In this document: positions 1 to 64,000 of the stretch, in pieces
Layout of the letters: the number at the start of each line of letters is the position of its first letter
How positions within the stretch are numbered: the stretch's first letter is position 1
Assembly: GCA_030324005.1 (NCBI GenBank)
Contig: JARDVH010000031.1
Coordinates: 71,062,287 to 71,126,286 of the forward strand
Length of the DNA: 64,000 bases
From: Negaprion brevirostris
Lineage: Eukaryota
Reading direction: 5' to 3'
Notes under the pieces: generated by a model
What the model was told of the DNA's origin: nothing
What the model saw: only the letters and a program-made list of their open reading frames with translations
Databases searched by the model: none
Program-made: the position numbers and the translations under genes

Positions 1-476
1 AACTGCAGTCATGGATGTGGGTTGTTGCCCAACAAAAACTTCAAAGGGTTGTGAATGAAGCCCAGTCCATCATGGAAACCAGCCTCCCATCATTGACTCC
101 GTCTACACTTTCCCATGCCTTGGAAAAAGGGCCAGCCTATCAAGGACTACACACACCCCAGACATTCTCTCTTCTATCTTCTTCTGTCATGAAAAAGATA
201 CAAAAGTCTGAGGTTGCGTACCAACCAACTCAAGTACAGCTTCTTCCCTGCTGCCATCAGTCTTTTGAATGGACCTACCTTGCATTTTCTCTACACCCTA
301 GCTATGACTATAACACTATATTCTGCACCTCTCCTTTCCTCCTCCCCTATGTATCTATGTATAGCGCACAAGAAACAATACCTTTCACTGTATCCCAAAA
401 CATGATTTATTAACATCAAAATTTTATTAAAATTTTATTAAAATTTTGATCTTAATAAATCAAATCAAAATCAAAT
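1..476 (+). mobile_element. Rex1/Babar-type LINE, 3' end (decayed ORF2 C-terminus + 3' UTR)
   Basis: Frameshifted translation QKLQRVVNEAQSIMETSLPS...RTNQLKYSFFPAAISLLN matches the Rex1 C-terminus as I recall it; ends in AATAAA followed by a (TCAAA)n tail. Confidence 0.8.
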
Positions 477-840
477 TTTTGTCATTTACCATTTGTATGT
501 GGACGTGTCTTAAACTCTTGTGCCCCTTTGCAACACAGCCTGTAATGTCTGCTCAATCCCTTACACCCAATTACAAAGTATTGATAAATAAAACATCCAT
601 TGTGGAGTGAGAATTTGAAGTGGATTATTAATGTGATTACTTATATGTCAATTATACACAGAATTTTGGAAATTGAAAAAATGGTGTTGTCTTACATGCC
701 AGGTCATATTATTCTCTGTAATCTCTGGCATTCACCTGATGGGTTGTCTTTATTTTTAATTGTGTGGACGGGGCACTCCAATCATTAGAAGTTGATACCT
801 TCATTCACTCAGATTTTAACAGTTCCAACAAATACATTGC

Positions 841-1841
841 ACGTGGAATTTTCTCATTATTTGTCAGAGTGTTAAACTCTGACTGAAAACTGGCAGTATA
901 TCTCTCTGGATGCATTGATGAGTTTTCAGAACAGATCTTGAGTCACTCTCACAAAAATAAATCTGGGGGCATGGGTTAGGCCATTAGTCTGGCAGGGCGG
1001 GGCCTGTTAGAGCCGACAAGGCTGGCTGACAGAGGCCATCTTTAAAGGGTGCTCCAATCAGCATTGGGTGAACTGCCCAACCCCCCCAATTCCTCCTCCT
1101 GCACCATCACCACGTTATCAGGGACTTCCTCTCTTGCGCAGTCATTACGGGCTTGCCCCATCGCCTCTCTGGAACAATCACCATAACAGTGCTGCTGGCA
1201 TTCCCCTGTTCACTGCTGTCTTCGGGCGGGGGGGGGGGGGGGGGGGGGGGGGGGGNNNNNNNNNNNNNNNNNNNNNNNNNNNNNNNNNNNNNNNNNNNNN
1301 NNNNNNNNNNNNNNNNNNNNNNNNNNNNNNNNNNNNNNNNNNNNNNNNNNNNNNNCCCCCCGCCCCCAATGTCAGATTTTCCCCCCTTCATGGCCAGGTT
1401 ACCCACACGTCCCCTCACTGCCAGCTCTCCCTCGTTACTGCCAAGTCACAACTTCAAAGGCCTCAGTGTCCTCCCAATACACCACACACAACAGGAACCC
1501 CGACCTCCTCCCTTGGCACTGTCCGGGCATGACCCTCTCCCACCCTCAGCGACTATATTGACTTTGGCGTCCTGGTAGGATCTCCTTGACTGTTTCCCAT
1601 CTGTATAAAGCTGTTGTGTATCTCACATAATTCAGTGAGGGGTTCAAGTGGCATGTAGTCTCTTTAATAAAATGTAAATTCATTAAAATGTATTTAACTG
1701 AAGCGCTGGAACCTCGCTGCATCACTGACGATGGGCAGGGAAAATTGGGAAATGTGATCTCGCCGGTGAGAATCTCGTTTTCTGACTCTGGTGAGTTTTG
1801 CTCACTTCTGTTCATGGAAACCTTCGACGCAAATTTGCCCC
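841..1841. mobile_element. Non-autonomous DNA transposon (Harbinger-like), degenerate
   Basis: Imperfect inverted ends (gtggaattttctc ... gcaaatttgccc) of the same type as the MITEs elsewhere in the window; GC-rich interior; G-run/C-run around a gap. Confidence 0.5.
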
Positions 1842-1849
1842 TTTAGTTT

Positions 1850-3075
1850 ACTTGTTCGTGGGATGTGGAAGTACCTGGCATGCCTTTATTGCCCATGCCT
1901 AATTGGCCTTGAGAAGGCGGTGATGACCTGTCTTCTTGAATCACTGCAGTGTGTGTAATGCAAGTAATCTCACAGTGCCAATAGGCACTGACTCCCAGGA
2001 TTTTCATGCAGTGGCAATGAAGGGGCAGTGATCCAGTTCTAAGTTAGGATGATGTGTTACTTAGAAGTGAACTTGCAGGTGGTGGTATTCCCATGTGCCT
2101 TTGTTCTGGTGTTCAGGAGGTGGTGTAGAAGGACTTTTGGTAGGTTGCTTCATTGCTCTAGTGGCTATGGTCATTGCTGACGGAGAGACTGAATGCTTAA
2201 TGTGATGAATGGGGTGTCCAACAATTGGCTGCTTTGATGATGTCAATCTTCTTGAGTTTTGAAGCTGCACTCATCGAGGAACATGAGGAGCGTTCTATCA
2301 CAGTCCTGAGTTGTGCTTTGTAATTGGTGGGTAGACTTTGGGTAGTCAGGTGGTATGATATTTGTCACAGAATATCCAGCCTTTGGCCTGCTTTTGCAGC
2401 CACAGTATTAATGTGGTTGGTTCAGTTAAACTTTTGGTTAAGGGCAACCTCCAGGAAGTTGATGATAAGGGATTTTGCAATGGTAATGTCACTGAATGTC
2501 AAAAGGAGGTGGATATCTCCTCTCTTGTTGGAGAAAGCCATTGTTTGGTATGAATGTTACTTGCCAGTTATCAGCCCAAGCCTGAATACTGTCCAGATTT
2601 TGGGCTTCATGATTTGAGGAGCTGGGAATGGAACTAAAGGCCACAATGATCAGCAAACATCTTAGTTCTGATTTTAAGTACATTGATGAAGCAATTAAAA
2701 TGGGTTGAGCCTGAGGTAACTGCTCTGAAGAATTCCTGCAGTAATATCCAGGGACTGAGATGATTGGCCTCCAACAACTCAACTTTCTTGCTTTGTCCCA
2801 GAAATGACTAGCAAAATTTCCTTTTGGTTTCCATTGACTTCAGTTTTACTGGGGCTCTGGATAGCATAAGTTGTGGTGAACTTTCCAGCCACGCACACCC
2901 CAAGACTGGAAATCCCTGTTTAAGGTCAATGGATCTTCAAATGGTCTGCTAAATTTTCCGTCCTGCCTGCTAAAATTCCCGTGGTGGGCGGGATGAGAAA
3001 ATTCCGTCAATACTGCCTTGATGTCAAAGGCAGTCACTCTCACCTCATCTCTGAGATTCAGGTTTTTGGTCCACT
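1850..3075 (-). mobile_element. CR1/L2-group LINE, 3' portion with RT remnant
   Basis: Minus-strand QNLDSIQAWADNWQVTF (RT C-terminal motif); 3' tail ttgttcgtgggatgtgg...tttattgcccat...cttgagaagg recurs many times in the window. Confidence 0.8.
2875..3008. mobile_element. MITE (Harbinger-like) nested in LINE
   Basis: Ends ggtgaactttcc ... gagaaaattccgtc; internal aggtcaatgga motif shared with the MITEs at 18861, 29897 and 40083. Confidence 0.65.
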
Positions 3076-4679
3076 CACTCCAATGAGTGAGAATAAAACA
3101 AAATAAATCATAGATGAATGCATATTGCTGCTTTTGCATAATGGGGAACTTATCAAAAGACCTCTTCATGGGGTAAAGAGGAAAGGCGACAGAGTGAAAT
3201 ACGGAATTCACAAAGTCACTTTCTTTGCAATCATTCTTAAGTTGCTCTCTAAGTTTTGAGTTCATTAACGTATGTATGGTGCGGTGACCAATTCCATGTT
3301 CCATTCATACCATTAAAGGTGATGGTCTGCTGATCACAAGGTCCTTCGCTGTGGTGAAGTCTCATTTTTAACATCGTTCCAGCAGATTATCACTGTCATA
3401 TCGCTCAAAAAGGAAATGACAACCTCACCACCGAGAAAATACATTGGCTCCATGACAGTGAGGGGATTATAAAAGGACTTTGTTCTTTCAATTGTGATGT
3501 GCCTTTGATCCCCAAATGCCACAGAGGCTAGTATCATCACGCCCCTGTTACTGGGTAGCTGCTTCCCATTCTATTCGCAGGAGTGCTTGCTTTCCTTTAT
3601 TTCCCTCTTTCAGTTTAAATAGCAAGTGCTATAAAACTGGGAAGAGTCGATCCTCAGCCTTTGTGAGTGGCCCATCTGCCACTGTACTTTATTGACTGTT
3701 AAAATTTACTCTTAAATTCATCATCGCACCCGAGGGATATGGAAATATTTTTGCACAAGAAAACCAGGAAACTGTCAAAACACAAAATATTGGAGCCGTG
3801 AAAATGCTTTACAAGACATTTTCAATAGATTGTCAAAAACATGTAATAGGATTTTTAAACCAGAATTTCTTACAGTCGATTAGTTAATTTTACAGGACTC
3901 CATTTTATATCCACCATCAACTGCAATATTAAAATTAGTGAATAAAATATACATCTACATGCTACTGATATTGTTTGAGAGTTCATGGAACTTTATTTTT
4001 ATTATTCATTGTTGATTTACTTCCCGCAGATTTAGTGTTTGTCCCTCAGCATCCCACTTTTCCCAAGGGAGCAGGCTCCCAGGTCACAACTGATGTTGCT
4101 GTGAAATCATCCAATAAAATGTGTGCAAGGACAGCCTGATTTAATCCTCCCTGCAGTTTTCCTTCCCTGTGGGAAGGTGGCTGGCCTTTGCTGGTCCCTC
4201 CCTTGACGATCCAACTGAGCTCAGGAACTCATCATGCGTGGAATTGCAGGCGTTAGTCTGAATTGTACTATTTAATGGTCGTGTGTTGGAGCTTTGATAC
4301 ATTGTCGTATCATGCCCACCGTTAATAAAAAAGAAATGTTTAGTTTCATTACATTCTCCTCCTAAATCATGGTACTTCCCGATTCCCTCATCCTGAACCA
4401 CGTTAATTTGGTAGGAAGGCTCCGAGAACAATGCCCGTTTTACTCTAAAAATAGCGTGTAACTGTGGTGTTCAAATTCTCCCTTCTCTCACAGTGTATCA
4501 CTCCCTCTGTCACTTCTTCCTTCACATGCCAACCTGCTTTGTTGAAATCATGTGTGCACTGAAGTCAGTGGTGGCTGGGGGTGAAATGTGATGGGGAAAG
4601 AACCTTAATTTCAATACCTTTGCATTGTATTTAGGCCCTCATTCACCGCAGATAGAAGGTGCTCACAACAACTATGAAG

Positions 4680-5023
4680 GGAGAGAGTGGTCTTTTGCTT
4701 ACGTCACTGGACTAGTAATCCAGAAGCTAATGCTCTAGCCATGCAGGTTACATTCTATTATGGCATCAAATTCAACTAATTAAAGAGAAAGCTGGAATTT
4801 GAAGCTAGTTTCAGTAATGTTGACCACAGAACTGCCATCAATTGTTATAAAAGCCCATTTGTTTAATTCATGGTCCCTTAGGAAGGAAATCTGCTGTTCT
4901 TACCTGGTCAGGCCTACCCGTGCCTCCAACCCCACAGCAATATGGCTAACTCTTCTCTGCTCATCTCAAGGGCAACAACTGCTGGCCAGCAATGCCCACA
5001 TCCCATGAAAAGACTTTAAAAAA
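4680..5023 (+). mobile_element. tRNA-derived SINE (SlmI/MetaSINE-like), CR1/L2-type tail
   Basis: Core ggaaggaaatctgctgttcttacctggtc...cccacagcaa; tail gctggccagcaatgcccacatcccatgaa plus A-run. Related copies at 9255, 12214, 37174 and 54123. Confidence 0.7.
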
Positions 5024-5484
5024 CTACCACTATTTCAGTCACGAGGTACTTAACAGCTTAGATGATATCAATGTTTGTCTCTGATTAGATGCATTTAGAG
5101 TGTGTTCTGGTTATACAGAAGCCTGTGGCTGATAGTTTCCAGGATAGCAGGTGACTCAAGCCCCAGTAGTATAATTAGCACCTATTCAATATTTGATTTT
5201 GTGCAATAGATGGATAAACAAATGCTTGTCTATCTCCATGTGCAAGCTTTTACATTTCCCATTTCAACTGGTGTAGAATTGATTAATATTCAATATGTAC
5301 TTCAGTGACAACACAATATGTAACTTGGCACAAAAATACTTTGATATTTTTCTTTGGCCATCAGGTTCACACAGCTGACAAGCATATCATTACTAACTAG
5401 TCAAACTGTTTTAGTCCAGTGGCAAGACAGATATAATATCGTGGGGTCTTCTTAGTTATTTCTGATCATACCAAAGCTATTATG

Positions 5485-6205
5485 TGTCAGCTTTGGCTCA
5501 GTGATAAAACTCTTGTCTCTAAATCAAAAGGTTGGCTCAATTCTCACTCCAGATATCTGAAAATTAAAGCTGACACTTCAGGGCTATACTGAAAAGCGCC
5601 ACATTGCCAGAGGTGCCAGCCTTCACAGATGAAAGGCAAAACTGAGGCCCTGCCTTTTTTTATTATTCATTCATGGGTATTGCTGGCTGGCCACCATTTA
5701 TTGCCCATCCCTAGTTGCCCTTGATGAGCTGCCTTTTTGAAATGCTGCAGTCCATGTGCCGTGGGTTGACCTACAATGCTGTTAAGGAGGGAATTCCAGC
5801 ATTTTGATGCAGTGACTGTGAAGAAACGGCTATATATTTCCAAGTCAGGATAGTGAGGGGCTTGGAGGAGAACCTGAAGGTGATGGTGTTCCCATGTATC
5901 TGTTGCCCTTGTCCTTCTAGATGGAAGTGGTCGTGGATTTCGAAGGCACTGTCTAAGGATTTTAAGTGGGTGTAAAATATTCCATTGTGTAATTTTGCAG
6001 AAGAGAAGGGAGCTTTCCCCTGCATCCTAGCAAATATTTATTCCTCAAGAAACATCACAGACTATGACTGTGGTTTGTGGGGTCCTACTGAGCACAAATT
6101 TGTAGCAGCGCTTCCAACATGACAGCAGTGAAAAATATTCTTTGTTCAAACCTTTTTAACTGACTGTACAGAGATTGAGAAAGGAGCTACATAAATGAAA
6201 TGCCT
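5485..6205 (+). mobile_element. DeuSINE (SacSINE1-like), interrupted by a LINE tail
   Basis: tRNA-like head gtcagctttggctcagtg; body aggtgcc...cagatga...aactgaggccc; Deu-domain-like gaagagaaggg...aatatttattcctc...tgtggg...gcacaaatt; tail gctacataaatg. Confidence 0.7.
5656..5965 (-). mobile_element. CR1/L2-group LINE 3' end nested in the DeuSINE
   Basis: T-run followed by attcattcatggg...catttattgcccatccctagttgccctt, homologous to 1850-2150. Confidence 0.8.
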
Positions 6206-7910
6206 TGCTGTTCTGGCCACACAGTACATAATCAAAGAACAGAGTGTGGCTCATTTTGTTCACTCTTCTGATACTTGACCTTCCAAGCAAAAGCAACTTT
6301 AAAGGTCTGAAAGGGTCGTTCAAGATTCTAAGTTAAACACGAAACTAGCAAACAGGTCAACAAGAGGCAACAGAAAGGAAGATTTAGACAAAGCTGCTTG
6401 TAAATAGTCTGTATGATACTCGTTAACATTTATTAATTTTATTGAGCAATTCAATGCCAAGCCACGTTTCTATGAATATGTTTAAATGGTAAGTAATGCA
6501 ATTTTTAAAAGCCAGGGCCCTGCATTAGTATCCACTACAAAGTCAAATGTTGTAATCAAAAAATCTTCTGTTCATTTTCAAGATAAAATCTTTGTTCTTA
6601 TGTAGCTGAACCATGGCCCTCTGAGCTCCACTTTTCTGCCTTACATCTGAGCAGTGGACATTGACCATGCAACAAAAGCTCACTTATGAAAAGTTTCTTT
6701 ATACATACAGTAATAAATAGGAGAGAAGTACCCTCCCCATTCTACACTCATATAAAGCATTCCTTGAGTCTTTCGATTAAATCCCACTCTGGCGGGGTGA
6801 CTCACGTCGTATGACATTCCAGAAAGAGAGCAATTATGCCATTGCTGAAAATTGATGTAATGGGTGCTTTTCAAGATACTTTAATAGACGTGAATGGTGT
6901 TTTGGCAGACAATTGGAAATAGCAGCAGAAATCTAATTGCATTACTGTCTACCATCTGAGGCATTATGAGGAGGGGATTGTTGTGGGATACGTACATATC
7001 CTTTTAATGTTGAACTTTAACTCTGGATCGGGAAGGAAGTCATTTGAATTATGTTGTTTAGTTTACCTACTTATAATTTTCTCTTTCAAGTAAGCTGCTT
7101 AGTTCAATTCCTTAAAGGGCCAGCTTCGTTAAAAAGCATTTTCAGATCAGCACCTCATTGCTTTATAAAAAAAGATTTAAGTTACACATTAATTGCACTT
7201 GTCAACAACATAGAAGGGGAGAATTACTCTAGCTGCTGAGGATAGCAAAGTTGTAAACACATTCCTTTTGAATGGGTTTACACTTCCATTACACTTGATG
7301 ACCAGAATATTTCTTTCTTTACTCTGCTAAAAACATGATTTTTTTTCCTCACAAGGACAGTGCTGTTATCTCTACCAATCACAATTTTCATTCCTTCACT
7401 CCTCATTCCTTTTCACAGTATTTAGTCCTTAACTTTCACTTTCAACTATTAACTCCACTTGAATATATATCTACCTTACCTTTATATGGCTGCCTAAACC
7501 CTTTTGTTACTTTCTCCTGAGATTCTGCTTGCAAAGAAATATCTGCACTCCATAGTAAGGACTTCTTCCCTTTCCAATGCTGGAACACACAGTTCCCTTT
7601 CCCACCCACCATAAGCTCTGCACCACCCTTCGTACCCATCCCCCCACTCAAAGTGGCAAAACACTCTGTTTCACATGTGCACACTTTGACAGAAGCAAAA
7701 CATTTCGGTGTTGAAAGATCTCCTGTCAATACTATTGGGGAGAATNNNNNNNNNNNNNNNNNNNNNNNNNNNNNNNNNNNNNNNNNNNNNNNNNNNNNNN
7801 NNNNNNNNNNNNNNNNNNNNNNNNNNNNNNNNNNNNNNNNNNNNNATACTATTGGGGAGAATAACAAATTGCCTTTTTGCTTACACTCCTTGTACACATA
7901 GAAAAAGTCT

Positions 7911-7975
7911 CAGGGCATCTATGATGTAGAGATGCCGGTGTTGGACTGGGGTAAAGTTGTGAGACTCCTTACTGT
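7911..7975. mobile_element. Penelope-like terminal fragment (fold-back junction)
   Basis: gatgtagagatgccggtgttggactggggtaaa joined to gttgtgagactccttactgtg, the latter matching 24532-24553. Confidence 0.55.
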
Positions 7976-8378
7976 GTTCATGGCATCTAACCAAGCAGTG
8001 AACACTAGGGTAGGAGGGAAAATGGAATCGAATGCTTTGGAAATAGCAAAAACATTATTGAAGAGAGAAGGTTAGTAGACAGCCTTTGACAGGAGGTAGA
8101 CAATGACTATCATAGCTGAAGGTGGGTTTATTGGTACTGAGCATGCATTGGGTATTGGAGTAGAAAATTGGCAATCCAAGTAAGGGATGGTGGAGGAACA
8201 AAACATGGAGTAACTCAAGGCAGTTTTAGAGGAGTAGGAAATGGAGAGATTTGAAGTGGAGGACAAGGATCTTAGAATGAATTCACTGTGTCACAGAGAG
8301 ACTGTTTAGGAGAAGAGTGTTAGATATGTTGATAAGACCATGTTCTGGATGAACTGCAGTTGGTGGAAGCTGGCAGAA

Positions 8379-8496
8379 GTGGGGAAAACACAGTAAGAAA
8401 TCTCACAACACCGGGTTAAAGTCCAACAGGTTTATTTGGCAGTAAACACCACTAGCTTTTGGAGTTTGTCCCTTTGTCAGGTGAGTGGGAGTTCTC
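8379..8496 (-). mobile_element. Penelope-like terminal repeat (family B) with decayed hammerhead motif
   Basis: Minus strand reads cac-CTGACAA-agggacaaactcc-AAAA-gcta-gtg, i.e. a CUGANGA...GAAA core with CpG-type decay; homologous to 24477 and 39163. Confidence 0.7.
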
Positions 8497-8611
8497 CTCA
8501 TCATGACTACCATCGACACCAGAAGTGGGAAAGCCCAGAAAAGATTTCAGGTGAAATCCAGCTTCGAGTTAGGGCCTAAAAATATGGATTAGAGTTTTGA
8601 TACTATTACAC

Positions 8612-8936
8612 GACATGGTGGCACAGTTAGCACTGATGCCTCACAGCTCCATGGACCTGGGTTCAATTCCTGGCTTGGGTCACTGTGTGGAATTTGCACT
8701 TTCTCCCCCTGTCTGCGTGGATTTCTTCTGGGTGCTCCAGTTTCCTCCCACACACCAAAGGTATGTGGGTTAGTTTGATTGGCCATGCTAAATTGCCCCT
8801 TGGTGTCCTGGGATGGGTAGATTAGAGGGATTAGCGGGGAAATGTGAGGGGTCGCGGGGATAGGGTTTGGTTGGGATTATTGTCAGTGCGGACTCAATTG
8901 GCCAATGGCCTCCTTCTGCACTATAGAGATTCTATA
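8612..8936 (+). mobile_element. HE1-type V-SINE, full length, CR1-type tail
   Basis: A box tggcacagttag, B box ggttcaattcc; V-domain tgcgtggatttc...ggtgctccagtttcctcccaca; tail aatggcctccttctgcactatagagattctat. Confidence 0.85.
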
Positions 8937-9254
8937 ACAAGGCAAGTGGAATAGAGGCAAAAGATATTTCAGAAATGAAAGCAAGCAATTTGAGAAACAC
9001 ATCACAGACCAAAAAATGATTTAAGTTGCATATTAATTACACTTGTCAGCAACATAGAAGGGGAGAATTACTCTAGTTGCTTTGGATGCAGAAATTGACT
9101 GAAGGCAAAGAGTGCAGAAAGATTATAGGATTTCAAAATGAGACTTTTCTGTTTTTTTAAAAAATTTGTTCATGGGGACTGGTCATTGCTGGCTAGGCCA
9201 CCATTAATTGCCCACCCTGAATTGTCTATGAGGAGGTGGCGGAGTGCTGTCATC

Positions 9255-9853
9255 TTTTTCCCGTTCATTTGTGGAACATGGGCATCACTGGCTGACCAGC
9301 ATTTATTGCCTACCCCTAGTGGGGTGGCACGGTAGCACTGCTGCTTCACAGGAGTCTGGTTCGATTCCCGGCTTGGGTCCCGTGTCTGTGTGGGTTTTGT
9401 CCAGGTGCTCCAGTTTCCTCCCACATTCTGAAAGACATACTGGTTAGGTGAATTGAACCAAACAGGTGCTGGACTGTGGTGATTAGGGGAATTTCGCAGT
9501 AACTTCATTGCAGTGTTAACGTAAGCCTTACTTGTGACTAATAAATAAATTTTAATTGCCCTTGGAGGGTAGTTGAGAGTCAATCACATTGGTGTCCCAT
9601 GTGCATTGGAGTCATATGTAGACCAGACCAGGAAAAGATAGCAGATTCCCTTAACTAAGTGAACCAGGTGGGGATTTCCCTGACTATCAATAATAGTCTC
9701 ATGGTCATCAGTAGATTCCTAATTCCAGATACTTCTTTATTGAATTCAAATTCCACCATCTGTCATGGCGGGATTCAAACCAGGGTCCCCAGAACATGAG
9801 CTGAGTTTCTGAATGAATAATGTGAATGAATGCCACTAGGTCATTGCCTCCCC
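9255..9853 (-). mobile_element. SlmI/MetaSINE-like SINE split by a V-SINE
   Basis: Collinear with the intact copy at 37174-37524; breaks at 9320 and resumes at 9553. Confidence 0.8.
9321..9552 (+). mobile_element. V-SINE, alternative-tail subfamily
   Basis: tRNA head with ggttcgattcc, V-domain, tail gcagtaacttcattgcagtgttaacgtaagccttacttgtgactaataaa. Confidence 0.8.
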
Positions 9854-10927
9854 TGAATTGCTGCAGTTCATGTGTTATGGGGACACCCACAATGCTGTCA
9901 GGGAGGCAGTTGAGGATTTTGACCCACGACAGCGAAGGAATTATTAGCAGAAGGAATCACACTCCCATTGTGTAATGGCAACTTTGATTTCCTTTTGTTT
10001 CCCTCCTTCATTACGGTATTGTCCTTTTTATGTTGCTTTCTTACATTGCCCTCTTCTTAAAGTTTACACCGTTGCATCTGTTCTTTGCTTGCACCTCGAG
10101 TGGCAGTCATCTTACTTGCTGAACCTTTCAACTCGGAGCCCTTTAATTCCTTTTCTTATCTCCACCTTCTGTCACAATGTCCATCCCTGTCTTTCACCGT
10201 AGATAAACACATTGGCCTCTGTGGAACTGTGAGAAAGCTGTAGGTGATCAAACCTGACACTCATATGTTTCCACACTTCACAGCTCAGGCACTCACTTTA
10301 TATCCTAAGGTAAATAATTCCCTCTGTCTTGGCCTGGCACACAGATTAAGCTTTCCACTTGGCTGAGCCCAAGGTGGGCTTGTTCAGAGCCAGATTGTTT
10401 CAGTTAACATGAGCAATGAACCCACTGTTCTACCTGAATATCTTGGACAATAGCCAGGAGAATTTCCAGACATTTCACTCAGAGACGCAGCCCATAAAAC
10501 TGTCAGTGAAGTTGTATTGCGTTTCACCTTTACCATGTCTCTAACAGTCTGTTAATTTATAAAGGAAATAAACATAAGGGCTAACGGGTTAAGCATTTGT
10601 TTTTGAATCTGAAAGGACAAAAACAGCTGAGAAAAATGAAAGGATCTGGGATGAGATTGGAACTGGATTTTGAAAAAAAATCTGTGATTAATTTATTTTG
10701 AGTCATAGTTAATAATTGGAAGAAAAATTGATAACTGTTTGAAGCCAGGAATAACTTAATTTATCTGCTGATGCACTGACCTAAAGGATTTCTGATTGTC
10801 TTAAATAAAAGTGATTTGGGAATCAGGAATTTTTATCCCCTCTTAGGATGCTGATGGAGATATCTTAACAGAAAATAAATGGAACTGACAATGAAGGTTA
10901 TAATTTCTATTTTATTCTGGCAAGTTA

Positions 10928-11200
10928 CATAGTCCAAAGCTGTGCAGGTTAGGTAGATTGGCCATGTTAAATTGAGCCTTACTGGCAGGGGGATGAACAG
11001 GGTAAATATATGGAGTTACGGTGATAGGACTTGTGTGGGACTGTTGTTGATGCAGACTTGATGGGCTGAATGGCCTCCTTCTGTACTGGTGAGATTCTAC
11101 GATTCTATGATTTTATGAGCATCGGCATGGGCCTGATTTTATGAGCATCGATAGGCCAAGTGGCCTACTTGTGTGCTACCATGACTCTACGATTCTATAT
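10928..11200 (+). mobile_element. HE1 V-SINE 3' half plus a second CR1-type tail
   Basis: gttaggtagattggccatg...gatgggctgaatggcctccttctgtactg...(gattctat)n. Confidence 0.75.
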
Positions 11201-11701
11201 AATCTCTTTTCAACATAAGTTGAAAAGGATGTACTAGGGCAGTGTATGCTTTTCCTGAGAGTGAGGGGCTAATCAGACATCAATAGTGTTAATATTTTTC
11301 TCTTCCGAAAATGTCTTCATGCAAATTGGCCAAAGGTTGAGATGTTTTTCTTTCCATCTCCATTTCACTCCCTCTTTTCCATTGTCAACATGTTCTGTGT
11401 GATGGACTTTTTTGAAATGCGGGATATATCAGCAGGAAACAATGTAGCAGTTTTATGGCTATACCAGTGAATGCTATCCTAATTTCTATTCTGGGGTGCT
11501 ATGGGTTTTAGACAAACATTTGGCATCCAATCTACTATTGCTTGGAGCTCAGTGGTTGGTGTTGCATTGTGGTGGTAAGAACAGGATATTTGTCACAAAT
11601 CCAACCATTTAAATTGCTGCAGGAGACTTTTAAAGGGATGGGAGTCTTTGGTAACCACTCGCTTGAAGTAATTGTCAAGGCAGAACATTCCATTCATAGA
11701 A

Positions 11702-11967
11702 ACAACATTGCAATGAAGTTACTGTGAAAACCCCTGAGTCGCCACATTCTGACACCTGTCCAGGTACACTGAGGGAGAATTTAGTATGGCCAATGAACCT
11801 AACCAGTATGTTTTTCAGATTGTGGGAGGAAACCAGAGCACCTGGAGGAACCCCATGCAGACACGAGAATGTGCAGACTCTGCACAGACAGTGACCCAAT
11901 CTGGATATCAAACTCGGGTCCCTGGTGCTGTGAGGCAGCAGTGCTAACCACAGCGCCACCGTGCCAC
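11702..11967 (-). mobile_element. V-SINE, alternative-tail subfamily
   Basis: caatgaagttactgtgaaa...gggaggaaaccagagcacc...tgaggcagcagtgctaaccac...gccaccgtgcc. Confidence 0.85.
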
Positions 11968-12213
11968 ACTGTGCTCCAAGAATGGAAGAAAGAAGAATTT
12001 CCTCCCTTTTTGCTTATCTCCCAACTGGTCAACAGCTCTGAGTGCCTTGGATATGATTACACAAAAGCTAAATACTTTCTTGTCTGCCAGAATAGTCTAA
12101 AGCCAACTAATAATGAAGACATACTGAAGAATCATTATGTAAAAAAAATGCAAACTACGAAGTATTTCCTTGCACTCCATTGACTACTACCTCATGCAGC
12201 ATTGATAAGAAAT

Positions 12214-12456
12214 GGGAGCATAGTGAGTATATTACTGGGTAATCCAGAGGCCTGAACTAATGAACTGGAGACATGTGTTCAAATCCCACCACCACAGCTC
12301 AGAAATTTAAATTCAGTTGATAATTAAATTTGGAGTAAAAAATCTACTATTAGCAATGGCGATTAAATTACAGGCTTGTTGTGAAACTCATTAGATCTCT
12401 AAAAGCTTTGAGTACAGGGAATTTGTGCATCTTGCTTGTTCCAGCCTATGTGTGAG
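12214..12456 (+). mobile_element. SlmI/MetaSINE-like SINE, old and 3'-truncated
   Basis: taatccagagg...gttcaaatcccaccac...aatttaaattcagtt, as in the copies at 4680 and 54123. Confidence 0.6.
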
Positions 12457-12654
12457 TACATCATTGCCATCCTTCTATCTACATAAGGTGAAGAACATGC
12501 AAGAAATAAAATCTGATGGTTGGTTCAGATATAGGCCATCCCAACGATACAGTCACAACTTTCCTCAGTGCTGACACCAGGGCCGCACAAACTGAAATCC
12601 ACTTCTCCCACGCCAATCATTAAGCCACGTATTCATCTCTCTAATTTTATGTGC

Positions 12655-12968
12655 TCTTTGCCAATATGCATATGGCTCAGGTAATAATCCAGAGATTATA
12701 ACCTTCGGAGGCCCTGTGGTTTAATTTAGTGCTTAGCTTTGAAATTCTCCATGCAGAACCTCTTTCCTCATTCTACCTATATCATTGGTACCTACATGAA
12801 TCACAACAACGGCATCCTTCTCCTCCTACACCAAGTTCATCTCCAGCCTGGAGCAGGTATCTTGAACCCTGGCACTGGGAAGGTAACACAGCCATCTAGA
12901 CACTGTCTCTTTGCTGCAGAGTACAGTGTCAATCCCCCTCACTATACTATCTCCTACTATCGCTACCT
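12655..12968 (-). mobile_element. CR1 ORF1 SGNH-esterase fragment (decayed)
   Basis: Manual minus-strand translation: VAIVGDSIVRGID ... VVVIHVGTNDIG ... KVIISGLLP, with stops. GDS and GxND are the SGNH blocks. Confidence 0.8.
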
Positions 12969-13444
12969 TTTTTCCCATTATGGGTCTAGTGCACTTGACT
13001 GCCAACTGTAATAGATATCATTGTATCTGTGTTCATGTTCACAAACACGCCTATGATAAGCCCTAGCCTTGATCTCCTTGAAGACATCCTTCAAGCATAC
13101 CTTCTTAAAATATCCTGACTGCTGCTTGAGAAGTGAACATTAACCTGGATGTGCCTGTGCTGCTGGTTACTTATCACCTAGAGACAGATTGGATTGAAAT
13201 TTTTAATGTTCATTAACATGAGCGATTTGTTTAGGAGGTTGAGTCATCATTAAATGTCTGGACTTGGAGTGATTTCTTGTTCCACTGTAGCTTTGTCATA
13301 CACAAAGATTATCCAAGAGACAAAGACCAGTGGCCTGCTTAATGCTTCTCTGCATTGCCCAATGTTTTGGTAGCATTAGCAAAATACTAAGCTGAAAGGC
13401 CTTTGCTTGGTCCTAAAATATCAGAATAGTGTCAGGAAGAATGA

Positions 13445-13610
13445 CCTTGACATAATATTCTTTGTGTGGCCAAAGCGCTGTATAACCAATTGGTTATTTT
13501 TGAGTGCAGTCAGTGTTATGTAGAAAAACATGGTAGATAGTTGGAGCAGAAGGAAAACTAATGAGTTGATTTAACAATTTATTTACTATGATGTGTTTAG
13601 GAGAGGAATA
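13445..13610 (-). mobile_element. DeuSINE 3' remnant
   Basis: ccaaagcgctgtataaccaat...ttttgagtgcagtcagtgttatgtagaaa resembles the reverse complement of the Deu domain/tail; highly diverged. Confidence 0.4.
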
Positions 13611-13611
13611 A

Positions 13612-14110
13612 GAACATAATAAAGAAACATAAGGAACAGGAGTAGGTCAAGTTGTCAAACCCCTTCAGAATCTTACCATCAGCCGATCAACCTCCCATGT
13701 GGGACCTTGTCAAAAACCTTGTTAAAGTCCAAGTAAACTACATTAAATGCATTGCTCTCATCTACACACCCGGTCACTTCTTCAAAAAATTCAGCCAAGC
13801 TGGTCAGACATGACCTCCCCTTAACAGAACCATGCTGACTCTTTTTGATTAATCCCTGCCTCTCCAAATGCAGATTAATTCTGTTTCTCAGAATTCTTCC
13901 ACTAGCTTCCCCAGGTTAGACTGACTGGCTTGTGGCTCCTAGGTTTATCCCTCCCTCCCTTCTTGAATAATGGTTCCACATTGGCTGTCCTCCAGTCCTT
14001 TGGCACCTCTCCTTTGGACAGAGAGGAATTGAAAATTATTGCCAGTGCCTTTGCTATTTCCTCTCATGCCTCACTCAACACCCTGGAGTACATTTCATTC
14101 AGTCCTGCTG
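13612..14110 (-). mobile_element. CR1 LINE: tail joined to an RT fragment (internal deletion)
   Basis: (aagaacat)n tail + ggaacaggagtagg; ORF 13679-13867 reads SQHGSVKGRSCLTSLAEFFEEV...VVYLDFNKVFDKVPHGRL. Confidence 0.85.
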
Positions 14111-14114
14111 GTCT

Positions 14115-14830
14115 CAGTCATCTCTCCATCATGATGTCACGCATGCACTTCTGACCAGGTCTCTGTCACACTTCTTCATTGATGTTGTCATCTCTCCATG
14201 TGATGCCTAAGATTTTGTATATGCAATGCTCGTGAAAAATGTTGAACTTACATGACACCTTTGCTGTCCTTAGTCATGTCTCCCTGACAAAGATTGCAAT
14301 TGGTACTACTAAAGACACATGTAGTTGGAGCTTCATGGCTGTGTTGACGGTATTGACTTTGTGTAGATGCTGGAAGACTGATGCTGCTTTGCTGATTCTT
14401 GTGCGGAAGTTGATCTCNNNNNNNNNNNNNNNNNNNNNNNNNNNNNNNNNNNNNGGGAAGTGGTCGACATCATGGTGATGTGAAGCGCTTTGTTGCCACC
14501 TAGTCTTGCTGTCTGGGTCTTCTCACATCTGATGTGTAGAACAACCTTGGTCTATTTTCAAGACTGGTAGTCACACCTAGGAGGGCGCATGATTCATTGA
14601 CCGGCAAGGCAATGTTGCCGACGAAATCCAGGTCCACCAATTCATCATGTTGTCGTGGGATCATAAAGTCTGCACTCACCATTGCCTTCCACGTGGTGAA
14701 ATTGATAACCAAGAGGAAAAGGAATAAGGAAGATATGTCACCTCTCTGCACTCCTGTGACGATGTTCGAAGAACCTGTGGCTCCCATGCTGACTATTGAG
14801 GGTGGCAGCAAGTGAGCCAAGTTGACAATA
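14115..14830 (-). mobile_element. RTE-clade LINE RT fragment
   Basis: ORF 14500-14820: TGVQRGDISSLFLFLLVINF ... LVDLDFVGNIAL, a decayed form of GVRQGCILSPxLFLLVID ... LxDLDFADDIAL. Confidence 0.7.
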
Positions 14831-14934
14831 CAAAGATTTTTTAAGACAATTTTTTAAAAGTTCATGATTCCTTGAACTAGGAGACCCAGCTGGTGGCTCA
14901 AGATATTGTTGGATAGTTTCACATTGCATTCTTC

Positions 14935-15500
14935 ATCACAAAGAATTTTTTGTATGATGGTATAGGACTTTGGTTAGACCAGGCCTGGAGTATTGTGCAC
15001 AGTTTTGGTCCCCATGTATAGGAAAGGGTATGCTTGGCCTACAAGGTGCTGGTTTGCTAGGTTGATTCCTGGGGTATGCAGGTTGTTCTTTTATCAGAGG
15101 CTGGGGCCATATCCTTTGGAGTTTAGAAGAATGAGAGGAGATTTCATTGCAGCATTCAACATTTGAATTCAACTTGACAGGGTAAACATGAGAGAGGTTG
15201 TTTTTCCTGGCTGGAGAATCTAGAGCATTAGGGCACAGCCTCAGAGTAAGGGTTAGGATTGAGAAGAAATTTCTTCTGTCAGATGGTTGTGAATCTTTGA
15301 AATTTGCAAGTCGAAGGGTGCTCCATTATTGAATGCATTCAAGACTGAGTTAGATTGATTTTTGATCTCTCAGAGAACCCAAAGTGGACAGGAAAGTGGT
15401 GTTCAGGAAGAAGATCAGCCACAGTCATGTTAAATGTGGAAACGTCTCAAGAAGCTGTGTAGCCTAGCCCTGCTCTTATTTCATATGTTCTTATGCTCTT
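14935..15500 (+). mobile_element. CR1 LINE 3' end
   Basis: ttggttagacc...ctggagtattgtgcacagttttggtccc (LVRPxLEYCAQFWSP); ends in atgttcttatgctctt. Confidence 0.8.
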
Positions 15501-15935
15501 AGTCACACACCATGGTTTGAACTTAGACTAACGTTTGTGTTTTTCTCTTTCCAAATATTTGATCTTTATTGGGCAAAGCTGAATGCATGCTGGATATTTA
15601 CCCATTGCGGGGTAGCATAACATTTTGACTAAGTCACCTCAGGCAATCCCTGTGCACATTGCAGCAATTAGCCAACAATGACATTGGGAGATGCCAGACA
15701 GTAAGGTGCCTGTCTTTGTGCATGTCAGCACAGTATTAGTTTCATATGGAAGACTATGATTGAATAAAAGAGAATAATTAGCAAATGGAGAAATATCAAA
15801 ATTGTCTAAGAACATAACAAGGGCGGTGTAGTACCTTTGTTAGCAGATGTGAGACAAAAAACACTATTATTGAGAAAAACAGCATAAATTTGTATTTCTG
15901 GCACTATGTCAGATTTTTCTTGAGTTGTTCTCAGG

Positions 15936-15951
15936 TGTTGCTATGGCAACA
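15936..15951. promoter_or_regulatory. RFX X-box candidate
   Basis: tGTTGCTATGGCAACa, a near-perfect palindromic X-box in apparently unique sequence. Confidence 0.4.
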
Positions 15952-16887
15952 TGTGAAGTTTAAGTGTTAGAAGCATTGGGGTTTTATTTTTTGGAATTCA
16001 GGGGCAGGTTTGGATTATTTATGTTCAGGAGGAGGTGATGGTGAGGAGAAATAACATATGGATTGGTAGAATGGTTAGTGTCCACCCCATTGCTTGTTTG
16101 GCTTGCTGCGCCATTGTGGAAAATGGCAAGTGGAGGCCAGAGGTTTCCCTCAGAGGGAAAATCAGAATAAAACCCATCCCTGTGAAAAACAAGTTCTAGC
16201 TGTTCTACACATCTTCCAACATAATGTTGCAAAGATATCTTGTCACATTTAAAAAGTGGACTGTAGGGCTTAAAAAATTATAACAGCATGAGGAGAATAT
16301 TTAACTTGCTGTTTTGCAGGAGCTTACTGAACTGGACAGTTTATATCTACTTGGATATCATGTTGCCACCAATGCCTCATGCTAATATTTCCACCCAAAT
16401 CCCCTTCTCCAACATGAATCTCTTAGAATGAGGAGGTGTTAAGAATACCAATCTGTACTGTTTCCTTTGTTAAATTGGGAATTTGAATCAAGTCATGAAA
16501 TTGCTTCATTTGAACTGGTGGAGAAGAATCACCTTTCATTTTCCCAGTCCCATTCACACCCCTAAGCAGTTCGCAAATCCTCCCATTGAAGGGGAAAATC
16601 ACACATGAGAGGATAGAGTGTGTGGGAGTAGAGGATTGCCCTTGGGTAGAGGAGTGCAGAGTCCAACCCCTACCTTCTGCTCACGATTGTGNNNNNNNNN
16701 NNNNNNNNNNNNNNNNNNNNNNNNNNNNNNNNNNNNNNNNNNNNNNNNNNNNNNNNNNNNNNNNNNNNNNNNNNNNNNNNNNNNNNNNNNNNNNNNNNNN
16801 NNNNNNNNNNNNNNNNNNNNNNNNNNNNNNNNNNNNNNNNNNNNNNNNNNNNNNNNNNNNNNNNNNNNNNNNNNNNNNNNNNNNNNN

Positions 16888-17105
16888 CCGTTGAAGTGGT
16901 GGAGGCTACCTCGCTAAATATATTTAAGTCACGGGTAGATAGGTTTTTGACAGACAAGGGAATTGAGGGTTGTGGGGAGAGGGCGGGAATGTTGAACTGA
17001 TCCACTTCAGATCAGCCATGACCTTATTGAATGGCGAGGCAGGCTCGAAGGGCTGGATGGCCTACTCCTGCTCCTATTTCTTATGTTCTTATGTTGTTCT
17101 TATGT
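16888..17105 (+). mobile_element. Young CR1 LINE 3' end (5' part lies in a gap)
   Basis: EVVEATSLNIFKSRVDRFLTDKGIEG C-terminus; CpG-rich 3' UTR; (ttatgttc)n tail. Confidence 0.85.
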
Positions 17106-18825
17106 CCTGGCGCTGGGGTAGATTTAAGGAAGCAACATTACTATTTATAGAATACATCTTGGCAAATTCATTCAATAGTGTACATTCTACACATAAATGG
17201 CTGTACATGATTGGTTGGGGCACATTTAAGCTAATTAGCTATCACTATTCAAATGATATGCAAATGATTGGCAACAAGGGGTTAAAATGGCAACCACTCA
17301 ATGGGTTGGTTATAGTTAGGGTGAACACATGTGGGAAAACAGTCCCTGTTGCACTCAAACCCAGAATAAATGCATGCGTTTTCATTTGTTATTGTCTAAA
17401 TAATTGTTGCACCAGTAGTTTTGTTGTAATGTATTTTTTTTTAAACTGTACAGCTCATCAGTCTTATACAGCAGACCGGGGACCACTTAAAAATACTTGG
17501 GATCACTTTTGCATTATAGTAAGTGCCATGATCATTTGTTTTGTTTGCATTGAGGTTTTCATTTCTCTATCTTCTAATTAGTGGGCATAAATATCCTGCT
17601 ATTTTACCAAGGAGACAAAAGGGATGACTCTTCTTCTAGTCATTCCCAATGACAGCATCAGTCAATTAAAGCACAATTTGATGAAAAAAGGGCAAGTTTG
17701 GCTGAGCTTCCAATCCAGCAGCTAGTCATTTTGCTTCAGTCAAGGCCCTTCAGGAATCTTTATACACCAGCCCATTAACAAGTATTACATTAACAAGGGC
17801 AGTTTATTATGATGGAAGTGAATCACTCATCTACATAATTAACAGGCTGCATTTTCTTTAGCTGTCAAGCTATAACAGCTTTTTTCCTTGCAAATTGCCG
17901 CTTCTGCTACCATATTTGACACAAAGAGTTTCAAGACTGAATGGAAAGGCAGGATCGCTGATGTTTTCAATCTAACAGCACACAAAGCATACATAGAGGG
18001 CACTTAAACTCTTTATATTTTCTAGTTTACACATTGCCACTACTGATGTTAGAGAAAGGCTCATTAGGACCAGCTGCATACATTTCTCCTTGTAAATCAG
18101 CAACATGACAATGGTGGCGGGAGTTCTTCCAGCATTTTCTGCCTTCCCCTTGTGAGGGAATCCTCATCCACAGATTGCTAGGAAAGGTGGAGTGGGAGTG
18201 GGGGGAAATAACGAGAGTTACTAATAAAGTAAGCCATTTCTATCGATGATGGTTGTCAGGAGCTGCAATACGCATGCACTTTTGTCACCAATTGCCGATT
18301 ATTCTAATAGTCAAGAACTGGATGCGTGCCAGATCATGAAAAAGGGTTCCGGTGCTGCCATGGTTTCACAAGTTCTAGGTTCTCAGTGTTTTAAAAGCAA
18401 AGGCTGAATGAAACGGCCTCATTGTAGATGTAATGCATGTGCAACTGCACTCCATTCATTGATAAAATTGTTCAAGATTGCATTTATAAAATTGGTACAG
18501 CTTGATGATTAATGCTGAGTCAAATTTCCCCCTCCCTGCCTCCTCCCCTCTTTCCTGACGGTGCTGATGGCCGCTGGGGTTAAGCTTCCATCAAAGCTTG
18601 CTATATGAATGTATCTTGCCCAAGTGACCATTCTTCATACGCAGGTCTAATTAATTATTGCCAACCCATTCAACTTGAAAGGCATCACTTCACAATAACA
18701 CACATTTACTTTCAAGCAGAGGTTATCAATCAACACTGATTGATTTGTTTTTCACTCTTCTAGACTTCTAGTATGGCAGCAATTGTGGCTTCCATACTGC
18801 TGTCTTGAGCTAGATAAGCTAACAG

Positions 18826-19062
18826 AATTCTGTAGAAAAGTCACACGGACTTGAAACGTTGGCTGAAATTTTACTGTCCCGCCCTCCACAAAACTGGAGT
18901 GGGCGAGGGGCAGATAATGGAAATGTCCATTGACATCGGGCAGGATTTTGTGGTTTAAGAATGATCGAGGCCGTAAAATCCTGCCCGTTAACTTCATTAC
19001 TCTCTCTCCACAGATAATACCAGACCTATTGAGCTTATCCAGCATTTTCTGTTTTCATTACA
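18826..19062 (+). mobile_element. Penelope-like terminus (family A) with hammerhead motif, split by a MITE
   Basis: CTGTAGA-aaagtcacacggactt-GAAA-c-GTT|MITE|GTT-aact...ctctctccacagat...gacctattgag...tccagcattttctgtttt. Confidence 0.75.
18861..18986. mobile_element. MITE (Harbinger-like), 126 bp, TSD GTT
   Basis: TIRs ggctgaaattttac / gtaaaatcctgccc; GTT at 18858-60 and 18987-89. Confidence 0.8.
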
Positions 19063-19194
19063 GAAACCTACTACCTTAGCATACTTTCACCTTTATAGCT
19101 GATGTTCATGGCCCATTATAGACCTGCTTCTGAGTAGATATTTCCATGCGTTACTGAGAGATAACTGCATTATTGGAAAGTTAAATTTTTGAGT

Positions 19195-19870
19195 TTTTTT
19201 ATTGGTGTCACAAGTCGGCTTACATTAACATTGGAATGAAGTTACTGTGAAAATCCCCTAGTCGCCGCATACTGGTGTCTCTTCAGGTACACTGAGGGAG
19301 AATTTACATAAGAACATAAGAACATAAGAAATAGGAGCAGGAGTTGGCCATCTAGCCCTTCGAGCCTGCCCTGCCATTCAATAAGATCATGGCTGATCNN
19401 NNNNNNNNNNNNNNNNNNNNNNNNNNNNNNNNNNNNNNNNNNNNNNNNNNNNNNNNNNNNNNNNNNNNNNNNNNNNNNNNNNNNNNNNNNNNNNNNNNGC
19501 TGCGTCTGCTCTATCAAGCAATTCCCCTCAAGATGCCTCGCTATTTCCTCCTTGATGACGGATTCTAACATTTTGCCTACAACAGACGTTAAACTAACCG
19601 GCCTATAATTCCCTGCCTTTTGCCTGCCACCCTTCCTAAACAAGGGCGTGACATTTGCTGTTTTCCAATCTTCCGGCACTTCCCTTTAGCATGACCAATG
19701 CACCTAACCAGCACATCTTTCAGACTATAGGTGGAAACCAGAACATCTGGAGGAAATCCACGCAGGCACGGGGAGAACATGCATACTTCACACAGTGGCC
19801 CAAGCCAAGAATTGAACCCGAGTCCCTGGCGCTATAAGGCAGCAGTGCTAATCACTGTGCCACTGTGCTG
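19195..19870 (-). mobile_element. V-SINE (alternative tail) interrupted by a young CR1
   Basis: SINE breaks after gggagaattta (19306) and resumes at tttagcatg (19685); ttta is duplicated. Confidence 0.85.
19307..19684 (-). mobile_element. Young CR1 LINE (interior collapsed into a gap)
   Basis: (cataagaa)n tail; undecayed PEDWKTANVTPLFRKGGRQKAGNYRPVSLTSVVGKMLES. Confidence 0.9.
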
Positions 19871-19879
19871 TCCCTATTC

Positions 19880-20525
19880 AGGAAGACCTGCTGAATTAAG
19901 GACCAATCAGCAATTTAACTGGGCAGTGGTGCACCTTCCCAGGAATCAAGGATCTCATGGACAAAAGTGCCATCTGACAAAAGCCTGTCAGCCAGTCATA
20001 AATTGGCAGCTCTTCATTGCTCAGCAGTGCCATCAGGGAGGTATTGCACCCTCCTGAGGCCCTAGCAGTGGACCCAGGAAAGGTGATTGATCGTGGGATA
20101 GTGTTTGGGGTCATGGAGGACAGTTGTCAGCTCTGGTCATGGGGGTGGGTGGCTCTCAGTGGGCCTCCCCTTCCTGATACTGGGTCCCTCAATGAGGATC
20201 CCCCCCACTCCAAATCTGTCATTCCTCCAGCAGCCCATTATAAGCTCATCAGGGTTTACCTTTCAGGCTTCCTGCATGGCAAGTCCCCTGCTCGCAACTG
20301 GGTAAACACCCATATGGCAGGATAAGGTCCATAAGAAGGCATTAATTGTCCACAAGGGTTTGAAATGGTGGCGGGGTGACAAAGCTGTCTACAAGTCTTC
20401 GTGCCATGGACCTAACTGAGGCAGAAGTAGGAAGGCAGTGAGGTCCTCACCCATTACCTTCTCACCCAGTTAAATACCCTTCCCACCATCAGACTCATCA
20501 TGGGGGAGGACATTAAACTCTACTC
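19880..20525. mobile_element. Degenerate non-autonomous DNA-transposon remnant
   Basis: GC-rich sequence resembling 32320-32990 and 55200-56438 (ccaatcag, aattg.ccac, ggcag..gg motifs); ends not resolved. Confidence 0.4.
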
Positions 20526-20935
20526 ATGAAGAATGTTCTGGTAAATGGTACCAAACTTATTTGAAATCTCTATGAGAGAACTAGGGATTGGAAGAGGTGC
20601 TTATACATCTTTGTTGCCTAAATCAGTTTTGCCAATTCTTACCTGGGCAACTGATTAACCAAGTAAAATCACCATTCGCTGACTGATCTCCACCACTGTA
20701 TAGACATAGCTGCTGAGGAAGGTCAAATGTTTTGATGATCCAGTCTGTGAAATCCAAAGTGGCAAACATAGATTGGGTTAATTCCCCAATCAGGAATGCT
20801 AAGCACACTGTTCACCATTATAAATGATCAGATAAATTCATACACACAGTGCCATTTCAGAAGNNNNNNNNNNGAAGAAGGTATAGTCCAGTGTTGATTA
20901 GTGGTGGTATGGCCTAACAATAGATTCAAGACTTG

Positions 20936-21387
20936 AACAAAAACAAAGAAAAGTAGAGCACAGGAACAGGTCTTTCAGCCCTCCAAGCCTGTGTCCATCA
21001 TGATGCCCTAACTAAATTTAAAAAAAAACTTCTTTCCTTACTCAGTCCATATCCTTCTATTCCCTCCTAATCATGTGCCCATCCAGATGCTTCTTAAATA
21101 CTGCTGATGTGCCTACTTTCGCTACCTCCTTTGGGCAGTGCATTTCAGGCACCCACCACTCTCTGAGTGAAAAAATTCCCCTGAACATCTCCCTTAATCT
21201 TTCCCCCTCTTACCTTGAACCTGTGCCTCCTTGCAATTGGCACTTCCACCCTGGGAAAAGGCCTTTGACCATCCACCCTGTCTATGCCTCTCATAATTTT
21301 GTAGACCTCCATCAGGTCTCCCCTCAACCTCCATCTTTCCAGTAAAAACAATTGTAGTTTATTCAACCTTTCCTGATAGCCAACACC
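20936..21387 (-). mobile_element. CR1 (HER1-like) LINE 3' end
   Basis: ORF 21145-21504 reads YQERLNKLQLFLLERWRLRGDLMEVYKIMRGIDRVD...FFTQRVVGA; (aacaaag)n tail. Confidence 0.9.
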
Positions 21388-22348
21388 CTTGGGAAACACT
21401 ATCTTAGCCCTGGCTATTGGTAGATTCTGCGTATTTTGTCCCCTACAGCATCCACTATATCCCATTTGCAGGAACATGGGAATTGCCAGATAAAAAAAGA
21501 TCAAGGTCCATCTAGTTTGCCACTTATTATCCCAGCCGGCTCAGGATACAATGGCAATTTATAATGGCTACTATATCTTCTTACTACAGTTCTGTTCTGT
21601 TAGATAAAAAGTTTAAGGAATTAAAGTATAAAGCGTATGTAAACAAGTGGACTATATTCTTTAAATTTAATATTTTCAATTATCCAGTCACATAAACAGA
21701 GTGTGTCACTCAATCCCACTCCTCTACATGGAAGTATTCAATTGCTGAGCCCAGTTTTCAACAATGGGTTTCAATTTAAACCAGGTATAAGTTGCAGATT
21801 CAGCGTCGTAAGGATCATAAAGGGCAGTGAGAGAGNNNNNNNNNNNNNNNNNNNNNNNNNNNNNNNNNNNNNNNNNNNNNNNNNNNNNNNNNNNNNNNNN
21901 NNNNNNNNNNNNNNNNNNNNNNNNNNNNNNNNNNNNNNNNNNNNNNNNNNNNNNNNNNNNNNNNNNNNNNNNNNNNNNNNNNNNNNNNNNNNGTTACCAT
22001 ATAATGGTCCTTGATTTAAAGCAGGTGCTGTGGCATTCTGAATGTTCTCCCGTAGATTCTGACAAAATTGCCAACAGAAGTAAGGTAATCTGACAGGTTG
22101 CTGGGAATAGAGAGAAACAACAAATAAAGGAAATTGAGAGATAATCAATTGAATTTTTTTATTCACAATATGGCTAATTGGTTACTGAACTGTCTGTACA
22201 TTCTTCACATTATTGTGCAAATGTGTCTCACAGGTTGACAAAGCGTAGACAAAATGATTCGACAAACATTTTAGTTCTTTCCTCTGATGAACTTGGGAAT
22301 GTCGCCTCCAGAATTTAATCTTACATAGCATCACGAGTTTTTTTGAAA

Positions 22349-22635
22349 TTTAAGTTTATTTATTAATGTCACAAGTAGGCTTACATTAACACTGCAATAA
22401 AGTTGCTCTGAAAGTTCTCGCATCGCCACACAGCCGGCACCTGTTTGGGTACACTGAGGGAGAATTTAGCACCTAACCAGCATCTCTTTCGGACTGTAGG
22501 AAGCAACTGGAACACCCGAAGGAAACCCACGCAGAGAATGTGCAGACTCCATGCAAACAGTTGACCTAAGACGGGAATCAAACCTGGGTCCCTGGAACTG
22601 TGAGGCAGCAATATTAACCATTGTGCCACCATGCC
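22349..22635 (-). mobile_element. V-SINE, alternative-tail subfamily
   Basis: Full head, V-domain and tail, collinear with 11702 and 42892. Confidence 0.85.
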
Positions 22636-22649
22636 ATATTTGCAACATA

Positions 22650-23010
22650 AAAAAAAGGCCATTTGGTCTATTAAGTCTATGCTAATGTTTGATCGCCACA
22701 TGAACCTTCTCCTACCCAACTTCATTTAAACCCATTGATATATCCTTCTATTTTCTTTTCCCTCATGTGCTTACCCTTAAACACACCTTTGCTTGTTACT
22801 CTGTGTGTTAATAAGGTCCCACATTTTAACCACTCTCTGGACAAATTAATTTATTCTAAATGCCCATTAAATTTATTGTTGACAATCTTATAGTTATGAT
22901 CCCTAGTTCTCATCTCAGTCACAAGAAACATCTTCTCTACCCCTACCTTATAAACTCTGTCTATCACCCTAGCCCCCCCCAGCCTCTCCTTTCAACAGAA
23001 AAGAGCCCCA
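22650..23010 (-). mobile_element. Old CR1 LINE 3' end
   Basis: Collinear with 59395-59860 (cacattttaaccactctctgg...agcctctcctttc...gaaaagagccc). Confidence 0.65.
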
Positions 23011-23199
23011 AAAGGAAGAGAACATTAAAATGAGTGATAAGGACTCCTGACCATGTCTGGCACTCAGCCCTCTGCACTTCCAGATCATCCACCCTTGCAT
23101 TTTCTCCTCAGTCAGCATCTCAGTCCCTTCTCTTTCACACTATAGCACTTCCCCACATTTGTCCCTCTCAAATCCACCTGGATGAAGCGTGTCAACCCT

Positions 23200-23855
23200 A
23201 GAGAATGTCAGTGGTAGATAAACCCCCTCGACCATCCTCCCCACCCAACTCAAGCATGAGGTTATTGAGCAGTTGAGTTTATTCACTGGACTAATGCTTC
23301 CAGCTCTTTTGAGTCAGGGCCAATGCTCCAAAAGGGTTAAGAACTGGGCACCAATCAGTAGCAGATTCATATATTGCTTATATGTTGCCTTAATTGACAC
23401 AATTGTCTTGTCAAGGAAGCATCAGCAAGCTGATCAGGCAACTGGCTTTCTATTGTGGCAGGTGAGGCTTACCTGGCTGGCATGATGACCGCAATTAGTA
23501 TGCCAACCTCATCCTTAGAGGGCACCAGTGCTGTGCTTCTGTGTTCCTCTCTGCTACCCACTTTCTAGCTCCCATTCTGAAAAGGCACTCCTTCAGCAGC
23601 GATATGAACGCAGGCCCAGCAAGGAGTGCTGCCTGCATACCAGGCGGTAGGCCCTTTTAAACAAAGAGGCATCAACATGAAGGGAAGGTAAGGCTAGTGA
23701 GCAAACCCTCCCCCTGAGATGGTGACACTGAACCCCCCCCAACTACCCGCCACACCCCACCCCCCACCCCCAGCATCAAGCTCCTTTTGAACGATAAGTA
23801 TGACCTGAGCGCGGAACTCTGCTATCCACTTCGGAGGTGAGGTTGCCAGATTTAG
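23200..23855. mobile_element. Degenerate DNA-transposon-like remnant
   Basis: GC-rich, with ccaatcag and C-run motifs as in the other remnants; runs into a gap. Confidence 0.3.
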
Positions 23856-24476
23856 NNNNNNNNNNNNNNNNNNNNNNNNNNNNNNNNNNNNNNNNNNNNN
23901 NNNNNNNNNNNNNNNNNNNNNNNNNNNNNNNNNNNNNNNNNNNNNNNNNNNNNNNNNNNNNNNNNNNNNNNNNNNNNNNNNNNNNNNNNNNNNNNNNNNN
24001 NNNNNNNNNNNNNNNNNNNNNNNNNNNNNNNNNNNNNNNNNNNNNNNNNNNNNNNNNNNNNNNNNNNNNNNNNNNNNNNNNNNNNNNNNNNNNNNNNNNN
24101 NNNNNNNNNNNNNNNNNNNNNNNNNNNNNNNNNNNNNNNNNNNNNNNNNNNNNNNNNNNNNNNNNNNNNNNNNNNNNNNNNNNNNNNNNNNNNNNNNNNN
24201 NNNNNNNNNNNNNNNNNNNNNNNNNNNNNNNNNNNNNNNNNNNNNNNNNNNNNNNNNNNNNNNNNNNNNNNNNNNNNNNNNNNNNNNNNNNNNNNNNNNN
24301 NNNNNNNNNNNNNNNNNNNNNNNNNNNNNNNNNNNNNNNNNNNNNNNNNNNNNNNNNNNNNNNNNNNNNNNNNNNNNNNNNNNNNNNNNNNNNNNNNNNN
24401 NNNNNNNNNNNNNNNNNNNNNNNNNNNNNNNNNNNNNNNNNNNNNNNNNNNNNNNNNNNNNNNNNNNNNNNNNNNN

Positions 24477-24554
24477 GCTCCGAAAGCTTGTGGCTTGTGC
24501 TACCAAATAAACCTGTTGGACTTTAACCTGGTGTTGTGAGACTTCTTACTGTGC
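24477..24554 (+). mobile_element. Penelope-like terminal repeat (family B), young
   Basis: gctccGAAAgcttgtg...ccaaataaacctgttggactttaacctggtgttgtgagacttcttactgtg; the 5' half of the hammerhead lies in the gap. Confidence 0.75.
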
Positions 24555-25220
24555 ATTCCCAACTATGCCAAGGAGTTCTAAAGCAGCTGCCACTTAAACT
24601 TTTTGGTTCATGGACAATGATGCTGAAACTTACCATAATATTACAGCAATAGAACTGTTAGAGTTATCTTCCTAAATAGACTCAAAGAATGTTGCGACAA
24701 AAAAGCAAATCATTTGGTCCATTGAGTTGTTTTTTTCTCCATGCACCTCTCGGATTAATTGTACCCTTTCGTTTGTTACTCTTTTTTTTTTGGAAGCGAA
24801 ATCCAAGCTGTAGAAAATATAACTACTTGGTAGCAGAACAACAATACAGGCCTAATTTTTTAGTTAACTGAGGCTTAACTATCTGAAGGATGACCTGGCT
24901 GGGTGACAGGCAATTCTGCTTTGTGCATATGTTTACAGCACCAAACACAGAAGGGCTACTGTTAGGCATGTGAATTAGATAACTTCTGGAAAATGCTTTA
25001 ATTTCCTCTGTGTGCTGCTTTTAGCTCACTAGTTAATGCCATTGATTGTAATTTGTGTCTGTGCTACTTTTAACACTGTTGGGTTAGTGACAGTGCTAAG
25101 GTAATGCAGACAATAAATGAATGTGGATGGAAGGAAATTAAACATTTTGGCTTTATGCTGTATGCTATACTGTCAAGAAACATATCCAGAATTACAAACA
25201 AAAACAGGATTTAAGTGGAT

Positions 25221-25890
25221 TAAAAGCAAAATACTGCAGATGCTGGAATCTGAAACAAAACAGAAAATGCTGGAAAATCTTAGCAAGTCTGACGGCACCT
25301 GTGGAGAGAGAATAGAGCCAATGTTTAGATTAGTTTAGTTCAACAACTTCAGAGCATGAACTCTCCCCCTCTCCCTTCACCCCCTTTCCATTTGTTTCCT
25401 TATTTTCGTCTCAGTCATCCATTTTTATCACCCTTCTTTCTCACTTCTCCATTTCTCCATTCCTGCTCTCCTTTTTGCCCCACCGCCACCCACCCTCCCA
25501 CCCTCCACCCCCCGCTTTCAGGGCAGCTGCTTTAACTACCTATACCTTTCCTTTGCCACTCACTCATTCAGATCACTTAAATAAGCACTTTCCTCAGCCT
25601 TCTTCATTCTAATTTATATTCTTTTTGGCCTATTACAGCACTGCCCCCACCCCCCTCACCTTCATAGTATAAATCTTTTCTGATTTTCTTTACTCTTAGC
25701 TCTGACGAAGGTTCATCCAGACTCAAAGCATCGACTGGAATTTGACTGGCACGCCCACCCCGGAATCGGAATTCTTCTGGGGCGGGATTTTATGAATCTT
25801 GCCCAAGCGAGGTCGGAAAATCCCAGCCATCAGCTCTACTCTCTCTCCACAGATGCTGTCAGATTTTCCAGCATTTTCTGTTTTTGATTT
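25221..25890. mobile_element. Penelope-like element (family A) with inverted terminal copies
   Basis: 25221-25355 (aaagcaaaatactgcagatgctgg...gtggagagag) is the reverse complement of 25690-25890; CTGACGA core at 25702; pyrimidine-rich interior. Inverted pseudo-LTRs are typical of Penelope elements. Confidence 0.75.
25733..25828. mobile_element. MITE (Harbinger-like), 96 bp, TSD ATC
   Basis: TIRs gactggaatttgac / ggaaaatcccagcc; ATC at 25730-32 and 25829-31. Confidence 0.8.
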
Positions 25891-26514
25891 AAATGGATTG
25901 TTCCACATATTCTGGTGAAGTTCCGTATCAGATTTTATCAATAAAAATAAACAGGTCTATTGTTAGAGCAATGACCCTGAATGGAGAGAAGCCTCTTTTG
26001 GGACACAAAAAGGAGTTTTACATTTGATATTTCCGACTAAGGAACCCATCTGATTGGAATCATTTGGATTCAGATTTCAAATTTGGCATCATTCTCTACT
26101 CTACGACTGATGATTCGCTTCTGCTGAAACCCATACAAAACATAACATTGCACCAACAATAGATCTGAATTGACTGTCAATGATATTATCCATTGAACAC
26201 TTTGTCATATTTGCATAATTTTCCCTTTTCATGATTCTATATTAACAGTATTATAAACAGATTTGAAACCCAAAGATACAGAAAAATATATGAATATGTT
26301 AATATTTTTCCATGAATGCTAGTGCCAATCATTTCTAGACTGCTGTCATACAATATCCTTATCAGGTAGAAATCCTCGTCCATGAACTTCATTGCCAAAT
26401 GCTCAAATACATACCTGTAACAATATTCTGCAAAAATCCACCTGTATTTAAATGGATTAAAGACTCCCTAAATTTCCCACAGCAATATGGAAGGGGGTGG
26501 GGTGGGGTGGGATT

Positions 26515-27000
26515 TCCCACTCCCATTTTCAGAGGGAAGCAATGGTGAAAAGATTGGAGCGTGAGTCCCAAAATGAGTTTTGTGCCAGTGGGATTTCCCC
26601 ACTCAATTGTCCGTGGTCCCTGAAAATGACGTAAGGGGAATTCCTGACTTTAGAAGTCGGGATCTCCATTTGCATTTATTTAACTATGCGTACCAGCAGT
26701 CTATTTCTGGTAGCCACCCAACACCCCCCCACCCCAACACTGAATTGGCCATCAGCCACCACGTGGAACAAGACTGGCCCCCATTACGTGCACCCAGTGT
26801 TCAGAATATGCTGGAGGTGCACAGGTGAGCACAGCCCCTGGGGTCGAGGGGGAGTGCGGATGTGGAGGAGAGGGTCATGCCCATGTTGTACCCTGGCGCT
26901 CCCCAGGCATCATGGCCCCCTGGCAATTTCAAGTTTTTATTTAACACTGGCACACCCACCAAAGTTGCTGGCCACCCTGCCAGTGTGATGTCATGGGAAA
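26515..27000. mobile_element. Non-autonomous DNA transposon remnant (Harbinger-like)
   Basis: Starts gggtgggatttccc; interior ctccatttgcat and tggcac repeats similar to 52090-52400. Confidence 0.45.
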
Positions 27001-28544
27001 CACTGCTTAATTTTTTTTTTACCAAGTTTTGAAAAATACAATAGGAAGAGCAAGGGTTGTGCAGGATGACAGGTGACCCTCTGCTTTTCCTGCCTGATGG
27101 CACACTTTGGGCAGAATTTTGGCATAGTGTAAATAAGTCCACCGTGTGATTAGATCTTCTAAAATATCATGATTCCACTTGGCCCAAATATAAGTGAAAT
27201 TACAAATTGGTCCAATTTTAAGAGTTTTATGTGATTGATAAGACAACAACTCTTTAAGTTGGGAAATGAGTTCAAAAGAGTCAGATGACCAACGTAGTAT
27301 AATTGAACTTTTCAGATCGCCATGATGATGCAGTGCTCTCCTGTTGGCATCTGAGAGCTGGGAGATGGTAGATAACAAAATAATAGGATGATAAACTGCA
27401 AAACCAACAGCAAGACAAACTGCAGCAAAAAAAGGAAATGGAAGGGGGAAGTGAGAGTAGGGCAAGAAACAAAAAAAAACTCACAAAAAGGAGAAACAGA
27501 ATATCAATGTAGAAGGAATGACAGAATGAAGGCAGGGAAACAGAAAACAACTAGAGACAGGATCCCTTGGATGAGATCCTCTCTGTACAATGTTTTCTCA
27601 TCATAAACTTGCATGGATTATCTCTCTCTCTCTTTTACTGATAGATACTTCTTCCTCTCAATAACTTTATTAAGAGTATCATGTATCAGTAATTGCTGCA
27701 AGTATAATTTGGTGCAATCACCTGATTCTTTAATTTGAAAACAGCAACAAAAATATTCGAGCATCAGTTGAGTAACTTTATGTAAAAAAGACATCAGTAA
27801 AGTGAATTCAAGTTCATATAAATCCAACAAGTTTTTTTTATCGATAGCAATTTCTGCACCATTCTGACCACCTATATATATGGTTGCATTATAAATATTA
27901 TGGATAATTCTAAAATCTAATCCATATCTTGAGGTGGAGAGAGAGCAAGTAACTTGTATAAGCAATAGCCTCATTAATAGTCTCAGTCATGGAAGATTTA
28001 AAAGGTGAAAGGCATAACCCACATGCGAAACTGTTGTCCGGACTGAAGACTGAGCCATGTCCAAATTAGGACAGCTTTATCTGCTGTGGTCTCATATACA
28101 GAAGTTTAACTAGCACTGCCTGACTGAAAATAGCTTTAAGAAACATCTGAGGGAGGTGATAATTTCATACAATTGTATTGAACTGGGCTTACGTTTATAA
28201 TTGGAAGCTTGGAAATGCCCCTGATCTCATTACTTTTGTTGCAAAGGATCTGTAGGTACTCAACAACAGCCATGTCATCAAGCATGATAAGCAGTCAATC
28301 ATAATGAAGAATTCTCACAGACAGCAAGAAAGGAAGTAAAATACATTGGTTGTCCTTCAATTTTTAAAAAAAATGCAGAAGGCAAAATAGGATTGGGCAT
28401 TCATGTTAGAAATATTATCAACAAACCTTCAGAATCATTATTTTATTATAATGAAGAAAGCTATGGCATTTGGACCTTAATGAAAAAGTTTGACAGCGTG
28501 CAAAGATCAATGATTTCTGTAGGGCCAAAGAGGCTGTAAACCAC

Positions 28545-28902
28545 CTAAAAGGACAAAGGTAGCAGATGCATGTCAGCACCGTCGCCTACAAGTTCCCCTT
28601 GAATTCAGGCACACCACACTGATTTGGAACTGTTTCTTTCTTCACTGTTGTTGGATTAAAATCCAGTTGGTACCTGCAACAAACGGGCTGCAGNNNNNNN
28701 NNNNNNNNNNNNNNNNNNNNNNNNNNNNNNNNNNNNNNNNNNNNNNNNNNNNNNNNNNNNNNNNNNNNNNNNNNNNNNNNNNNNNNNNNNNNNGCAATTC
28801 AAGAAGGTGGCTCATCATCACGGCGCCAAGGACAATTAGGGATTGACAACAAATGATGGTCTTACCAGCAACATCCACATGCCCTGAAGGATTAATAAAA
28901 AA
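28545..28902 (+). mobile_element. CR1/L2-group LINE 3' end
   Basis: aaggacaaaggtagcagatgcatg...ttcaagaaggtggctcatcatca...aattaggg...aataaaaaa, the reverse complement of the tail at 5656. Confidence 0.7.
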
Positions 28903-29180
28903 ATGTTTTGACTTTGTGTGCTGTTTAGAATCCAAATGAATTCCATTAATAATGTATAACATGTTAGAAGCTTCTGACAGATATCACCGTGTTGAATGGG
29001 AAGTTTTCATCAATTCAGTGATTTCTAAAGATGGTTCTTGATGGGGGACACCAGCAGCATACCCTGTGGAGCAGTAAGGAATCACTGACAGCAACTTTTG
29101 GATTCCTTCATTAGAATGTACATGTATGGATGCCAGGTTACTGTGAGTTTCACAAAACAATGGTGGAGAACACTAATAAA

Positions 29181-29350
29181 ATAAAAACATAATACTGAGG
29201 GCGCTGGAAATCTGAAATAGAAACAGAGAATGTGGTCTGGCAGGTCTGGCAGCATCCATGGACAGAGAAACAGAGGTAACATTTCAAGTTTGAATGACTT
29301 TTCTTCAGAGTGCAAAAGAGGTTAAAATTTGATGAATTTTATTCTTTTGA
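29181..29350 (-). mobile_element. Penelope-like terminus (family A), uninterrupted
   Basis: aatactg...gctggaaatctgaaatagaaacagagaatg...ggtctggcagcatc, homologous to 25221. Confidence 0.7.
29273..29312 (-). ncRNA. Minimal type I hammerhead ribozyme motif (Penelope-associated, stem I degenerate)
   Basis: CTGAAGA-a-aagt-cattcaa-actt-GAAA-t-GTT; the aagt/actt stem II pairs. This is the empty-site counterpart of 18830. Confidence 0.5.
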
Positions 29351-29712
29351 GATGAATGGAAATCCGATTGGAGAGAAGAGCAGAACTTCAGAACATTGAC
29401 AGTTTCNNNNNNNNNNNNNNTGCAAAATCTGGGCCAATATTGTATTTGAGCAAGTCCCAAATACCTCACATCAGAAATGTCTTTTAAAATCAGTGGGTTT
29501 TTGCATTTTCTCCAAAGTTACATTTGATGATGCTCCAAATTACAATTACAGTTAAAGCTGAATTCTCTAAGTCTTTCATTTCAATGATTACTTCACACAC
29601 AGGGTCTGATCTGGTCTGAATAAAAAATATCATCAAAAATTTTCTCCTATATATAAAGTCAATTCCAAAATATTTACAAAATATTCACCACAATCTTACT
29701 AGACTTTATGCC

Positions 29713-29891
29713 AATGGGATCTTATAGTTCCACTGATGGTGTACCCCTGCCATGGGTTTCTCAGCAGCGAGGGGTGTGTTCAATGGAAAACCTCAGAGAT
29801 ATCAGTGGGACCATAACTTCCCACTGTCAGTGAGCAATGCACTGCCTCCCATTGCCATGAAACACCATGTGGAAGGAGAGGAAAATCCCAC
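29713..29891. mobile_element. MITE (Harbinger-like), older
   Basis: Ends tgggatctt ... gaaaatcccac; internal caatggaaa motif. Confidence 0.55.
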
Positions 29892-29896
29892 TGATA

Positions 29897-29986
29897 GGGG
29901 AGAATTTTCTCATTCCATGGAAAGGTCCATTGACCTCAGATGGGATTTTCCAGTTTTGGGGTGAGCGTGGCAAGAAAATCTTGCCC
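29897..29986. mobile_element. MITE (Harbinger-like), 90 bp, TSD ATA
   Basis: TIRs ggggagaattttct / agaaaatcttgccc; ATA at 29894-96 and 29987-89. Confidence 0.8.
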
Positions 29987-31449
29987 ATAATGTCAGCCTG
30001 TCTTGCTCCATTGTGGAAAGTTCCACAATACCACTCCTACATCAAGAAAATGTTCTGCCTAACGATTCTTTGTAAATATCCTGCCCCAATCAACTCCTTT
30101 CAGTTGTATTAATCCTACTCAGCTATTGTGAATGTCATTGAGAATACTTGCACTAAACTACTGCCTTTAGTGTTTAGCAATGATTGATACTAAGTTGTGA
30201 TGGCTGAGTCACAGGCAATTTGTTTTTGTGATACCTTTGGACTGCACAATTGCCTTTACATCAATAAGGTAAAGACTATTTTGTGAGACCATTCTGCAAC
30301 TGGCAGTTTCAGCTACAATTACACATTTAAAGTTAACATTTACAGTAGAATTGCAATGTATGGTATAGTGAGATGATTTATATCACATTTTACACCTGAT
30401 TTGAGAAATTATCTTATAAATCATCACAATACTTTGTCTCGACACATTGGGATTAATATTATCCCATACAAGAGCAATATTATTGAAGGCTGCTGATACT
30501 CTATATAAAAAAACTCACACCACTGAAGACAGTCCTCAGGGGAGGGAGTTGGGGGGATACTAAAGAGTCAACAGGTTACAAATGCATCATACACACAGGT
30601 CTCATTACAAGGCTCTCAGCAGTAGCACTATCTATTTTAAAAGGCTACTGGACCTTNNNNNNNNNNGTGCTACATTTTATACAGTAATGGGACATTTGCT
30701 GCAATCCATCTCATTATAAGGGACAACATGTGTGTATTTTGAAGATCACATGATAATGAAAGTGCACTGCACTTAAGATAAAGATTTAGCCATTGGGTTT
30801 TGAAAAACTATTCCTCCTCAACTGGATTAAATATTTATAAAAAGCCTAGTGATAGCAGCTGGAGGTGCTTATCTTCCTTTCGATAGGGTGACCCTGCCTT
30901 TGGAAAGGAATCAGTGATAGTCATCTTTCCTCAATTCTTTCGAATTGAGGTTGTTCCTCGGTGACAATCTGGACTATTGAAGATTGGTATCAAATCTGTT
31001 TTTTCAGTAAATTTATGAATTCTACATCTTGAATCAACCAAACCTACATTATTCCAGCATACTGTTGGGTATACTGCCAGTCTGGCTCATCAATAGGATC
31101 GGGAGGAGTCACTGGGCACTGGAATTCGTGGCTTCAGTAGCCTTGGAAGGCAATGCTCAAATGCAAAGCTCATGGAGAGGTAAGATTCTGTTCAGAGATG
31201 TGCAGTTATAGTTAGTCAAATGCCAATGTACATCCGCCCCTTGTTATTCTGCACCAAAGTTCTCTGGAAACTTTAGCTTGGTCATTTTGGAGAGAGTGGG
31301 CACTTCTACTGGGCAATCAGAAATTATATTTGTGTGTGTTCCCAGTAGGTTTAGATGATGATTCTTAAGTATGGTTTTGGATTACATGGCATGTCAAATG
31401 CTTGAGTAACCCAAAACAAAATCCAATCAGTGAACTTCAGGCAATTTGC

Positions 31450-31820
31450 TTCCATTTGTAAGACGTTAGTTAGCTGGCCTCATCTGGAGTACTGTGTCCA
31501 GTCTTGGGTGCTAAATTTGGGAAAGGACGTGAAGACATTGGAGAGAGTACAAAGGAAATTCACAAGAATGATTCCAAGGATAAAGAACGGTAACTGTGAG
31601 GATAGACTGGGAAGGTTGGCTCTGTTTTCATTGGGGAAAAGGAGACTGAGAGGAGACTTGAGGTATTCTAGATCCTGAGGGCTACGGACAAGATAGATAG
31701 CGAGAAAGTCTTCCCACTCAAGACAATATCAAGAACTAGGTAAAATGCTCTTTCAGAGAGCCAATGCAGACTCAATAGGCCAAATGTTCTCCTTCTGCAC
31801 TGTAAAGATACTGTGATTTG
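31450..31820 (+). mobile_element. CR1 LINE 3' fragment
   Basis: ORF 31430-31678 reads PHLEYCVQSW...KDVKTLERVQRKFTRMIP...LFSLGKRRLRGDL; CR1 tail at about 31770-31820. Confidence 0.85.
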
Positions 31821-32319
31821 TAATAAAGCCCACACAGTATTAATGAACAGTTTGGCACGTTCTGTATTTACTTCAGAAAGCTCAAAATTTGAGTTCCAAG
31901 GTGAAACAGCCAAGATGAGAAGATGTGCAAATATACAAATGATGATTACCAATCAATGTAAATGAGATATGTACTTGTAAGTTGGCTGACGGTGATGATG
32001 GATATGTTTTGCCCTTCCCCAAGTTTCTGAATCATTAAACAAATGGGAAGATAAAAAGAATCTAGCCAATGTCACAGGGCATCTATATGTTTTGTTCATA
32101 ATCTCGGATCAAATGTTTTCTGAAAGTGCATATAGACAACATCTATTTGTCTACCATGTTAGCGATCTAATCAAAAAATTAAATCAGACTACTAGTCAAT
32201 CATCTAACATTTACAAATTCATGGAGTCTCCCTNNNNNNNNNNNNNNNNNNNNNNNNNNNNNNNNNNNNNNNNNNNNNNNNNNNNNNNNNNNNNNNNNNN
32301 NNNNNNNNNNNNNNNNNNA

Positions 32320-32990
32320 AGAAAATGGCTGCCCTCCAGCTATTTAATGCTCAATAGGGCATTAATTAGCTCAGGGAGAGAATTCACCTCCTCCCCGCCT
32401 CCCCACATCTGAGGTGAAAGTCCTAACTTAGACAGCTGCCAATCAGTCAGTCTGGCTTGTAGACCCAGCAGCTCCAGGTCAGAGTGCTGGTCACTGTTGA
32501 CACTCTTGGCAGTCCCTGAAGAAGAGGAATCTGTGGATAGCAAGGTAAATCTGGAGCAGCACCCGATGTGACAGGGAGGGATTGTGAGGGGGTGCTGAGA
32601 GTGAGAGGCTAGAGGGGGCAGGCTAACGGGGGTTGTATGATTTTGGAGGGAGGTGTTGCCTCTTATGAGCACTGGGGCCTCTCGAAGGAGACCATCCCTT
32701 TGCCCAACACCAGGTTGCACAGCTAGAACTGCCAGACTTCTGATGTGGTGTGGGCCTCCCCTCTGCTCTGTGTAAAATGGAGGGAGGGTGGGATAAAGCA
32801 TTTCAGTGGCCATGAATTGGCACTTAAGGGCCTTGATAGGCCCAAGGGTGCAATGCCGCCTGACACCTCCAGCATCCATTGTAAAATGAGGGTGTTGTTG
32901 GGTCAGGGTAGATAGTGGGGAGGTCATACACTGCACATTATGACTTCCTGCCTTCAAACCCTTTTGTGGGGGAGCATAAAATCCAATCCC
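32320..32990. mobile_element. Degenerate non-autonomous DNA transposon remnant
   Basis: GC-rich; right end cataaaatccaatcc is TIR-like; resembles 19880 and 55200. Confidence 0.45.
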
Positions 32991-33139
32991 TTAAATCTCC
33001 CAGATGATAAACTCCAGTAACTTTCCCATGACTGATTGAACTGACAGATCTGTCCATGTTTTCTAGTCTCTATTTTCTTACATAATGGAGTGATATTGTC
33101 CACCTCACAATCCAAAAGCACAATTCCCAAAATCTGGAA

Positions 33140-33270
33140 ATCATAGAATCATACAATGCAGATGGAGGCAATTGCATTGATAACAATCCCACCCAAGTCT
33201 TCTCCCCGTAACCTCATGCATCTACCTTGCTAGTCCCCTTGACACTACAGGCAATTTAACATGGCAAATT
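33140..33270 (-). mobile_element. HE1 V-SINE 3' part within old CR1 sequence
   Basis: catagaatcatacaatgcagatggaggc...acaatcccaccca...ggcaatttaacatggc. Confidence 0.65.
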
Positions 33271-33549
33271 ATAACTTAACGCAACTCTAATTTCCTCTAC
33301 TTGTTTCTTTAAACATCTGAGGGTGTGAATGATCAGAACCTGGAGATTTGTTCCTCTTAAGTCCCAATATTCTCTCCACTACCATTTTCCAGCATTAAAT
33401 CCAATATATTCGTCCCATTGACTAATTTTTAGGTTCCCTTTTAACACTTATATTTTGATCTCTTCATACGAAAATTGATGCAAAATGTTCACTTAAGAAG
33501 TCAGTCGTTTTGCCATGTCCTGTGTGAGTGGGAATAATAGAACTTTTCC

Positions 33550-33945
33550 AGCTTTGTCCTGCTTAATATGCCTATGACATGGTTGACCACGTCATCCCCC
33601 TCAACATCTCCACAGTCGCCCAACCCTCATGTGGCTCCATTCTTAGCTAATAATCGTAGCCAGAGAATGGTTTTACTTCCTGCTCCCATACCATAATCTT
33701 AGATGTGCCCCATGATAGAGTCTATCATTAAATCCCTCCGAGTTCTCATTACCTGCTGCTCATCAGTGACATTATCTAAAGGTTCAACATTAATTTTTGC
33801 ATGGTATGCTGATAACACTCAGATCCACCTCATCAACACTTCTCCCGACTCCTTCACTGTAATCCGACATCCAATGAGCAAAAATATCCTCCAAATAAAT
33901 ATTGTGAAGACTGCAACCATTGTTTTCAGCCTCCACACCAAACAC
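33550..33945 (+). mobile_element. L2 LINE RT fragment
   Basis: ORF 33703-34008 contains YADNTQIHL (YADDTQLYL) and LQINIVKTATIVF; DxVDH lies upstream. Confidence 0.7.
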
Positions 33946-35084
33946 TTAGGAAAGTTACTAGCTTTCATCAAACAGGTGTCAGGTGTTTTCGGAAGGGTAC
34001 CCAACTAAAATGTCAAAACATGTCTTTTCTGTTTTTGGAGATACCAATGTGGCAAATAGATTTATTCTACAAGTGTTCCAAGTTTTTTTTATATCTTAAG
34101 CTGCTTTAAACCATCCATTACTGTACAGGAACCGTGTGAAAAAAACAAACCTGAATTCTGTAAAAACTTATTGCCGCAATTCATTTGTCACTTTTTCAAA
34201 CCATATCACCTCACAAACCTGAGTGCCAGATACAGAAACACTGCTACCCAATTGATAGGTGTGAGATTCCAATGTATGAATGGATCTTTGTAACCTTTGA
34301 CTAACTCGCACAGATGAGTCACACCTCTTTAAGGTTGTTTGCATTCATTCTGCAATTTTTTGTTTCTTTATTTTGCAACTTCATTTCTTTTTAAAGAACT
34401 TTGATTAATATAGTATTGTAACAGGCTCAACCTTAACATAGTGCAGCAAATAGTATGGTGACTCAGGGTGATAGATAAAGCATTATAGCAAGGAACAGTT
34501 CTATTCTTTGCAGCAAGCACCAGAGCATTTGACGAGATTGGTCAACGCCATGGAGATTACGGCTGACAAAGTTGATCACACCTGAGGTTGACGCATGTGC
34601 TGAGCCACTGTTGGGACTTTTGCTTTGTCGCACCTCATGTCTGGAGGAAACACTGTGCAGGGCATCTTCACACTTTATCCTTCTCACTTCTGTTTCACCT
34701 AGCACACTCTGCATTGCAAACTGCAAGTGCTTTCAGCCATCACTCATCTGCTCTCCTTTTACACGAAAATATAAAACCCTCTGCCTTTCCTTCCTGGTAA
34801 TGAAAATGTTGGGGTCCCTGTTGCAGTGCCAGAAGGGGAGGCCATTCTTCTTGAAGGTGCAGCATCACTTGATCCAGCCTGAATTAGCATCAGTTCAACT
34901 ATTGGCCCATGTGTGCTTTAGTGACTCAGTGAGGGGCGGAGCATTCACCTAGTGAATCACTTGACACAAGTACACAGGAGCAAGNNNNNNNNNNNNNNNN
35001 NNNNNNNNNNNNNNNNNNNNNNNNNNNNNNNNNNNNNNNNNNNNNNNNNNNNNNNNNNNNNNNNNNNNNNNNNNNNNNNNNNNN

Positions 35085-35276
35085 GAAAGAAAATAATGCA
35101 TTCATATTGCACCCTTCCTGACCATTGAAGTGCTTTCCAGCTATTTAACTACTTTGGAGATGTGGGCCATGTTGCCATGTAAGAAATGCATCAGTTCATT
35201 TGTGCAGAGGAAGGCCCAATAAACAGCAACATGATAATGACCAGACAACACATTTTAGTGCTAAATATTGGCCAGG
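35085..35276 (-). mobile_element. DeuSINE 3' part
   Basis: tgcattcatattgcaccc...tttgtgcagaggaaggcccaataaacagcaac...aatgaccagac...aaatattggccagg. Confidence 0.65.
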
Positions 35277-36107
35277 GCCCTTGCTGATTATTAACCACAC
35301 AATTTGTTGTGTGGGTTTATCACACAGTGAGCCAGGCACTGTTGGCAGAACAATTTCAGGAAAGGACTCAGCAACCAGGTAACATACACTACCTGTCATT
35401 ATGGGTCCTTAGGCACTCATTTAATGGCTAAAAAACACGATTGTATTTCCAGGCTAATGTCTAGGAATCAGAAACTACGCTGACAACACATATTGATACG
35501 ACATAGATCACCAATACTGTCTTTTCACCAGTTTAATTCTTGTAGCCTATATTTGCACTTCAGTAACGATTTGCCAAATGGAAATGAGGCTACAAACAGT
35601 GTGTTGCCTGCTGAGATCTCAGCAGGCGTTCAAGTTGATTCAACTTTAGTCTCCTTCAGCTGAAGATTCTTAAAGCTTGCTATTTGGATCATCTGTTTGG
35701 ACATCATTTGACATGATTTTCCTTTCAAAGGGGCATACTAAATGGGAATATTAATGACAGGAAACTCTAAACTGGCCAAAAGCAAAATGTTTCTCTCTCA
35801 TCGCAAATGTAATATTTGAAAAGCCTATTCATCTGACACATGGCACGCACACATTATCCATATAATTCACTTACTGTAGGTCTAACTTATCCATTTAGAT
35901 ATGGAAAATAAGATGACATATCTGGGTCTAAATTCCTTTTGTACGAGCTAATAGCATCTTACTGTAATGCTTCAGGACCCCTTCCTGAAACTGGATTGCC
36001 CAAACGCAGCAGGCATCTGTTCGTCATTATTTGGTGTATTTGAGGTCTAATTAGAGGTCCTTAAATGCACTGTTGGAGGACACCATCTAAAGGTAAGCTT
36101 CTAGTAA

Positions 36108-36232
36108 AATTTGATTTGATTTATTATTGTCACGTGTATTGGGATGCATAAAAAGTATTGTTTCTTGCATGCTATATAGACAAAGCAGACAGTTCATAGA
36201 GTACCTAGGAAGAAGGAAGGAAAAGGGTGCAG
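36108..36232 (-). mobile_element. Rex1/Babar LINE 3' UTR
   Basis: (tttga)n + ttattattgtcacgtgtattggga...gtattgtttcttgcatgctata, homologous to 320-476. Confidence 0.75.
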
Positions 36233-37173
36233 AGCTGTGAAGTGCTCCACCCAGCTCCAAAGCAGTCACAATGACAGATGCCAGGCCTCACTTTATTCCC
36301 ACTCACCCAATGGCACCACCCCTCCTGATGGTAACCTAATCCCCAATTCTCCTCTTCAGTCCTCATAGCCCACCCCTCTTAAATATTCTTCTTTCTCTAG
36401 ATTGCTGCTTCACTCTCAATCAGCCCCTCATTTTCCTATTAATGGCTCCCTCCCATCAGCCCCTTGCATTCTGATGGGCCTCTCAATCCCTTTCACCCCC
36501 CTCTTCCTTCCTGGTGATGTCCTCTTCACTCCCAATCATTCCTCACTCTTATCCTGATAGTCTCTCCCATTATCTATTCCTGACTTATGCCTCTATTAGA
36601 GGCAGCTTGGAGTTAAATTCTTGGCTTTGAGGTAATTTGTCTTAAGCTATCTACGAATCCTGGAGCTTACTATCATCTGGTTAATAAATGATGCAAGAAA
36701 CCTTAGCAACACATATTATCCAGAAATAAATTTCCATGATGTGTTAACTTATACAGCCAGATTTTGCTAACAGATTTTTGAAAATGAGTTTAATAATTAG
36801 ATTGAAAATCTTGTCAAGAAACAAAACTGAAATAGCCATTAATAAGTGTCCCAGTATCCTACTCAATCTATATTATTCAAATGCTTCCTGCCAAAATATC
36901 CTCGGATCTCATTTATAAACTGGACCAAAAAAAAAATCACCAAATTCACTCAAATGGACAAGGATGCCAGAAACCAGATACGTAGGTTGTTAAAATATCA
37001 TGAATAGGCACAGAAAATAATCAAAATAACGAATAGAATGCTGACCTTTATATCCAGAAAACAAGAATACAAGGGAATGGAGGTTATATTTCAGCCATGT
37101 TAATCCCTGGTCAGACCTCATCTGAAGTATTGTGAGCAGTTATTAGTACCACATTCTGGAAAGAAAGGAGTTC

Positions 37174-37524
37174 TTTTTTTTATTATTCATTCATGGGACA
37201 TGGGCCCAGCTAGCTGACCCATCCATAGTTGCCCGAGGGCGGTTGAAAGTCAAGTACATTACTGTGGTTCTGGAGTCACATGTAGGCCAGACCAGGTAAG
37301 GAAGGCAGATCTCCTTCCCTAAAAGACATTAGTGAACAAGATGAGCATCTCCGACAATGGACGATGATTTCATGGTCATCAGTAGATTATTAATTCCAGG
37401 TTTTTTTTGTTGAATTCAAATTATACCATCTGCTGTGACCAGATTTGAACCTGGTTCCCCGGAACATTAGCTGAGTTTTTGGATTAATAGTGTAGTGATA
37501 ATATCACTAGGCCATCGCCTCCCC
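37174..37524 (-). mobile_element. SlmI/MetaSINE-like SINE, full length
   Basis: T-run tail, ccagaccaggtaaggaaggcagat core, tRNA-like head ending gccatcgcctcccc. Confidence 0.85.
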
Positions 37525-37637
37525 ATAAATGTTCAATGTAGTTTCTTCAGAATGATACCCGGACTTTAAGGGTTAAATTACAAAGTGGAGTTCGGAATTT
37601 AGGATGTTCAGGGGTGATTTGATTGAGGTTTTCCAAG

Positions 37638-49420: not shown

Positions 49421-50578
49421 CACTGTGTTTTATGTATATATACTGTAACAGCCTGGTGTAACAGAATATTAGTGCTTTACATGTACAAACGTATGTGAAC
49501 TATATCAAGCAGTAGTACGTAGTGTGTATGTCCGTTGTAACTTTGTTATGCAGTGATACATTGTACATTAGTGCACAAATAGCAGCATTTTGTAAAAGTG
49601 CATTATCCATACGCACATGATTAAAACAAAAAGTAAAAGGGAAGTGGAATAATATTAGAAGCAGTGAGTCAGTCTGGGAACTAAAATACCAAGTGCACGT
49701 CACCCATGAACAGAAAAACGTGTGTTTGAATCATTGTCCTGATTTTCTCACTTGGCCTCAACCTGGAGGACGAGTTTTACCAGTTTTGGTGCTGGTTCAC
49801 CTGTGGGAGAGAAGGGCTCAAGTGGCTTCTAAAGGGAATCTGGTCCCAATTAGCTGACATGCTGCTCCTTGTGTTATGCTGAGGAATGGGATTCATAACA
49901 TCTGTCGAAATATTTACAGGCTGAACTGTCCCACCTTCTGACTGAAATGGAAAGTATGCACATGGATGACTAATATGGGTGAGGGAAGAGAAGAGGGAGG
50001 AAAGAAAGCCAGAGGAAAGAAAATGATTAGAATAAGTGAGTGACAAAAAGTTATGAGTTCCGTGAGAACCGTGTACTCCACGCTGCACAGTATAACAAGC
50101 TGAAACTGATTGCTTGTTTGAGAACATTTAACTTGCTTTCAGAAAAAAAGCTCACAATTCTGAAAAGTCGAACTTGTGATACCTCTGCTACAAACATACA
50201 TTAACTTAGAAGTATGAATTCTGACCACAAATGAAACTGCTTTCACTAAGTCAAATGTATTGAATAGCAAGATGAAAAATAAATTCAAAAAGTCCCGCTT
50301 CAGAATCAACAGTTGATGATATATATATTTAGATATAACTACATATCAGGTGACTGAATTAAAATGAAAATGCTTTCAAATTAAAATACAGATTGGTTTG
50401 CGCACGAACCAAGCTTTCGCTGGCTGAAATATTTGAAATTGCATGTGAAAGTTTGAGTTGGAGGAGTAATGGGATTGCTGTAGCAGATGGAGCAGAGAGC
50501 ACAGAACTGAAAAGCTTTGCAATCTCTCAGTTTCAGTTTGTCAAAGTTAAAACTGTGAACACATTGAGTTGTGGGAAC

Positions 50579-50835
50579 TTTTTTTTAGTTGTTCATGGGA
50601 CGTGGGCGCTGCTGGCAAGGCCAGCATTTAATGCCCATCCCTAATTGTCCTTGGAGATGAGTTCTGTTCAGGAACTGCTGCAGTCTTTGTGCTGTGGATG
50701 CACCTATAATAATGTCAAAAAGGGAGCTCCAGGATTTTGACTCAGTGATGACAAAGGAATGGTGAAATAGTCCAGATGGTGTATGATTTGGAGGAGAACT
50801 GGAGATTGTGGTGTTCCCATGTGCCCTTTACTTTC
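50579..50835 (-). mobile_element. CR1/L2-group LINE 3' end
   Basis: gttcatgggacgtgggcgctgctggcaaggccagcatttaatgcccatccctaattg. Confidence 0.8.
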
Positions 50836-50840
50836 TGTTC

Positions 50841-51151
50841 TCATAGAATCATAGAATCCCTTCTGCCCATCAAGTCTACAACAACTCTGAGAGAGTATCT
50901 TACCATACCCTATCCCCTGTCCTATTCCTGTCATCTCATACATTTTCCATTGCTAATTAGATACATCGTGGCAACTTAGCATGGCCAATCCACCTAACCT
51001 GCACATCTTTGGACTGTGGAAGGAAACCAGAGCATTCAGAGAAAACCCCTGCAGACACGGGGGGAATGTGCAAACTCCACACACTCACCCAAGCTGAAAT
51101 TCAACTCGGGTTCCTGGCGCTGTGAGGCAGCAGTGCTAACCACTGTGCCAC
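50841..51151 (-). mobile_element. HE1 V-SINE
   Basis: (catagaat)n tail, agcatggccaatccacctaacctgcacatctttggactgtgg, tRNA head. Confidence 0.8.
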
Positions 51152-51324
51152 TCATGGGTGTGCGGTATCACATTCCAATGTCTCCCCCTGTGGAGAGCTC
51201 TTAATCTCAGTCACACGGCATGGAATAAAGGGTGCTGATTGGAAGGGGATGGCAGAAGACTGTCCCAAGAGACCAGTTTAAATTAAATCATTTTTGCAGG
51301 AAAGATTTCATGTTTAAACTAAAA

Positions 51325-51990
51325 CAAGTGGATGTGAAGGCACTGGAGAGGGTACAGAGGAGACTCACAAGACTAATTCCAGGGATAAAGGCTCTTACAT
51401 ATGAGCATAGATTGGAGAGCTGGGACTGTATTCCTTGGAAAAATGAAGGCTGAGCTGAGACTTGATAGAGGTTGTCACGTTCCTGAAGGTTAATGGACAG
51501 GTTAGGTAGTGAGAAACTGTTCCCATTCGAGACAACACCCCAGGGATAAAGGCTCTTACATATGAGCATAGATTGGAGAGCTGGGACTGTATTCTTTGGA
51601 AAAATGAAGGCTGAGCTGAGACTTGATAGAGGTTGTCAGGTTCCTGAAGGTTAATGGACAGGATAGGTAGTGAGAAACTGTTCCCATTCGAGACAACATC
51701 AAGAACTGGAGGGCACTGATTCAAAGTAATTGGCAAGAAGTAACGTGAGAAAAGCTTTTTTTCATGTAAAGGGTGGTTGGAGTCTGGAACAATCTTCCTG
51801 AGAGGATTGTGGAGGCAGTTTCGATTGAGGTGTTGAAAACGGAATTGGATTATTATCTGAAAAGAAGGAATGTGCGAAGTTATGGGGCTGAGGCAAATTA
51901 GTGGGACCTGATAGAATGCTCTTTCTGAGAGACAGTGAAGGCTGAATGGGCCAATGGCCTGTTTCTACATTGTAAAGATCCTGTGAATCT
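51325..51990 (+). mobile_element. CR1 LINE 3' end with an internal tandem duplication
   Basis: DVKALERVQRRLTRLIPG; CR1 tail at about 51940-51990. Confidence 0.85.
51379..51700 (+). repeat. 161-bp tandem duplication
   Basis: ccagggataaaggctcttacatatgag starts at 51379 and at 51540; about 4 differences between copies. Confidence 0.9.
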
Positions 51991-52089
51991 TTGAAACATA
52001 AAAAGTGAAAATGCTGGAAAACCTCAGCCGGTCTCAGCTCAGCCTTCATTTTTCAAAGGAAAACAGTCCCAGCTCTCTAATNNNNNNNN

Positions 52090-52400
52090 GGGCAATTTTC
52101 AGCTTGTGTCCACCATCAGAGAGAATGGTGATACACACTGAAAATCTAGGGGGAATCTGAAAACTCAATTCTCTCAGGAGAGATTCCAATTTCCCCACCA
52201 GTGATGTAGCGAGGTTCATGCCCAAAATCTTGACTTTATGTCACGTTGGTAAGGTTTATACCAGGTTCATCCAGATGTGAATCTGTTGTGGGAATCTCCT
52301 GGGGGGTATAAAAGTGAGACTAGCCCCTAGGGCAGAAGGATACAGCCGGACATTGTCCTGGCATTGCCCCCAGCGCAGGTTAGCACTGCAAGGTTGGCAT
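52090..52400. mobile_element. Harbinger-like non-autonomous element, left part
   Basis: Starts gggcaattttc right after a gap; resembles 26515. Confidence 0.4.
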
Positions 52401-52789
52401 TAGCAATAATGGTTACTTCTGTGAAGGTTGTAGATTCCTGCCCCAATAAGAATTCAACACCTTCAGCAAAGAAGATGATAAAATTCGATCGGAAATGGGG
52501 GAAAATATCATTTAGGATATTTAAAAAAGGAAATTGTCAAATCAAGAGGTTGCTCAATCCAATCAGGAGATGAACAGGGCCATGCATGAAGCAATCAAGT
52601 TTTTATTCAGAGTTGCAAACCTCAAGAGTTCTTCCTTTTAGAACAATTCAGTAAATAGTTGACATTTCAATAAGATTTACTTTATCCTATTACGCAGGAC
52701 ATAACTGGCACATCATAGTGTGCCACATACAGATTCACATCCTGTCATGGGTCAAGGGTCATGTAGTGGAATGATCTTGTCTCATGTTT

Positions 52790-52920
52790 GTCCCAAATGT
52801 TCTTGGTCATGTGTCCCAAATATCTTATGTGACTGCGTGTCAGATTTTGTTCGCTAATACTCCTGTGAATCTCCTTCCGAAGTTTCACACCATTAAAGCT
52901 GTTATATAAAAGCAAGCTGT
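52790..52920 (+). mobile_element. L2 LINE 3' tail
   Basis: Reverse complement of 45946-46080. Confidence 0.6.
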
Positions 52921-53082
52921 CCTTAGTGTCTTTGAGTGCCACACTCAAACAAGCTTTGGAAGTTTGTGATAGTGGCTTGATTTTCCCTCCCTCCCTGTGT
53001 GTCTTCCTATCGATCCCATCAATGAAACACTGGAAATGAAATGGGAAAGTGTGGATGAAAACCTGTGTCTTATTTATTTAAA

Positions 53083-53392
53083 CATGGAATCCCTACAGTG
53101 CAGAAGGAGGCCATTCGACCCATCGGATCTGCATCGACACACTGACAGTGCATTTTACCCAGGCCCTATCTCCATAAGCCCACAAATATATCCCATTAAT
53201 CGCCCTAACCTACACATCATGGGACACTAAAGGACAATTTAGCATGGTCAATCAATCTTAACTGCACATCTTTGGAGGAAATCGAAGAAACTCATACAGA
53301 CACGGGGAGAACATGCAAACTCCGCATAGTCACCCAAGGCTGGAATTGAACCAGGGCCCCTGAGGCAGGAGTGTACTACTGCCTCAGTGCCC
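53083..53392 (-). mobile_element. HE1 V-SINE
   Basis: gaatccctacagtgcagaaggaggccattcg tail; gacacggggagaacatgcaaactcc V-domain. Confidence 0.85.
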
Positions 53393-53645
53393 ATATAAAT
53401 ATTAAGATAGAAAGAGACCATCAGGTCCATTGAACCAAATCAGTCCATCAATAAGAACAACAAGGCAGAAAGCCTGTGGTCAATTCAATCAAAGCTGTGA
53501 GGATTTTTTCTCATACACATCTGTGATATATACATGTAGAAGCTGATCTCACTTCTGAGAGTGATGACACCAAACAAGCAAATACAGACTGCTGAAGGAT
53601 ATTTTAGGGCAGAGATAGGTAAGAAAAATAGGAAGGACCGAGGAT

Positions 53646-53860
53646 ATAAGAACATAAGGAATAGGAGCAGGAGTAGGCCATCTAGCCCCTCGAGCCTGCC
53701 CCGCCATTCNNNNNNNNNNNNNNNNNNNNNNNNNNNNNNNNNNNNNNNNNNNNNNNNNNNNNNNNNNNNNNNNNNNNNNNNNNNNNNNNNNNNNNNNNNN
53801 NNNNNNNNNCAATCTTCCGGCACTTCCCCGGAATCCAGCGACATTTGGAAAATAATCACC
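53646..53860 (-). mobile_element. Young CR1 LINE (interior in a gap)
   Basis: Tail near-identical to 19307; IIFQMSLDSGEVPED at the far side of the gap. Confidence 0.85.
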
Positions 53861-54122
53861 AAGATATGAAAGGATTTAAACATTTTGATGTGAATTTTAC
53901 ATATGAGGCATTGGGAACAAATGTAGAACAGTGAGGCATGGAAGCGTGTTTAGATATAGGCAGCAAAAATGTAGTTGTGTTGAAGTTTAGAAAAGGTGGA
54001 ATGCAGAGGAAATGGAAGCCTACAGTTTTATATATATTGGATTCCTGAATTTGGTCCCTTGACCATTGAACAAATGCTCCCCTGCTCACCCCTTAAACCC
54101 AAAAGCCCAACCTAGCCTCCAT

Positions 54123-54460
54123 GAGGAGGTGATAGCAATGTGATATTGTCATTGGACTAGTCCTCCAGAGATCCAGGGTAATGTCCTGTGGATCTGCCTT
54201 CGAATCCCACTATGGCAGATGGCGGAATTTGAGTTCAGTTAAAATCAGGAATTCAAAGTCTACTGATGACCGTGAAACCACTGTCGATTGTTGTAAAAAC
54301 CCATGTCCGTCAGGAAAGAAAATCTGCCATCTTTACCTGGTCTGGCTTGCCACAGCAACGAGATTGACTCTTAAATGGCCTGGCAAGCCACTCAGTTCAA
54401 GGACAAATAGGGATGAGCAACAAATACTGGGTGTGCCCATGAATGAAAGAAACAAAAAAA
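54123..54460 (+). mobile_element. SlmI/MetaSINE-like SINE
   Basis: ttcgaatcccactatggcagatgg...gaaatctgccatctttacctggtctggc...gaatgaa plus A-run. Confidence 0.8.
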
Positions 54461-54489
54461 TGACCAGGATTTCTTTTTCAAAAGCCCAT

Positions 54490-54587
54490 GGCCAGAAGTG
54501 AGGACGGGAGAATATGGCAGTCAGCCAAATCTCTGTACACCGCGGCGGGACCAAAGATCTGGCGTGATCGGCCAGAAAATTCTGGCC
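54490..54587. mobile_element. MITE, 98 bp, TSD CAT
   Basis: TIRs ggccagaa / ttctggcc; CAT at 54487-89 and 54588-90. Confidence 0.75.
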
Positions 54588-55048
54588 CATGTGTCTTAAA
54601 GAATAATAAAGATGCGGTGCATTTTCAATACTTTTTAGCATCCCAGGAATCAGTGTCTGTTCGCTAAAAGGTAATGCTAATGGTTGGTAACATAATCAGA
54701 TCAGAACAATTGAACTCTTGCCTCATAACTCATTGGCAGCCATCTGTTATCGGACATTTACTCCATCTGTACTGCACCTGACTGATCCAAGGTGATCTTG
54801 CACTATCATTCTTCCTGTCAGAGTTCTCTGAATGCAGTTGATAACTGTCTGCCGCCTAAGAAAAATAACACTTTATTTTGATAAAGCAAAATGTGCTGCG
54901 CTGTGTTTTGCAGGTTGTGATGTTCGAAGGGGATTTACCAGCCAAGTACAAAGCTTAGGATGTGGTACTGAACGGTGGAAAAGCAAATGCCTGAGACAAA
55001 GACTTTTGCAGCCTTTTGCTTGAATTGCTGCTTCATGGCAATACTCAC

Positions 55049-55117
55049 TTGTGTGTTATATTTTTTCAAACTCTTCAGCGTTTTTTTTTCCAGCAAAATT
55101 CCGCAGAGCCCGGTGAT
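55049..55117 (-). other. Candidate internal exon (69 nt) of an unidentified minus-strand transcript
   Basis: Acceptor ...ctgccctgtttccggtactttcttcag| and donor CAA|gtgagt; phase-0 frame open (ITGLCGILLEKKTLKSLKKYNTQ), stops in the other two frames; peptide not recognised. Confidence 0.3.
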
Positions 55118-55199
55118 CTGAAGAAAGTACCGGAAACAGGGCAGGCAGCAGGAACGTGGGCAAATTGTGTTTTGAACGTTCCCACAAATGAATTTTGGA

Positions 55200-56438
55200 C
55201 CTGACTGAGGGCAAAACTGCTCTTTTACATGGACAGGTGCCTCTGTGAACCATGACTATGCAAGGTGCAACCCTGCAACCCCCCCCAACTCTGTTCCCAC
55301 CCCTGCAGAAATGGTGGTGGGTGGGCTTGGAGGAAGGACATTTGGAATCAGACCTCCAGTGCCATTTCAGATACGCCAGAGACCCTCTCTGTCCAACCTT
55401 AACTCTCATGTCATTGAACTGAGATTGGGCTGGATTTATCACTCCAGGAGTGGGGAATAGATGTTGGCAGTGTTTCCAGGTCCTGAATTCTATCCCCAGT
55501 GGGAAACAATCACTGAGCTGTGATTTACCCTGGGGTGGCCAGAGACCAGGTTCACTGTCCAAATAAGGATAGCAGGCAGGATCTCAAATCTGAGGGCCAA
55601 TTGAACACCTCTCAGTTTACAAATTTTAATGGAAGGTAAATAAGCACTACAACATGGAAGTGGCCATCTCTTCATCTTTTCAAAATATTTATTTAAAAGA
55701 AAAATGATTCAGCAGCTAGGCCATGACTGTGGGACAGCAGGGATGTATGTGGTTTGGAGGCTGAGCTGGGGGAGGATTGGGGATCCTTCTACAGGGCAGC
55801 CTGTTCCAGCTCCTGCACCCTGGCATGCAGAGAGCGTCTATAGGCCTGCTTGAAGTTCTGGCCCACTAGGCTGGGTGGCATGGTGGCACAGTGGTCAGCA
55901 CCGCTGCCTAACGGCGCCCAGGACTCAGGTTTGATTCCCGACTTGGGTCACTGTTTGTGTGGAGTTTATATGCTTCTCCCTGTGTCTGTGTGGGTTTCCT
56001 CAGGGTGCTCTGCTTTCCTCCCACAGTCCAAAAGACTTGCTGGTTAGGTGCATTCTCCCTCAGGGTACATGAAAAGGCACGGAGTGTAGTATCTAGGGGA
56101 TTTTCACAATAGAATTATTGCAGTGTTATTTTACATGTACTTGTGACCAATAAATAAACTTTACCTTATTTTTACCATTGGGTTCCTACCTTCTGGCATT
56201 CAAACTGGCCCCAAACCCATGCAGGAACCTGGAGGATGCATGGAAAATTCCATTTGACTTCCTTGAGTTGGCCTCAATTAGGCTGTTAATGAGTCTGATT
56301 GGTCACATGTCACATGAGGGCACCTAACTATGCCAGCCCCCAATCAGAGGTGGGTCAGAGATAGGAAAGCCACATATTGGCCAGTTTGAGCCCCATCCGC
56401 CTCTGACCCTGGCCCTGGCAGGGGCTGAAAATCCAGCC
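55200..56438. mobile_element. Long Harbinger-like non-autonomous element (left end unresolved)
   Basis: Right TIR ctgaaaatccagcc; GC-rich interior like 32320; interrupted by a V-SINE. Confidence 0.5.
55873..56165 (+). mobile_element. V-SINE, alternative-tail subfamily
   Basis: tggcacagtgg A box; V-domain; tail ttgcagtgtt...acttgtgaccaataaataaacttt. Confidence 0.85.
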
Positions 56439-56554
56439 ATTAGACTTATTTCTCTTTCCACAGATGCTATCTGGCATTTTCTCCATTGTTAAAAGAAAAC
56501 TTGCATTTATATAGTGCCTTTCATGACAACAGAACACTCACAGATAATGATATA

Positions 56555-56699
56555 GAAGCAAAATACTGCAGGTGCTGGTAAATCTGAAACAAAAAAAACA
56601 GAAAGTGCTGGAAGTACTCAGTGGGTCTGGCAGCATGCATGGGCTGGAGAGAAAAACAGTTTTGAGTTGAATGTGATTCTTCTACAGCCTTGAAATGTT
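56555..56699. mobile_element. Penelope-like terminus (family A), inverted pair with deleted middle
   Basis: agcaaaatactgcaggtgctgg...gggtctggcagcat, then cttGAAAtGTT from the opposite-orientation copy. Confidence 0.65.
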
Positions 56700-56775
56700 A
56701 GGTGGGATTTTCTAGCTGCGATTGCCCGAAAATCCCGCCCGAGGCCAACGGACCTTTGCATGGTCTGTGTCCTGT
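56700..56775. mobile_element. MITE (Harbinger-like), left half
   Basis: aggtgggattttc TIR; aaatcccgcccgaggccaacggacc is the reverse complement of the 40083 body. Confidence 0.7.
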
Positions 56776-56782
56776 CTGCTAT

Positions 56783-56898
56783 GATTTGCACATTCTCCTC
56801 ATGTCTCCGTGGGTTTCCTCCGGGTGCTCTGGTTTCCTCCCACAGTCCAAAGATATGCGAGTTAGGTTGATTGGCCATGCTAAAATTGCCCCTTAGTG
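56783..56898 (+). mobile_element. HE1 V-SINE middle part
   Basis: gtgggtttcctccgggtgctctggtttcctcccacagtccaaagat. Confidence 0.8.
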
Positions 56899-57185
56899 NN
56901 NNNNNNNNNNNNNNNNNNNNNNNNNNNNNNNNNNNNNNNNNNNNNNNNNNNNNNNNNNNNNNNNNNNNNNNNNNNNNNNNNNNNNNNNNNNNNNNNNNNN
57001 NNNNNNNNNNNNNNNNNNNNNNNNNNNNNNNNNNNNNNNNNNNNNNNNNNNNNNNNNNNNNNNNNNNNNNNNNNNNNNNNNNNNNNNNNNNNNNNNNNNN
57101 NNNNNNNNNNNNNNNNNNNNNNNNNNNNNNNNNNNNNNNNNNNNNNNNNNNNNNNNNNNNNNNNNNNNNNNNNNNNNNNNNNNNN

Positions 57186-57330
57186 AAGGGACAAACCAGA
57201 TCCAAGCTAACAAGACAAGCATATACATCCCATCCTGGGCTTGACCTAACAAGATCCAAGCTGGCAGCATGAGGCATTACACACCCTCAGGTTTGATCTA
57301 AGCCTCATCTTAACCAAAAGGCTGAGATGA
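57186..57330 (-). repeat. Unclassified repeat with a U2 snRNA 5'-like head
   Basis: Minus-strand TCTCAGCCTTTTGGTTAAGAT versus U2 TCTCGGCCTTTTGGCTAAGAT (19/21), followed by two diverged ~50-bp units ending agcttggatct. Confidence 0.5.
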
Positions 57331-57917
57331 CTTTAAAAAATTGCATCAGGTAAAGCCCCAGTTTATCCTCATTGGCTACCTAGAACAGGCAAACCATTAT
57401 CGCAGGTAATAGCACTCCCCAAGTGCAATGGTCTAGCCATGTCCCTTGTCTGATCATGGCTTCACCCCTGCCAGTACGACAGAGCAACCAATTTGTGCTC
57501 AGCTAGTTCCCACAAACTGTAACGTGGCAGTCTTTTTCTTAATGGTCTCAGTTAACAAGACCAAACTTTGAAGTGGCAATGTGTTCGCTAAATCACCTCA
57601 CTGTCCAGTACCCCATAGTTTGGTAAAATCCAAACAACATGAACGTTTATACCTGTCAAAAATTGATGATAAATAAATTAACTTAGAGTTAACCTTGAAT
57701 TGAAAAGTCCTTTTCTGCATGTTTTAAAGATCTCTCTTTTTATTTTGCTCTGTGGTAGTGTGCTCATCNNNNNNNNNNNNNNNNNNNNNNNNNNNNNNNN
57801 NNNNNNNNNNNNNNNNNNNNNNNNNNNNNNNNNNNNNNNNNNNNNNNNNNNNNNNNNNNNNNNNNNNNAGACAGAAAGAAAGGAAGCTGCCAAGTCCTAA
57901 TTGATCTGACTTGCATT

Positions 57918-58115
57918 ACAAAGATGTGTGGGTTAGGTTGCTAAAAAACTGCCCCTGAGTGTCCAGGGATGTGTAGGTTAGAGGGATTAGTGGGTACAAT
58001 ATGTAGGGACATGGGGGTAGGGCCTGGGTGGGATTGTGTTCGGTGAAGACTCGATGGGCCGAAGGGCCTCTTTCTGCACTCTAGGATTCTATGATGATCT
58101 ATGATGATCTATGAT
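57918..58115 (+). mobile_element. HE1 V-SINE 3' half
   Basis: caaagatgtgtgggttagg...gactcgatgggccgaagggcctc...(gatctatgat)n. Confidence 0.8.
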
Positions 58116-58163
58116 TTAAATTGCCAGCACCATTGGGCCTTTTTTATTCATCATATCAGGATT

Positions 58164-58641
58164 AAGACCCAAAGACCATAAGATATCGGAGCAGAATTAG
58201 GCCATTCAGCCCATCGGGTCTGTTCCGCCATTCAAAATAGTCTGATAAATTTCTCAACCTCACCCATTCTCTCACCTTTTCCTTGTAACCTTTTATCTCC
58301 TTACCAATCAAGAACCTACTTATCTCTGTCTTAAATACACTCAATGACCTGGCCTCCCCAGTCTCCTGTGGCAATGAATTCCACAGATTTGCCACCCTCT
58401 GGCTGAAGAGGTTCCTTCTCATCTTGGTTCTGAAGGCTCGTTCCCTTCACTCTGAGGCTGTGCCCTTGGATTCTAGTCTCTCCTACTAATGAAAGCATTT
58501 TCCCCACATAAATTCTATCCAGGCCTTTCAGTATTCTGTAAGTTCCAATGAGATCCCTCCCCCATCCTTCTAACCTCCATCAAGTGCAGACCCAGAGTGC
58601 TCAAACGCTACTTATACATCAAGCTTTTCACTCTCGGATCA
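58164..58641 (-). mobile_element. CR1 LINE 3' end
   Basis: ORF 58162-58422 reads MRRNLFSQRVANLWNSLPQE...SVFKTEISRFL. Confidence 0.9.
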
Positions 58642-59394
58642 GAATTGTCTGTTTTGAGGAAATTTGACATATTGCTGTGAGATGCACAGAAATAGGCCTT
58701 CACTCAGAAGATGGTAAGATCTACAGGAGAACAATTGAGCTAATGTCACATTTCTTTTGGCTTTGACTATTCCTATGTCTCTGCTCCTTGTGATGCAGTA
58801 CGTTAAAAAAAACATATATTTAACTTACGTGTTTCGCCCTTAAGGTCCAGATGCTATCCTATAGCATTAGACTTAAAAAAAAACAGATTGCAGTTAAAAC
58901 CTGTTAAACTTATGTTCAGTTTGACCAGTTTTTATCCTTTTTCCTGTCTTTGGTCTATTAAAGGATATGCAAGAACTATTGTTGGTACTTTTCTACTGTG
59001 GGCTAGGCATGAGGTTAGGATAAGGGTTTAGGCACTCAGCCAAACAGACAGGTACAGATTTTGCTATTATCTGCATTAATGGTGAAACAGACTAGAGGTA
59101 CTTTTCCTCCATGTCCATGTACCCTTGTTCCCTGCTCAGCCAATTAAAAATATATGCTGTTTGCACTTTTTTTGCAAATACATAAGCATACAAAGCAAAA
59201 CAAAAGTTATCTTCATTTTGTGAAACATAACAAAGGGATCACAGTATTGGGAAATGGAGTACTTTTTCACACATTTAATAGCGACTACAATGTCAGCCTG
59301 TTCATACTTGGGTTGTATTACACTGATGCATTAGTTCAGTCTGAAATATCAAATAAAAACGTTTACAACTGCTTTGCACGTAACATGTACCCTT

Positions 59395-59860
59395 ATTACA
59401 TAGAAACATGTAGAATCTTACAGCAAAGAGACATGTTTTTCAATCCAACATATTGATGCCAGTGTTTATGCTTCATACTAGCCTCCTCCCATCTTACTAC
59501 ATCTCACCATTTCAATATAACCTTTTATTCCTTCCTCCCCCATGAACTTATCTGGCTTCCCCTTAAATGCTATTTCTCTCAACTACTCTATGTGATAGTG
59601 CTTTCCATAGTCTCACCAATGTCTGGGCGAAAGTGCTCCTCCTGAATTCTTTAATAGTTTTAATAGTGGCTATTTTACATTGATAGCTACTGGTGTTGGA
59701 CTCTCTCACGTCTCTACATCTACCTTACCAAACCCATTCACAATATTACAGACCTCTATCAGGTTACCTCTCAGTCTCTTTTCACTACAAAAGAGACTGA
59801 GAGGTAACTTCAAAAGATTGCTTCAATCTTTCCTGATACCGTTATCCTCTCATTTCTAAT
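59395..59860 (-). mobile_element. Old CR1 LINE 3' end
   Basis: catagaa tail; collinear with 22650; gacctctatcaggttacctctcag encodes LRGxLIEV. Confidence 0.7.
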
Positions 59861-59929
59861 TCTGATAGGATTTTGTTAGAATAATAATGTTAAAGGATGT
59901 GGTCATTTCACTTTTAGATTTGTAACTAA

Positions 59930-60132
59930 TAAATTTTCCAGCCCTTCTCACCGGTGGGGTCTTCTGGTCCTGCTGAAGTCAACCCTTGCTGTGGGTTCCC
60001 CATCAGTGGGACGGGCAAGGTATGCAAATTGCAACCTGACTTTGGTTGCACCAGATGATCCTGCCAGCGGCCAATGATGAGATACTTTTGTCGCCGGAAA
60101 ACTTGCCGCTGGCGAAGGGGCTGCAAAATTCT
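59930..60132. mobile_element. Palindromic MITE (Harbinger-like)
   Basis: aattttccagcccttctcaccggtgg ... ccgctggcgaaggggctgcaaaatt inverted ends; central tgcaacc...ggttgca. Confidence 0.65.
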
Positions 60133-62044
60133 GACCTTTGTGTTACAGTCACGGCTGCTATAGTAAATGTTGTTAGAAACACGCCCAAATATTGTTCTGA
60201 TGCTCCGGGGTGATGCCTTTGGTGAAACATTCATAAGCTGATGATGGAGCATGTGCACACGTTACAACAACTGAATAACACTTCAGTGTTTGCAATATCT
60301 ATTTTGTTACACAAGGCATTTGTTTCACCTTCTGAATGTACAATGTCAGTGAAAGAGTTGTTTTCAATGAATCATCCTATGAATGCATTACAAAGTACAG
60401 AATGGCACTAGAGGACAAGTAAACCTTTCTTTGCATAGCTGTGCAGATTTTATTAATTGTTCCCAATTGTTTAGCATCCATCAGATGTTAATTTAGCAGG
60501 AGGTTTCTAAACTTAAATTTTCTTTGGTATAATTAATGGTAAATAAAATCAATTCACAAATACTTCCTCACCTTTCGAAAGCCATGTTAACATTTGACAG
60601 GTAGGACTGGGAGCGTTCGAAACTTCCATAACTGCACTGTTTAGCTGAAAAGATTTCAAATATGATTATTACTAAGTAAAATGATTATAAAGTTCTTTTC
60701 TGTATTACTGACCATTATGTTTCAACTGACTTTTGGAATAGCTCCTATCAGTCTTAAGGAAGAATATTGCATTAAAACACAATGCAGTATGTAGCATGTT
60801 GCAACCAAACCTTGATTCAAATTTGGCCCCTGCTCTCAACAGATAATGTACTGTGTGAGCATTGAGGGCAACTTTTAGGAGGGTAAAACAAATGGAGGAC
60901 CTAGTGGAGGTTAGAGACATATTTCTGTTGAGTGTTTTTGGCTTTTGTTCTGTTGAGTTACTTTGGGCATGAGGTATGATCAGGCACTTTAAAGGTAAGT
61001 GTGTGCAAGACACATTTTTGTTTGGAAGGTGATGAAACAGTTATTTTCACCAAGGTGAATTTTGCCAAGTGATAAGCTTGGAGATTTACAGCATCGTTTT
61101 GTAAGTAGTTTGAAAAACATTTGCCAGACACTTTTTTTTGTGAAAGATGGTGCCCCTTTAAAAGGGAGAATTTGCAATCATTACCCTATTTTTCTCAAAC
61201 AGTATCACTGTCTGTGCTATGGCTGCATTCTGCGGGACAGCTGGGCATTAAAACATTGATATCTATGGCATAAGGCTTCAATGCTTGAACAGATTTAGTA
61301 CCTAAAAATACTTAGAAGAACAAAACTTTAATTGGGCATTATTAAAGGGGTAGACCTCAGAAGTCACTTTACCTAGTTTGTGCACAGTGTGTGACAATCC
61401 AAGCATTGATGGGATTGTTGGCCATAATTAATGCCATATTTTACATTTGATTTAATAAAATCAAAGCTTTTTTCTCAATGTTAGAAAATATTTGAAGATA
61501 TCTCATAGAACTGCAGTGGTCAATATACTGCCATCAGGGCTGGTAATACCCTTGCAATGTAGAAATGCTTCTCCCTGAAAGCTATTATAAAAGTTACCAA
61601 AAGATCTAAATTAGATAGCCACAACATTCCTTATTAGTCTCTATGCTAATGTATACGTTACAGTTAAACCAACTAGACACCAACCTGGTTTTCTGATAAC
61701 TTTTGTACAAATCCTTTTTCTTCCCTATTTCCCATATTATTCAAGTTGTCCTTGAGAAGACAGTGGTAAGCCTTCTTCTTGAACTGTCATAGTGTGTGTG
61801 TATGTGTGGCGAAACGTTCTCACAAAATAATATGCCTTCTATATCCATCGAAGTGGATACCAAGCTTCTATAAGTCCCACTCTGATTCAGCTCTGAGGAA
61901 GTGATCAAGTAGCTCAGAAATGCTGGTGTTTCTGATTTCAACTGTGCCTTGTCAAGGACAAATTTGGTTTTTAATCCGGCCTTCCCTGTAGTACTCTGGC
62001 TGAGATTTGCAGATTGGTGGATTAAATTGACTTCTCCCATTGTT

Positions 62045-62735
62045 TTTGTATTATTCATTCTTGGGACATAGGTGTCACTGATGGGTTTAGTGATTAACAT
62101 ACATCCCTAGTTGTTCTTGAAAAGATGATGGACCTTCCTTCTCAAACTGTTGCAGTCTGAGTGGTGAAAATGTTCCTGCAATCCAACTAGGTAGGACTTC
62201 CAGGATTTTCCCCCACCACAAGGAAGGAATGGTGATATATGTGCACCTCAAGCTGGTTTTTGACTTCAAAGGGAAGGCTATGATGTTTTCATGTGCTTGC
62301 TGTCCTTAGTCTTCTGTATGGTGGAGGTCATGAGTTTGGTAAGGATTTCCAAACAAGCCTTGGCAAGTTGCTCCAATGCATGCTGTGCATAGAACACACT
62401 GCAGATACAGAAGACCAATGGTGGATGTTTAGCATGATGGATGAGGTGCTGAACAACTGGGATGCTTTGGACTGGATGGTGTTGTTCTGGTATCTATTCA
62501 AGCATGTGGAGATTATTTCAATGTACTCTTGACTTGTGCTTCTTAGGTGGTGGAGACATTCACCGCAGAATACCTAACCTTCTGACCCATAGTAGTCAAG
62601 GCATTTATATGACAGGTCCAGTTGAGTTCTTGATGAATGATGAACCTTAAGATATTGATTTTGGGTGACTTGATGGCAATGCAATTGAATGTCAAGAGTG
62701 GGTTGTTGAACTTTCACTCGCTGAAGATGCACTGA
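62045..62735 (-). mobile_element. CR1/L2-group LINE 3' region
   Basis: ttattcattcttgggacat tail; collinear with 1850-2560. Confidence 0.75.
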
Positions 62736-63930
62736 TATGCTGGGACTCCCGTGCATTCTGCTTTTCTTAGCTGAAGCATAGCTAATTAGGAAAGAAGATA
62801 CTTTGAGAAAACTGGATAAGTATTTTCCTCCAAAATAAAGCACAGTATGAATCAAATTTGCAGAATAAGGCACAATAAAAGTATATATTCAGGATCCATC
62901 TCAACAGAGGTCATTTGAGATGACAGAAAGCTGTTTCATGGTGGTAGCGTTATCTGTCCAAATCCATTCTCTATAACTGGACTCTCCTACATCCATTCAT
63001 GTGCTGAGAAGCAACACCAAGACGTTTTATGGCAAAGAGATTGCAGGTAGGATGAAATATCTATCCACACCAACTCTAGCATCTTCTGTGCAAGTCACAT
63101 GCAAATGTTACAGCTTAGGTTTTTCTGCATGATTGATTAACTCAATTATATTGTCAAGCTAAATTCTAACTGAAAATAGGCATTCACATGACTTTTAAAT
63201 GCTCAAAATCATTGGAACATTGATGCATTTATCTTGTTTTTGATCATATACAATAATTGCATTGAAAAGAATTTCAAACGAAAATCAGCAGGCTAGGCGC
63301 AAATGTCCAGAAAATACAAGCATTGTTGAATTCAGTCAGTCAAACCAACCTACTACACAAGTTGCATTGAATAAAGCAGTCTAAACCATTCCCCATTAGT
63401 CTCGGGGTAAGTAATATGCATCAGCACAAAACAAAACATTTTCTATCTTAAAAAACCCAGTGAATTGGAATGACTAATTGGATAATGAGCTGTGTGGCAA
63501 AATATTATACATTTTTCCAACATGTGGGCTTGATTTTTTATAGTTCATCTATGCAGAGAACCAAAATCAGTTTTGAGATTGTAGAAGATTTGTGTTTCAG
63601 GAATAACAATTGATGTTTATCTCTCTCATCAACGTTTCCATGTTAGGGAAATGGAGTTTCAATGAACTTTCAATATACTTTTGTTACTTTTATTCCCAAT
63701 AGATTTTCATTTATTGTGTACATTTTTCCTTGATTTCAAATGTCGTCCCTTTCACATTTCCCTCCTGAACACAATAATTTGTGTTGCGACATGATATCAG
63801 TAATCTTCAAAGATCTGAAGTAATTGGCCATATTTCATTCAGGGAGACATTATAACTCAGCCCAATATCACCCAGTATTACAATGTTGTAATGTATTCCC
63901 AATATCAGAAGTTGTTTTATAAAGTGGACT

Positions 63931-64000
63931 GGTGGCATGGTGGCACAGTGGTTAGCACTTCTGCCTCACAGTGTCAGGAGCCCAGGTTCAATTCTGCCTT
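63931..64000 (+). mobile_element. V-SINE tRNA-derived head (runs off the window)
   Basis: ggtggcatggtggcacagtggttagcac...gcctcacag...ggttcaattc with A and B boxes. Confidence 0.85.

Follow-up and report, generated by a model that had tools for sequence, protein, structure and literature searches.

Short DNA transposons (MITEs) in the genome of the shark Negaprion brevirostris have inserted repeatedly at one exact position of a Penelope-like retroelement, the NUH cleavage triplet of a minimal hammerhead ribozyme motif, and it is highly probable that this is an ordinary nested-insertion hotspot set by a Harbinger-type target preference. We analysed a 64-kb stretch of contig JARDVH010000031.1 (the window) within the 2.69-Gb genome, a sample of 140 stretches of 10 kb placed at round positions, 1.13 Mb in all once N is discounted, and a further 210 loci retrieved by pattern and similarity searches; five duplicate or self loci were dropped before the flank scans.

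Window junctions and the hammerhead-bearing host

At site 1 a 126-bp MITE lies between two GTT copies and splits a hammerhead motif exactly at its cleavage triplet (Table 1), just as an earlier, sequence-only reading had proposed. The 5' half consists of the 5' strand of helix I, CTGTAGA (18830-18836), helix II, GAAAC and the left GTT (18858-18860), with T at core position 6 where A is expected; the 3' half opens with the right GTT (18987-18989) and AACT, the 3' strand of helix I, and the host body ends at about 19071. That reading also had the same position hit at 25733, 56438 and 56700. Site 2 indeed repeats the layout of site 1, with ATC on either side of a 96-bp MITE, and site 3 carries ATT duplicates at the triplet position, though the insert is a different element of about 1 kb containing a nested SINE-like repeat (~55870-56160) and the host 5' core there is decayed. 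For site 4 half of the claim stands: the left junction, at which GAAATGTT meets the TIR, is visible, a SINE-like repeat and an N gap have taken the place of the right end, and neither the duplication nor a downstream host half can be seen. The copy read as empty at 29273-29312 is an empty host copy with a decayed motif. The ~365 bp between site 2 and the inverted host terminus beside it include host 3'-UTR-like sequence, partly common to another copy.

Table 1. Host and MITE features in the window
Feature	Position	Strand	Basis or remark
Site 1, 5' half of Penelope-type minimal hammerhead motif	18826..18860	+	sequence; host profile match 18824-18864
Site 1, MITE of 126 bp, group A2, Harbinger-type, non-autonomous	18861..18986	+	12-bp imperfect TIRs and internal TIR copy
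Site 1, 3' half: right GTT, helix I 3' strand, rest of host terminal-repeat body	18987..19071	+	
Site 2, hammerhead 5' half ending in left ATC duplicate	25691..25732	+	sequence and host profile
Site 2, MITE of 96 bp, group A1, internally deleted	25733..25828	+	ATC/ATC duplication
Site 2, host 3' half	25829..25897	+	sequence and host profile
Inverted second host terminus near site 2	25221..25326	-	
Empty host copy	29183..29313	-	hammerhead motif decayed
Site 3, ~1-kb element with the same TIR type	55427..56438		ATT/ATT at triplet position
Site 4, truncated group A3 MITE	56700..56786	-	follows GAAATGTT
Host terminus head-to-head with site 4	56554..56693	-	own triplet region deleted

An Rfam scan of the window gave no hammerhead family among its seven weak matches, and the motif was recognised by its anatomy and by comparison of host subfamilies. 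The core boxes C3-U-G-A-N-G-A9, G12-A-A-A15.1, C15.2-G16.2, U16.1 and H17 are all present in the subfamily consensuses of 64 copies, a set for which the search itself demanded near-matches to both core boxes. The predicted helices I and II are 58-83% paired over 4 + 5 positions, and three of nine pairs exceed shuffles at p < 0.02, related copies not being independent; the C3-G8 / U3-A8 association in the core (odds ratio 6.5, p = 0.0035) is driven by one subfamily. Covariation appears to lend the helices modest support. The U3-A8 variant with a GUC triplet marks host subfamily D (nine copies, L068, L102, L163 and L185 among them), as is reported of Schistosoma minimal hammerheads. The CTGTAGA variant (A6 to T) also recurs (window 18830-18836 and 56554-56693; loci L031 and L036), and it may be the sign of a subfamily instead of a product of decay.

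The anatomy agrees with the minimal hammerheads of Penelope-like elements as described in the available part of Cervera and De la Pena 2014 (PMC4209133): a type I core without a helix III loop, palindromic at 15.2-16.2 (ACGT in this host), a bulged base before helix II, a short helix I, sequence subfamilies including a U3-A8 variant, and mostly lone truncated copies. Unlike those described there, helix II here is about 5 bp. The same part of that text reports a related minimal hammerhead without activity as a monomer and with low activity as a dimer in vitro, and mentions neither sharks nor a DNA-transposon insertion into the motif.

The host terminus had 86 matches in the 1.13-Mb sample, from which we estimate tens of thousands of copies genome-wide. 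Most copies begin near the hammerhead core and are mostly lone terminal fragments; no full-length copy with two terminal repeats was present among the fetched loci, and the similarity between host copies at 1-1.4 kb upstream turned out to come from other common repeats. In eight of 128 host copies a decayed ORF end lies 110-398 nt upstream. Direct Pfam scans of these fragments were negative and single-fragment protein searches gave no result; a profile of five fragments alone succeeded, matching 14 proteins, in which the named relatives of the ORF end come from a skate and a horn shark; the repeats of the window likewise look chondrichthyan. Of the best four matched proteins, three have weak GIY-YIG matches below the Pfam cut-off (E 0.008-0.048), PF26215 occurs in three of the 14, and RT-like sequence lies upstream of the endonuclease in database relatives (one of the GIY-YIG matches). 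Weak GIY-YIG behind RT-like sequence amounts to a Penelope layout, and the profile, through these sub-cut-off matches, puts GIY-YIG where a Penelope-like element should have it, at the end of the ORF and shortly before the terminal repeat. A genome search with the GIY-YIG family returned five weak matches. The ORF-end profile and the motif anatomy together support the proposed Penelope host with a minimal hammerhead. Host termini are often inverted pairs, as expected for Penelope insertions (window 25221-25897 and 56554-56700; L084, L157, L062). Roughly 10-25 bases after the triplet the host consensus shows a run of pyrimidines and then CAG and ATG, which resembles a splice acceptor beside the ribozyme; Penelope terminal repeats are known to contain an intron.

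Three further features of the window were recorded: a near-perfect 76-bp inverted repeat at 59746-59821, with a weak microRNA-model score of 34.8 bits (gathering 95) and probably a palindrome; long inverted arms 16 kb apart (21141-21346 and 37641-37837) whose complementarity reaches 88%; and, at 51379-51698, a 161-bp tandem duplication with 98% identity.

Recurrence of the insertions and their target motif

To find junctions genome-wide we searched for a TIR followed by up to 14 arbitrary bases and a host anchor, with the reversed pattern as control. This gave 105 matches and none in the control; among the 100 matches listed, 85 lie at the triplet (counted by match length), so that insertions are not spread evenly along host copies and the position is a recurrent hotspot, as suspected. 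With a more distant anchor we found 163 junctions in the 30 bases upstream that hold the triplet vs 15 in the 30 bases downstream, five of the latter looking like host-derived TIR look-alikes. A search from the 5' side, whose short anchor admits unrelated neighbours, gave 232 matches and no controls, and about half of the 100 matches listed end at the triplet by eye. When 30 of the 163 junction loci were examined, 21 (~70%) were at the triplet, 19 by script and two by eye; +6 accounted for three or four, and -5, +2 and +8 for one or two apiece.

Host-blind MITEs, collected whether or not they lie in the host, give the proportion from the side of the MITE. They comprise 150 non-composite sites, 146 after removal of four from the window. 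Two of the 146 are at the triplet (1.4%, 95% interval 0.2-4.9%) and three more at -5, +2 and +6, making five within the hammerhead region. The window, with three or four triplet insertions among about ten MITEs, is above this rate; between 13 and 480 windows this rich are expected genome-wide for rates of 1.4-5%, so it is a plausible selected extreme. From the side of the host, we estimate that roughly one old end in ten carries a MITE, taking into account that 25 of 118 termini have an exact TIR.

The MITEs themselves fit the PIF/Harbinger type. Among 50 host-blind copies picked only for intact TIRs, a 3-bp duplication was exact in 24, a 2-bp one in four and a 4- or 5-bp one in none, in keeping with the 3-bp duplication first proposed; the same 50 copies rule out a longer or shorter duplication and a shifted TIR start. 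They combine short TIRs and a non-coding body with high copy number: the 12-bp TIR pattern at both ends defines 4538 elements of 114-144 bp genome-wide (no controls), and the 1.13-Mb sample holds 83 copies. The genome has at least 150 matches to PF13359 (DDE_Tnp_4), and no transposase match was obtained in 71 open frames from composite loci without a nearby upstream host half. Group A MITEs have an internal TIR copy about 48 bases from one end (window 18939-18949 and the group A consensus), giving a nested hairpin. Host copies have a median non-CpG divergence of 0.17-0.19 and the MITEs one of 0.13-0.17; both are old.

A position weight matrix trained on insertions outside Penelope had been suggested as a check. 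We built it from 95 clean non-host sites, leaving out any whose duplication copies differ at more than one base or whose TIRs are weak, and obtained an extended palindromic motif, RASAY-WNW-RTSTY. Run along the host, the matrix ranks the triplet first: on the consensus its score is 93 times background (99.9th percentile), and on real copies that are empty it is 110-231 times background. Of the weight between -12 and +18, 73-75% falls on the triplet, against the ~70% observed, and the matrix predicts minor sites at +6, +8, +2, -5 and -13, the junction anchors covering the region of the last poorly. In absolute terms it predicts that 0.14% of all insertions (31 strictly defined copies), or by arithmetic about 0.5% (56 copies), should fall at the triplet vs the 1.4% observed; such a low figure would follow if the training flanks have decayed and copies were missed in the count.

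The motif also resembles that of a known transposon. The available part of PMC3016246 quotes AAACAC-CWG-GTCTTT as the target consensus of Harbinger3_DR, whose palindromic flanks match ours position by position (A-C-A-C ... G-T-C-T), and that of PMC2836001 treats extended targets as a trait of the Harbinger superfamily. The 3-bp duplication, short TIRs and MITE derivatives are likewise shared, as far as these two sources describe them. Unlike the CWG of Harbinger3_DR, the duplicated triplet here is mostly WNW (ATA, AAT, ATG).

Clustering of empty sites revealed a second recurrent site, which served as a ribozyme-free control. It lies in the ORF end, identified by translation, of a LINE-like repeat that we take to be CR1 (loci L282, L157:3873-4000, L044 and L331-L350), and none of 20 strands carries a hammerhead core there. 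Three of the 146 host-blind insertions are at this site vs two at the triplet. Under the same search design, 31 of 34 junctions fall at one base with 626 empties, and in each of ten loci inspected the target's upstream half is present, in most of them together with a 3-bp duplication. Junctions relative to empties are 31/626 (5.0%) at the control and ~89/1371 (6.5%) at the triplet (Fisher p = 0.22-0.35), figures that are ratios rather than true occupancies and depend on the survival of different 4-mers. By matrix score the hammerhead site exceeds the control 1.9-fold; the ratio actually observed is 1.3. The matched control is a single site, and three of its copies qualified for inclusion among the 95 training sites. 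Since a site without a ribozyme is hit about equally, the hotspot likely arises from DNA target preference alone, the simpler of the two explanations first offered and the one that the off-host matrix also favours. Several MITE insertions lie in short tandem tails (8-bp unit) of another repeat, probably a third hotspot (L268, L284, L154, L171, L148, L119).

Weighing other origins of the hotspot

Most cases share one junction position, as they would if one or a few MITE-bearing Penelope composites had been copied by retrotransposition. The triplet composites (n = 23, of which L045 and L050 are doubtful) nevertheless comprise seven MITE groups, 15 in one orientation and eight in the other, with lengths from 96 bp to ~1 kb and several host subfamilies. 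In a tree of 143 group-A copies, placement of the 14 triplet copies in one clade is rejected (AU p = 0.0047), and the nearest relative is a free copy in 13 of the 14, about as random labels give. The triplet insertions are independent, as had been surmised; copying is refuted for the set as a whole and has next to no likelihood as its explanation.

Independent insertion would also follow from safe-harbour or ribozyme-directed targeting, in which a transposase has been selected to recognise the hammerhead core in the manner of Dada. A single-base hotspot common to several MITE groups and host subfamilies, with 163 junctions on the upstream side of one anchor and 15 on its downstream side, is what such an enzyme would produce. 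However, 144 of the 146 host-blind MITEs lie elsewhere, the off-host motif is similar to the target of zebrafish Harbinger3, the control site receives insertions about as often, and the triplet departs from the preferred right half, its first flanking base being A rather than G. The host-blind sample largely refutes this safe-harbour idea, which we regard as very improbable. Dada itself, as far as PMC3706591 (Kojima and Jurka 2013) describes it in the available part, is also a DNA transposon at a fixed site in a multicopy RNA motif, but is mostly confined to its target genes (snRNA, tRNA), makes 6-7 bp duplications and lacks TIRs, whereas the shark MITEs have TIRs, 3-bp duplications and ~99% of their insertions outside the triplet; most copies in one target, the hallmark of a Dada-like element, is not what the 2/146 at the triplet or 5/146 in the hammerhead region amount to. 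A milder variant keeps sequence preference and adds a boost from local DNA shape or nearby structure, either the AACGTT palindromic core or the helix II hairpin. The excess of the observed 1.4% over the matrix prediction speaks for it, as does the centring of the insertion beside a 6-bp palindrome; the hairpin-free control site is nonetheless equal per empty copy and at least equal in the host-blind set, and the relative spectrum within the host fits the matrix. We consider such a boost quite unlikely.

Sequence preference by itself likely accounts for the hotspot as follows. A Harbinger transposase, which we infer to have acted, likely prefers a palindromic DNA target of ~13 bp that the triplet region matches by chance: the ribozyme's conserved GAAAC serves as the left half, GTT as the duplicated triplet and helix I (AACTC) as most of the right half. 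With tens of thousands of host ends, one such good target turns into a visible single-base hotspot, at which several short DNA-transposon groups with 3-bp duplications have inserted independently. RNA function would have played no part.

Two refinements of this scheme were considered and set aside. A preference for already mutated ATT targets finds no clear difference behind it, the first base being G in ~13/85 composites vs 20/100 empties by eye; discordance between G and A in the two duplication copies indicates that many targets still had G at insertion. Escape of the host by subfamily change has no support, the youngest-looking subfamily having the highest target score.

Consequences for the ribozyme and wider meaning

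The claim that insertion disables the ribozyme found no support. The duplication keeps the triplet on the upstream half, and in 11 of 19 cases, a count equal to that for the native strand, the start of the MITE can pair at least three of four helix-I positions, G-U included. Only two of 64 empty copies keep the full core today. Since most hosts are old terminal fragments whose cores have decayed, an insertion probably met little ribozyme that it could still disable.

The sequence-only reading knew of no description of this arrangement, and we found no report of Harbinger MITEs in a Penelope hammerhead in the literature within scope, which left out most subscription journals, Repbase and supplements; the pairing is absent from the available parts of PMC3014272 and of bioRxiv 10.64898/2026.07.22.740005. 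The nearest parallel is the nested TE hotspots of Levy, Schwartz and Ast 2010 (PMC2836564), which, in the part available, likewise place a preferred integration motif at one position of a repeat; those are human TEs, and here the hotspot is a ribozyme cleavage triplet in a fish-type genome.

A more far-reaching joint reading would have the catalytic constraint (GAAAC, GUH, helix I) lock Penelope termini into a Harbinger target that is hard to mutate away. MITEs would then block perhaps a tenth of the old ends where the ribozyme cuts, conflict of element on element would shape the turnover of host subfamilies, and some G-rich MITE starts would re-form helix I and allow ribozyme cutting at the MITE boundary. 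This is speculative and quite unlikely.

The ordinary hotspot is informative in its own right. It is a clean natural example of how the target motif of one transposase creates single-base hotspots in other repeats, and it supplies a shark-type Harbinger target motif close to that of zebrafish. The coincidence with a functional RNA site shows why a matched control is called for. If occupancy should exceed the sequence prediction, or if active Penelope copies should be affected, the same junctions would point to a DNA transposon in conflict with, or targeted at, the ribozyme of a retroelement.

What the first reader, a model, noticed from the sequence alone, without database searches (positions are those of the whole stretch)
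25698..25840. Second MITE at the hammerhead triplet, with a different host variant and a different TSD
Seen: agct-CTGACGA-aggttcatccagactc-aaag-c-ATC | 96-bp MITE | ATC-agct. ATC is the GTC triplet after CpG-type decay, and stem I agct/agct flanks it. Host variant, TSD and MITE length all differ from 18861, which argues for an independent event. The inverted partner terminus of the same element (about 25315-25355) has no insert, so the MITE arrived after integration.
Basis: partly seen in the sequence, partly recalled or inferred. Interest (0 to 1): 0.7.

Follow-up and report, generated by a model that had tools for sequence, protein, structure and literature searches.

The report
Mini-transposons repeatedly hitting retroelement ribozyme site
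A small cut-and-paste jumping element landed exactly on the cutting site of a decayed self-cleaving RNA motif inside another jumping element, and the same position was hit two or three separate times in this stretch of animal DNA, most likely because the inserting enzyme prefers that DNA sequence.

Summary
The insert is real: 96 bp at 25733-25828, with 12-bp inverted ends and an ATC duplication that coincides with the cleavage triplet of a decayed minimal hammerhead. The host is a 664-bp Penelope-type stub with inverted ends and its own 14-bp target duplication. Its partner end is empty, so the MITE came later.

The refutation test was not met. In four related runs the host end is hugely abundant, but the middle of the 96-bp insert lies in only 0-2 contigs. 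One 183-nt contig carries the filled site; no empty orthologue was seen.

The length argument is weak: this MITE is the 18861/40083 family less a 30-bp deletion. Independence rests on each duplication matching its own host variant.

A probable third hit lies at 55427-56438, so 3 of 7 two-ended MITEs sit on this triplet, which chance or a 3-bp preference cannot explain. The four other sites share a symmetric A at -5 (7 of 8 half-sites). Best reading: a PHIS/Harbinger-like MITE with an extended DNA target preference, for which hammerhead cores are abundant hotspots. Genome-wide proof is lacking.

The parts
25208..25221 (+). Left copy of the host's 14-bp target-site duplication
   Evidence: 13 of 14 identical to 25886-25899; 7 of 3000 random pairs reach 14; family loose ends cluster at 25221-25223
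25222..25358 (-). Inverted partner terminus of the host (tail plus scrambled hammerhead); empty triplet at 25320-25322
   Evidence: Inverted repeats I1 and I2; 30 of 35 identical to the other end; tail profile hit
25356..25697 (+). Pyrimidine-rich (76%) non-coding middle of the host
   Evidence: no Pfam match for the frame at 25334-25609
25698..25729 (+). 5-prime part of the decayed minimal hammerhead: stem I strand, CUGACGA box, stem II, and a GAAAC box that has lost G12 and A15.1
   Evidence: compared with the family loose-end consensus and the min-HHR description (PMC4209133)
25730..25732 (+). Left TSD copy (ATC), the NUH cleavage triplet
25733..25828 (+). 96-bp MITE with 12-bp imperfect TIRs; a 30-bp internal-deletion form of the 126-bp family
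25829..25831 (+). Right TSD copy (ATC)
25832..25885 (+). 3-prime stem I strand and host tail, with a 10-bp deletion relative to the partner end
   Evidence: alignment
25886..25899 (+). Right copy of the host's 14-bp target-site duplication
18858..18989 (+). First hit at the same triplet: 126-bp MITE 18861-18986, TSD GTT/GTT, in another host variant
55424..56441 (+). Probable third hit: element 55427-56438, TSD ATT/ATT, holding a SINE-like insert at about 55873-56163, followed in register by a host tail
   Evidence: The right junction is clear. The left hammerhead half is degenerate (p 0.014), and the two ends are alike only in the TIR

Best explanation
Two dead mobile elements are nested, and the position reflects DNA sequence preference. 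(1, shown) A short Penelope-type copy integrated once, with inverted ends and a 14-bp duplication. (2, shown) A MITE later inserted into one end and duplicated the three bases of the hammerhead cleavage triplet, the footprint of a cut-and-paste transposase with a 3-nt stagger. (3, shown within the window) The same position was used in other host variants at 18861 and probably 55427. (4, inferred) The transposase is PHIS/Harbinger-like and reads a longer, roughly symmetric DNA target of 11 bp or more, centred on the duplicated A/T. The hammerhead core fits this target well, is semi-palindromic for ribozyme reasons, and was supplied in very many fresh copies while CpG decay erased similar words elsewhere. 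(5, inferred) The 30-bp deletion and the CpG changes are later or rare decay, and nothing here functions now.
For: 3 of 7 two-ended MITEs and 3 of 5 assessable host triplets coincide. The chance of 3 or more is about 1e-11 to 1e-9 for uniform insertion, 3e-9 for a triplet-level preference and 6e-4 for 6-8-bp motifs, but 0.5-0.7 for motifs as rare as 10-15 sites per window. Four MITEs sit outside hammerheads (2873, 29897, 40083, 54462), so the family moves freely. These sites have A at -5 in 7 of 8 half-sites (P 0.001 before correcting for 8 positions), as do 4 of 6 half-sites at hammerheads. A one-ended copy at 56700 follows a core-like word (p 0.0013). Precedents: Harbinger3_DR has a 15-bp palindromic target (passage in PMC3016246), and Dada reads primary sequence in multicopy RNA genes (PMC8869645). 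The insert's middle is near single-copy in relatives.
Against: The sample is 7 events in 61 kb. The motif was fitted after the fact, and at -8, -4 and -3 the hammerhead and non-hammerhead sites disagree. A motif loose enough to cover all sites (1391-6246 places) still leaves P at 2e-6 to 2e-8, and a 79-site motif leaves 0.006, so the shared motif I can show does not itself account for the enrichment. No transposase was found in 49 of 106 frames scanned. The TSDs are not the TWA, ANT, CWG or TNA types listed for PHIS groups. The third case has a weak left half, with p 0.014 against 0.04 and 0.048 for two non-host flanks.
Confidence: 0.62

Rival explanations
1. Dedicated targeting: the MITE family has specialised on the hammerhead cleavage site of Penelope-type ends as a harmless multicopy landing site, as Dada has on tRNA and snRNA genes. 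A TIR beginning GGCT could replace the 3-prime stem I strand, leaving a ribozyme that cuts exactly at the MITE boundary.
For: All three hits are at the same nucleotide and none lies elsewhere in the host ends. The demonstrable short motif does not explain the enrichment. The TIR of the 25733 and 18861 elements starts like the host's own 3-prime stem strand in the partner end.
Against: 4 of 7 two-ended copies are not at hammerheads. Empty sites are plentiful in relatives: 236-690 records per run continue through the triplet into the core at 25326. The 55427 TIR starts GGGC, which would not restore stem I. This copy's core is dead.
Confidence: 0.17
2. One ancient insertion was spread by retrotransposition of a MITE-bearing host, and the copies then diverged.
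For: The 25733 and 18861 MITEs are one family in the same orientation, 63 of 96 aligned bases identical with a single 30-bp gap. Two contigs, not one, cover 25776 in run X6.
Against: Both TSD copies differ in step with the host variant. The partner end of the same integration is empty. Cover at 25776 is 2, 0, 0 and 1 contigs. The 55427 element differs in size and TIR.
Confidence: 0.1
3. Local coincidence or ascertainment: both repeats are very abundant, and a generic preference (AT-rich, bendable DNA, a 3-bp word) plus the selection of a striking window gives the pattern.
For: There is one window, chosen for the pattern. The third case is partly degenerate, and MITE boundaries at 2873 are uncertain (TSD 1 of 3 alike).
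Against: The P values stay at or below 6e-4 for motifs with 270 or more sites; the third hit was found after the finding was posed.
Confidence: 0.08
4. RNA-level capture: MITE RNA was joined at the ribozyme cut or gained by template jumping during reverse transcription.
For: The insert begins exactly 3-prime of the H of the triplet, where the ribozyme cuts (numbering from PMC4209133).
Against: The triplet is duplicated and the MITE has both TIRs complete, the same footprint as at non-host sites; ligation at the cut would not duplicate it.
Confidence: 0.03

Closest known systems
PIF/Harbinger and the other PHIS groups (PMC4482050, passages; PMC9179366, passages)
   Same: 3-bp TSD, short TIRs that begin with G, non-autonomous short copies; PIF-Harbinger is reported in the whale shark genome (PMC8455134, passage).
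   Different: The TSDs here (GTT, ATC, ATT, ATA, ATG, AAT/CAT) do not follow TWA, ANT, CWG or TNA as a rule; no autonomous partner was seen.
Zebrafish Harbinger3_DR (seen only through a passage of PMC3016246; the primary paper was not read)
   Same: Extended palindromic target around a 3-bp TSD with a central A/T; A at -5 and T at +5 are shared.
   Different: Its TSD is CWG and its inner bases differ; no tie to Penelope or ribozymes appears in the passage.
Dada transposons targeting multicopy small RNA genes (PMC8869645, passages)
   Same: Repeated insertion at one position of a multicopy structured-RNA sequence, explained by primary-sequence recognition, with stray insertions elsewhere.
   Different: Dada is another superfamily (6-bp TSDs for the tRNA-targeting types), and its targets are host genes, not the ribozyme of a retroelement.
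Minimal hammerheads in Penelope-like element pLTRs (PMC4209133, parts 1-2 of 4; PMC3846280 and PMC8557442, passages)
   Same: CUGANGA and GAAA boxes, an extra base after position 9, the G10.1-C11.1 pair, palindromic 15.2-16.2 with no helix III, short helix I, pairs on opposite strands 100-700 bp apart, inverted ends with a TSD.
   Different: This copy has no ORF and a dead core, and no MITE insertion at the site was seen in the text read.

Membership tests
MITE (non-autonomous TIR transposon) | Short, non-coding, TIRs, TSD, dispersed relatives | tested here: met
   96 bp, 12-bp TIRs, ATC/ATC; relatives at 18861, 29897, 40083, 2873, 56700 and 38134
PIF/Harbinger | 3-bp TSD | tested here: met
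   Exact in 5 of 7 two-ended copies, 2 of 3 alike in one and 1 of 3 in another
PIF/Harbinger | TSD of type TWA (PMC4482050) | tested here: not met
   0 of 7
PIF/Harbinger | TIR under 60 bp beginning with A or G | tested here: met
PIF/Harbinger | Autonomous partner with DDE transposase and Myb/SANT ORFs sharing the TIR | tested here: inconclusive
   No such family in 49 of 106 window frames scanned; no genome held
Pangu / NuwaI / NuwaII | TSD ANT, CWG or TNA respectively | tested here: not met
   Only ATT (55427) and one copy at 54462 fit ANT; none fits CWG or TNA on the strand read
Harbinger3_DR-type site-specific Harbinger | Extended palindromic target consensus | tested here: inconclusive
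   A at -5 in 12 of 15 half-sites and 7 of 8 outside hammerheads; other positions mixed
Penelope-like element (host) | Minimal hammerhead in the terminal repeat | tested here: met
   Family consensus from related contigs has the intact CUGANGA box and stem II; this copy is decayed
Penelope-like element (host) | Direct or inverted pLTR arrangement, with a TSD in some inserts | tested here: met
   PMC3846280 passages
Penelope-like element (host) | RT plus GIY-YIG ORF in the family's master element | not testable with these tools
   This 664-bp copy has no ORF match; no genome or long related locus could be fetched
Active hammerhead ribozyme (this copy) | Invariant core including G12 and A15.1 | tested here: not met
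   The window reads AAAGC where GAAAC is needed; no Rfam hit

The most novel reading that the evidence does not exclude
A family of 3-bp-TSD MITEs has specialised, genome-wide, on the cleavage triplet of Penelope-type hammerheads: a DNA transposon that uses another element's ribozyme as its multicopy landing site. In some subfamilies the TIR would replace stem I, so that the ribozyme still cuts precisely at the MITE's 5-prime end.
Probability: 0.17. Interest if true: 0.72.

Novelty: new variant of a known kind. Interest (0 to 1): 0.42.

Why it matters
Sequence-specific DNA transposons are few in eukaryotes. A short-TIR, 3-bp-TSD family whose best target is the conserved core of another element's ribozyme would add a targeting specificity that can be read directly from thousands of genomic copies. 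It would also show one element disabling or exploiting another, and give dated presence/absence markers. If it is only a hotspot from a loose motif, it is a neat but ordinary nesting of two dead repeats.

Tried and rejected
No whole genome is held, so no genome-wide count was possible. Scans for the host tail found nothing in viral, metagenome and prokaryote collections. A shorter pattern gave 13 loci; 7 of them matched the window, none beyond 21-37 bases around the pattern, so all were dropped as chance. Rfam found no hammerhead. Folding the insert as DNA was unremarkable (z -1.28), as was the hammerhead half as RNA (z 0.15). The idea that the two ends of 55427-56438 share long inverted arms was rejected (score 22, shuffle mean 18.4). 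In one search one reference half was out of register by 2; the test was redone, where the 25.3 row is out by 1. I recall the minus-strand frames around 40083 as resembling the end of a Penelope GIY-YIG domain; Pfam and the ESM atlas (best 0.79) gave no support, so it stays a lead. Holes over the insert in runs X7 and X19 prove nothing. A 4-bp duplication (with the preceding C) was considered and rejected, because the TIRs are symmetric only with a 3-bp TSD. Earlier-finding look-ups by place and sequence were empty.

Full report
Observation. A 96-bp insert at 25733-25828 has 12-bp inverted ends (9 of 12 alike) and is flanked by ATC at 25730-25732 and 25829-25831. Upstream lie a stem I strand, the CUGACGA box and a stem II; downstream lie AGCT and a tail. 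A 3-bp match at the ends has a chance of about 0.017. The insert also belongs to a repeat family: a profile of four copies finds further copies at 2873-3008, 56700-56770 and 38134-38205. The window is vertebrate-like (CpG observed/expected 0.25). That these repeats are typical of sharks is my recollection; no call names the organism.

The host. The stretch 25222-25885 has inverted ends that are identical at 30 of 35 bases from the triplet on. It is bounded by a 14-bp direct repeat with one mismatch at 25208 and 25886, which 7 of 3000 random flank pairs reach. The two ends are therefore one integration, an arrangement described for Penelope-like elements (PMC3846280 and PMC8557442, passages). 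Contigs of four related runs supply the family consensus beyond 25326 (236-690 records per run). It has the CUGANGA box, one extra base, and a G10.1-C11.1-closed stem II, which fit the minimal hammerhead of PMC4209133 (parts 1-2 of 4 read). This copy has lost G12 and A15.1, so it is dead whatever the MITE did; neither the strict pattern nor Rfam finds it. The partner's triplet at 25320-25322 is uninterrupted, although the middle of its core is scrambled. The difference between the two ends (ATC then AGCT, against ATT then GGCT) is what two different decays of one CpG would give, which fits a common template (inference).

Independence from 18861. The 96-bp element aligns with the 126-bp MITE at 18861 at 63 of 96 bases with one 30-bp gap, in the same orientation, and with the copy at 40083 at 67 of 95. 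With the TIRs removed, the match to 40083 exceeds all 500 shuffles; the match to 18861 (22, shuffle maximum 26) does not. Length is therefore no argument for a different element. The argument that holds is that each duplication equals its own host variant's triplet, and that the partner end is empty.

Four of 22 listed runs were laid (X6 and X19 were read only in part, about 96 and 79 in 100). Summed depth over the host tail is four to five orders of magnitude above the flanks; the tool warns that this is no copy number. At 25776, in the distinctive middle of the insert, cover is 2 contigs in X6, 0 in X7, 0 in X19 and 1 in X4. Joints that skip the insert occur in all four runs (5-8 contigs for 25727 to 25840). 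So many dispersed copies with this insert were not seen, although contigs drop rare variants. One X6 record of 183 nt, at depth 18.4 against 13.8-15.1 in the flanks, runs ungapped from 25701 to 25883 with 26 differences. About 10 of these would be expected if that species keeps the 10-bp tail segment deleted here, leaving a divergence like the flank's (86 in about 930). It is probably the filled orthologue, but it does not reach unique flank. No empty orthologue was seen. 1014 joints and 2298 loose ends were not shown, so the filled fraction cannot be computed.

Recurrence. A right TIR at 56438 is followed by ATT and an in-register host tail. A left TIR at 55427 follows ATT and a degenerate hammerhead half (p 0.014, against 0.04 and 0.048 for two non-host flanks). 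The two ends are alike only in the TIR. I count this as a probable third hit. Of 5 assessable host triplets, 3 are filled (18858, 25730, 55424) and 2 are empty (25320, 29278). Two further tails were left out: one has the triplet deleted (56660) and one lacks the region (52034). Of 7 two-ended MITEs, 3 sit on the triplet and 4 do not (2873, 29897, 40083, 54462). One-ended copies at 56700 and 38134 were not counted; 56700 follows a core-like word (p 0.0013). Three or more hits have P of about 1e-11 to 1e-9 under uniform insertion, 3e-9 under a triplet preference and 6e-4 under 6-8-bp motifs, but are expected if the target is as rare as 10-15 sites per window.

Mechanism. The duplicated triplet and complete TIRs are the footprint of cut-and-paste transposition, not of RNA capture. 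The sites outside hammerheads have A at -5 in 7 of 8 half-sites (P 0.001, uncorrected for 8 positions; the one miss is at the uncertain 2873 copy), and hammerhead sites in 4 of 6. This points to a symmetric DNA target longer than the TSD, as known for Harbinger3_DR (PMC3016246, passage) and as argued for Dada (PMC8869645, passages). Against this reading, other positions disagree, and motifs broad enough to cover all sites leave the enrichment unexplained (P 2e-8 to 6e-3). These counts use today's decayed sequence, which understates how dominant fresh CpG-containing cores once were (inference). I put sequence preference at 0.62, dedicated targeting at 0.17, spread of one filled host at 0.10, coincidence at 0.08 and RNA capture at 0.03.

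Membership and novelty. The insert is a MITE and works like a PHIS/Harbinger element (3-bp TSD, G-starting short TIR). It fails the TWA, ANT, CWG and TNA rules of PMC4482050 (passages), and no transposase was found in 49 of 106 frames, so I do not file it in a named group. The host behaves like a Penelope pLTR stub, but its ORF could not be tested. Searches combined these topics and listed no paper on MITEs at Penelope hammerheads; searches gave background. Passages of bioRxiv 10.64898/2026.07.22.740005, PMC9179366, PMC11167929, PMC8151067 and PMC8455134 did not mention it. No supplements were read. Those, subscription journals and Repbase or Dfam notes may hold the association.

Verdict. The likeliest cause is a known kind of DNA target preference meeting an abundant repeat. 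It has no present function. Interest 0.42; a genome-wide count would settle it.

Noticed in passing
window 55424-56441: Probable third MITE-family element on the hammerhead triplet (TSD ATT), about 1012 bp, with a SINE-like repeat at about 55873-56163 inside it.
   Followed up: partly
window 56553-56790: A minus-strand host end with its triplet deleted abuts a plus-strand core-like word followed by GTT and a MITE end at 56700. A SINE-like repeat and an N gap hide the other end; possibly a fourth hit.
   Followed up: partly
window 40019-40250: The MITE at 40083-40209 (TSD ATG) interrupts minus-strand frames that I recall as resembling the end of a Penelope endonuclease; Pfam and the atlas gave no support.
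   Followed up: partly
window 29712-29989: The 90-bp MITE at 29897 abuts a TIR-like end at 29882-29893 that has an inverted counterpart at 29712-29723: a possible tandem or nested MITE pair.
   Followed up: no
window 26505-27120: GC-rich, moderately repeated stretch with TIR-like words at 26505 and 27109; raised depth in all four runs; ends not resolved.
   Followed up: no
window 59746-59821: Near-perfect hairpin of about 76 bases (weak mir-873 hit, 34.8 bits against a gathering score of 95); more likely a small inverted-repeat element.
   Followed up: no
window 46590-46895: Reverse transcriptase fragment (RVT_1, E 3e-4, below the cut-off), a decayed retroelement.
   Followed up: no
window 51379-51698: Tandem duplication of about 160 bp at 98% identity; recent, or an assembly effect.
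   Followed up: no
joints at 25321-25326: Many related contigs join the host tail to the hammerhead start with short or no middles, so head-to-head inverted stubs are common in this family.
   Followed up: no
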